Shown here: piece by piece, positions 1 through 64,000 of the stretch | How the letters are laid out: each line of letters begins with the position of its first letter | Position numbering within the stretch: position 1 is the first letter of the stretch | Assembly (NCBI GenBank): GCA_951406725.2 | Contig: OX597815.1 | Span: 48,236,001-48,300,000 of the forward strand | Source: Octopus vulgaris | Taxonomy: Eukaryota | DNA: 64,000 nt | Reading direction: 5' to 3' | Made by a program: the position numbers and the translations under genes | The notes under the pieces: generated by a model | Told to the model about the DNA's origin: nothing | Databases searched by the model: none | Seen by the model: the letters and a program-made list of their open reading frames with translations, nothing else

Positions 1-2249
1 ATAAATAAAAATCTAGGAGAATATTCTAAGGGATGAAGATCAGAAGATAATGAAGAGATTTTCCATATATATATGAGTGCCCCCACAGTTTGCGGAATAA
101 TCTGAGTAACATGAAGATGTGCATTTTTTTCTTGTACAGCACAATTTTTTCCAGTTAACCTAAAAGGATGGTCAGTCTTTCTACAGAACCAAGTAAGTCA
201 AGCTGCTGACAATTATCGTTAGCCCTAGCATAGTTCAGATTAATCAAAGGCATTCCAAATATGAGCATCCCGACCATGTCTTATTGAGGTACAGTGTAAT
301 CTTGACTACATTATACAAGGAGTCCTTTACTAAGGTGATAGCATGTGATACAAGGAAATTTGGCTGCTAATTTTAGTAGGTCTAATGACAATATAAAAGC
401 TCTCTCGTCAGAGATCTCATTAGTGATTAGATAGTTGTTATAGCTGAAATTTATATGACCAGGTTTATGTAGTGAGATACTAATAAATGAAAAAGAAAAA
501 AACATTTCTTAGAGTGAAGACTTGCTTTTGACAATAGCTTTTACTGATTTTCTAGCACATACCTATTGGTTACAATGCTTAGCATTACAATGATTACCCA
601 GTTTTATTACAAGCCATCAACCTTGCAAATATTTATATGTTCTCTCTGATTATTGCTTGACATTCTAGCGAGCACACAGTTTCTGAAATTAGACACTTTA
701 CAGAGTAGTTGCAAATCTTGATGTGTGGATGAAATGGATTGTAGCAGTTTTGTTGTCGTATATGGAACAATGCTTGTTAAATGAGCTTTACACTAAATCA
801 TTATCAGATGCAAACTAGCACATATGCGAAACTGCTGTCACCACCCAAAAATATTTGGAAGTGTCAAATATATATGTTTTCTCAGATACAGAATATATCC
901 TGCCATAAAGCTCTTGAATACTTTACATTGCTTCAGTAGCACTGTATCCTTTATTGAACTTATGAAGTATTACATTTGCAGTGCATTCTAAGAGAAACAT
1001 GTTACTGACAGCTTTGTACCAAGCAACGTCAAAACTTAATATAGTACGGTGAGATGGTATGAAACAAGACAAGGTAGTTCTCCTCTGAAGTATTATCTTT
1101 GAAACGTTTAACATTTCTGTCTTGAAAAACATCCTGAGACAGTTTCTCTATTTTGAAAATCATGCTGAAAATTTCTTGGCTGTGGCTGTGTAGTAAGAAG
1201 TTCCCCTCCCAGCCACATAGTTGCAGGTTTAGTCTCACAGCATGGCACTTTGAGCAAGTGTTTACTACTATAGCCTTGGGCCAACCAAGGCCTTGTGAAT
1301 GGAACTGGTAGATGGAAATTGAAAGAATCTCATTGTATATAAATATTATCATCATCATCATCTTTCAACATCCATTCTCCAAATTGGCATGGGTTGGATC
1401 GTTTGACAACAGGAGTCAGCCAGCTGGAGAGCAGCCCAGGCTCCATTTGTCTGCCTTGGCATGATTTCTATGACTGGATGCCCTTTCTAATGCCAACCAG
1501 AGTGTACTGGGTGCCTTTATGTGGTACTGGCACCAGTATAGGCGCTTTTACATGGCACTGGCCTGGGTGCTTTTGTACATATATATATACGTGTGTGTGT
1601 GTGTGTGTGTGCATGTGTGTCTTTGTGTTTGTCCCTCACTACTGCTTGACAAATGGTGTTGGTTTGTTCACAGTGTTAGCAATATAGCATAAGAGACAGA
1701 TGGAATACATATCAGGTTTAAAAACAAGAAAGTACTGGGGTTGATTTGTTTAACTAAAATCCTTCAAACTGGTTCCCCAGCACAACTGCAGTCCAATGAC
1801 TGAAGCAAGTAATAAGTAAAAGGATAAATTTGATAAATATCCTTAATCATGACAAAGTCAAAATTATGAGAATAGTTATTAAATAATTACAAATTTAATT
1901 GATTCCACAACAAAATTTGGTTTTAAAACATTTCTTAAAAAGAAAAAAAAAATTCTGTTAGAATTTTTTTTCCTTTTTGGCTGAACACATGCAGACAGGT
2001 ATATCAAATACGTAAATTCCTGATTTTCAACATCAAGAAGATCTGTCAAAATTACCAAATGGTACCAAGATTCAAGAATTCTCCTAAGTTGTATGGCATT
2101 TGATAAACCTGTATTTGTCTATCTTGCTCAAAGATATGCCACTGGCCACTCGGGGTTATTTCTTTTAGCTCGTTTGTTTAAATTATGCAAATTGCCCAGG
2201 CCATAAATGACTTCTACTTTTTTTTTTATATATGTAAAAGTACTTTGGC

Positions 2250-2501
2250 TATACACACACACATACATACATACATGCTTACATATACATGCATATATAC
2301 TTAGATATATACACACATTTAAATTTATATATATATATATACATATATATACACACAGATATAGATACATATATATATACACACATATACACAATATATA
2401 TATACACACAAATACAATATATATATACATATATATATACATATATATATACATACACATATACACAATATATATATACATATATACATACACATATACA
2501 C

Positions 2502-2532
<31 letters not shown>

Positions 2533-2614
2533 AACACACACACACACATATATATACATACTTACACACATACAAACATATGCATATGTCTATATATACA
2601 TTATATATATAATT

Positions 2615-2647
<33 letters not shown>

Positions 2648-2704
2648 CATGCACCCACACCTATAAAGATATACATATATACATTTATATTTATTTATAT
2701 ACAT

Positions 2705-2740
<36 letters not shown>
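2250..2740. repeat. Compound (TA)/(CA) microsatellite; similar tracts at 7100-7390, 8510-8690, 36730-36860, 38380-38850 and 56820-57080
   Basis: Direct inspection. Confidence 0.97.
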
Positions 2741-4189
2741 GGCTATTTCTATCCATAAAAACCATAATTACCGTATCTCCCCCAACGCCATCTACATGAT
2801 TTGCAAAGAAACCAACACCAAACACAGCAGCCTCCTACACCTACTGAGCCCCAAGTATTTGGAGTGTTTCAAATTTGGTAGTCCTAATGAGATGGGATAT
2901 AATGGCAGAAAATGCATCCAGTGCGAGCAGCTTGGGAAACATTTCTGTAGATAAGATAAGCACACCTTTCCTCATCAACATTAAAACACAACAACAACAC
3001 TGTGAAGCAACAACAACAACAACGATGACAAAAATGGCAACAGCAGAATGCAAGCACAGCGGAGACAGTTTATGAGGCAAAACCCAATCCTCCACTCCCT
3101 TTATATAAACTGCTTTTTGCTACACCAAGGAGAACTGAAGATGGCCAATTGCTTTATAAATAGATAAAAGGATGGAATATCTTGCCTATTCAAACACACA
3201 AACACATGTACATACACACACACACACACACACACATGCATATACACTCAGACACAAATGTACACATGCTCACGCAGACATAGACATAAGCACTTACACA
3301 TGTTAATGTAAATGCACAAACACACACTCTTTGCTGTGAACAAAGGTACGCTATACGTAACTGTCACAATTTTGTATTACTTTAGTAGTGATATCTATTA
3401 TCGTTTCATACAAGCATACCGGTGCATGTGTACGTGTGTGTGTGTGTGTGTTGGTCTAATTCCAAGGATCAAAAGCAGATATCTTACATAAATATGTATT
3501 TTCTTTCTTCGTGTCTCTATTGCAATTTTGGTGTCAGTATGCTTAATGGTGTTGCTACTGCTGCTCCTGTTGCTGTTGTTGTTATGAATATTTTATACTT
3601 CTATCATCATCATCATCACTATAGTCGTCCTTGTATTTGCTTAATATTAAAGGCATCAAGTGCACATAGCTTTATAAATATTTTGGTAAACAAGGACAGG
3701 ACAGAGTAGGTAAAATGATAATATCTTTTTAGGTCTTCCATATTTAGAGGAGTAAAAGATGGTAGGGTGTGACTTGTAAGAATCTGACAGCAGTTTCTAG
3801 CAAGTTCAACGATCATCTTAAGACTTCATGCTACATATAAAAATGGTAGTTTGGTATGAGTTCTTCACTGTAAACAACAATACAACCAAGTTTATTTGTT
3901 AGCAGTTCTGAGTTCAATTTCTCTTGTGAGGAAAGCTATCTGCAACAATACAGTGCCTTCTCCAGGAGGAGATTTCTCTTACAACTTAGTACTATAGATG
4001 TTGGAATGAAACATCTCCCCTGTAGATTCCTGTGGTCAGGAATATATTAGCTGTAGGGAAACTGTATATGTGATCTTTTCTGCATAATCATAGACAGAAA
4101 GAATCATCTCAAAGGTGTGGAGAGGATAATGATAACCATCCATTCATTTCATGTCTTCTCCATCCAGAACTGGCATAGCAGCACTTTAG

Positions 4190-4990
4190 GTCCCTGGGCA
4201 AATCAACACACTGGGTCATAAAGTATTTACTTATTGACAGTAAGACACAGCATACATAGGTCAGCATTGGGTCCTTAGACTCTTGAGGTGCCTAGGCAAA
4301 TAATTACACTGACCATTATAGTATTTATTGACAGTAAGACACAGCATACATAGGTCAGCGCTGGGTCCTTAGACTCTTTGAGATGCCTGGGCAAATAATT
4401 ACAGATTATTATAGTATTTATTGACAGTAAACCACATCATATATAGGTCAGCATTGGGTCCTTAGACTCTTGAGGTGCCTGGGCAAATAATTACACTGAC
4501 TATTTACTGACAACAAGCCACAGTGTACATAGATTGTGGGCCCCAGGCAAATCTGGGCCCTATAGTATTTATTTATTGACTACAAGCCACAGCATACAAA
4601 GATTAGAATTGGGCTCCCTAGTCTCATGAGGTGCCTGGAAAAATAATCACACAGAATATTATAGTATTTATTGACAGAAAACCACAGTATACAAAGATTG
4701 TGGGCCCTGGGCAAATCAATACACTGGGCCCTATAATATTTATTTATTGACAGCAAACCACAGCATAAAAAGATCAGAACTGAGCTACCTAGACTCATGA
4801 GGTGACCAGGCACTGAGCATTATAGTATTTATTTATTGACAGCAAGCCACAGTATACATAGATTGAGAGCCCTAGGCAAATCAATACACTGGGCCCTACA
4901 GTATTTATTTACTGTCAGCTAGCCACAGCATACACAGGTCAGAATTGGGCCCTTAGACCCATGGGTAACTGTCCAGTGTGCTCCACCCAA
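4190..4990. repeat. Higher-order minisatellite (~95-bp and ~70-bp units)
   Basis: About nine recurrences of agtatttatt(tatt)gacagcaagccacagcataca followed by one of two alternative right halves. Confidence 0.9.
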
Positions 4991-5124
4991 TAATCCTTGG
5001 TGGGTCATGAGTGGAAAGTCTTTAAGCACTTCTTTCATAGGGTCCTATTGAAAGTAACTATCAATAATCTTTTCTGATGGATTCCCAAGTGATAACTGGC
5101 ATAAATCTTCACCTATAACCAGCT

Positions 5125-5530
5125 TCATCATAACCTGCTTTATAGTGAACTGGCAGAAGGCAAGATCACACAAGGTGGATAGAAAAAAAAGCACTTCAAA
5201 GTTACACTCAAAGCCTCACTGAAGTCCTTTCAAATCAACCCTGACACCTAGGAAATGCAAGCACAGGACTGCCCTGCCTGGTGTAGCTGCACCAACAGAG
5301 GTACCACCTCCTATGAACAGAATAGGATTGCAGGGGCACAAAGAAAATGTGAGTTGCACCAGTCCAGAGCCAACCCCTTGCCTTCATTCCCAGCAGACCA
5401 CCAGTGCCTGACCTTTGGCAGAACATTCTAAGCATGCATTGACCTGATTGGTCACAATCAGATGCACCATGACCCATCTTCTCCCATGTCATATCCTGGT
5501 CATTGTTGATAGCGATGGACAAACATAATA
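5125..5530 (+). mobile_element. 3' fragment of an RTE-clade LINE with a C-terminal C2H2-like finger
   Basis: Decayed LLYSELAEGK..QGG..K.FKVTLKASLKSFQINPDT*E..AQDCPAW and HQCLTFGRTF*ACIDLIGH. Confidence 0.75.
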
Positions 5531-5892
5531 TATTATCATATTACTCTGCTTTCATGGAGCTGTCGCATGAGAGCTAATAGCCATATCATTGTTTCCATCC
5601 CAATCACTGCCACTTATTAAGTGGACATATACTGTCACCTTTAGTTCATGTGAAGAGAATCATTACCTGTATATGTTATTCACTGTTGTCTTCCTGTATG
5701 ACAAAAGAAGTAAGACTGTGCTGGGCTTCAGTTACACTTTGATAATTTTGTGCACACAACTGCAAGTTTTTGCCTTGTCAAGACATAACTACACAAAAAA
5801 AGACCCTTTGCAAGAACCAAGGAGAGTTACTATAATTTTCTACAAGATGCTGTGTGTGTGTATGCCTACATACATATACACACAGAAGTGAG

Positions 5893-6500
5893 CTTTATGT
5901 TAGTTAAGATATGTTTGTGACATATTTCAACTTTTAAAGACAAAATTCACTGCAGTTACCATGGCAAAAAAATTCTCTTTCATAGTGAAAAGTGTGAAAA
6001 CACCATATCTGCCAAATGTCATCCACCTGTCAAATTCCCATTGTCAATGGTAAGTATCAAAGAGAGTTAACTCTGGGTAGATTGAAAGTAGTAGCTTTAA
6101 CTAAGACATGGTCAACAGCATTGACTGAGTTGCACTGCCATGTCAAAAGAATTTCAGCTATCTCAGCACCAAGCAGTGTTTAGGAATAAGCAACCTTTAT
6201 GCTAATTAAAATATGTTTGTGACATAATTCAACTTCTAAAGTCAAATTCACTGCAATTAGGGTGGAGGAAAATGGATAAGACAAAGACACACACACACAC
6301 ACACACATAATTTATCTCTCATAGTAAAAGGTGTAAAAATACCATATATCTGCCCAATGGTACAACTTGCCGGACTCCCATATGCAGTGTTTCTAGCTCT
6401 TTAGCCATTATCAAAAGGAAATACTGAAGAGAAGTAATTCTGAACAGATTTAAAGTAGTAACTTTAACTAAAACACAACTTAGTCAATGTTGTTGACAGA
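5893..6500. repeat. Diverged tandem duplication, ~320-bp period
   Basis: ctttatg(t/c)ta(g/a)ttaa(g/a)atatgtttgtgacata...aaattcactgca at 5893 and 6215, with matching downstream blocks (aaagtagta(g/a)ctttaactaa). Confidence 0.8.
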
Positions 6501-7166
6501 GAGTGGGTGGGTTGGTAGGTGGGTGAGTAGGTAAAGACAGACAGAAGATATTGTTAAACAGATGCCTATATAAATAGATACATCGTGAAATATCAAACTT
6601 CTAGACATGCTTGGTTTTCAAGTGTCATATGTTTATACCTATGTCTTTTGTTAAACCTGCTCATAATTGTGTTACTGAGTTTTTTACGTTTATCTATGTA
6701 TTCTTTTTATATCAACTAGATTTTTATGATTAATACATCAAAGTGTATACTTATGCTTCTTTCACTTTGCTTTCATCAATATGTTCTCTCATTTTTAATA
6801 TCTAGCTATCGTGTTAAATATTTGTTTATTTATTTTAACAGAAATCACTGTAATTTCCAAAAGCTGTGAATTATCGGTAACTTTATACTTTACTATGTCA
6901 CCTATGAATATCACTTCTGTGTGCATGCACAAATACACATACATGTGATTGCTGATTTCTGTCAGCAGTTTGAATATGGGACAGATATATATATATAGTA
7001 TCATGCAAAAACATGAAAGAGTGAATTCACACATCTGGACACCAACTGACTTATAATACTACACATGCACAAGGAAACTGATGCATATTACATTGCAAGT
7101 GTGTGTGTGCACGCACATGTGTGAGTGTGAGTGAAAGAGAGAGAGAGAGATAGTGTGTGTGTGTGC

Positions 7167-7219
<53 letters not shown>

Positions 7220-7225
7220 TGTAGA

Positions 7226-7261
<36 letters not shown>

Positions 7262-7320
7262 TATAGATGGATGGATGGACTGCCAGACAGACAAATAGAT
7301 ATACAGACACATACACACAT

Positions 7321-7374
<54 letters not shown>

Positions 7375-7581
7375 GGAGAGAGAGAGAAAGCAGCAATGAC
7401 AAGGTTTCCAATGAGGAAAATTATGACACAGCTTTTGAAATATGGGTGTTGAAACTAATATTGTCCATGTTATTTTAGCATGCATTCTATGGCTGCATGT
7501 CCACTCTGACACCAAAAAGTTTAATTCAATGTTAAATTGGTTTTATATATTACATGATATAAAACAAACATTACACATATT

Positions 7582-7960
7582 ACTTTGTTTGTTTCAGTTA
7601 TTTGACTGTGGCCATGCTGGAGCACCTCTTTTAGCCAAACAAATCGACCACAGGACTTATTCTTTGTAAGCCTAGTACTTATTCTATTGGTCTCTTTTGC
7701 TGAATTGCTAAGTTACGGGGACGTAAACACACCAATATCAGTTGTCAATATCAGGTGGTGGTGGTGGGGGGAGAAACACAGACACACAAACATATACATA
7801 TATGACAGGCTTCTTTCAGTTTCTGTCAACCAGATCCACTCACAAGGCTTTGGTTGGCCTGAGACTATAGTAGAAGACACTTGCCCAAAGTGCCATGCAG
7901 TGGACTGAACTTGGAACCATGTGGTTGGTTAGCAAGCTACTTACCACACAGCCACTCCTG
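7582..7960 (-). mobile_element. tRNA-derived SINE family A
   Basis: Head gcaggagtggctgtgtggtaag (A box) and ggttc(a)agtcc (B box), central TA/TG microsatellite, tail gcatggccgcagtcaaatgactgaaacaagtaaaag. Confidence 0.88.
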
Positions 7961-10900
7961 TGCACATATGCAGAAGGTTTGTGGTTTAGTGGTTAGGGTA
8001 TTTGGCTTACAATCGCGAGGTCATGAGTTCAATTCTTACCGACACGTTGTGTCCTTGAGCAAGTCATTTATTTTGCATTATGCTAGTCCACTCAGCTAGC
8101 AAAAATGAGTCGTACCTGTATTTCAAAGCATCACTCTTGTCACATTCTGTGTCACACTGAATTTTCTTGGGAACTACATTAAGAGCATGCATGTCTGTAG
8201 GGTACTCAGCCACATGCACATTAGTTTGATTGATTGTATGAACTGGAACACTCATCGTCATAACTGGTGGAGTGCCACAGTGTGATTGTATGCATGTGTA
8301 TGCACGTATGTATTTGTGTGTACAACATAGAAGCTTTTTTATCAAATCCGTCCACCACAAGCATCACCACCACCACCACCACCACCAACAACAACAACAC
8401 TACCACATTTTTCCCTCAGTATTTATGCATATCTTAGTTTCAGATATGTGTATAAAAGTGTACACTACATGCAAATAAAGGAAAACATAGTCCAGATAAC
8501 GACAGTTTATACATATATATATAAAAATATATATCTGTATGTATATGTGTGCATGTTTTGTGAGTGTACAGACACACACACGTATATATATATATATGTA
8601 TATATATATACATACATGTACATGCATGTGTATATATATAGATATGCACAGATATACATACATATATGTGTATGTATATATATATATGCAAAAGAAACAA
8701 GCATGTTCATTACATAAATAAAAGAAATGTTTATTCTAATTGATTATGGTGTTTTTTAACACATGAACTTACATATCACATTTTTGGAGCTGGCAAGAAA
8801 GCAAATAGCAATACAAAAAACAAAATTAAAAATTAAATATATATATATATATATATAAATTGCAAATGTATATTGTAAAATAATCCATCAAAGAATAGAT
8901 AGAAATGTACAGTGAGCAAAAGTGTAACGTTTCCAAGATTATATGAGACTATTGAATCACGGTTCTGAAGGTGATAAGTAAAAGTAAGGACGTAACATCA
9001 GTCAAAGAATATTCAATACTGCCAGTTTTAAAGCCAAGCCAGACACGAATACACACAAACACAAATGCGTGCAGTGTTTAGAATAAGTGAGGCCAAGCTT
9101 AGTAAGTAAACACAGGAGTGCTTTTGACTTGGAAGAAAGGGTGCCAGGGTGTGTGGTGTTGATTTTGGATAAGTCACAACGAGTGTGTCAGATTCCTTCG
9201 CACCTCTCTGTTGACAACTTTGTATTGATTGCACTAACAGTTACAGAAAACTTGCTTCTTCAATTAGACGCGTTTATCGCAGCTTATCATGAGTCGTCAT
9301 TACACTTTAACTCACTCACACTATCTTTCTCAACTTCATGTTCTTTTTCACACATGCAAGCACACACATACATGAATATGTACATGAAGTCGTAAGCACA
9401 AAAACGCATTGGTGCATAGAAACATACATATACACACATCTGATATAGTATAATGTTGATTAAAACTTATGAACACAAAACTTTACATTTCTCTCACACC
9501 AAACCTATCAAATAAAAAAAAGGGAAAACATGTACAAGCCAATGAAGGAGTCCTTATGTGCTTTTCTCAACAAGCTAGAAATGACAAGTGAATCTCCTTC
9601 AAATCACATCTTGCAGTCTTCGAAAAGAACACATATGATAATGTAGTCTTTGGTTACCAGTACATAAGTAAAAGGTGTGGCTGTCATGGCTGACCCAGGG
9701 TTAAAGAAACCAACAAAAACAACAGCAACAACAAAAATTAAAAAAAAAAACATCTAAAAACAGAAATAAAAAATATATAAAAAATAATGAAATAATAATG
9801 ACCTCTTTTGACTTGGCACAAGTCTGGATTCTGAGAGAAAGTATACAGATTTCTAGGCCAAGCTCCAGTACATTACTGGTATCTATTTTATGAACACTGT
9901 GTAAATTAAATGGAGAGTCAATCCTGACAAGATTATGAGGTCAATAAGTAATAATAATCATCATCATGACCAGCATCATCATTTACTGTTCTTTTTTCCA
10001 TGCTGGCTTGGGTTGGACAGTTTGACGAGAACAGACAAGTGAAAGGGTTCTGCCAGGTTCTATGTCGGCTTCGGCATGGTTTCTACAGCTTGATGTCCTT
10101 CCTAATGCCAACCACTTAAAAGAGTGGGTGCATTTTACATGACACCAGTATAGGATTTGAATTCAAAATATAAAGTGCTGAGAGAAATGTAACAAAGCAC
10201 TGCATCCTATACATGAATGATTTTGCCAGATGATGATGATGATGATGATCCTTTCTGCTATAAGTATAAGGCCAGAAATTTTGTGGGAGGAGGCTAGTCA
10301 ATTATATCAATCCTAGAGCTCAACTAGTATTTGTTATATTGACTCTGAAAAGACAAAAGGCAAAGCAGATCCTGGTAGAATTTGAACTCAAAGCGTTAAG
10401 ATGGACAAATTTTCGCAAAGTTGACAAGCGTGCAAAGCGTTCTGTCAGCTATCCTCCTCCTCCTCCTCATCATCATCATCAGAAGAAGGAGAAGAAGAGG
10501 AGAAGAAGAAGAAGAAGAAGAAGAAGAAGAAGAAGAAGAAAAAGAAGAAGTGCCATTTATGTATCATACAAATACATCATTGAAAGGCAAATTTACTCAG
10601 GTGTTTATCAGGAGATAGTATCCCCTATGCATGTGTATATCAAGAGACAGAACTTGTTCCAGCAGCAGTAAATGAGAACATTAGATGCATTTCTGCTTCA
10701 CTGGGCACTATCAATAACATGTACTCACTATCAACATGCTTAGATGAAATCCACCTCCACAAATATCTGTGTTGATGGAAATTTAAACATAGTACATCCA
10801 TAGAAGATGCTATTTCCAGACAAATAATTCAGTAAATTTTGCCTATCACAATGTATTTACATTAATCTTTTTGATACCAAACCATCTGAGACCACCAGAA

Positions 10901-11344
10901 CCATGAAGGAATGGGATGGGTTGGTACAATGTATTTTTGGATATTGAGTATCATGGAAGAGATGACAAGACAAGTGACAGAGACTTCTGGTGACTTGCTG
11001 TGCTTGAGAAGATATGTCAAGCTAAGTGAAATTGTGGACAATGCCAGTGACATGTGAAAGCAACTGTGTCAGTGATATGTGAAAGGCAATCATGCTAGTG
11101 TCACTCTCTGTGGAGCAATTGGTGTTAGGAAGGGCATCCAGCTGTAGAAACCATGCCAAATCAGACTGGAGTCTTGCGCAGTTCCTCAGCTTACCAACCC
11201 TGGCCAAACTGTCCAGCCCACACCAGCATGGACAACAGAAATTATATAATGATGATGACGAAACAAGTATCATATTTGACAGAATAATCTGAACGCTAAA
11301 GAATTAAACAATGATGATGATGTGTTGGAAGTTGGGTTACTTAC

Positions 11345-11469
11345 CATTCTGAATTTGTGTCATCTATATTCCTCAGTTGGTCTTTTAAGCTGTTATAGTT
11401 CTCCTTAAGTGCTCGGAACCTTTCCAAACGTCTGTTATGACTGAATCTCAGCTCATTTAATTCTTCCTC
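11345..11469 (-). CDS. CNTLN: Internal coding exon of a centlein-like protein (125 nt, phase 0 to phase 2)
   Basis: Acceptor atctcttttag|GAG and donor TG|gtaagt. Encodes EEELNELRFSHNRRLERFRALKENYNSLKDQLRNIDDTNSE. The spliced peptide LLKEEELNELRFSHNRRLERFRALKENYNSLKDQL resembles the human centlein segment recalled as LQLKSQENDELRDAHEKRKERLQMLQTNYRAVKEQL. Absent from the ORF track. Confidence 0.82.
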
Positions 11470-11782
11470 CTAAAAGAGATGCAAAGTTCAAGAGTGAACA
11501 AAATCACTAAAACACTAAGAATATGAATAAATACTCTTTTATTTGATTTACTAATGAGGGATGATCAAACGAAAATCAGAACATCAATTACAATCACCTT
11601 GTAGTAATTAGTCCACATTCAATAGAGTAAATACTAGGAAATGTACTGGGTTCAAAATAATCAACTAAAACCCTTGAAAGTGATGCTGCAACTGACCATA
11701 TCTGCCCAAATATTTTACATGTTTTATGTTCAGACTAGTCATATCTGGCCTCTCACATCTACCTTACAATGACATTTTAAAA

Positions 11783-12185
11783 AGGAGTGGCTGTGTGGTA
11801 AGTAGCTTGCTCACGAACCACATGGTTCCGGGTTCAGTCCCACTGCGTGGCATCTTGGGCAAGTGTCTTCTACTATAGCCTCAGGTCGACCAAAGCCTTG
11901 TGAGTGAATTTGGTAGACAGAAACTGAAAGAAGCCAATCGTATATATATGTATATATATATATATATGTGTGTGTGTGTTTGTGTGCCTGTGTTTTCCCC
12001 CAACATTGCTTGACAACTGATGCTGGTGTGTTTACATCCCCGTAAATTAGCAGTTCGGCAAAAGAGACCGATAGGTAAAAGTACTAGGTTTACAAAGAAT
12101 AAGTCCTGGGGTTGATTTGCTCGACTAAAGGTGGTGCTCCAGCATGGCCACAGTCAAATGACTGAAACAAGTAAAAGAGTAAGAG
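11783..12185 (+). mobile_element. SINE family A, full length
   Basis: Same head, body and tail; (AAAGAGT)n end. Confidence 0.92.
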
Positions 12186-12384
12186 TAGTCATATCATCGA
12201 AATCTCAAGGCTACAAGATAATACATGATTAATTGTAAATAATGTAGATGAATAAGCATTACATTGACAAAGTAATTTGAATGCTGAAGGGTTAATCTCA
12301 CTATTGATAAATCTTGGTATTGATTTAAAACAGATTGGATTATTGTGTTGGTGAGTAAACTTTTGGATAAAAATACTATTGTTT

Positions 12385-12882
12385 CTTTTATTCTTTTACT
12401 TGTTTCAGTCGTTTGACTACAGCCATGCTGGAACACCACCTTACAGAGTTCTAGTCAAAGAAATCAACCCTAGGACTTATTCTTTGTAAGCTTAGTACTT
12501 ATTCTATCTGTCTCTTTTGCAGAACTGTTACGTTACGGGGATGTAAACACACAAGCACTGGTTATCAAGCGGTGGGTGGTGGGGACAAACACAGACATAA
12601 AGGCACACACACACAGCAATATTAAATCTCTGAGCAAGAAGTAAACAGTAGCAGCACGGAATCGTGAAGTATATTAGCCACCTAAATGTGGTGGTCCCAT
12701 AGAAAACAATGCTACTGTTGTTTATTGCCCCAAGAGATGTCCTCCTGGGGCTATAAATAACAGTAGCATCGTCCTCTATGGGACTGCCACATTTAGGTGG
12801 CAAATATACTTCACGATATATATATACATAGTTCCGTTCAACCCATGCCAGCATGGAAAACGGACATTAAATGATGATGATG

Positions 12883-12942
<60 letters not shown>

Positions 12943-13065
12943 ACATGATGGGCTTCCTTCAGTTTCCATCTACCAAATTCACTCAAAAGGTTTTGGTTGG
13001 CCTGGGGCTATAGTAGAAGACACTTGCCCAAGGTGTCACACAGTGGGACTGAACCCAGAACTATG
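12385..13065 (-). mobile_element. SINE family A, split by a hairpin element and an RTE-tail fragment inserted at its central microsatellite
   Basis: Tail half at 12385-12615 and head half at about 12945-13065. Confidence 0.82.
12661..12817. repeat. Near-perfect palindrome: 76-bp arms, 5-nt loop
   Basis: 12661-12736 is the reverse complement of 12742-12817, with about nine mismatches by eye. Confidence 0.95.
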
Positions 13066-13099
13066 AATACGTCAACTAATTTTTTGAGTAATGTGTTAC

Positions 13100-15700
13100 A
13101 GAAATGGAAATGTCTAAGTCAATTTTTCCAACATGTCAATTAGGAGGGGGCGGGGAAGAATATCTACTAAGCTGAAAGGCAGGTATCTTCCTAACATCAA
13201 AGAAAAAGAGAGCTGAAAAAAAAAACCCTCAATGTAAATACTAAATCATATGAATTATCCAAATTTACGGAATCCAGCAACCCATTGAGGACATTGAAAC
13301 TAAAAATAGAAAATGAAAATATAAATGAACAAAAGTAAAAACATCGCAAAAAAGTAAACGATTTTGTGTCAAGAGACAATTTTATATACCTGAAATGTTC
13401 CATAGTAAAATCAAAATGCTCTCGTCATCATCATTGTCATCAAAGATAAATAAATAGATTTTTGGCCAAAGGAAATCTGCTAAAATGTCTTATTTTATTA
13501 TTATTATTCTTGCTTTCTTATTTTGATTCACTTTCTCAGAATTTTTTTTTCTTTTTCTCTTTTGCTGTTTCTAACCCCTAATAGCTGTCCAACGGAAAGC
13601 AAGTGAAGACATGGAAAGATCTATGATCAAAGACCATTTCCTAGTGAGAAGTCTATCAAGTGAAAAAAAAAAAATAAAATTACAAACAGAAGCAAAAAAA
13701 AAAAATAATAATGAAGAAGTAAAAGTGATAAAGAACTGTGTAAATTTCCAAGGAACCTTAGTGTAGCAGTAAATGGGTTCAAGTGGAAGAATATTAACAA
13801 AGAATTATTGTCATGTGACCGGCCAAGAGCCACAATCTTCCGACATTGCTGGGCAAACTCCACTTAGGGAAAGCGATTGTAAACATAAACAAAAAATTAA
13901 AAGAGGTGGGTAAGGGGAAAACACAAAACAAAACAAAAAAAAGTACAACATGGAAAATGCAAAGAGAGAATAAAAAGCAAAAAAAAAAAAGGAAAAAAAA
14001 AAAGGAAAGGACCTGAAAGAAGAAAGCCCCCACCGACAACGGAACAGAATAAATAAAAGAAATAGAATCGAAAGACAATGAAAGGTTTCAGACAATTGAA
14101 ACAAGATTTGATGGTGTTATTTAGTACGAGGAAGTGAGACATGTCATATAATGACAAATGACGAAGTGCATGGAGAAACAAGAGTTCAGGTGTTAGTGTG
14201 TGTCTGTGTGTATGTGTGTGTAGATGTTGGCCTCAGTGTGCATGAGTGTGTGTGTGTGCGCGTGTGTATGCGTGCGTGCGCGAATAACAACAATCACAAA
14301 ACTACACTTGTCTCTATTTTGGTAAGGATGACGGCGGCAGCAGCAGCTGCAATGGTGGTGGTGGAAATCGCCCCCCCCCCGATCTTAATGTCACTTAAAA
14401 GTGTTTGCTAGAAAACAAAATGATACACAGATGTCAAAAGAAGAGCATGTGTGTGTGGGTGAGTGCATGGGTGTGTGTGTGTGTGTGTGTGTGGTGGTAG
14501 GGGAGCGAGGGGTGGGTGGGGCAGTCGAGGTGGGGGTGTGATTCTGCAGCAGCTGCTGCTCTTGTTGTTGTGGTTGTTGTTGTCATTGTTGTTGTTGTTT
14601 ATTCGCCGTTACATTATATTTCCTCCTGCATATTAACAGAACGATCAACTTCAATATTTTCACGGTATTAGGTTCCTGTTTAGAAATGATAACTGCAAAA
14701 AGATACAAGCTGTGACAGCTCCTGTCAAATGGCTTGAACAGAGAATGAGCGAGAGAGAGAGAGAGAGAAAGAGAGAATGCAAAAAAATAAAGGGGGAAAA
14801 TTCTCACTCCCCAATGAAGTGGAGAAGCTGAAGAAATTTAGAATAGTGGTGCTTATTTGTGTGTTTTTTTTTCTTTTTTTTTAACTTTTATTTTTTACAT
14901 GCCTTTCTAATTTTACTTTTTCTTTGCCTAACTGTCCATTGAGTACGGATGGAAAGGAGAGAATGTATGGAGGTTTAAACCAATAGGTAATAAAACAAAG
15001 CACATGACAATTTGCCACTGAGAAGACAACGATGAAGAAGAATTAGACATATTGTTGTGTTTCCCCGCCGCAGCGCCACTGCCCGCTACTCTGCTTCCTG
15101 CCTTGCTTCGCTCACCTCACTGCTTGTTGTGTCAAGTGTTTGTGTTTTCTTCACTGAGCAATCTTTGCACTCAAGATTAGAGGAGGAGGAGGAGGAGAAA
15201 AAGAAGAAGAAGAAACAGAAGAAGAAAAAGAAGACACTGGATGATGCAAATGAAAAGTTACGAGGAAATGTATAAAAAGACAGATGAAATAATGAAATAC
15301 AAAGACAAACTGTGACATCTAGCGATCGAGGAGAGAACTTTGATGCATTCTTCTACAAGAACATCACTTTGGAAATTAGAAAAAAAGGAAAAAAAAAATT
15401 GTTAATAATAAAATAAAAAGAAAAAAATGTAAAATTTAAAAAAAATACAAAATAAATATTTTTTCTTATTATTTGACTTTTTTTATATTTTACCCAATAT
15501 GCCATCATGCTCACTTGCAGAATTCATACTAGTCAGTTAACATGTGATCTTATGTACATATTATGGGATGGCGTTAAGTGAACAGCCACTATCAATTTTA
15601 GCTGCAACTTTTTTTTTCTTCATCAACTGACACTTTCATTTGCATTTGGAGAGATCAAAAGGTATCTACTAATTCATCCAATATTTTCTACTTATCAATG
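13100..15700. promoter_or_regulatory. Candidate intronic regulatory or promoter island
   Basis: About 2.6 kb with no SINE of the families above. Local CpG enrichment at 15060-15115, GTCATGTGAC at 13810, paired TGACAG/CTGTCA at 14713-14727, CTCF-like TCGCTAGATGTCAC on minus at 15312-15325. Confidence 0.4.
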
Positions 15701-16729
15701 TGGGAGTCCCTATACATTGCCTGTCATTGAACCTGCTAGAAATAGCTGCAATATCTCCCTTAAAAAACACCCCGATGCTTTAATATAGGAAAGGTATCTC
15801 AGATAGTGTCATCCTAAATACACTATTTTGGATGGAAAGAACTGGGGTCAATTCATTTGACTAAATTCTTCAAGGAGGTGCCCCAGCATGGCCACAAGTA
15901 AAACACAAAAGATAAATAGAAGTTGAATGGAAAGCAATCTCTAAGACCATTCATTCCAGGAAGTAAACAATCTGTCATCTGGCCTGGCCCTGTTTAAAAG
16001 CATCATCTGCCTCAAGGGTCACATGATGAGATTTGACCCCTGGGATCTGCTTAATGGCACTTTAATCACTTGGTTTTTCTACCTTGTTGGATAGATGGAG
16101 ACTATGAATTTGTAGTTACAAATTGTCGTACCTGACTGACTCTGATAAAATTAGTGTTAGGATCAAAGGTGTCACTGTTTTGACTTTCCTGGCTTTGGTA
16201 AACATCCTGCCTTGCAAGCTACTTGGCAACCCTGTGGGTACTGATGCTATTTAAAAAGAACACCTATGCCTGTGCCACATGAAAAGCACCCATGCCAGTG
16301 CCATGTAAAAAGCACTCAGTACACTTGGCAAAGTGGTTGGTGTAAGGAAGGGTATCCAGCTGTAAAACCCATGACAAAACAGATGACTGGAGCCTGGTTC
16401 AGCCTTCTAGCTTGCCAGCCCCTCTCAAACTATCCAACCCCTGCCAGCATGGAAAATAAATGTTAAGTGATAATGATGATGGTAGTGTATCTTTGACTTG
16501 GACTGTGGCCACACTGGGGCACTGTCTTGAAAGGTTTAATGAAACAAATCACTCCTACGAGTTATTTTTTAAGCCTTGTACTTATTTTATTAGTCCCTTT
16601 TGCTGAACTACATTACAGGGATGAAAACAAACCAACACTACTTGCCAAGCGGCAGACAGGGGGACAAACATACACACATGCACATTGTTTATGTCAAAAT
16701 GAAATATATATATATATATATATATACAT

Positions 16730-16982
16730 GTGGAGGCGCATGGCTTAGTGGTTAGGGTGTCAGCATCATGATCGTAAGATAAGATTGTGGTTTTGATTCC
16801 TGGACTGGGCGACGCATTGTGTTCTTGAGCAAAACACTTCATTTCACGTTGCTCCAGTCCACTCAGCTGGCAAAAATGAGTAACACTGCGATGGACTGAC
16901 GTCCCATCCAGCTGGGGAACACATACACCATAGAAACTCTGAAACCAGGCCCATGAGCCTGGCTAGGCTTTAAAAAGGGCGC

Positions 16983-16985
<3 letters not shown>
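16730..16985 (+). mobile_element. tRNA-derived SINE (family C); related older copy near 7970-8290
   Basis: Head tggaggcgcatggcttagtggttaggg, central gtgttcttgagcaaaacactt block, 3' gcgatggactgacgtcccatccag. Confidence 0.8.
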
Positions 16986-17020
<35 letters not shown>

Positions 17021-17240
17021 ACAGGCTTCTACACAGTTTCCTTCTACCAAATTTACTCACAAGGAATTAGTTGGCCCAGGTCTATAATAGAAGATATCTG
17101 CCCAAGGTGCCATGCAGTGGAACTGAAACCAATATCACACGACTGCAAAATGAGCTTTTTAACCACACATCCATATCTACACCTATATTGTATCTAGAAC
17201 TACATTAGGAAAAAACAAAAAGAAAAATTAGCTTATAGCT

Positions 17241-17650
17241 GCAGGAGTGGCTGTGTGGTAAGTAGCTTGTTAACCAACCACATGGTTCTGGGTTCAGTCC
17301 CACTGCGTGGCACCTTGGGCAAGTGTCTTCTACTATAGCCTCGGGCCGACCAAAGCCTTATGAGTGGATTTGGTAGACGGAAACTGAAAGAAGCCTGTTG
17401 TATGAATATATATATGTGTGTGTGTTTGTGTGTGTGTGTCTGTGTTTGTCCCCCAAACATTGCTTGACAACTGATGCTGGTGTGTTTACATCCCAGTAAA
17501 TTAGCAGTTCAGCAAAAGAGACTGATAGAATAAGTACTTGGCTTACAAAGAATAAGTCCTGGGGTCAATTTGCTCGACCTAAGGCAGTGCTCCAGCATGG
17601 CCACAGTCAAACGACTGAAACAAGTAAAAGAATAAAAGAAAGAAAAGAAT
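17241..17650 (+). mobile_element. SINE family A, full length
   Basis: Head, microsatellite and (AAAAG)n tail. Confidence 0.92.
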
Positions 17651-17716
17651 TAAAGCCCAATCAGAGAAAGGACAGTATCCATGATTGTTTTTAGGGCCTC
17701 TGGAGACAGGTTAGAT

Positions 17717-17979
17717 CAGAAGTTCTCAACCAGAGTCCATATAAGATTTTCTTATTAAAATTTATATTCAATATACTTCTACAATACACAAAATATTTTA
17801 TACAGTTCGTACACCTAATTTTTATACAGTTTATACATCAAATTTTTATACACAGTTCCTATATTTAATCATAGATATACAAGAAAGTTTTTTTTTAAAC
17901 ATCAAATAATTATGAGGGCCCACCTGAATAAAATAGGGATTAAAAGGGTTCATAGGCAAAAAATGGCTGAGAATCATTG
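17717..17979. mobile_element. hAT MITE
   Basis: TIRs cagaagttctcaacc / ggctgagaatcattg; TSD ggttagat/gggtagat (7 of 8 match). Confidence 0.75.
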
Positions 17980-18171
17980 GGGTAGATGGAAGATACCCTG
18001 GGATTGGAAGTTTGTTATGCATGCCTACAACACTTCAATCTCAGAGTAACTTCTAACTTTCATTTAACCCTTTTGATATCAACACATTTGAGACTACTCC
18101 TGATTCCATGAGACAAATTTTCCTCTGTAACCCTTTGGCAATCATATTATTTTGTCTAATGTAATACTTAT

Positions 18172-18521
18172 CTATCTATCCACTCAGTCGAAGTTGACTC
18201 TCGGTTACTCAATGGATCAGTGTTCTCCAGCCAGTTCTATCCTAGGTCGCTTCTTTCAGATTGGCTATGGCCATTCCCGTGTCACTCTTGATGGTGTCAA
18301 GCCAGCAGGTTCTTGGTCGCCCTCTTCCTCTCTTGCCACTGACCATTCCGAGCATGATGTCCTTCTCCAGGGATTTTCTCTGCATAATATGACCAAAATA
18401 TGCCAATCTATGCTTGGTGACCCTAGCTTCTAGCAACAGTTTTGGTTTGATCTGGCTAAGAACTTCTCCATTGGTGAGCCTCGCTGTCCATGGAATCCGT
18501 AAAAGCCTTCTCCAACATAGT
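18172..18521 (-). mobile_element. 3' fragment of an RTE/Bov-B-like LINE
   Basis: CWRRLLRIPWTARLTN...LAYFGHIMQRKSLEKDIMLGMVSGKRGRGRPRTCWLDTIK; (GATA)n tail; flanked by ~55-bp direct repeats. Confidence 0.9.
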
Positions 18522-19603
18522 CAAATTTTCCTCTTTAACCATTTGGCAATCATATTCTGTCTAATGTAATACTTATTCATGGATTATTTTTGTAGCTTTG
18601 AGATTTTGATGAGTTTTTAATCTTTGATATGACACTGTAGGATAGCTGTGAAAGGCTGGATGTGGTCAGTTTCGACATAAAACAAATATGACATTAGGGC
18701 TTGATGGTACCAGTTTAAATGCTAACGTTTAAGTAATCTAAATTTAGACCTTCCACTGAAGTTTCATGTTAATTTATGTTTCAAACATAATAATGACAAT
18801 GTTCCAAACTTAATAATGAAAATGTTATTTTAGTAAATTCTTTATTATTTTCAAAATTAATTGAAAGATAGAATATTTTTTTTTTAAATGGTAACAAAGG
18901 ATTAAATCATTTCATTTAAATGTTTTCATTTAAATCAAAGTATTGAGCAAACAGTGAAATCTGAGAATTAGATTAAAATAGACTGTTTATCCTCAGGTCA
19001 TGCTAAAAGCTCTGATTCTTCAGAAAAGCAATTATATAGAATTGAGGTACCCAATAAACTAGTTGTAAAACATGTTCAAAGAAATCCTTTTTTACTTATG
19101 TGCTTTTAAAACAGTCTATGATTTGAAATTAACTAAAACTGAAAAGTTAATTAATTTTTATTGTATCTAAGGTTACTCTAACATTAAAATTAGATGTACA
19201 ACAAAAATATATCAAATAATAGGTGCATGTGTGGCTGTGTAGTAAGAAGTTTGCTTTCCAACCATATTGTTCTGGGTTCAGTCCCACTGCATGGCACCTT
19301 GGGAATGTGTCTTTTGCTATAGCTTCAGGCTGACCAAAGCCTTGCAAGTGGATTTGGTAGATGGAAACTGAAAGAAGCCTGTCATATATAATATATATAT
19401 ATATATCTATATTCCTTGTAACTTAGTGGTTCGGCAAAAGAGACTGACAGAATAAGTACCAGGCTTAAAAAGGTAAGTACTGGAGTAGTTTTGAGATTTT
19501 GATGATGTGCTTGTTTGTCTTTAGAATGACATTGTAGGGAAGGTGTGAAAAGCCAGATCTGACCAGTTTGGGCATAAAACAAGTATAATATTAGGGGCAA
19601 ATA

Positions 19604-20878
19604 CGAGGGGCGTTCAATAAGTAATGCCCCTGACCCACTTCCCATAGCAGTAGAGCAACGAAACTTGGAACAGTTATTAGTGTTTTTCTACACCCAGAGT
19701 TACGCATTTCTCCCATCGTTTGATGCAGCTCTGAAGACCGTTTTTGTAGAAGACCCCAGCTTGGTCCTTCAACCACAACGTGACTTCAGAAATCAAGGGT
19801 GCATCATCTGGGAAATGCTTTCCTTTCAAAAACAACTTCATGGCTGGGAAGAGGTGAAAATCAGAGGGTGCAAGGTCAGGAGAGATGGGGGATGAGTTCA
19901 TAGCCGCACGCCTGTGCTTCTGATCTGGCGACACGCGAGTTGTGGACCGGAGCGTTGTCCTGCAGGAGGAGGATGCCTTTGCTGATCTTGCCCCGCCTCT
20001 TGATTTTGATAGCTTCTCTTAATTTCTTCAAAAGTGAAGTATAATAGACTCCTGTAATTGTGGTACCCTTTGCCAGGAAATCTGTCTTCACTACTCCGTC
20101 CTGGTCCCAGAAGACTGTAAGCATGACCTTGCCAGCGGAGGGCTGCACCCTTGCCTTCTTTGGAGGAGGTGAGTCATGGTGCTTCCACTGCATTGACTGG
20201 GCTTTGGTCTCTGGATCATAGTGATGGACCCAGGTTTTATCCTATGCAATCAGTCTTTTGAAAAATTTTGACTCATCTTCTTGGCACATCTCCAAATTCA
20301 TCCTCGAACAATCAACGCGTTCTTGCTTCTGAAAAGGTGTGAGCAACCTGGGAATCCATCTGGCAGACACCTTTTGCATATGCAAATGGTCATGAATGAT
20401 AGTTTCCACAGACCCGGTACTAATCTTGACCTCATGGGCTATTTGGCGAATAGTTATGCGTCGATCTTCCAAAATGGCAGCCTCAACTTGACAGACAGAT
20501 GCCGCATCAATGGCAGAAGGGGGCGACCAGATCTGGGAGCTGTTTCCACAGAGTTCCGACCATGTTTGAATTCACGATGCCAGCGTTTTACAAGGTCATA
20601 TGATGGGGCATCATCACCATAAGTTACTTTCATTTCATCAAAAGTCTCCCGTGGTGTGCGTCCTTTCAAATACAAAAATCGGATCACTGCTCGACACTCA
20701 ACATGCTCCATTTCACACTTGACTCAGTTTAAACACCTGTAAATCGGAAACCACAATTAGTTCAGAGCTGTAATTTGCCACTTAATCTATAGAGATATAA
20801 ATAATTGCACATGCAAAATTTCAGCTAGATCAAACAACTGCAAGTGGGTCAGAGGCATTACTTATTGAACGCCCCTCG
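19604..20878 (-). mobile_element. Full-length mariner (DD34D) transposon, irritans/Himar1-like, inactivated
   Basis: TIRs cgaggggcgttcaataagtaatgcc(c/t)ctgacccactt at both ends, TA duplications at 19602-19603 and 20879-20880, length 1275 bp. Confidence 0.96.
19674..20711 (-). pseudogene. Mariner transposase pseudogene
   Basis: Four ORF pieces carry RSGRP, WIPRLL, DKTWVHHY, LLQDNAPVH and SPDLAPSDFHLF. Broken by frameshifts near 20510 and 19885 and an in-frame TAG at 20242-20244. Confidence 0.95.
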
Positions 20879-21064
20879 TATGGCCAGTTTAAATGTTAGA
20901 AGGTTAAAGTGATCTAAATTAGAACCTACTGAAATTTTCCTGTTCCAAACAGCTTAATAATGACAAGGCATTGCCCCAGCATGGCCACAGTCTAGTTAAG
21001 GATAAAAGATGAAATACTTTGAAATAATTTTCTGACAGGCTATCAACAAGTTAAAAATTTAATG

Positions 21065-21420
21065 TTTCTTTTATCTTTTGTATCTTTTATGGACTGCGAC
21101 CATGCTGGAGCACCACCTTGAAGGGTTTTATCAAATGAATCAACCTGAGTACATGTTCTTTAAGTCTTATTCTATCAGTCTCATTTGCCAAACCACTAAG
21201 TTACAGGATGTAAACAAACCAACACTGGTTGTCAAGGGTTGGTGAGGGACAAACACATACGTATACACATGCTTACACACACACAATGGACTTCTTTCAG
21301 TTTCTGTTTTTCAGTTACCAAATCCACTTGCAAGGCTTAGCTAACCCAAAGTTGCCCAAGGTGCCATGCAGTAGGACTGAACTCAAGACCATGTTACTGG
21401 GAAGCAAACTTCTTACCGTG
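21065..21420 (-). mobile_element. SINE family A, diverged
   Basis: Recognisable tail, body and head blocks. Confidence 0.8.
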
Positions 21421-22269
21421 CACCTAATATCAGGTTAAAAGAAATTCTATTTGTTTTGAGGGCAAAAATGATACCAAATTTAGTGTTTAGGTTATCTAGA
21501 GAAGTACAGTTCTCAGTAAGACAGTTATGAGGACCCTGCTCAATAGATTAACAATTCATCGAAGTGATCTTATTAATATAGCAAAAGTAATGAGTTGTAA
21601 GGAAATTTGTGGATCGCAGCCTTAGGCGAGACATTTAATCACCTTGTTTTATGCAATTTATCTGCTATATGCATATCATGATTAATTAGCTAAAGTTAGG
21701 AAGGATATCGATATATAGAAATAATTCTTCAGTATCAATTCATAAACTGTGTGGTTGATTACCTTGAGGTAATGGCACCAATTACCTCATTAATGTTCTT
21801 AGAAATGTCATAAATATCTTTTCTCCTATTCCTTTCTCCTTAGAAATCAAGCAAGTTCTAATTAAGAAGAGTGAAGCAACTGATACTCAACCTTAACAAT
21901 TTCTAGATTTTTGAAAAACCTCTGACCATTCCATGATAAATCTTTTTCTTATTTATATGCATTTTATTCTTTTTGTTGTTTTTTAAATTGTGTAAGTATA
22001 AACATATGGAGCAGATAACTAAAAATCATGCATTACACTAAAAGTAAAGTTTTCTGCAACTGACAAGAAAACAACCCCCAAAACAATTGAAATTAAATTA
22101 TTTTTGAAGTGTATTCTTTTATATGTTTCAGCTATAAGGCTGTGGCCATGCTGGGGCACCACATTTATTCCAGATGAGAAAGGGAGTTAGGGATTAAAGG
22201 CTAATCTGTTGTTTTATCAATTAGGTTTGAAAACATGCAAGTAACTGTATATGTTTATGTGCATACATA

Positions 22270-22318
<49 letters not shown>

Positions 22319-22541
22319 ATTTAAAATGAGGGTGAGAAATTAGATATTAATTTAATTAAATTAACATTAATTTAACACCAGTGGTCTAGCATATTAAAAT
22401 CTAAAAGTTCAGTAAATTGTATTATATACATATGAGAGGGATGACCACTATGTGGACAACCCTTATGCTAGAAGTAGATCTGTTATGGTCTTACCACTAA
22501 GAAATGTTCTCAACAAAAAAAATTTAGTAGACACCAGAACG

Positions 22542-22603
<62 letters not shown>

Positions 22604-22859
22604 AAACAATTTTATGTATAATTAAATTTCCAAATTTCTGTTGTGTTATACAATAACTCTGCAAACAAAATTTCCATAATTCTCAATTCAAATATGTATT
22701 TCAACTAAAATACAGCAGCAACTGAGACTACATATGGATTGTAATAATGGAATAAGTAGACGTGCTTCAAAAGGAAACAGCTTTTACTTAAATACTGTGT
22801 ATACTAAATGATTATCTGTCACTGTATGTATGTGTGTATATACATACATACATACATAC

Positions 22860-22876
<17 letters not shown>

Positions 22877-22905
<29 letters not shown>

Positions 22906-23108
22906 TACTTGTTTCAGTCATTTGACTGCGGCCATGCTGGAGCACCGCCTTTTGAGTACAGCAGGGATCACCACCTCCTGCCGGAGCCTCGTGGAGCTTT
23001 TAGGTGTTTTCGCTCAATAAACACACACAACGCCCGGTCTGGGAATCGAAACCGCGATCCTCCGACCGCAAGTCCGCTGCCCTAACCACTAGGCCATTGC
23101 GCCTCCAC
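22877..23108 (-). mobile_element. Young short tRNA-derived SINE (family B) with poly(A) tail
   Basis: ggcgcaatggcctagtggttagggcagcggacttgcggtcggaggatcgcggtttcgattcccagaccgggcg (A and B boxes), the same 3' tail as family A, then a long A tract. Confidence 0.88.
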
Positions 23109-24449
23109 ATATATATATATATATATATTATCATCATCATCGTTAACGTCTGCCTTCCATGCTGGCATGGGCTGGATAGTTTGACAGGAGCTGAACAGGC
23201 ATGAGCCTGTACCAGACTTCTATGTCTGTTTTGGCATGGTTTTTACAGTTAGATACCCTTCCAAATATATATGCTGTCTCCTCTCTACTGTTTTTTCTTG
23301 CAGCTAACACATATACACACAATAAAGGGAATGGAACTCAGCTGGAATGTCTATCAAGTGTCCCAATGTTCAAGTGACTAAACTATCAAGCTCATTGAAT
23401 TTGTGAATCAGTGGTTGAGTATTCTACAGACTTAAAGCACCATTCGAGTGTTGGGCCTTATAGATGCAATGACAGGTGACCAAGACCCTCAGCAATATAC
23501 CAGACAGGTAGCCATGATGGGTATACTGGGCTTCGTATATTTTACCCCAGTGTCACTTTGATGGCATGCACTGCTCTCTCACTCAATAATAATAATCATC
23601 ATCATCGTTTAATGTCCGTTCTCCATGCTAGCATGGGTTGGACAGTTCGACCGGGGATCTGGGAAGCCAGAAGGTTGTACCAGGCTCCAGTCTGATCTGG
23701 CAGTGTTTCTACAGCTGGATGCCCTTCCTAATACCAACCACTCCGAGAGTGTAGTGGGTGCTTTTTACATACCACCGGCACAGGTGCCAGGCGAGGCTGG
23801 CAATGGCCACGATCGGATTGGTGCTTTTTATGTGCCACCAGCACGGAAGCCAGTCAAGGCGGCGCTGGCATCGGCCACGTTCGGATGGTGCTTTTTACGT
23901 GCCACTGGCACAGAAGCCAGTCTAATAATAATAATAATAATAATAATAATCCTTTCTACTATAAGCACAAAGCCTGAAACTTTGGGTATGGAGGATAGTC
24001 AATTACATCGATCCAAATGCGCAACTGCTACTTAATTCATCGATTCTGAAAGGATGGAAGGCAAAGTCAACCTAGGCGGAATTTGAAATCAGAACATAAA
24101 GATGAACAAACTGTTGCTGAGTATTTCATCCAGCATGCTAACAATTGTGCCAGCTAAACACTTTAATAATAACAATAATAATAATGAAAAGGTTCAAAAG
24201 TCCCTACAAAAGATAGTAGTAGTGAGGTAGTGGCAGTGGCAGAAGTGGCAGTGATGGTGACCAAAGCAGCATTTTTTATCACCTAGAACCAAATATTCCA
24301 AATAGAATATAAATTGCTGATCCAAACTTGCCCAAGGCACAACTGTCATGGTCAAGTTCTCCTCTGAAGTTTCAAATCTCAAGTGAATTTTAATTGAAGC
24401 ATTTCTGTCTCTTCATCCTTGGAACTACAAGACTAAATTTCTATTGGGT

Positions 24450-25222
24450 TATCATCATCATCATCAGCAGCAGCAGCAGCAGTAATAAGAACATGCATAG
24501 TGAAAATATGATAGTGGTAGTAGTGGTGGGGAAGAGAGAGACAATAACTGGTTGGTGGTGATAACTGAGGTGGTGGTGATGGCGATGATGATGGTGAGGG
24601 TGGTGGTGATCACCATGAGAATCTAGTTTGAGATGGAGATGGTGAGCAGAAACATGGAAGTGATGCTGAAGAGTATGGTGATGGTGGTGGTGGTGGTGGT
24701 GGTGGTAGTGGTGTTAGTGTTGAGCTTGATGGCTGAGTGTGGTTGAGGGTGATGGTGGTGATAGTGATAACGATGATGCTGGTGATTGTAAGGGTTACGG
24801 TGGCGGTGGTGAAGAGAATTATTGTGGGGTGATGGTGACAGTGAGGATTATGGTGGTTAAGCTGCTAAGGATGATGGTGGAGGAGGGGGTTAAGAGGACA
24901 ATGGTGAGGCTGATGGCAGTGGTGATAGTGATAATGATTGTGATGGTGATGCTGAAGATGATGGATAAGGGTGAGAATAATGGAGGTGTGATGCCAAGAA
25001 TGTAGGCGACGGCGACAGAGAGGATGATGCAGGAGGTGGTGAAGATGATGGTGCTGATAAGGTTGGAGGCAGAGATGAGGATGATGCTGACAGTGCTGAA
25101 GAGGAGTATCAAGATGTTGATATTAATGATGGGTGGGTGACAATGCCGATAATACTAGTGGTCATAGTCATGAGGATAATAGCAATGATGGTCCTGGTAG
25201 TGGTAGCACTGATGCTGACAAC

Positions 25223-25255
<33 letters not shown>

Positions 25256-25295
25256 GTGCTACTGCAGTTGGTGGTGGTGATGGTGGTTGGTGGCA
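24450..25295. repeat. Degenerate (GAT/GGT)n trinucleotide tract
   Basis: Direct inspection; interrupted by stops and frame changes. Confidence 0.85.
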
Positions 25296-27244
25296 ATATT
25301 TAGAATCTAATAGCAAAGAAACAACAGAAATACCTAAACAGAGATCAAAATTAGAGTAAATATTAATCTAATAAAACTTTCCAGCAGCAGATAAAATGGC
25401 AGCAATGAATATAATTTTAACTAGTCTTCAATATCCATTTTCATTTTGCTATGCTTCAGTGGCTTTGTCAGTTGGTTGGATGGCTGGTTGGTTGATCAGT
25501 TGGATGGTAGGTAGATAGGTAGGTAGGCTCCCTGTTTGGCTGGCCGGCTGGCTGGTTGGCTGCCTGGCTGTGTCCGTTAGTGCAAGAGATTTCATGGATG
25601 ACTACTCTGGCTAATGCCAATTGATTTTATGGAATGTAACAAGAAATGTTTTTATGATTGCCTCACACTAAAGATAGTAGCTATCCATAGATGCAAGGAC
25701 TCTCGTGAACCATTTTTGCTACCCTCTCAGGCTACAGAATTTATCTGCTACTAGTTCAGCTAGCTCTGATTTCGTTTTCTCTACTTTTCAGGAATTTCTC
25801 TAACATACTTTATCCCTCAAGATCTCCTCTCATGCATTCTTAATAGTTCAATTTATCAAGAAACTAATCCAGAATGCTGAGTGAAAACCAAACGGAGAGA
25901 ACATTTAAAGCAGGCAGTTTAGCCTAATTTGTAAAGACGGACAATATTATATAACATTGCTTTCCATTATTTCAATAACCATTTGTGTTGTGTTACTAAT
26001 GAGTTGCTGGTGTATATATTTTGGAGTGCTAATTACCAGCTTATTCTATTTTCTTCAGTTCACCATGTAGTGAAGCAGTTAACAAAACAGGGCAACTAGG
26101 ACCTTCTATGTGACTGGTGGATTTGCATGAAAGAGTAGTCAAATCTCCTTGTTGTTAATAAGAAGGACACATTAGGAATAGAAGTCCTATACATAGAAAT
26201 TGATGGAATGGTCAAAGCTGGAACATCTTCAATTATAGATTTGTTCAATCAAGGCTGATCTGGGATTAAACAGCAACTACAACAACAACAACAACAAATG
26301 CAATAATGACACATCAAATAAGCTAGTGCTAGATAATTTATGACTGAAAAAAGAAAATAACAGAAGCTAGTCAGTCACGAATGTAATACTTTTGCTTGCT
26401 CACAGGTCTGTGAATCAGGGATAATCTGCAGTTGAACAACAACAACAGCAACTAGAACAAATATTAGTTTCACAATCCATCAGCACAAAAGAGCACCAGA
26501 GGCTTTTGAAATATTGCTCACACAGCTCTATAAAACACTGAAATCCAACTAAACAAACTCCTCAAGCAATAAGCTCTTAATTTTAGACCGATCAAATAGT
26601 GAAGGGTAACACAGATTGCTAGTATATGCTTCTTCCTCATCATCATCATTTAACAGCTGTTTTCTATGCTGGCATCAGTTGACAACAAATTTTGGCACAA
26701 GGCCAGCAATTTTGGGGCAGCGGATAAGACAATTACAGAGTTCAACAGGCACTTATTTTATCGACCCTGAAAGGATGAAAGGCAAAGTCAACCTCAGCAA
26801 AATTTGAACTCAGAACATGAAGACATGAAAGCATTTCGTCCAGGGTGCTAACAATTCTGCCAGCTTGCCACCTTGGCTTTTGAAATATTGCTCACATAAT
26901 TCTATCAAACATTGAAATCCAACTGAGCAAACTTGTCAATCAATGAGTTCTTAGTTTTAGACTGGTCAAATACTATTGGGTAACATAGATTGTCAGTATA
27001 CATATCATCATTATCATCATTTAACATCTGCTTTCCATGCTGGCACCAGTTGAACAGTTTGACAGGAACTGGCAAGTTAGAGGACTGCACTAAATTCCAG
27101 TGTCTTCCTTTGGCAGGATTTCTATGGTTGGATGCTCTTCCTAACACAAACAACTTCACAGAGTGCACTGGATGCTTTTTGTGTGGCACCAACACTATTG
27201 AGGTCAACAAGTACACACAAGACATAACTCCCCTCAACTGAGTT

Positions 27245-27460
27245 ACTCTTTTATTCTTTTACTTGTTTCAGTCATTTGACTGTGGCCATGTTGGAGCACC
27301 ACCTTTAGTCGAGCAAATCAACCCCAGAACTTATTCTTTGTAAGCCTAGTACTTATTCTATCAGTCTCTTTTACCAAACCGCTAAGTTAAGGGGACATAA
27401 ACATACCAGAATCGGTTGTCAAGTGATGTTGGGGGGACAAACACAGACACACAAACATAT

Positions 27461-27515
<55 letters not shown>

Positions 27516-27681
27516 AATACGATGGGCTTCTTTCAGTTTCCATCCACCAAATTCACTCACAAGGCTTTGGTCGGCCCAAGGCTATAGTAGAAGACATTTG
27601 CCCAAAGTGCCACACAGTGGGACTGAACCCGGAACCATGTGGTTTGTAAGTAAGCTACTTACCACAGCCACTCCTACGCCT
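27245..27681 (-). mobile_element. SINE family A, full length
   Basis: Family A head, central microsatellite and tail blocks. Confidence 0.9.
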
Positions 27682-28305
27682 GAGTTGGGAGTAGCATTGA
27701 AGGAGGTATCTTAATATTAGGTAATGAGAGGCTAAAGTATGATAGAGGGACAGGAGATATCTCATATTTGGTTAATGACATACAATGAACGTGAAGTTAT
27801 GTTCACTGTAATATTCTGGCTGTTATGGATGAATATCGAAAGTTGATTACTGTCAGCTATATCTGAATAGTATAATTGTTGTTGTTTAGCAATGATCAAA
27901 TATCTATGATTAAAAGTAACCATCCCATAATTTTCAATATTTTTTTTTACATATGATACTACATCAGCTAATATGTTTCTCTTTTTTAAAATGGTGCAGT
28001 GCAATTTTGAGGGAGAAATTTTTCTTATTTCTGGGAGGATAAGTGCAGTCACGAGCAACCTTTTTTCAAGAAGCTGGCCCCATGTGACAGGCAGGATGCA
28101 TTCCTAAAAAATAATTCTTCAAGGTAAAACTTTTAGTTAGACATGCCATTCAGAAAATGCAGCAGGTTGCAGTTTACCTGTGACTGGAATTAAATCACTG
28201 ATATTGAAATAATGGTTAAGGCTTAATATTGTGAAATAATCCCTTAACTGATATCCTTTAAATAGTTGTGACAACCAAAAGAGAAACAGAAAAGAAAAAT
28301 ATTCA

Positions 28306-28680
28306 GGCGCAGGAGTGGCTGTGTGGTAAGTAGCTTGCTTACCAACCACATGGTTCCGGGTTCAGTCCCACTGTGTGGCACCTTGGGCAAGTGCTTTCTA
28401 CTATAACCATGGGCCGACCAAAGCCTTGTGAGTGGATTTGGTAGATGGAAACTGAAAGAAGCCCGTTGTATATATATATATGTAGATATATGTGTGTTTG
28501 TGCGTCTGTGTTTGTCCTCCTAACATCATTTGACAACCAATGCTGGTGTGTTTACGTCCCTGTAACTTAGTGATTTGGCAAAAGAGACCAATAGAATAAG
28601 TACTAGGCTTACAAAGAATAAGTCTTGGGGTCGATTTGCTCGGCTAAAGGCAGTGCTCAAATGTCTGAAACAAGTAAATA
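28306..28680 (+). mobile_element. SINE family A
   Basis: Head aggcgcaggagtggctgtgtggtaag. Confidence 0.9.
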
Positions 28681-29339
28681 AAAATCCAAACACTGGTGGT
28701 GCCCCAGCATGGCCACAGCTCAAGAGCTGAAACTGGAAAACATAAACATAAATAAATTGGAACCTTTGAAGGAAAGTAACTAAAAACTGGTTTAAACTAG
28801 GCACTAAGTCTTGTTCCCAAAACAGGAATCTATATAGTTGCAAACATGTGGTTAAGAAGTCTAATTTGCAATCACTGGGTTCTTGATCCATTTGCCTGAC
28901 ACAGGGCAAATGTATTCTGGTGTAGTTTAAAAGCCATTTGTGTTTTAAGTGCTTTTTTAGCAAAGTTCACTTTTTTGCAATAATTCAGAACAAGCTAGCA
29001 CAGCTTCATCAGATATCATGAACTAAACATCCATTCTATAGATTACCAGGACCATAGAAACTAAGCAATTTCATATGTTTTGAATGGAACTCTCTTCTCA
29101 CTTAGTCACATCAAGCAAGTTTTCAGCTGGAAAAATAATTTGCAGTATCACATTTTCTACAATTTCCTGTAAAAAATGTTAATTTTCCTGTTCATTTTTT
29201 ATCAAGTGTGTGATACTCAACTACTGCATGCTTTACCACAGCATGGCATACAAAGAAGAACTTTAATTCAAAAACATTTCTTATTGGCAGCATCCAGTCA
29301 TAAGATTTTGCCTCAAATAAATACCCCACTAACCTATAC

Positions 29340-29547
29340 TCTTTACTTGTTTTCAGTCATTTGACTGCGGCCATGCTGGAGCACCGCCTTTAGTCGAGCA
29401 AATCGACCCCGGGACTTATTCTTGGTAAGCCCAGTACTTATTCTATCGGTCTCTTTTGCCGAACCACTAAGTGACGGGGACGTAAACACACCAGCATCGG
29501 TTGTCAAGCAATGCTAGGGGGACAAACACAGACACACAAACACACAC

Positions 29548-29599
<52 letters not shown>

Positions 29600-29760
29600 G
29601 ACAGGCTACTTTCAGTTTCCGTCTACCAAATCCACTCACAAGGCATTGGTCGGCCCGGGGCTATAGCAGAAGACACTTGCCCAAGATGCCACGCAGTGGG
29701 ACTGAACCCAAAACCATGTGGTTGGTTAGCAAGCTACTTACCACACAGCCACTCCTATGC
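29340..29760 (-). mobile_element. SINE family A, young CpG-rich copy
   Basis: Nearly identical to the 41792-42206 copy; CpGs retained. Confidence 0.92.
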
Positions 29761-29943
29761 TAACAAAGAAAAAAAAAAGAACATTAAATAAACAGAGATA
29801 GACAGACAGATGGATAGACAGACAGACAGACAGATTGATGGTCAGACAGATGGATGGATGGATTTGATAGAGTAATCTGAATGGTAAAAGGTCAAGTTTA
29901 TTTTTATCTTCAAAACAATAAAGTTATTAATTAATGAACAAAC

Positions 29944-30172
29944 CTTTAATAAAGTTAAATTTTGAATATCAAATAACTTTTGGTCGAGTAATTCCACTTT
30001 CTTCTGCAATTGTTCAATGAGAACTGTACCATTTTTATTGGGGTCTGTTAGAGCTGAGAATTTACTGCCTGAAGAGCTTGAGGTAGAAAAATTCGAATTT
30101 TGATTTTCAAAATCATCATCACTTTTCATTGTTGGAACAGTTGTTGGAAGATATTGTGAGTTCTCCATTCTA
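29944..30172 (-). CDS. CNTLN: Internal coding exon of a centlein-like coiled-coil centrosomal protein
   Basis: Acceptor tcttgtctttcag|TAG (NAGNAG; alternative start 30169) and donor AAG|gtttgt at 29944/29943. Open frame RMENSQYLPTTVPTMKSDDDFENQNSNFSTSSSSGSKFSALTDPNKNGTVLIEQLQKKVELLDQKLFDIQNLTLLK ends in phase 0 and joins the 11469 exon in frame. Confidence 0.8.
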
Positions 30173-30925
30173 CTGAAAGACAAGATCATAAGCAGAATTA
30201 CAAAGACACAAAAAAACGAAAGGTGAAGAAGAATGAAAACAAACAAAAAAAGGAAAAAAACCATCTGACTATGGAAAAATATTACACTGGAAACAAGCAA
30301 AGGTTGGTGACAGGAAGGGCATCTTATCATAAACAAAAATCTGCTTCAACGAATGATGAATGATCATTATGACTCAAGCCCCCAATTTGAATTCATGATA
30401 ATGGAATTAGATAGCAAAAGGGAGTCATGGAAATCTGCATGAGCAACAAAACAAAACAAAAAAAAATATAAAATTGTGGGGAAACTTTGATTCTTGGGAT
30501 TTCCACTTCTTATTTGTCGTTTGGTAATTATGATGAATTCTCTAGATGTGGAGATAATTTCAGTAAATCAAGAATGTATACTGTGCCGGCATGGCTGTGT
30601 GGTAAGAAGCTTGCTTCCCAACCATATGGTTTGGAAGTCAGTCCCACTATGTGGCACCCTGGGCTGACCAAAGCCTTGTTATTGGATTTGGTAGAGGGAA
30701 ATGGAAAGAAGCTCTGTGTGTGTGTGTGTGTATATATGTGAGTGTGTGTGTGAGTGTGTGAATTTTGAACAATGAGAATGAGTGCTCAATACTGCTTTGG
30801 TGGATAAAATTTCTGTAATTGTGTATTGAGGCTACCATTGGTTTCATGTTAAGAAAAACATCTTGATATCTTAACAATTTTTCAAGCCAATCACATGGAG
30901 GAATAGTGTTCATCTCCATTTTGAA

Positions 30926-31152
30926 TTCTTTTATTCTTTTACTTGTTTCAGTCATTTGACTGCAGCCATGCTGGAGCACTACTTTTAGTCACACAAACTG
31001 ACCTCACCCCAGGACTTATTCTTTGTAAACCTAGTACTTATTCTATTGGTCTCTTTTGCTAAACCACTAAGCTATGGGGACATAAACACAGCATTGGTTG
31101 TCAAGCAATGTTGGGGGGACAAACACAGACACACAAACATATACACATACAT

Positions 31153-31203
<51 letters not shown>

Positions 31204-31339
31204 ATGGGCTTCTTTCAGTTTCCGTCTACCAAATCCACTCACAAGGCTTTGGTTGGCCTGAGGCTACACTTGCCCAAGGTGCCATGCAGTGGGACTGAAC
31301 CTGGCAAGCTACTTACCACACAGCCACTCCTGCAACTAT
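30926..31339 (-). mobile_element. SINE family A directly downstream of the U6 copy
   Basis: Head atagttgcaggagtggctgtgtggtaag begins about 2 nt after the U6 T5 tract; small internal deletions; tail ends at 30926. Confidence 0.9.
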
Positions 31340-31341
31340 GG

Positions 31342-31449
31342 AAAAATAAGGACCACTTCACAAATTTGCATGTCATCCTTGCACAGGGGCCATGCTAATT
31401 GTCTCTGCATCGTTCCAATATTAGAATATGTACTGCTGGAGTCAAACAC
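31342..31449 (-). pseudogene. U6: U6 snRNA pseudogene/retrocopy
   Basis: Minus strand reads gcagtacatattctaatattggaacgatgcagagacaattagcatggcccctgtgcaaggatgacatgcaaatttgtgaagtggtccttattttt, colinear with U6. The ACAGAGA box is mutated to GCAGAGA, several CpGs have decayed to TpG, and no upstream TATA box is evident. The first ~12 nt are ambiguous because they overlap the inverted-repeat arm. Confidence 0.93.
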
Positions 31450-31536
31450 TATTCCTCCATGTGATTGGTTTGAAAAATTGCTCAGATATTAAGATGTTTA
31501 TCTTAACATAAAACCAATGGTAGCTTTAATACACAA

Positions 31537-31594
<58 letters not shown>

Positions 31595-32636
31595 ATGTAC
31601 TGTTCGATGATAGAAAGATCAATAAAATGACTGAAAGTATTAGTAGCACTTAAAAACATGCATTGTGTCCTTTAAATAAATAATATGTATCATCATCATC
31701 ATCATTTAACGTCCACTTTCCATGCTAACATGTGTTGGATGATTTGACTGAGGTCTGGTGAACCAGACTCCAGTCTGATCTGGCAGAGTATATACAGCTG
31801 GATGCCCTTCCTAACGCCAACTACTCCGAGAGTGTAGTGGGTGCTTTTATGTGCCACTGGCACGAGGGCCAGTTTGGTGGTACTGGCAACGACTACGCCC
31901 AAATGGTGCTTTTTATGTGCCACCTGCACAGGAGCCAGTCCAGCAGCACTGGCGACGACCTCGCTTGAATATTTCACATGCCACCAGCACAAGTGCTAGT
32001 AAGGCGACACGGTGACGATCATGCTTGAATGGTGTGCTTAATGTGCCATCGGCACGAAGGCCAGCTTGTTGTTCTGGCAACAATCTCACTCATATGTATA
32101 TATACATATATATAGAATATAAAGAAATTCAAAAGGCATGAGATGAATATATCTAGTTCAATAGCTGATTGAATTTACTGAATTTCAGCTGCATAGGACT
32201 CTACATTACACTCCTACATATTAGTTTACTATGTGGTTTGTAGCCTGGTCCACCATAGGAGCTCTTTTATGGTCACCACAGGATTATATAAATCCATATA
32301 TTGTGCCTGTAAGTTAGCAGTTCAGCAAAAGAAACTGATTGAAAGAGTACTAGGCTTTAAAAAGTAAGTAATGGAGTCAATAAGAATACTTCAAGGCAGT
32401 GCCCCAGCATGATAGCAGTCTAATGAGTGAAACAAGTAAAAGAATAACAGATGAAAGATACTTGACATACCTGTATTTGTCTAGGTATGTAAGTAGATAG
32501 GTACATAGGTATGAAAAAGAGGAGACAGGTGTAAACAATGAGAAATTTCTGTTTAAATGAGGAATAAGAAAAGACAAGAAAGATAGAAAGAAATTGATGT
32601 AGGAAAAAAAGGGAGAAACAAACAGAAATGTTAATA

Positions 32637-33098
32637 GGCACAGGTGTGGCTGTGTGGTGAGAAGCTTGCTTTTCAACTACATAATTCTGGGTTCAGTCCC
32701 ACAGCATGGCACCTTGCGAAAGTGTTTTCTGCTATAGCCTCAGATTGACCAAAGCTTTGTGAGTGAATTTGGTAGATGGAAATTGAAAAGAGTCGGTCTT
32801 ATGTATATATATATATATATAAAGAAGTCCATATGTATGTATATATAAATATATATATATATATGTGTGCATGTGTATCTGTGTGTGTCTGTGTTTGTCC
32901 CATCCCCATCACCGCTTAACAACCAGTCTCGGGGTGTGTTTATGTACCAGTAATTCATCGGTTCAGCAAGAGAGACTGATAGAATAAGTAGTAGGCTTAA
33001 AAGTAAGTCCTGAGGTTGAACTGTTCGACAAAAATACTTCAAGGTGTTTCTCCAGCATGGCCGCAGTCAAATGATTGAAACAAGTAAAAGAATAAAAG
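32637..33098 (+). mobile_element. SINE family A variant
   Basis: Head, microsatellite and tail. Confidence 0.85.
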
Positions 33099-35122
33099 TA
33101 AGTGGAGTATAAGTTGGTAGGAAAAAATGGAGTGAAGTGAAAAGACTGAGAGAATGGTTAAAAAAACTGAATGGATGTAGAAGTGTGAGAGAGAGAGTGT
33201 GGATGAAAGTGAGTTAGAGTAATAGAAGAGGAGAGAGCATCTATAGTAAAGGGGTAAGGGAAGAAAAGGGAAAGAGAGGTTGCAAAAATTTTTGGAGGAG
33301 AGTAAGAGGGAGGATGAAAGTAAGAAATAGTGATGGGAAATGATATAATGAGTGACTAAATGGAGAGAGAGAGATATGATAACTGAGGGAGGGTAAAAGA
33401 AAGGGTCAGAAAAGAAGGAGAAATGGAGAGAAAGAGAGAGAGAGAGAGGGGGGTATAAAACTTATGGAGGGTACAGGAAATATAAACAAATAAGGCTGAT
33501 GAGAACAGAAGCTATGGAAATGAAGTGAAAGGAAAGAAGACAAAGACAGAATATAAAAAAAAAAAGGAAAATGAAACCTAGTGTAAGAGAGAGAGGGAGA
33601 GAGAGAAAGAGAGGAGAAAGAAAGAGAACTAGGGATAAAGAGAGGGAGAAAGAGAGAGAGAATGAGAGGATAATAGTTTGTTTAGAGAGAAAGGTGTTTG
33701 AGAGAAAAATTAAGTTTTAAAGAGGAATGGAGAGCTGGAGAAGCACATAAGATAGAAGGGAAGACACATAAAAAAAACTGAAGAACTAGTGAGAGAGCGG
33801 GAGAGGGGAGAAAGGGAGAGAGGGGGAAGGAGAGAGAGGGAGAGAGAAAAAAAGGAAGTGGATAAGAAACCAAAGAAGAAAGATAGCAAAAAAAGTACGA
33901 ATAGCTGATGAATTAAACACAAGTTAAGGCATGATCTCCTGAATGATGTATGCAAAATATTCTCAATCAAAACTCCTACAGAGAAAGAAAACAAAATCTA
34001 GAGGCAATTGTTATTGAAGTAATCTAAAAGAAATTTAGATTTAATTTCACATAAATGATTTACAAACATAGAGGAAAATCAGATCATTTTTAGGTCTTAA
34101 GACGACAGCTGATAGGCTTGTTTCAGTTGTATTGGAGCTCATCACTGAAAAAGGGAGATAATTTTAAGAGTTTTACAATACTTCACTTACAATGTGCAAT
34201 AAAACTATATATCTCTAACTATCTCTTTACCTACACTAGCTGTGTGGTTAAGAAGCTTGCTTCATAACCACACAGCTAAAGTGATCTTTGGTTCAGTTCC
34301 ACCTCGGGTAAGTGTCTTCTACTATAATCTGGGTCTGACTAAAGCCTTGTAAGTGGAATTAGTAGACAAGAACTGAAAGAAGCCTGTAGTATATCAATAA
34401 ATGTGTATGTGTGTATATATATATTTACCTATCAATGCATTTATAATATTCCTGTCATTATTAAATACACACATCACTGCACTGTCACCTCATATCTTAT
34501 TTAAGGTGAATAGTACAATCAGTCCTTGGACAATGATGGGAATATCATAAGAGGGACCTATCTCTCTTGTAAGTTTGTAGCATCTGCCTTTCCAATCTCT
34601 GCTGCTGAAGAGAAGATAACTACTCAGACATGCATGCATCCAACAGTCTGGTTATTGGATGCTATGGAGTAATTCAGTGTATTAACACTTATTTGTATAC
34701 TGCAAGAAATTTTCTCCATGACAAAATACAAAGAATGGCTTTCTTATGGGTTAAAAAATGTCTCAAGCATATTTGAATTGATAACAAATTTGTATATATA
34801 CACATCAATGGTTAGTTCTGTCACACCATATATGAGTGTGTCTGTGTGTGGCTAAGTTTGTCCCTCTCATCGCCACCACCACTACTACTTGACAACTGGA
34901 GTTGAGTTGTTTGATTAAAACCTCTGAGGTGGTGCCCCAGCAAATCTCAGAAGCAACTAAAAGAATTTAAACAGGAAAATAATTTTGTAAAATTAATTCT
35001 TAATTTCCTGAAAATATCTTCCAATTCTTGAAAGATGCCAATTATTACCAACCAGACCTTTATTTCTTATCTCCAACTAAGAAAGGAAATTTTTAATTGA
35101 GAATATTTTGTGTCATTTAGGG

Positions 35123-35755
35123 CAGTGCTTTTCAAACTATCTGATGTGATGTACCAGCAGTTTCTTTTTTCCAATATGCCAAGGACCAGAAATATTTCTT
35201 AGTAATATTAATTTAAACCAGAAGACATGTTGGGGCAAGCGAAATCGAAATCGAATTGAACCAGCCAGGACCCCTGGACTGGTGGTACGTAAAAAGCACT
35301 ATCCGACTCGTGGCTGATGCCAGCGCCGCCTCGACTGGCTTCCGTGCCGGTGGCACGTAAAATGCACCAATCCGACCGTGGCCGTTGCCAGCCTCGCCTG
35401 GCACTTGTGCAGGTGGCACGTAAAAAGCACCCACTACACTCACGGAGTGGTTGGCGTTAGGAAGAACATCCAGCTGTAGAAACATTGCCAGATAAGACTG
35501 GAGCCTGGTGCAGCCTTCTGGCTTCCCAGATCCCCGGTCAAACCGTCCAACCCATGCTAGCATGGAGAATGGATGTTAAACGATGATGATGATGATGATG
35601 ATAGTAAAAGTTCAGAATTTTTTTTTATCTTATATTTATTTTGTAAACAAATAATACAATATTACATCAGCATTTAATAACATTTCTTTCTTTTCTGGAA
35701 ACTCGCTGTGTACCGGCAACTTATGGCTCACAGACCACCACGTTGAGTAGTGCTG
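35123..35755. mobile_element. hAT MITE carrying a nested RTE-tail SINE-like element (35217-35601)
   Basis: TIRs cagtgcttttcaa / ttgagtagtgctg; perfect 8-bp TSD atttaggg at 35115-35122 and 35756-35763. Confidence 0.85.
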
Positions 35756-36757
35756 ATTTAGGGCATCACCTCTTAGATCATTTAACTAAATTCAAGCTAT
35801 TAGTCATTTGAGTTATTTCATTTAAATCCTTTACTTTTTTTGTTAATTACACAAATTACTACTACTATCTTTGTAACTCAATTTTTCTATGTAAAATAAT
35901 TGTCAGCTGATCAAGTGGACTAGATCAAGCTACACCTTGCTGACAAGGTCCAACAACACTGAAACATGTCTAGAGATATTACACTGGTGGCCAATGATGG
36001 TGTGATTTTTGTCTAAGTATGTAAAACAATCTTTTGAAATTAATTCTTCATTTTTCTTAATTAATTTAAGATTTTTGTTAAATAGAAAGTCTTAGTTAAT
36101 TAGGGAAATCTCAGGGAGAGGACTGGAATGCTAAAGAAAGAAGAAATGCATGAAAAGATGACCAATACTGAAAATAAAAGGGCAGAGCAAAGTAAGGAAG
36201 GCCAGAAGGAAGGAAAGAAAGAAATGAAAGAAAGACACAAAGAGACAGATGGCTGTGCAGACAGGCAGACAAAAAGCAGACAGGTAGATAGATAAGTAGT
36301 AAAATAGACAGGCAGACAGACAGATAGATAGATGGATAGATAGATTGATAGTCAGACAGATAGGCAGATAGACAATTGGAGACTAGATAGCTGACAAATA
36401 CATAGATGGACATATAGACAGTCAGATAGATACATAGATTGATAGATAGAGATAGATAGAGAGAGAGAGGGAGAGACAAATGGATAGATGGATAAACAGA
36501 CAGAAAGATGAGGAGAAAGAGATGATGAGAAACAAAAGCGGAAAGAAGAAAAAGTGTATAAGACAATAAAGCAAAATGAGAAAAAAGCCATGAGATGAAA
36601 AGCAAGATTGGGGACGTGGTGAAAGAACGCAAAATAAGCTGAAAGAAATGTTGCACGGGAGAACTACAAGCAAGAAATCAGAGAATAATGGGCCAAATAA
36701 TGCAAGCGAGAGAGTAAAATGACAACACAGTGATGTATGTATGTATGTACGTGTGTG

Positions 36758-36798
<41 letters not shown>

Positions 36799-37204
36799 GT
36801 GTGTATATATATATATGTACGTACATATGTATGTATGTATGTATGTATATATATATAATGTAAAGAATGACACAGCATAAGAATTTTAAAAATAATAATA
36901 CAAAACAATGAGAGAAAAACAAAAATATGTGACATTAGATGGAAGGAAGGGATTTTGGTGTTGAAAGAGAAGACAGAGTTTGAGGAAAACAGAGATGATG
37001 ATGGTGATGAGGGTGGTGGTGGTGGTGGTAGGTTATTGGTGAAGATAATTATGATGATGCTAATGATGATAGTGATTATGATGATGATGAGAATCCTGGT
37101 GGTGAAGGTGGGTTTTTAATGATGGAGAAATTGCTAATGTTGATGGTAGTAGTAGTAGTGCAGTGGTGGTAGTGGTGATAATAGTTGTAACAATGATGAT
37201 GATC

Positions 37205-37252
<48 letters not shown>

Positions 37253-37542
37253 TTGATGAATTCTGTGAACAAGTAGAAGCCACGTCAATAGCAATGAAGG
37301 TGAAAACAAAAAAGAGAACCTAAAGAGAAGAAAGAAAGAAAGAAAGAAAGAAAGAACAGAAGGTGTGTATGAGTGTAAATAGACAAGGTAAAATACGAAA
37401 CAAATGAAATAAATAGCAATAAGTTTGCCGCCATGTGAGTCACACTGGAATCAAACAGGGTAGAAACATATTCCATAGCATGTTAGCAAGGCTTAGGAAG
37501 TAGGTGAATGCTTTCAAGGAAGAATGCACTGACTTTTAGTGG

Positions 37543-37678
<136 letters not shown>

Positions 37679-38480
37679 AGGAAGCTGGGAAGGACGGAGA
37701 CAGCGGTGGAAGAGGAAAGAGATTTTTCCACTCTGCTGAAACCAATGAGCTATCAACCATCCAGAGCATTAGGACATCCTTCCATTTGAGCTGATCACAC
37801 ACAGACACATGTGCGTACAACACATGTATAGACGATCATGCATGTGCAGGCACATGCATATATGTTCACGCAGAACATTCCTTGAGGGGCATTTCACAAG
37901 CAAAGATGTCAACAGAGTGGAATGACGTTTTCTGTTTCAAGTTTGAAAAAGGAGAAGGAAAAATAAAAAAGACACACAGCCAGCAGAGAAGCATAAGTGA
38001 GAAAGTAAATATTGGGTGGGTAGTTAGCTAATTTTGTCAGTGAAGGACAGCAAGTAATAAATGCAATCTTTTTATAGTTAAGTGCAGGTTTGGGGGTTGA
38101 AAGTTGGTGAATATATGCTTGTGTAGCAGTTAAATAATTGGTGAAACACAAGTTCCATTTTCACATAAGATGCAGTTATTTAAAATTGAATAAGAGAGTG
38201 AGAGAGAGGAAGTGGAAAAGAGGGGGAGAGAGAAGTGGTGAGGAAGGAGAGAGAGAGAGAGAGATGACAAATGGACAGAAATCAAATAATGACTTGCAGA
38301 CTTAATGCATGGAATAAACCTAACAAAATAATAATTTTAACTTATTTATTTTTAAACAGCACAAGACTTATAGATAATTACACACATACACACATATATA
38401 TACATACATGCATACATATATATGTATACACACACACACATATATATATATATACAAACATACATATATATATATGTATG

Positions 38481-38512
<32 letters not shown>

Positions 38513-38562
38513 CAAACATACATATATATATATGTATGCACACACACACACATATATATACA

Positions 38563-38612
<50 letters not shown>

Positions 38613-38708
38613 CATATACACACATATATACAGATATAAATATGTACATACATATATACATATACATGCATATATATATAGATATAAATATGTACATACA
38701 TATATATA

Positions 38709-38752
<44 letters not shown>

Positions 38753-38757
38753 TATAC

Positions 38758-38788
<31 letters not shown>

Positions 38789-38807
38789 CATATATACATA
38801 AATGTAC

Positions 38808-38848
<41 letters not shown>

Positions 38849-39704
38849 GTGTGTATGTGTGCTAATGTATAATTATATTTGACAAATAAACTGATTTGAT
38901 AGAGAGAGTTACATGTGTGTGTGTGTATAGGCACGAGAGTGTAGTTAAGGAGCCTGCTTCTAAACCATGCAGTCTTGGGTTCAGCCCTACTATGTTGAAC
39001 ATTAGGTAAGTACCTTCTAATATAGCCCCAGGCACTCAAAGCTTTCTGAGTGAGTTTGTTAGAAGGAAACTGAAAGAATCCTAATGTATATAAGTTGTGT
39101 GTGTGTGTGTGTACTCATGCCATGTGATCACATGATGTTGTGCTTGGAAACAGGTCAGCATTGGTGACAGGAAGGGCATCCAGCCTGTAGAAAATATGCT
39201 TCAACAAATTCCATCTGACTCATGTAAGCATGGAAACGTTAAATTAAAACGTATAGTGAGATAGATAGATAGATAGATAGATAGAAAGAGAGAGAGAGAG
39301 AGAGAGGTGGGGGGGCATGCACATTATTATTATAGTTTTTATGTCCATCTTATTATGTGTACATTGCCTGAGTGAGACATTTTAAGGTTATATTTGAGTG
39401 ACTAGATGTCCTTCTGCCAACCCTTTCAGTTGCCTTTTATGAGATATAGGGATACATTTTCCTATTCTAAAATCCAGGATACACACACTCACACACATAA
39501 ATATATATATGTACATATATATATATACACACACACATTTATGTATGGCTAAGAAGTTTGCTTACCAGCCATGCGGTTTTGTGTTCTCACCCATTTCGCA
39601 GCACCTTGGATAAATGTCTTCAACTGTAGTTGCAAGCTGACCAAAGTTTTGCTACTGAAATTGGGAGAAGAGCTAGAAACCCATTGTACAAACACATCCA
39701 CCTG

Positions 39705-39737
<33 letters not shown>

Positions 39738-40231
39738 GTATACACACATATACATATTTACACACATGCACATGCACACATGATCATTGTCTTTTAACAT
39801 CTGTCACTCATTGTGGCTTGTTTTTGATAGTTTCACCAGATCTGACAGGTCAGAGGACAGCGTTGTACTCCAGTGTCTCTTTGGTATGGTTGCTAACATT
39901 GGATCTCTTTCTAATGCCAACCATTTTATAGATTCTATTGGATGCTTTTTCAATGCACCAGCACTAGTGAGGTTGCCATGTAGCCTGGCAATCTAAGGTC
40001 CCCATCAGCTGAATAGAATTAGAATAGAAGGAGATTGGTAGTTTTATGTTAGGTGATGAAAGGTGAGATTCCAAATGCATGACTGGATAAGTATAATCAG
40101 AGTGGAACGTGAAAAGTAGACAAGGTAAACATGTCTAACAACATCACTTGCCTTGAGGCTTTTGTGTCTTCTTACAAGGTTCATTGCAGTTGGATGATTT
40201 AGTGAATGTCAAATCTAAAGATCCTCTGGAT

Positions 40232-40560
40232 TAGTGGATCTTAACCATTTTTTTTTATCTATAGACCCCTTTCATTTTCATTCTGTTCTGGCGGATCCCC
40301 AAAGCTATTTGATGTTTAAAAACTAGTGTTTTTTCAAATTCTTTTTTCAAAATTCTTATTTGTTATTCACACATTCACTTTTGTAGGTTGAACTCTGTAA
40401 AACATTAGAAAAAGAAACTTAGCTGTTTCTAACAATAAATACATCTAAATCTCAAAACTTTTTTTATGGGCCCTTAATATACTACTGTGGGTCCCTAATT
40501 TACTATTTTGCTTGTGTGGAACCCACAAAATGTAATATGGACCCTGGTTGAGAACCACTG
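40232..40560. mobile_element. Old hAT MITE
   Basis: Ends tagtggatcttaacc / ggttgagaaccactg with internal ggacccc motifs as in the 17717 and 46642 elements; TSD degenerate. Confidence 0.65.
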
Positions 40561-41791
40561 TTGTAGATCATCAAATTGCTAGAGTAATATTGGACTGTCT
40601 GAATGAACCCGTCCCACCATCATTGATTGCCTTGTCAGCTGCAAAAGTGGCCATGTCACAGCCCTCATTGACATACTTTGTAATAAATATTGTTGCTCTG
40701 ACAGAGCTGTGCTACAGTGAGATTTATAAAAGTTTATGCTATTATTTGCTACATAGGCCTATTTAATGCCTGTCAAAAGTCAGCACCTTTCTTTCAATTG
40801 TTAGCACTGTTGTCTTACCCCTGTCTTCAAATTGTGCCAGCACTTACTTTTTTGTTACTATATTTCTGTTGAGATGCTCTGTGTTTCTTTCAATTAATTT
40901 TAAATATAGAAGCATATCTGAGCATGATCGTTGCCAGGGCCATGGACTGGCTCCCATGCTAGTGACATGTGAAAAGCACCATTCGAGTGTGATCATTGCC
41001 AGTGTTGCCATACTAGCACATGTGCCGGTGGCATATAAAAACACCTTTTGAGCGTGGTTATTGCCGGAACCACCTGACTGGCCCTCATGCCGGTGGCATG
41101 TAAAAAGCACCCACTACACTCTCGGAGTGGCTGGCATTAGGAAGGGCATCCAGCTGTAGAAACTTTGCCAGATCAGATTGAGCCTGGTGCAGCCTCTGGC
41201 TCACCAGTCCTCACTTAAACTGTCCAACCCATGCCAGCATGGAAAGTGGACGTTAAACGATGATGATGATGATAAAGAATTTAGTAAAACTTAATTATCA
41301 TAAATTGTGACAAAGGTTTGATGGAAGATTTTAATTCAGAACTTTTGAAAACAAGACATTTGTACTACAGAGCTAGAGACAGTTTCAGGTGGGTTGGTAT
41401 CAAAAGGGTTAAAGAAAGCATCCAACTTTGCTGATCTGAGTTTCCTAGAGAAAAGCTCTCTGCTATCCTTGGATAATTTTTCTATCATGCATGCAGGGTG
41501 ATGCTTGATTGATGATTCAACATGGATGTTGAATGAAGTGAGCCCTGATATTAACAAATAACTTTGGATTGTCGTCCTTATAGGGCATGCTATTTCTATC
41601 CAACTGAAATAATTTTGTCAACATCACCTTATCTTCCCACTGTGCCAGATCAATGCCTGATATGTAGGATACTGTCCCTGCAGCTATTTAATAGTGGTCA
41701 TCAACATACTAATATCACAGAAAATCCTTCCCTCTTTTAGGAGCCTGGAGTTACTTTTGCTTCTCACGGAATATCCAAGAAATGAAATCAT

Positions 41792-42206
41792 ACTCTTTTA
41801 CTCTTTACTCTTTTACTTGTTTTCAGTCATTTGACTGCGGCCATGCTGGAGCACCGCCTTTAGTCAAGCAAATCGACCCCGGGACTTATTCTTTGTAAGC
41901 CCAGTACTTATTCTATCGGTCTCTTTTGCCGAACCGCTAAGTGACGGGGACGTAAACACACCAACATCGGTTGTCAAGCAATGCTAGGGGGGACAAACAC
42001 AGACACACAAACACACACATACATATATATACATATACATATATACGACAGGCTTCTTTCAGTTTCCGTCTACCAAATTCACTCACAAGGCATTGGTCGG
42101 CCCAGGGCTATAGCAGAAGACACTTGCCCAAGATGCCACGCAGTGGGACTGAACCCGGAACCATGTGGTTGGTTAGCAAGCTACTTACCACACAGCCACT
42201 CTTGCG
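41792..42206 (-). mobile_element. SINE family A, young copy
   Basis: CpG-rich, with a (TACTCTT)n tail on the plus strand. Confidence 0.92.
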
Positions 42207-43027
42207 CCATGTTGATCTTTTGGTTACTTTTTTGTAATCTTTCAACACACAATATTATTTTAATAAATCTGCTTAAACTTAAATCAAAAGAACACTAACA
42301 GTGTAAGCACCATCATTCTTGAAATGAAATAGATCTTCGAGAACTCAGCTCTTCTGATTTTAAATGCACTGTAATCCTCATTTGAGGTGAAATCCAAGAC
42401 ACAATCTTTCTGAAATTGAAGCCACTGTTAATTACATTAGCAGTAAATTACATTAGCAGGTCACTTAAGGGTTTTGCAAATGAACTATTTAAGTCAATGA
42501 GTGCTTTATTCAGCTTTCATATTATCATCATTATCATTGCCATCATCAGCATCATCGTCATCATTACTCCACCTCTCTCCTGATATATTCCATTCTCTAT
42601 CTATCTCTATTCCAGAAAGAGAGAGAAAGCATGGAATGGAAAGTGAGGGTGAGGGTGGGAGAGAAAGAGATGAGGTGAAGGAAGATTAAACAGAGATTGA
42701 AGCAGGAAAAAGAGTTTGATATGACATACAACATATTTTAGAATGTTTCTTTACTTCGTTTATACCCCTCCTTCACAACTTTCTGCATTTCTTCCTTCTA
42801 CCACTACCTCCTTTCTAGAGATTTCTGTGTTTCTTCTAGTTGCCAATACTTCTTTATATCAACTTCCTGTCTTTCTTAAACTCATGACTCAAAAGACAGT
42901 AAAAAATGTTAGGGAGAGAAACACATATAGAGTCATCTAAGAATTCATAAGTCTGAAGAAACAGGAACTTGTATATTGACCAGCGGAGTAGGTATACATC
43001 AATCAAAGTTTACAGTAATGTAGATCC

Positions 43028-43254
43028 ATTTCAACCAATCTTACTTATTGGTTTCATACTCAGTATTAAATAACAGGACAGTTATCTACATTCATGTACT
43101 CTTCAGAGATGTTACGTATGGCAATTATTTTTAGGAATGCTATGTATGGCAATTTTTTTTTACCATATATACCATCTCTGAAGAGCATGTGTATCTAAAC
43201 AACTGTCTTGTAATCTAATACCTGAAGTGAAACTAATAGGTAAGATCAGCTGAA
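43028..43254. repeat. Diverged ~100-bp-arm inverted repeat, Penelope-LTR-like
   Basis: atttcaaccaatcttacttattggtttca...ctcttcagagatg versus catctctgaagag...tgaaactaataggtaagatcagctgaaat. Confidence 0.8.
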
Positions 43255-43554
43255 ATTAATCTCTAATACTATATGCTTTGATAAATATACATACATACAT
43301 ACATATGTGTGTATCTGTGTGTAGTAAATGGATCTCTGTTGGCTTCAATGATGTGTATTCAAGTTTGGTCAACTGGATTACCTCATTATTGACTTTATCA
43401 TGTATGTAGCAGAGCATACATGTTCTGTCACCAACTCTCACTTACGTTCAGATACATTACTTGCTTATGATGTACAATTATGTTGCATTACTTTCAGGAA
43501 AACCCTAATGTATGTATGTATGTATGTATGTATGTGTATATATATATATATATA

Positions 43555-43940
43555 TCATCATCATCATTTAGCGTCCGTTTTCCATGCTAGCATGGGTTGG
43601 ATGGTTCAACTGGGGTCTGTGAAGCCGGAAGGCTTCATCAGGCCCAGTCAGATCTGGCAGTGTTTCTATGGCTGGATGCCCTTCCTAACGCCAACCACTC
43701 TGTGAGTGTAGTGGGTGCTTTTTACGTGCCACCCACACAGGTGCCAGACAGAGCTGGCAAACGGCCACGAACGGATGGTGCTTTTACGTGCCACCGGCAC
43801 GGGGGCCAGGCGAGGCTGGCAACGGACACGAACGGATGGTGCTTTTACATGCCACCGGCACGGGGGCCAGGTGAGGCTGGCAGCGGACATGAACGGATGG
43901 TGCTTTTAACGTGCCACCGGCACGGAGGCCAGACGGGGCG
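43555..43940 (-). mobile_element. RTE-tail SINE-like element (family E) with ~62-bp internal tandem units (other copies about 1345-1570, 16200-16480, 23597-23920, 31690-32090, 35217-35601, 40915-41272, 47250-47960, 48380-48580, 50280-50470)
   Basis: 3' end aacccatgctagcatggaaaacggacg(c/t)taaatgatgatgatg; repeated ggtgcttttacgtgccaccggcacg units. Confidence 0.87.
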
Positions 43941-43944
43941 GCCG

Positions 43945-45302
43945 TTTAACGTCTGCTTTCCATACTGGCATGGGTTGGATGGTTTGACTGAGGGCTGGCA
44001 AGTCTGATCTGGCAATGTTTCTACAGCCGGATGCCCTTCCTAATGCCAACCACTCCAAGACTGTAGTGGGTGCTTTTTAAGTGCCACTGGCACGAGGGCC
44101 AGTTAGGCAGTACTGGCATCGACCATGCTTGAATGGTACTTTTTATGTGCCACAGGCACGGGAGCAAGTCAGGTGTATTGGCAATGACCATACTCAAATA
44201 GTGCATTTTATGTGCCACTGGCATGGGACCAGTCAGGTAGCACTGGGATCGACCACACTAGAATGGTGCTTTTTATGTCCCACCGGTACGGGTGCCATTC
44301 AGGTGGTACTGTCATTGGTCCTGACAATGACTTCACTTGAACAACAGGTCTTCACAAGTGCAGTTTATTGCCCAATGATTGACGGGTACTCTTAAATGGG
44401 CCTTTATGCTGCACTGGCATAGGCCATGGTTATGGTTATGGTCTCACTTGGCTCACGGGGTCTTCTTAAACACAGCATATCTCCAAAGGTCTCAGTCACT
44501 TGTCATCGCCTCCATGAGGCCCAATGTTTGAAGGTCATGCTTCACCACCTCACCGCAGGTCTTCCTGAGCCTACCACTTCCACAGGTTCCCTCTACTTCT
44601 AGGGTGTGATACTATTTCACACAGCTGTCCTCATCCATACGCAACACATGACCATACCAGTGCACTCATTTCTCTTGCACACCACATCTGATGCTTGGGT
44701 GCTTACACACTGTCGTGTATGCACATTGACATTACACATCCAGTAGAGCATACTAGCTTCATCCCTTGCAAGCTTACACATACCCTCAGCAGTCATGGCC
44801 CATGTTTCACTACCATGTAGCATGGCTGTTTGCACACATGCATCATACAGTCTACCTTTTACACGGAGTGAGAGGCCCTTTGTCACCAGCAGAGGTAGGA
44901 GCTCTCTAAACTTTGCTCAGGTTATTCTTAATCTAGCAGTTACACTCTCAGAGCAGTTACCCCTGCTACTGACTTGGCCACCTAGGTAATGGAAGCTACC
45001 AACTACTTCTAGTTTTTCCTCCTGGTATGTGACGGAAGCTGTTTTATGCAAATTTTCAGTGTTTATTGCCCCCGAGCATTTGCCACACACAAAAACTATC
45101 TTCCCAGTTAGCCTTCCTTTGATATTGCTGCACCTCTTATGTGTCCATAACTTATGCTGGGTACATCTTATGGAGTTTCTAGCAATGCCTTGTCTACAGA
45201 TCGAGCAGGGCCATCTACCTGAAGGAATGTAATTTGTCTACCTTCCTACTTATTATGACTTTGGTATTTGCTAGATTGACTCTAAGGCCCTTCGATTCTA
45301 GA
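43945..45302 (-). mobile_element. 5'-truncated RTE-clade LINE (ORF C-terminus plus 3' UTR)
   Basis: Remnant peptides WPCSICRQGIARNSIRCTQHKLWTHKRCSNI and LSLRVKGRLYDACVQTAMLHGSETWAMT, running into the same 3' region found in the (GAT)n-tailed short repeats. Confidence 0.88.
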
Positions 45303-45310
45303 CATTACTG

Positions 45311-45342
<32 letters not shown>

Positions 45343-45437
45343 GTCACAAAATCTGGAAACCAGCCTTATGAACCTATTGACCAAGAAAAACCTGGAATCT
45401 TTTCTTCACACATATACACACATATGTATGTAAAAAA

Positions 45438-47217
45438 GGTGCTACAACAATTCGTCCCCAGTTATTTTGTCATTGGTTAATTTGTCCCCACTGAACTTGT
45501 CATTGTTCAATTCATCTCCAGGTCAATTCGTCACTGACCAATTTGTTCCAAAATACTCTTAAATGTGATTTTCGAGGAAAAAGTTTGGAACAATCACTTT
45601 AGAATTAAAATTGTCATTGGACAGTTTTAGATATATTTTTCCTTACTTTAACACCTGCCACCCTCTCTCTCTCACTTTCTCAAGTATCTGCACTGAACAG
45701 TTTACAAACATTTTCAAGCAAATCGAATTAAATATATTCAGTACGCTTACCCATCAACATGACTATCTGCAAGATCATAACTTCAGAGAAAAGAAAAATC
45801 AAAGTGGTCGATCAAGAAAATTATACATATACACAAAAAATTAGCAGAATGCAAATGGACTGAAGATATACTGGAGATGCGAAAATCGTGTGTGCAAGAT
45901 GAGACTTCAAACAGATGAAAATTATAAAGACTTTAAGAAGATTGGGATCCATAATCACACTTCAACTGCTGCAGAGGTAAATGCAAGGATAATAGTTTCA
46001 AATATTAAAGTAAAGTTTATTTCATCTTGTGATGCCCCTCGCTCAATTATCGCTAGCGAAGTTCAGAATTTAAATGACAGTACATTGTCCCAAATAGCTC
46101 CGTTTGCATAGCTTCATAGGAATATTAGACGTTGGAGGCAAGCTGATCCCAACTATCTTGCCACCCCAGTTACAAATGTTGGGTTTTCCATTCCAAGTGA
46201 ATACTCCTACCTTGACAATGATGAAACGTTTTTACAGTATGACAGTGGGATGGAAGATTCAAAATGAATACAAATATTTGCAAGTGATGAAGGACTTTGA
46301 CAGTTAAAACAGCACAAGAACTGGGTGGCAGATGGAACATTCAAGTGCTGCTCTAGTATATTTTCAGTTATATCAAATTGATAATTTTAATGCCCCACAA
46401 TTGAATTTGGCATGCTGCTTGTTTCATTTAGGACAAAATGTGTACAAGCATGTACAAGAAGGACTAAAATCCAGATATCACGAAGATGACAGTTATAGTC
46501 TAAAAATGCAGTATTTTTTTGCCCTCGCCTTCCTGCTAATTGATGATGATGTAGATAGATATGAACAACTTGTAGATGATGATGCTATTCCACAGTCAAT
46601 TGTATCCTATTTTAAAAATAATTATATAGGACCACCTAGAGCTGTGGTTCCTAAACTGGGTTCATAGACCCCTAGTGGTTTGTAAAGGTAGTACTGTGGG
46701 GTCCGTGAACTAAATTCAAAATTTCATATATGTATATAAGGATAAGCATATTAAAAGGGGTCCATGGGAAAACTCATTTAAATAAAAGGGTTTGAAACCA
46801 CAGTGAAAAGGTTGGGAACCACTGACCTAGAAGAAGAGGACAGAGGAGGTGAAGCCTTGAACCTCCATTTCTATTACCTATATGGAATGTTTGGGATCAG
46901 TGTATGACAAGGATTGCTCCTACTACAAATAGTTTTGAAACCTACCACAGCAGAGTGAATATTAGTCATCCAAATTTTATTAATTTGAGTAAATGTGAGG
47001 AAAGGTTTGCAGAAGTTTATGCAAGAAGAACCAAGCCATAAGTAAAAATACAGAGATATGAACCTGTGTATAAAAAATGTCATGGAAGAATATGATCCAA
47101 GCGAAAAAATTATTTTTCTAAAAGCAATTGCACACAACCTTAAATTGACCAGAGGAAGAATTGATCAACGGCGAATTGACTGGAGATCAATTGCAGTCAA
47201 CGAATTGACCGGACACC
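45438..47217 (+). mobile_element. Mutator-superfamily FLYWCH-MULE (Phantom-type) transposon, decayed
   Basis: Termini GGTG...CACC with subterminal arrays of caattcgtc/gaattgac. 8-bp TSD gtaaaaaa/ataaaaaa. Remnant peptides IYWRCENRVCKMRLQT...HNH (FLYWCH), WVADGTFK, CLFHLGQNVYKHVQ, ALAFL and YFKNNYIG, with multiple stops and frameshifts. Confidence 0.88.
46642..46824. mobile_element. hAT (Charlie-type) MITE nested in the MULE transposase
   Basis: TIRs ctgtggttcctaaact / ggttgggaaccactg; 8-bp TSD acctagag/acctagaa. Confidence 0.85.
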
Positions 47218-48233
47218 ATAAAAAATACATATGAATATGCATATTAACGCATCATCATCATCATCATCATCATCGTTTAGCGTCCGTTTTCCATGCTAGC
47301 ATGGGTTGGACGGTTCTACTGGGGTCTGTGAAGCCAGAAGGCTTCATCAGGCCCAGTCAAATCTGGCAGTGTTTCTACGGCTGGATGCCCTTCCTAACGC
47401 CAACCACTCCGTGAGTGTAGTGGGTGCTTTTTACGAGCCACCCGCACTGGTGCCAGACAGAGCTGGCAAACGGCCACGAACGGATAGTGCTTTTTATGTG
47501 CCACCGGCACGAGGGCCAGGCGAGGCTGGCAACGGACACGAAACGGGGCAGTGCTGGCAACGGTCGCGAAACGGAAAGTTCTCTTACATGCCACCGGCAC
47601 TGGTAACACATCTGCAATTTCCATTGATCGATTTCCATTGATCGATTTCGATTCTGATCCTCACTTGCCTCAACGGGTCTTCACAAGCAGAGTTTTGACA
47701 TGCCACCGGCACTGGTAGCACATCCGCAATTTCCATTGATCGATTTCGATTCTGATCCTCACTTGCCTCAACACGTCTTCACAAGTAGAGTTTTGTGTCC
47801 CAAGAAGGGAAGGTATGCATACGTAGGCTGGCTCCATCCCATGTAGAAGGCCACGGGTTATGGACTCACTTGTCCTGCCGGGTCTTCTCGCGCACAGCAC
47901 ACTTCCAGAGGTCTCGGTCTCTAGTCATTTCCTCAGTGAGACCTAAAGTTCGAAGGTCATATATATATATCAGTGTATACTGTGTGTGCATGTATATGTA
48001 TGAATATATATATATATATCAAGGAATAAATGGCATAAAAACTTGTATTTTAATTTCTAACTTTTTCTTGATGATATTTTGCTCATAACTTATAAATGCA
48101 AATTTAAGGCAAAATCTGTAATTTATTCAATGAGTACAAATGGAAACAGCTATAGGAAGAAATGATTATAATGTATTAATAAATAAATATTAACCACTAG
48201 CTCTCCATTTTCTTCTTTTAATTTAATATGGAT

Positions 48234-48272
<39 letters not shown>

Positions 48273-51119
48273 TCAATTAAAGGTTAAAATAGCCTCATTA
48301 AGGGATAGTAATATCCATTTTCTAAATTTTCTTTTGAATATTTATAAACCAAGATATATATATATATATATATATATCCTGTCTGCCACTGCAGCATTGA
48401 TGCCAGAGCTGGTGCTAAATAAAAAGCACTCAGAACACTATGTGGAGTGGTTGGTGTTAGGAAGGGCATCCAGTCATAGAAATCGTGCCAGAACAGATAA
48501 TGGAGCCTCGTGTAATATCTGGCTTTACCAGCTCCGGTCAAACCATCCAACCCATGCCAGCATAGAAAACGGACATTAATATATATATTATCAACCACAC
48601 ATACTTAATCCCCCATGTCTTGTGTATTTGCTGGTAGGCAGTGATTTGGCATGGTGTGGTGAAAATACACCCTCAAAACCCTGGGTGTTAAAATACCTTA
48701 AAGTCATAGACAGGCAGGATAACTCACCCCAAATCCCATTCAAGAGTAATAGACATCAATGCTTCACCATTTACATGGCTTATCAACATCACATATCCAA
48801 ACTGAATCACAGGTGAATTGTACCACTAGTACACAACTTATATACGTATAGTGTAAAAACTATGTGCCATATATATATATTTGTATGTATATATATATTG
48901 TATAAGTTATATTATGTATGTGTATTTATTAGAAATGGACAGAAGGTTCCTGCTGATTCTTGTGTAACTAACTACCAAAACTGTCTCAAAATTAATTAAG
49001 CGGTATCAACGTTTTAGCTGAAGTAAATCAACTTATTATTGTCCAATAGAATGTATTTTCCGTAATTGCATTTATTTCCTCACAATGAATTTATTTCACC
49101 AGACTAAACAATTTTGTATCACTAAAAGCGTTGGTTAACTGCCAAACTCAGAGTTCATAATCTAAAAATAGACTCATTAAGTCTTTGATATTTATTTTAC
49201 GATTTGCTTATTTTCTCTTTAGGACAGCCAGCCAGCCAGACAGACAGACACATCAATGACTGTTCACCTGACTTAGGAGAAATGCAATTTCTATGGTACA
49301 TAGGGAGTGAATGGGTCTCATTCATTAGTGATTAGTATAAAGTAAGATTCCTTTCAAGATAACAATGCAGTATATTATAGCTTAGGGTTTAGATGTCATC
49401 TCACATAGCAGTAAGATTAATTCTACTATGAGCACAAGGCCTGGAATTCTGGGGAGGGGCTAAGTCAATTACATCAACCCCAGTACTCAACCAGTACTTA
49501 TTTTATTGGTCCCAAAAGGACGAAAGGCAAAGTTGACCCCGGTGGAATTTGAATCCAGAACATAAGGATGGATGAAATGCTGCTTAGCATTTTGCCTGGC
49601 TTGCTAACGATTCTGCCAGCGCACTGACTTCTCACATTATAGCAATAATGAAAATAACAATACAGGAAGTTTAACCCTTTAGCATTTAAGCCGATATATC
49701 TGGCTCAGATATTTTACATGTTTTATGTTCAACCTGTCCATATCTGACTTCTTGCACTTACCCTACAGTGCCATTCTAAAAATGAACAGTCACACCATTG
49801 AAATCTCAAAGCTGCTTGAACAGGACTGACTTGGGGCTACATAACTATTACACATCCACACATTATACAAGTTTATTTGATCAGAGATAATAAAAAAACA
49901 ACAAGATAACTATATATCCTTACAGCATTTCATTGAAACAGTTGCTTAAATAATATGAATACCTCCTCCAACTACCTGTGCCCGCTCACTACACCCCACC
50001 CCCATTTCCTATTCTCCTTTTGCAATATTGAGGATTCACCCACCCATTCACCTCCTCCAATTTCCCATCAACTTCATTACATACCACCTTGTAACTTGGA
50101 TGTACACCTCGTAACATCACCACCTAATTATTTCTCTCATCTATCTCTCTCCCATCACTCTTTCTCCACCTGAGGTAGCCATGTTTCTCCTTTACTGCAA
50201 GATACCCATTTCTATCCCTTAATACAACTCCCCACTCAGTCAAGGGGTCTTGTTTCGCAATTTGTTCCATGACCTTACTGTTGCTAGCGTCACATAAGAA
50301 GCACCCAGTACAATACGTAAAGTGATTGGCATTAAGAAGGGTATTCAACCACAGAAACCTTGCCAAACCAGACATTGGAGCTTGGTGCAGTCTTCTGGTT
50401 AGCCAGTTCCTGTGGAACCATCCAACCCATGCCAGTATGGAAAGAAAATGTTGAATGATGATGATGATAATGGTCACAGATTGTTGTAAATAACTTTAAT
50501 GCATATTGGTTTTTAATTATTAGTTAATTTTCCTATATGTAAAATGTTGCAATGTGATGTTGGTGCCATTCTTGCTATGAGTATTCATACAAAAGCAAAA
50601 GCATGATCAATCATTTACAAAGACAATGTTACTGCTTCACTGCAAAATTAGTCTTTATGATTCATGATAGATGAAGATTTAAGTTTGATAGCTGAAAAGT
50701 TTCAATAATTGTGTAGTTCATATATGAGTAAACTTAAACAATACACAAAGTGAGCACAGTAAACTATTGCAAATATTCAACCAATCAATACAATAACAAC
50801 AAACCAACTTTCCAAGAAGCTAATTCAATCTAGGTGAAATGAAATTAGAGAAAGTTGAAAATCTTGCTCAAGCCATAGCAAATTATACAGTTCTAAAGTA
50901 AGATATAAAGAATTGAGATATTTACCAAAATTCTTTCGTGACACTCTGATGAAGTGTAGAAGGTATATAGAGCAGAAAATTTCAACTATGAAGACATTCA
51001 GAGTTTAAAATTAGTCAAATCTGACTACCAGCTTCAAGTAAGTTCGACTATTTGTTACAAAACTTCTAAAACTATTTAGGTCTCATTTTAACATTTAAGT
51101 CCAAGGTGCATCTCAAAAT

Positions 51120-51450
51120 ACCCTGGGATGCATCGTTAGAGATGTTTTTTGTGTGTTAGAGGGTTTTAGGCCTTTCGATATCAGATCTCCTTACCCAATC
51201 GACCCAGCTAGGGTTGATCAAGTCCCAGTTTGCATCCCACCAGCAGCAAACCATCGCGCTCCGCTTTCTTTATCCAAAACCACATTGTCTGCAGCTTCAG
51301 TGATGGAATTTATGGCTGTCTTTGATGCCGCACCATTAACTTCAAGCCCAATAAGAGCTTTGCAGAATGAATATTTCACAAAACCCAAGCAGCCCACTTA
51401 AATTGTCTCACAATATGCCTGCCATCTCTAGTTTTTGCACTGCTCTACAA
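51120..51450. promoter_or_regulatory. Candidate conserved non-coding element
   Basis: Unique, higher-GC, CpG-retaining sequence with no clean reading frame on the gene strand; TGATGGAATTTATGG at 51301; CTCF-like half-match near 51419-51432. Confidence 0.35.
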
Positions 51451-51630
51451 AACATCAAAAAACAGATACCCAGAGTTGGTTGAAAATATCTCTGAAGTTG
51501 CTATGTAATGCTCATTTTTTAAAAAAATTGTTTCCTGGAATGTGGCTAGGGATAAAGGTATTAGTTTAGTGCAGTTAATGTTAAATTTGTGAATTCTTGC
51601 ACATTAATAGTTGTAGATAGATAGGTAGGT

Positions 51631-51675
<45 letters not shown>

Positions 51676-51941
51676 AATAGAGAGAGAGAGTCTGTGTGTG
51701 TTTGCATCATTCTTTATAAAAACGTTCTCACAGTCTTAAAACAAGGAAATGATTTTAATGACAAGTTTGTATTAAAGTTAGGTGATGAGTACATAAAAAC
51801 AAGATGTTGAATCAGCAAAAAGCCATGTTTAGGAACATTATTTGAATTTCATAATAAAATTGGTGAAAGAAAAGAAAAAACAAAATCCCTGGCAACTCCA
51901 CAAATAAGTGAAGAAAAGATCAAGATATTAACACTGGTACG

Positions 51942-51980
<39 letters not shown>

Positions 51981-52600
51981 CTAAACCATTTTTTTAATGC
52001 ACACATACATGTACAGATATATGGGCCATTTCACTTCCATTTTATGACATCCAATAACCAAGAGCATCATTCAGTTTTATTTCTGACATCACTCGAACAG
52101 CAATAACAATTTCAACTTTGTATAGACATCTTTGAACATTTTATTACCAATAGGATAAGTATGTTCATATAAAAAAATATTATATTTTACATACAGCTTT
52201 GCACAAGCTGCTACCACACAGTGCGACAGAATCCAGAATCACATAGTTGAGAAACAAACTTTTCAACCACACACCAGTGCCTGTACCTACCCAACCATAC
52301 GTGTACTCCAGATACTCTAAATTAAAAACAAAGAAGGCTATTCTCAGTTATGTGTTCTATGCATCATACAATGCAGTGACATAATTTGTTCATAGAGTTT
52401 ATTTTTCTATGGTTCACGGATCAGTTCTACCCAATGGGTATCATCAGGAAAAGACAACTAGATTTATCTGCTTCAGCTATTTACCAAACATTCAATTGTG
52501 GTTTGCTTCAAAAATTACAAGAATGTTCATTACTAAAATGTCTTTGATCCAAGCTGTTCCTGATCTGGTTTCTGTTTTCGTTTTTGTTTTCCTTCCAGGT

Positions 52601-53388
52601 CAATATGAGAGTTTCTCTCATGGAATCTACCACAGTATAATTTGTTCTAACTGAACACCTACATTTAAGTGGGTATAAATATTACCTCTTGGTATTGATA
52701 CTGCCTCTGTCACAAATAAATATATTTTAACAAGCCCACTGGCTAACTGCGGTACCAGCACCTGTTCTGGCACTGTTATTCTATATATCACTGAGGGGGT
52801 AGGGGTGAATTGCTGCTATTTGTAGTGGATTGAGCATCCATCATTGACAAGACCAAAAAAGGTTGAAATCACGTAATCTGATGATCTTGGCGCTGGAGGT
52901 GGTGGGGATTTATCTCACTGCTAGTGATATAAACAAGAGTGCATTTTGCATTAAAAGCTAATATGAGAGTTTCTCTCATGGTATCTACCACAGTATAGTT
53001 TGTTCTAGCAGAACATCCATGTTTAAGTGGGGATAAATATTTTGTCTTGGTATTAATGCTAATTCTGTTGCTTATATATATTTTTTAACAAGCTCACTAG
53101 CTAATCATGACACCAGTGCCTGTTCTGGTACTACCATTCTATATATTGCTGGTGGGGGTGGTTTGAGTTGTTGCTATCTCTAGTAGTTGAGTGTCCATCA
53201 TTAATGAGACCAAGGAAGGTTGAAATCATATGATCTGGTTGTCACAGCACTAGAGATGGTCGGAATTTATCTCCCTGCTAGCAATATGAACATGATTGCA
53301 TATTGCACCAAAAGGCAATATGAGAGTTTCTCTCATGGTATCTACCACAGTATAGTTTGTTCTAGCAAAACATCCATATTTAAGTGGG
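52601..53388. repeat. Tandem repeat, 357-358-bp period, ~2.2 copies
   Basis: aatatgagagtttctctcatgg(a/t)atctaccacagtata recurs at units starting 52601, 52959 and 53316. Confidence 0.93.
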
Positions 53389-53926
53389 CATTAACTTTGC
53401 AAAGTTAAGCCAAGATGTCTTCTTGAAGATACTTACCAGGTAAAAATGATCTGTGTAACACTGGGAGATAAATTCTATGATTATATATGTGTGTGTGTGT
53501 GTGTTTATATACTTACATAAAAATATATGTGTCCACACCCAACTAACACCAAATAGTCACACATTTCCACAGTTCTCAAAGCAACCACCTTATCATTAAA
53601 GAAAAAAAGTAGGTGGAATTCTGCTTTAAGCACACCATATAACCCCTTATAATTTTTTTATTTTTTAGGAATTTTCAGAAAATTTTTGCGAATTTATGTT
53701 CTACACAGAAATTCATATTGTTGTACAAAAACCAGAAAGAAAAAGATTTTGGTGCATGATTTAGGGGCTATTTTGCTGTTATTTTTAGCACATCTCATGA
53801 CTCCTTGTTTGTTTGTCAGTTTGATGTATTGATGGTTTACAATATCTTTCTCCCATAAACACATTTAACAGTCTATTGTTGGGATTTAAGCCAAAAAAGC
53901 AGACTGTCACTATTTTAAACTGTGAG

Positions 53927-54136
53927 TTAACTCTTTAATATTCAAACTGGCCAAATCTGGCCCAGATATTCTGCCTGTTTTATGCTGAAACCAGCAAGAT
54001 CAAGCCTCTCACACCTACCCTACAATGTTATTCTAAAAGTAGACAACAACATCATCGAAATCCTGAAGTTAGGAGATAATACATGGTCACTTCAAATCAA
54101 TGTGAATGAATAAGCATTACATTTGACAAAGGGTTA
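53927..54136. mobile_element. piggyBac-like MITE (related pieces near 11700-11780, 18590-18735, 19490-19600 plus 20881-20907, 49672-49815)
   Basis: TTAA-flanked ends ttaac(c/t)cttt...aaagggttaa, and shared internal ctggccatatctggcc...cacctaccctacaatgtcattctaaa. Confidence 0.65.
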
Positions 54137-54144
54137 AAAAATTC

Positions 54145-54291
54145 TTTGGTATTTTCAGAATGTTCGATACACAGGAATTGACATAAATATTAGAAATTTA
54201 AAAGAAATTGTTTTAGATTAAGAAAAAAATTTTTTTTAATTTCTATTATTTGTGTCAATTCCTGTGTGTAGAACGTTCTGAAAATACCAAA
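54145..54291. repeat. Hairpin with ~54-bp arms
   Basis: tttggtattttcagaatgttcgatacacaggaattgacataaatattagaaatt pairs with aatttctattatttgtgtcaattcctgtgtgtagaacgttctgaaaataccaaa. Confidence 0.92.
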
Positions 54292-54646
54292 ATATTAAAA
54301 GTTTTGAGGGGTAATATGACATACTTAAAGCAGAATTCCACCAATCAAGTAGTTCAAGCCCTGTCATCTAATTCAAGAATATGTACATTGTGCCATGTTG
54401 GATTTGAACTCAGAGCTGTTATTAATTATCAGGTACTGATAATAGACTTTGTTACTCACCCAGTAATGAAGGATGTTGCTACTTTTCATTTAAAAATTGT
54501 GGTCTAAGTTTTCAAAAGACTGTCTGGGGCAATGTGAATTGTAATATTCAGAAATCAAACAATGTGAATCACTGAGTTAATATAGATATTTAGTATATTT
54601 AGTATATTTAGATATTTAGTATATTTAGTATAAATAGATAGTGAGA

Positions 54647-54684
<38 letters not shown>

Positions 54685-55264
54685 TGCACATGTGCACGAG
54701 CGTGAATTACTTAAAAATAATGAAATTGGTTAAAAATAACAGATATTGTATACAGAGAGGTCCAATTTTGGTACAAGGCCAGCAGTTTTGGGGGGAGTGG
54801 AGGTTAAACCGGATTGGTCCTAATACTTGACTGATATTTTATTCTATTGACTTTGGAAAGATGAAGGGCAAAACTGAACTTGATGGTGGGATGTGTACTC
54901 AAAATTTAACAACCTAACAAGGATGCCACTAAGCATGTTTCTTCCAATGTCCTACAGACTTTGCCAGCTCACCATCAGTAAACCTTGAATAATTTACAAC
55001 AACCAACAAACCAATGCTAATCAGTTAAAGTACCATTTGGGGATGATTTGATTGCTAGAAATAGAAGTTGAATCACCTTCAAATTATATCCTTACTACTT
55101 TAAAAGATAAAGAACATGTTTGATGATGTGGTCCAGACCATTTAATAAAAAAAAAATAGATGGTCACAACCTGAATTCCTCTGAATATAGGCCTGCTTAA
55201 TCAGGGTTTAGCAACTCATATTTTAACTACCACACGAAGTAAAATCCATCACAGGGTCCAGTCT

Positions 55265-55740
55265 TTGTTGCATTGTGGTGGGTCATGTGTCTCAAGACCC
55301 TCAGAACTACACCAGTGGAGTGCAAGCTTCTGGTAGAACCGCCAATGCTGAATAAGTCAAAGGGTAGGGACCAGATGTAAAAATAAGTTTGTGTAGGGCC
55401 AACACTCTTATCTTGAAATCTTGAAAAATGTCAAGTTACAAAAGTACCGATGACAATTCAAAAGCAACAAGACCTGAGAGAGAAAGGCCTTCCCTCAGGG
55501 AAACATATGACAGTGTAGCAAAATCCAATAGGAACAGATCCTGAAGAGCATGCACCTTAAGGAAACCAGCATTTTGCATCACACATCGGACAGAAGAGAA
55601 GACACCATATAAATAGCTGGAAGTGGAATACTGAGACAGAACTGAAAAAGTAGAAATCTAACTGGAAACAAGCAGAAGAGACTAGTCATACCCAAAGTCA
55701 AGAACAATGGAGTAAAGACATTAACGACCCATGTGTGAAT
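55265..55740 (+). mobile_element. Highly decayed, internally deleted RTE-like LINE (5' UTR-like plus 3' end-like pieces)
   Basis: gcttctggtagaaccgccaatgctgaataagtcaaagggtagggaccaga resembles RTE 5' ends; GQKRRHHINSWKWNTETELKK resembles the GKRRRGRPRNTW motif. Confidence 0.4.
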
Positions 55741-56878
55741 GGCTTAACAAAAAAACAAAACAAAACAAAAAGGAAAAAAACTGAAGTAAAATTAGGAAAA
55801 ATAAGTCCCAGAGGAAATGTTAGATATTAAACTATATTCAATAGACTCTCTTGTCCAATGTACTCAGACCAAACTCTTGAGATTTATGAAATAATGATAG
55901 AAGAAATCTTACAATACTGACTGGAAAATAGGTAAAAAATATCATCATTTGACATCTGTTTTCCATCATGGCATGAGTTGGATGGATTGACAAGAGCTAG
56001 TGAACTAGAGGATTGCACCAAATTGTAATGTTTGCTTTCACATGATTTCTACACTTGGATGTCCTTCCTAATACCTACCACTTTACAGTGTATTGGGTGC
56101 TTTTTAAGAGGTACTGGCACCAGTAACTTGAAAGGTAAAACCTCTTCAAGTGAGGAAGGTGTAGTATTGAAGCAGGTGGGCTTTATGCCAGGTGATGAAA
56201 GGTTAAAGTATGATAAAGGGACAGGGACAGGTGTCTTGCTGTAGGTGAAATACCACACATTATACATAATATTAACCTAACAATTTTTATATTAATATGT
56301 AAACATTTACAGTGAAAATATTGTGGAAAGTATCTAACAAGAGAAAATGAAAACTGATTAAAACTCTGGAAATGATCAGTAACAGAATCAAAGAAAATGG
56401 TAATAACATGGAATCTTGTAAACAATTCAAAATGGAAAAATATTTTTTCAAAGAGGATCATTCTTTATACAAGAGAAAACCCACATTGTACAACATACAA
56501 CATCCTCGATTCCTATAGGCACAACACACATACATACACCCAAATAGATAGATGCATATACAGGTTACAAAATGGGTTAAAGTAATAATTCTACAATGGA
56601 AAGGTAGAAGCAATGGAATACTAAAATTCTATGAGGGAAACGCAGCAACTTGAAAAATACATAATTTGTTTATGAGAATAGATATTTCATTGTTGAATAA
56701 GAATTACTTTAGTCTTTATTCACACTCTAGACCACCTGAAGAAAACTCTGGTTGCGTGTGACTTGCCTGACTATCTGCTTGTTTGCTTACCTTCATCCAG
56801 ATTCTATATATATGTATGGATAGACACACACACACACATACACATACACACATACATATAAATTTACACAAATATAAA

Positions 56879-56921
<43 letters not shown>

Positions 56922-58526
56922 GAACATATATAACTACAGTATATTTATATATATTTATGCACAGGCATATATACACACGTTTATGAGTAAATATTTCATA
57001 TGTGTGTGTATATATATGTATATATATATATATATATACATACATACATACATACATACATACGTGTCTATGTATGTGGATATACACTTTTAAAATGCTA
57101 TTATCAACAAAATGACTGCCAGTAGATATGCACACTCTTTTCACATAAGCCTTGTATTGTTTGCATACATTTTGGGGGAAATATCTTGTCTTTGTTGGGA
57201 CTGTTTGTAACCAATATACAGATATTCTTTCTTTCCTGAGTTTGTGTGTGATTGAGTGTGATTTCTTTCTTTCTTTTTCTTTTTCTTTTTTGCATATCTT
57301 TAATAACCAAAAACAAAAAATGAAAATTTCACGGATTTTCTTTGATATTTTTGCATGAGACTATTGTTGTAGAAAGAAGCAAAACGTCTCAGAATATGAT
57401 GGAGGATGAGTCACATGTAGCAAAGATAGAAATGAACAATAGAGGAGGAATATGAAAAATTGAGCTAGGAGCAATATGAAGAAAAGGGGAAAAGAAGAAG
57501 AAAAAAAAAAGAAAAGAAAGAAAAGGAAAAAGAGAATTTCACTTTAGTTTTCTTTTGTAGCAACAGATTTTTAAATATCATTCCAAACTTACTTCAGACA
57601 TGATTACAGGAAAAAACAAACCAAACTTTAGAAATACATACACTTACAAGCACACATCCCTTTATATATACATGCATATATAGAAATAAACACACACATA
57701 CATACATAAGCACACAAGGATACATACTATTACACACATATATAAATATACACATATACACATACATAGACATACATGCATACAATTATATATTTATATA
57801 TATAAACATACACACATATATATGGACATATATACATATATATATGAGAGACAGAAATAACCACCATATTAATATAAGATATTGAATGCTTCTGAAATAG
57901 AAATATAAACCTAAATGTATTATTTACATGTAGACAAAATCTCAGGTGAAATACTGAAACAATTAATGGTTCTCCTTTTTTACTTATCACAACAAAACCT
58001 ATATAAGTTTTAAGATCTTTCTGTGACCTTAGCAAAAGTAGGAACAAAGCATCTAAAAATACAGCAATCATTTAAAGTTTAAATTTAAAATGTTTAAAGG
58101 TATAAATTTTTGGAAATGTTTCCAAATTCCCAATTTTTTTTTTTTCATTAATGCAAGACAAGGGAAATAGGTGGTCAAAAAGGATGCCAGAATTGCAGGT
58201 GTTGGTAGAGTAATGTGCCAGCTTCAACATTCGATCCTAATCAAAATCCTGAAGTTATGAGATAATACAAGGCTTTGGTCGGTGTGAATTTGCTCTTTTC
58301 AGTTTGGTTTCCATGCCTATCCTAACCAATGGCCATGAATGTTGTGAAATGATTGATGAAAGAGTACAATCATGAATATAAGCAGCTGAAACAGGGTTCC
58401 TCAGAAGAATCACAGGAGTAACATTACTCAACAGGGTGTGTAGTTTGGAGATTAGGGTGTCTCTCCAGGTTGAGCTGTTACATGTCTGCACTGAGAGGTC
58501 ACAGCACCCGTATTATGGACACAATC

Positions 58527-58766
58527 TTTTTTCTTTTATTCTTTTACTTGTTTCAGTCATTTAACTGTGGACATGCTGGGGCACCACCCTGAAGGGTTTT
58601 AGTTAAACAAATAGACCCTAGGACTTTTTTTTAAGCCTAGTACTTATTCTATCAGTCTCCTTTGCTGAGCTGCTAAGTTATGGGGATATAAACACACCAA
58701 CGCCAGTTATCAAGCAGTGATAGAGGGACAAACACAGAACAAAGCCATACACACAAATGTATACAT

Positions 58767-58811
<45 letters not shown>

Positions 58812-58990
58812 TACATACATACACACCATGGATATCTTTAAGTTTCTATCTACCAAATCCACTCACAATAATGCTATGATCAGTTTGAGGCTATGGTGGA
58901 AGACACTGGCCCAAAGTGCTACACTGGGACTGAACCTGGAACCAAGTAGTAGCAAAGTAATCTTCTTACCACACAGCCATGCCTGTGCCT
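58527..58990 (-). mobile_element. SINE family A variant inside a LINE fragment
   Basis: Tail, body and head blocks. Confidence 0.85.
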
Positions 58991-59097
58991 ATGATGAGGA
59001 TGTTGCAGGAAAGAACTGTAAGGTAGATTCTTCAAGCTGAGCCAATCTAAACAAGATGGTTGGATAATACCCATAATAATCCAACCAGTGAGTGTAG

Positions 59098-59311
59098 ATG
59101 AGTAGGGGCTGAAAAGTTCCTGGCTTTAAGGGTATTGTGAAAGGCCTGGTTGGAGGCCCAACCTTCTGAGTTCTTTTACAGGGTTTAGAAAAACTGAAGG
59201 ACTACTGCAATAAATGTATAAATCTGAGAGCCGAATATGTTGAATAAAATCATAACTGATCTTTCTGTATTTTCTTTCACCCAAAGCTGGGAACTTTCCT
59301 ATACCCCTTTG
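59098..59311 (+). mobile_element. Mariner-derived MITE retaining the transposase C-terminus
   Basis: TIR-like ends gctgaaaagttcctggcttt / aaagctgggaactttc; internal frame LEKLKDYCNKCINLRAEYVE*, typical of a mariner C-terminus. Confidence 0.8.
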
Positions 59312-60789
59312 TAGTAATGGTTGTTTCTGATAGGACCCTATGGAAGAGACACCTGAGGACTGTACCTCCACGATCCTCCCAGGAACAGTGAACAGAGAAG
59401 ATAGGTGGACGGAAAGTGGATAATGTCATCCAAGATCCAAAAACACATTCTACCATCTTACAAAATAATCCTTCCTACTATAGGCACAAGGCATGAAATT
59501 TTGCAGGGAGGGGACTAGTCGATGACATCAACCCCAGTGTTTCACTGGTACTTAATTTATTGACCTCGAAAGGATGAAAGGCAAAGTCAACCTCAGAGGA
59601 ATTTGAACACAGAACATAATGATGGACAAAATACTGCTGAGCATTTTGCCCAGTATGCTAATGATTCTACCAGTTCGCTGCCTTATCCTTTTAGAAAATA
59701 ATAATAGTAAAAAATCAATAACAAGACAGTCATGGCTTGAATGCTTCTGATCATGAGGTTTGCTTAAGGGTCAGGCATGATCAGGTACAGTTTGTTTTGA
59801 AACAAATGTTCAAATTGAGCAAGTTGAAAATTGCTGATTTAATTACATCTGCCAATAATATAGAAAAAGAAGTTAACCTCAGTGGAATTTGAACACAAAA
59901 CATAGATAGATGTTGCTGTTGTTTAGGCCTAGGTTGGCCTTGATCTAGCAAAGGGATTTATGATTAAAAGCCAGAAAATAATTGCCAGACAGATTCTTCA
60001 AGCCAAGCCAACCAGCAGGAGATCCAGAAACAGAAGAAGAACGAAATGGTTAGATAATATCCTTGGTCTCAGTTGGTCATGTTTGGGAATCCAGTTGGGA
60101 AGTGTATTAATGGTTGCTTCTGATTGCAACTAATAGTGTCCAGAGTCAAGGGCTCCTAGGCACCTCCAATGAAGAAGGTGCCAAAGGATTTTACCCCTAT
60201 GATTTTCCCAGGAGAAAATGAATGGATGGGCATATTCTCAATTATTGAACAAAATGGATTTTGCATAGATTTTTGGAAAACTGGCATTTTGATTATTTGA
60301 TCAATAAAGTTAGTCATTAACTGAATTATTATGCAAATAGCTGAGTATTCCATAGATATACTCTTAGCATAATATTTAGGATTAAAACAGTGTAATGCAG
60401 TGTATGAGAAGTCAGTCTATTGACTGGTCTTCAGCACAGTTCTCAGCTATCAAACTTCACAGATAAGGCTTGCATCAATATTTGGATATGATAAAGGCAG
60501 CAAGCTGGCAGAATAGTTAACACACCAAGCAAAATGCTGAGCAGCATTTCATCTGTCTTTATGATTTGCATTCAAATTTCATGAGGTCAACTTTGCCTTA
60601 CATGCATTCAGGGTCGATAAAATAAGTACAATCTGAACACAGAGGGTGATGCGATCAATTTGCTCCTTCCTTAAAATTACTGGTCTTGTGCCAAAATTTG
60701 AAACCAATATTTTGATATGATTGGAAATATATGACCAAAATGTTGCACTAGAACTTAATTGAACTGTAATCATCTTAACTACATACGTG

Positions 60790-61142
60790 GAATAAGTACA
60801 GTGTTATTGGACACTCAGGAAAGGAAAGAAAAGAGGATTTCACATTTCGAGCAGAGCTCTGCATCAGATAGAAAATGTCCAAAGAAGGGAAGACAGAGAA
60901 AGAAAATTGCCAATGATACACACAGATATATATATATATATAGTTAATCCAAACATGAAAACACAAAGAGAAAACACAACACAAGGATGTGGAACAAGTA
61001 TAGTGTTATTGGACACTCAGGAAAGGAAAGAAAGAAGGAGGATTTAGTGTTTCAAGTGGAGCTCTTCGTCAGAAACATAGGAAAAGGAAAGATCCAAGGA
61101 AGGGAAGACGCAGGAAAAAAAATCGCCAACGATATACACGCG
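60790..61142 (-). mobile_element. Two tandem Penelope-LTR/retrozyme-like units with degenerate hammerhead cores
   Basis: Units share gtgttattggacactcaggaaaggaaagaaa. Minus strand CTGATGCAGAGCTCTGCTCGAAAT (about 60844-60867) and CTGACGAAGAGCTCCACTTGAAAC (61049-61072). Each unit is bounded by (TA)n on its high-coordinate side. Confidence 0.7.
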
Positions 61143-61174
<32 letters not shown>

Positions 61175-61306
61175 AATAAAAATAAAAAAGGAAAAATAAT
61201 ATACATAAAAGTTTGTTCAAACAACAATATGTTAACTTTACAAAATTATAAATTATGCTGACACACTAATATGGACTTTTTCTCTCTGTCTCTCTCTGTA
61301 CACACA

Positions 61307-61340
<34 letters not shown>

Positions 61341-61964
61341 TTTGTATATATTAAATTTCATATGTTGGCAAATTCAAATAAGTTAGTCTTTTGTGAAAAG
61401 ATAAGAGTTACAGCTTTTCACTGTAGAGAGAAAAATAAATATATTTAATTTCTTAAGATGACCTTGATATAATAGAACTCAGAATGGTTTTTTTCTTTTA
61501 CTTAGCATTTGCTGATGTTCAATATATAATTTTCTTTTTCTCTGCTTTCAGAAAGGAAGAAAACATTTTATTTGAGATGGAAGGATGACAAATTTAACAA
61601 CTGAGCTATATTTTTTTGCAACCACAAACATTTAAATAATTTCCATTTTCATTTTTCTCTCTCTTTTTCTTTGGAAGAGACATTAAAATAAGAAGAACCT
61701 GGTACAAATTTAAATAAATTTCACTTCTGCAATGACATTTACAGCTCTCTGTCTCTCTGTCAATACATAATATATATATATTTCATGTATGTGTATTGAA
61801 TTCACCAATGACAGTATAGGTTATAACAATACTGAACATTTCATTTCTTGCCATATTCAATATTTACTACACTTAATGAAAACTGTAAACTGGTTTACAT
61901 ACGTAAACCAATATTTTATGTCTCAGAGTTTGACACCTAGAGCAATAATAATAATGATGATGAT

Positions 61965-62725
61965 GATTTCAAATTTTGGCACAAAGCCAGCAAGTTTAGG
62001 GGAAGGGGCGAGTCGATTATATCAACCTCGGTGCTCAAAGGGTACTAGGGTACTTTGCCTCTGAAAGAATGAAAGGCAAATTTGACCTCAGCAGTATTTG
62101 AACTTAGAACATGAAGAGAGATGAAATTATGCAAAGTATTTGCCTGGCATGCTAATGATTCTGCCAGCTTGCCATCTTAGTAATAATAATGATTTCAAAT
62201 TTTGGCACAAGGCCAACAAGTCTGAGGGGCAGGGGTTTGCCAATTCTTTTCTACTCTAGGCACAAAGCCTGAAATTTTTGGGGAGGGGGGCCAGTCAATT
62301 AAATCAACCCCAGTATGCAACTGGTACTTAATTTATCGACCCCGAAAGGATGAAAGGCAAAGTTGACCTTGGCGGAGGGGTTTGTCAATTACATCAATCC
62401 CAGCACTCAACTGATACTTATTTTGTTGACCCTGAAAAGATAAAAGGGTAAGTCAACTTCGGTGGAATTTGAACTCAGAATGTAAAGGCAGACAAAGTGC
62501 CACTAAGCATTTTGTCCAGTGTGCTAATCCTTTCTACTATGGGCACAATGTCTGGAATCTGTGAAAAGGGAATAGTCGATTACATCAATCCCAGTACTTG
62601 ACTGGTGCTTAATTTATCGACCCCAAAATGATGAAAGGCAATGTTGACTGTAGAGGAATTTGAACTCAGAATATAAAACACAGACGAAATGCAGCTAACA
62701 GCATGCTAATGATTCTGCCAGCCTG
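61965..62725 (-). mobile_element. Nested cluster of SINE family D (other copies about 10250-10450, 23950-24160, 26688-26873, 49420-49625, 54765-54975, 59470-59685, and 60493-60705 on +)
   Basis: Shared aggcggcgagctggcagaatcgttagc...gagttcaaattcc...gcctttcatcctttcggggtcgataaa...gtacc consensus; about five interleaved copies here. Confidence 0.85.
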
Positions 62726-63384
62726 TAGTAATAATAATGAGAATTTCTGTTATTTTTCAATAATGACCACTAAGTTATGGAGATGTAAACACACCAACAC
62801 TGTTGGTCAAGTATTGGTGGGGGACAAACACAGACAGAAAGATATATATATATTTTACCCTCTCTCTCTCTATATATATATATATACACACACACACATG
62901 GGCTTTTTTCAGTTTCTGTCTACCAAAGCCATAGTAGAAGAAACTTGCCCATGGTGCCACACAGTGGGACTGAACACAGAACCATGTGGTTGGGGACCAA
63001 ACTTCTTACCACACAACTATGCCTATATATCACGGTTAAGTAGTTTGCTTCCTATTCATGTGGTCTTGAGTTCAATCCACTATGTAGTCCTTTGGGCTAA
63101 AGCGTTGCAAGTTGATTTGATAGATGGAAACTGTGTGGAAGCCTGTTGTATAAATGCATGTATATATATATGTATATGTGTGTCTATTTTGTCCAACCAC
63201 ACATATCACCTGAGGAACAGAGTTGGTTTGTTTATGTTCCCACAATTCAGCAGTTCATTCAAGAGATGAACAGAATAAGTACCAGACGTAAAAAATAAGA
63301 AGCAGAGTCAATTTGTTCAACCACACCTTTCAAGGTGGTACGCCAGCATGGCCACTGTCCAATAACTGACACAATAAAAGTTAA

Positions 63385-63455
63385 AAAGAAAGAAAGAAAG
63401 ATAGATAGATAGATGGGCAAAAAGATAGATAGACGGACGGACGGACGGACGGACG

Positions 63456-63545
<90 letters not shown>
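63385..63545. repeat. Compound tetranucleotide array (GAAA/GATA/GACG/GACA)
   Basis: Direct inspection. Confidence 0.95.
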
Positions 63546-64000
63546 TATCAGTTCAAGAATTAATGCAAAAATCAATGCCATTGAGTTTCATATGTAATCT
63601 TAGATGGTAATTCAACCTAGAAATAATAACCAAATCTCCCTCAAAGTACATCATATGTTCTTGAAATGATAAAGAGAGAGAGAGAGGGGTAGAAAGAGAG
63701 AGGGGGGGAGAGAATGGGGTGGGGGCTGAGATCTGATGGGTAATGTAGTTGTAGACATTCAATGCTTGAAAGAAATCTGGGATGCTCAAGGATGGAATGT
63801 ATTTGATCATCAGTCTGGTTAATTGGGATTGACATAAGACTAAATAACAAGGAGCCAAGACATACTTTATGAGGTCACTTGACATGCTAGAAATAGCAAT
63901 TAAATCTCTATCAAATCATACCTATCATTTGACCATATTAGATAATGTAGACTTGGATACGGCCCTCAAAAGATTGAATCATTTAGAACAAGAATGCTGT

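Follow-up and report, generated by a model that had tools for sequence, protein, structure and literature searches.

U6 snRNA joined to SINEs in Octopus vulgaris: one locus of a recurrent class of small-RNA/retroelement chimeras

How does U6 snRNA come to be fused, in the same orientation, to the head of a SINE? The question is raised by positions 30926-31449 of a 64,000-nucleotide stretch of the Octopus vulgaris genome (contig OX597815.1; hereafter the window), where a U6 copy runs through its 3' oligo(T) into a SINE on the minus strand. A sequence-only reading of the window had offered three origins: one chimeric retrotransposition event, membership of a composite U6-headed SINE family, or two sequential insertions.

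The fusion itself was confirmed by sequence and by Rfam, whose sole match in the window was U6 (RF00026) at 31449-31342 on the minus strand (89.3 bits, gathering threshold 44, E 1.6e-21). A five-T run at 31346-31342 closes the U6 part, a two-base linker, CC, occupies 31341-31340 and the SINE head starts at 31339; the co-oriented U6 oligo(T), CC and SINE head of the sequence-only reading are thus in place, as are the complete SINE body and its tail. That reading had also called the U6 near-full-length, which was right as to identity but not as to completeness: 31449-31437 are the inner end of an inverted repeat, whose 13 bases had been mistaken for the U6 5' end, and the retrocopy proper (31342-31438, minus strand) extends from about nt 11 to the 3' oligo(T), with ~10 nt missing from its 5' end. 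Octamer-like (-76 to -78) and TATA (-30) motifs were present in 4/4 U6 gene loci checked, whereas no octamer-like motif was found within 110 nt upstream of the CpG-decayed retrocopy, where the inverted-repeat arm stands instead. The U6 part is RNA-derived, as both the gene promoter and the gene flanks are missing. Compared with the genome's own U6 genes, it differs at 8/86 non-CpG and 5/12 CpG positions (edge bases counted).

The SINE (SINE-A, 30926-31339, minus strand) is a full-length, tRNA-type copy with two small internal deletions, and it differs from the majority of 53 copies at 7/253 non-CpG and 17/32 CpG positions. Its head carries A-box-like (31326-31316) and B-box-like (31301-31291) motifs, on which its tRNA origin rests because ARAGORN found no tRNA anywhere in the window; octopus tRNA-SINEs named OK, OR1 and OR2 were reportedly described by Ohshima and Okada in 1994. 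A central microsatellite follows, and then a LINE-type tail in which two predicted hairpins (30982-30949) precede short repeats ending at about 30926; the shape of these hairpins is common to three other tails, one of them the 3' end of an RT-encoding LINE. The body resembles many other copies within the window, including the one at 17235-17640. Because there is no U6 promoter and the unit contains an internal five-T run, neither its transcription nor its spread as one piece would be expected. Two repeats flank the unit (31682-31866 and 30592-30760): a (GAT)n-tailed one, of the kind fused to U6 at another locus (L060), and, on the plus strand, a partial SINE-A-like copy.

A 100-bp inverted repeat (arms 30819-30918 and 31437-31536, 89% identity), overlooked in the sequence-only reading, brackets the U6 and SINE exactly. 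It belongs to a host element whose long arm lies on the plus strand at 30760-30923 (terminus at about 30760, inner end at 30923) and whose short mirror arm, on the minus strand at 31437-31538, lacks the outer ~60 bp and adjoins a (TA)n microsatellite (31539-31592). A duplicated U6 promoter was ruled out as the source of this repeat, as the arm is a dispersed family, with 47 matches when 40 of its 1,487 candidates were scored. Among these 40 loci, 11 are two-armed, with unequal arms and differing spacers, and most lie beside (TA)n or (TG)n; the arms mostly differ by ~50-60 bp, and the spacers of intact copies are mostly 1-44 nt. Since the arms are unequal and the centres vary, a MITE became the less favoured interpretation, and this architecture suggests that the host is better read as a Penelope-like element. 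A search for a target-site duplication (TSD) around the U6 and SINE found none, in agreement with the earlier reading.

Is the junction unique? The sequence-only reading had proposed that many U6 copies joined to different SINE or LINE positions would mark a recurrent mechanism, and this is what the genome contains. Searching with the junction returned 39 other loci among 40 scored, and at 29/29 of those read U6 passed directly into a SINE-A head, in a set that is biased toward U6/SINE-A by its query. A U6-only set was therefore built on an exact 31-mer of the U6 3' end, which had 133 matches, 98 of them read among the 100 listed; after removal of gene copies (8), segmental duplicates of one event (5) and a second match in one palindrome (1), 84 independent non-gene copies remained. 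Of these, 71 were joined sense-to-sense to a retroelement and none antisense (checked by eye). SINE heads accounted for 32/71 joins (SINE-A 19, SINE-B 11, SINE-C 2). A further 29/71 fell where a 3' tail of ~50 nt begins, at its hairpin base, and were distributed over four tail types (6, 10, 7 and 6); the others lay inside SINE-A (4) or SINE-B (2), on LINE pieces (3) or on another repeat (1). The remaining 13/84 comprised 7 U6-centred palindromes, 2 apparent half-palindromes, 2 copies in (TA)n, 1 with a U6 gene's own flank and 1 that was unclear.

Genome-wide, capture-recapture with two U6 words gave ~520 U6 copies, a rough and probably low figure. Exact U6-end/SINE-head junctions numbered 29, compared with ~0.05 expected by chance (calculated from those ~520 copies and the 42,008 occurrences of the exact 22-mer of the SINE-A head) and 0 in a reversed-pattern control, while exact U6/hairpin-base junctions numbered 47, of which 5 came from one duplicated segment. 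The genome likely holds hundreds of independent fusions of U6, U6atac or 7SL with SINEs or LINE tails. The locus at 30926-31449 has the features of Group IV chimeras, an intact U6 3' end whose T tract passes directly into a non-LTR element of the same orientation, and it is an ordinary member of this known class. Several other arrangements were seen during the reading of U6 loci: one U6-tail chimera occurs six times at ~20-kb spacing on contig C1 in a tandem segmental duplication (L082-L087), one U6-joined SINE-A has its 5' half tandemly repeated at least 4 times (L165), and the candidate true U6 genes comprise a seven-copy tandem array on contig C1 and two other variants (L088-L094, L100, L034).

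The same junction positions recurred with other small RNAs. For U6atac, 26/29 non-gene copies (30 read of at least 43 matches) were joined to SINEs or tails, 15 at SINE heads and 10 at the hairpin base. For 7SL, 10/11 dispersed full-length copies (among 25 scored) were joined at the same breakpoints, with 8/10 at the hairpin base and 0/10 at SINE heads (p ~0.002). Thus, U6, U6atac and 7SL are found at a small, common set of breakpoints in SINEs and LINE tails. At least 43 matches is a large number for a minor-spliceosome RNA, and nearly all of those read are chimeric (L261-L290); L261, with a TATA-like motif upstream, is a candidate true U6atac gene, and the candidate true 7SL genes (L236-L248, L259) cluster on contig C5. 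The full-length 7SL retrocopies on LINE or SINE tails (L249-L258, L260) are raw material for a 7SL-headed SINE. A second SINE-A breakpoint, at ~263-266, was used by U6 twice and by 7SL once (L033, L145, L257).

These breakpoints are very sharply defined and come after a pyrimidine-A step. All four tail types have a predicted bulged hairpin in common, which the breakpoint precedes by a few bases on the 5' side, and a second predicted hairpin differs in sequence between tails with its pairing kept; the first hairpin was found in all five folds and both hairpins in three, with z below -2 in one fold only. One of the four tails is the 3' end of an RT-encoding LINE, and among the first 30 of its copies on contig C1, 18 run into ORF2. 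Pfam returned only RVT_1 as an indication of its clade; from ORF2 C-terminal motifs, we take it to be CR1/L2-type. In one copy (L196, L202), ORF2 is open over a long stretch and an endonuclease-like frame lies upstream. Of the 30 copies on contig C1, 2 are joined to U6, 6 begin at that point but have no U6, in 3 another SINE-like body is attached there and 1 retains ~10 more bases (read by eye); U6-free ends break at the U6 breakpoint in 9/30. Three loci with a SINE-like body on the LINE tail at this point (L181, L186, L194) and one with a SINE-head fragment there (L176) are candidate tail swaps. None of the 23 junctions in the LINE-type subset keeps the two C's that precede the breakpoint in the LINE, 18/23 contain bases absent from both partners (by hand, one ambiguous) and 9 begin with C. 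U6 gene flanks were rejected as the source of linkers, since linkers starting with C accompany U6 variants whose genes are flanked by other sequence; a comparison by eye with the target site gave no consistent match.

Fusions of a different form involve inverted-repeat arms. In the seven U6-centred palindromes (L107, L108, L114, L118, L136, L141, L151), the U6 3' end is fused to an AT-rich arm, and the arm and part of U6 are mirrored upstream; L128 and L159 are half-palindromes. The arm at L151 belongs to a second, younger family (98-100% identical, 1,713 candidates) with a Penelope-like asymmetry, in which a mirror was present in 23/25 copies, mostly without the last 32 bp. Both U6 (L151) and U6atac (L276) are fused to the arm of this family at one position, and the L151 mirror includes U6. 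Judging from these structures, the palindromes are possibly U6-Penelope chimeras, a class not found in the literature searched. No autonomous RT/GIY-YIG partner was evident by eye among ORFs of at least 150 aa beside the arms.

Which of the proposed origins fits the locus? Membership of a U6-headed SINE family, descended from one or a few master copies as SINEU is, would account for the 29/29 loci of the junction-biased set, and an octopus repeat table does carry 'U' and 'U-L1' SINE rows (PMC13282606, of which part was available). In a tree that combined 31 U6-joined SINE-A copies with 22 solo ones, the U6-joined copies were also slightly clustered (5/500 shuffles as low), which counts against their full independence, though both groups were sampled with bias, which may explain the clustering, and the bootstrap had not settled. 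However, the same tree required 12 label changes and rejected a single clade (AU p=0.0003), the 29 exact U6/SINE-A junctions comprised 23 different strings (the commonest found four times, counted by hand), and three U6 gene variants were each found with several partners. The junction string with the CC linker occurred once among the 48 U6/SINE-A junctions read. More than 1,000 U6-free SINE-A heads exist for each fused head, and the internal T run would terminate Pol III transcription of a U6-headed master. The copies arise independently, and the family reading is largely refuted; for this locus we find it barely credible. Nor do the copies qualify as a SINEU by the definition in the available part of Kojima (PMC4494074), because their junctions vary, their U6 sources are several and one clade is rejected; the partner in such a family would not be expected to abound without its snRNA head, whereas here 42,008 exact heads compare with 29 exact U6-joined ones.

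Two sequential insertions, in which the T tract of a U6 retrocopy later received a SINE or the SINE came first, would be consistent with a unit that lacks an enclosing TSD and in which U6 looks somewhat more diverged than the SINE. In target-primed reverse transcription, however, a SINE primed from the T tract would enter tail-first and antisense, yet 0/71 joins were antisense, and the 84 U6 copies read offer no solitary poly(A)-tailed U6 retrocopy as a target. In the sister SINE-B chimeras, moreover, 13-18-bp TSDs enclose both U6 and SINE in 4/10 units with a found end (3 more units had no end found), compared with 2/90 mismatched pairs. In SINE-A chimeras, a TSD of at least 8 bp was found in 1/42 units against 0.7 expected, after 14 more had been dropped because no tail was found, so that TSDs neither favour nor oppose a single event for SINE-A units; the divergences of U6 and SINE across chimeras were not significantly correlated (rho 0.32, p 0.18, n 19). 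At the locus itself, one element encloses both parts with its two arms, and joining the flanks would give a short stem and loop resembling the 1-44-nt spacers of most intact host copies. Two insertions are thus very unlikely. A single insertion likely made the unit, as the sequence-only reading had allowed and as the recurrence among U6, U6atac and 7SL copies supports. A more inclusive single event would derive the whole 780-bp structure from Penelope-type activity, in which the long arm was copied, synthesis jumped to the SINE 3' end and then to U6, and the product folded back to give the mirror arm. All parts have the orientation that this path requires, which arises by chance half the time, and U6 is built into the seven other palindromes of this style; but the mirror in those seven includes U6, whereas here it includes neither U6 nor SINE, and the spacer at another locus (L066) holds a later-looking element. 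We consider this path highly improbable.

For the joining step, we lean, on the arrangement of the parts and their junctions, toward a chimeric retrocopy made in a single insertion by a LINE RT that jumped onto U6 at the cDNA level. The RT would copy the whole SINE RNA up to its 5' end, then likely add a few untemplated bases and jump to the oligo(U) 3' end of U6. The SINE has the tail shape of the CR1/L2-type LINE, and the machinery of this LINE would be the mobiliser. Untemplated A's may pair with the U tail and would be read as long T runs, and added G's would be read as frequent C. Copying of U6 would have stopped ~10 nt short, and the cDNA would have been sealed, presumably without a TSD, into the loop of an existing inverted-repeat element. 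An activity of this kind is described for the R2 RT, which adds mostly A's untemplated at the template end, an addition required for jumping (PMC8857657, in the part available). The lack of a TSD at the locus, the lack of a long-TSD excess in SINE-A chimeras and the uncorrelated divergences all count against this explanation.

The main competitor is a join at the RNA level, in which RtcB would ligate the U6 2',3'-cyclic phosphate to the 5'-OH of a cleaved SINE RNA and the product would then be retrotransposed in one insertion. U6 and U6atac, both reported with a cyclic-phosphate end, dominate the RNAs sampled and contributed many chimeras; the sharp breakpoints after C or T ahead of an A run are those expected of nucleolytic 5'-OH ends; partners range over LINE, SINE and Penelope-like elements, and fusion of U6 to Penelope-like arms weighs against jumping in that the join is not the work of a single enzyme. 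The 0/10 7SL joins at SINE heads are likewise not explained by jumping alone. From vertebrates, in which these RNA end chemistries are known, the U6 5' end carries a methylated cap and 7SL ends in a 3'-OH. RtcB ligation, which was demonstrated in vitro and in extracts for human U6/L1, requires a cyclic phosphate on U6 and a 5'-OH on its partner and is blocked by a 5' triphosphate (PMC6789731, in the part available). SINE heads, the predicted Pol III triphosphate ends, nevertheless host 32/71 U6 and 15/26 U6atac joins, a position that would disfavour a 5'-OH, and at one locus (L098, around 1500-1760) a tripartite retrocopy consists of U6, a second U6 joined from nt 1 and a short LINE tail. Also unfavourable to ligation are the 7SL chimeras on the same sites, the extra untemplated bases at 18/23 junctions and the U6-free copies that break at the same point. 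A search for ribozymes that could give 5'-OH ends found no ribozyme family in 110 Rfam matches (E up to 0.5) on 12 palindrome loci. Jumping would be favoured because of the joins at predicted capped or triphosphate 5' ends, the use of 7SL and the apparently untemplated linkers, and we regard RtcB ligation as unlikely at this locus.

A broader proposal is that jumping onto Pol III RNAs with oligo(U) ends (U6, U6atac, 7SL) is routine for at least three kinds of RT (CR1/L2-type, long-TSD type and Penelope-like) and needs no RtcB, and that for CR1/L2-type tails it takes place at one structural point just 5' of the tail hairpins, where SINE bodies carry LINE tails. This is possible but tentative; if it were true, the genome would record SINE-making in progress. 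As the tail-hairpin breakpoint coincides with the border between SINE body and tail, the long-standing idea of template switching as the way in which SINEs acquire LINE tails becomes directly countable. For weighing ligation against RT jumping in U6 chimeras outside human L1, this genome is a large natural sample with base-exact junctions, and for several of these (SINE +1 ends, U6 nt 1, 7SL and untemplated linkers) the two models make different predictions. For annotation, chimeric pseudogenes make up most of the U6, U6atac and dispersed 7SL matches in the genome, and 'U-headed SINE' families produced by automated annotation of cephalopods may be sums of independent chimeras.

The sequence-only reading knew of no such fusion in a mollusc, and the literature searched indeed contained no description of a cephalopod U6-SINE chimera, although subscription papers, Repbase, the supplements of PMC4476161 and the annotation files of PMC13282606 could hold one; the available part of the latter (2026) lists for Octopus vulgaris, in a table and without description, two SINE families, 'U' and 'U-L1'. 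As prior art, that reading had named mammalian U6-L1 but overlooked vertebrate U6-SINE chimeras already published for platypus (Mon-1), anole (six) and opossum (one) (PMC4476161, in the part available). No paper on 7SL or U6atac chimeras made by LINE template switching was found in the literature searched, and PMC11838501, in its available part, treats human LINE-1 chimeras only. What is new here is the invertebrate host, the predominance of SINEs among the partners, the fixed breakpoints and U6 inside Penelope-like palindromes.

The closest known systems are the Group IV snRNA pseudogenes of Doucet et al. 2015 (PMC4476161, cited here from the part available), with 40 U6-L2/Mon-1 copies in platypus and 16 U6-AnolisSINE2 copies in anole. 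As in those species, the octopus chimeras fuse the U6 3' end in sense to a stringent-type LINE or its SINE, U6 is often 5'-truncated, LINE pieces are short, TSDs are short or absent (1-9 bp in 72.5% of platypus cases) and poly(A)-type U6 copies are lacking. Unlike platypus and anole, the octopus likely has hundreds, compared with 40 and 16 counted under stricter cut-offs, and many of its partners are full-length SINEs joined at the head; its fixed hairpin breakpoint is common to four tails, U6atac and 7SL, and the available part of PMC4476161 gives no such map. The human U6/L1 chimeras (Moldovan et al. 2019, PMC6789731, in the part available) also join a retroelement to an intact U6 3' end bearing 4-8 T's, but truncation of the human L1 partner varies without favouring any site, and few U6/Alu fusions occur (PMC4476161); in octopus, unlike human, SINE heads and hairpin bases dominate, and the linker bases and 7SL use fit ligation poorly. 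The crocodilian SINEU (Kojima 2015, PMC4494074, in the part available) likewise carries an snRNA at the 5' end of a retroposed unit, with template switching as the proposed origin. The hagfish SINE1-1_EBu, a 7SL head on a tRNA-SINE, is another small-RNA/SINE chimera, but it founded a family that is uniform and shares a 7SL deletion, whereas the octopus 7SL and U6 fusions show no sign of amplification (PMC7245038, in the part available). Finally, the host element resembles the Naiad Penelope-like insertions (Craig et al. 2021, PMC8557442, in the part available) in its inverted truncated copy, one-sided terminal extension and (TA)n neighbours, the extension being mostly ~50-60 bp in the host element and mostly 32 bp in the second family, compared with 30-40 bp in Naiad.
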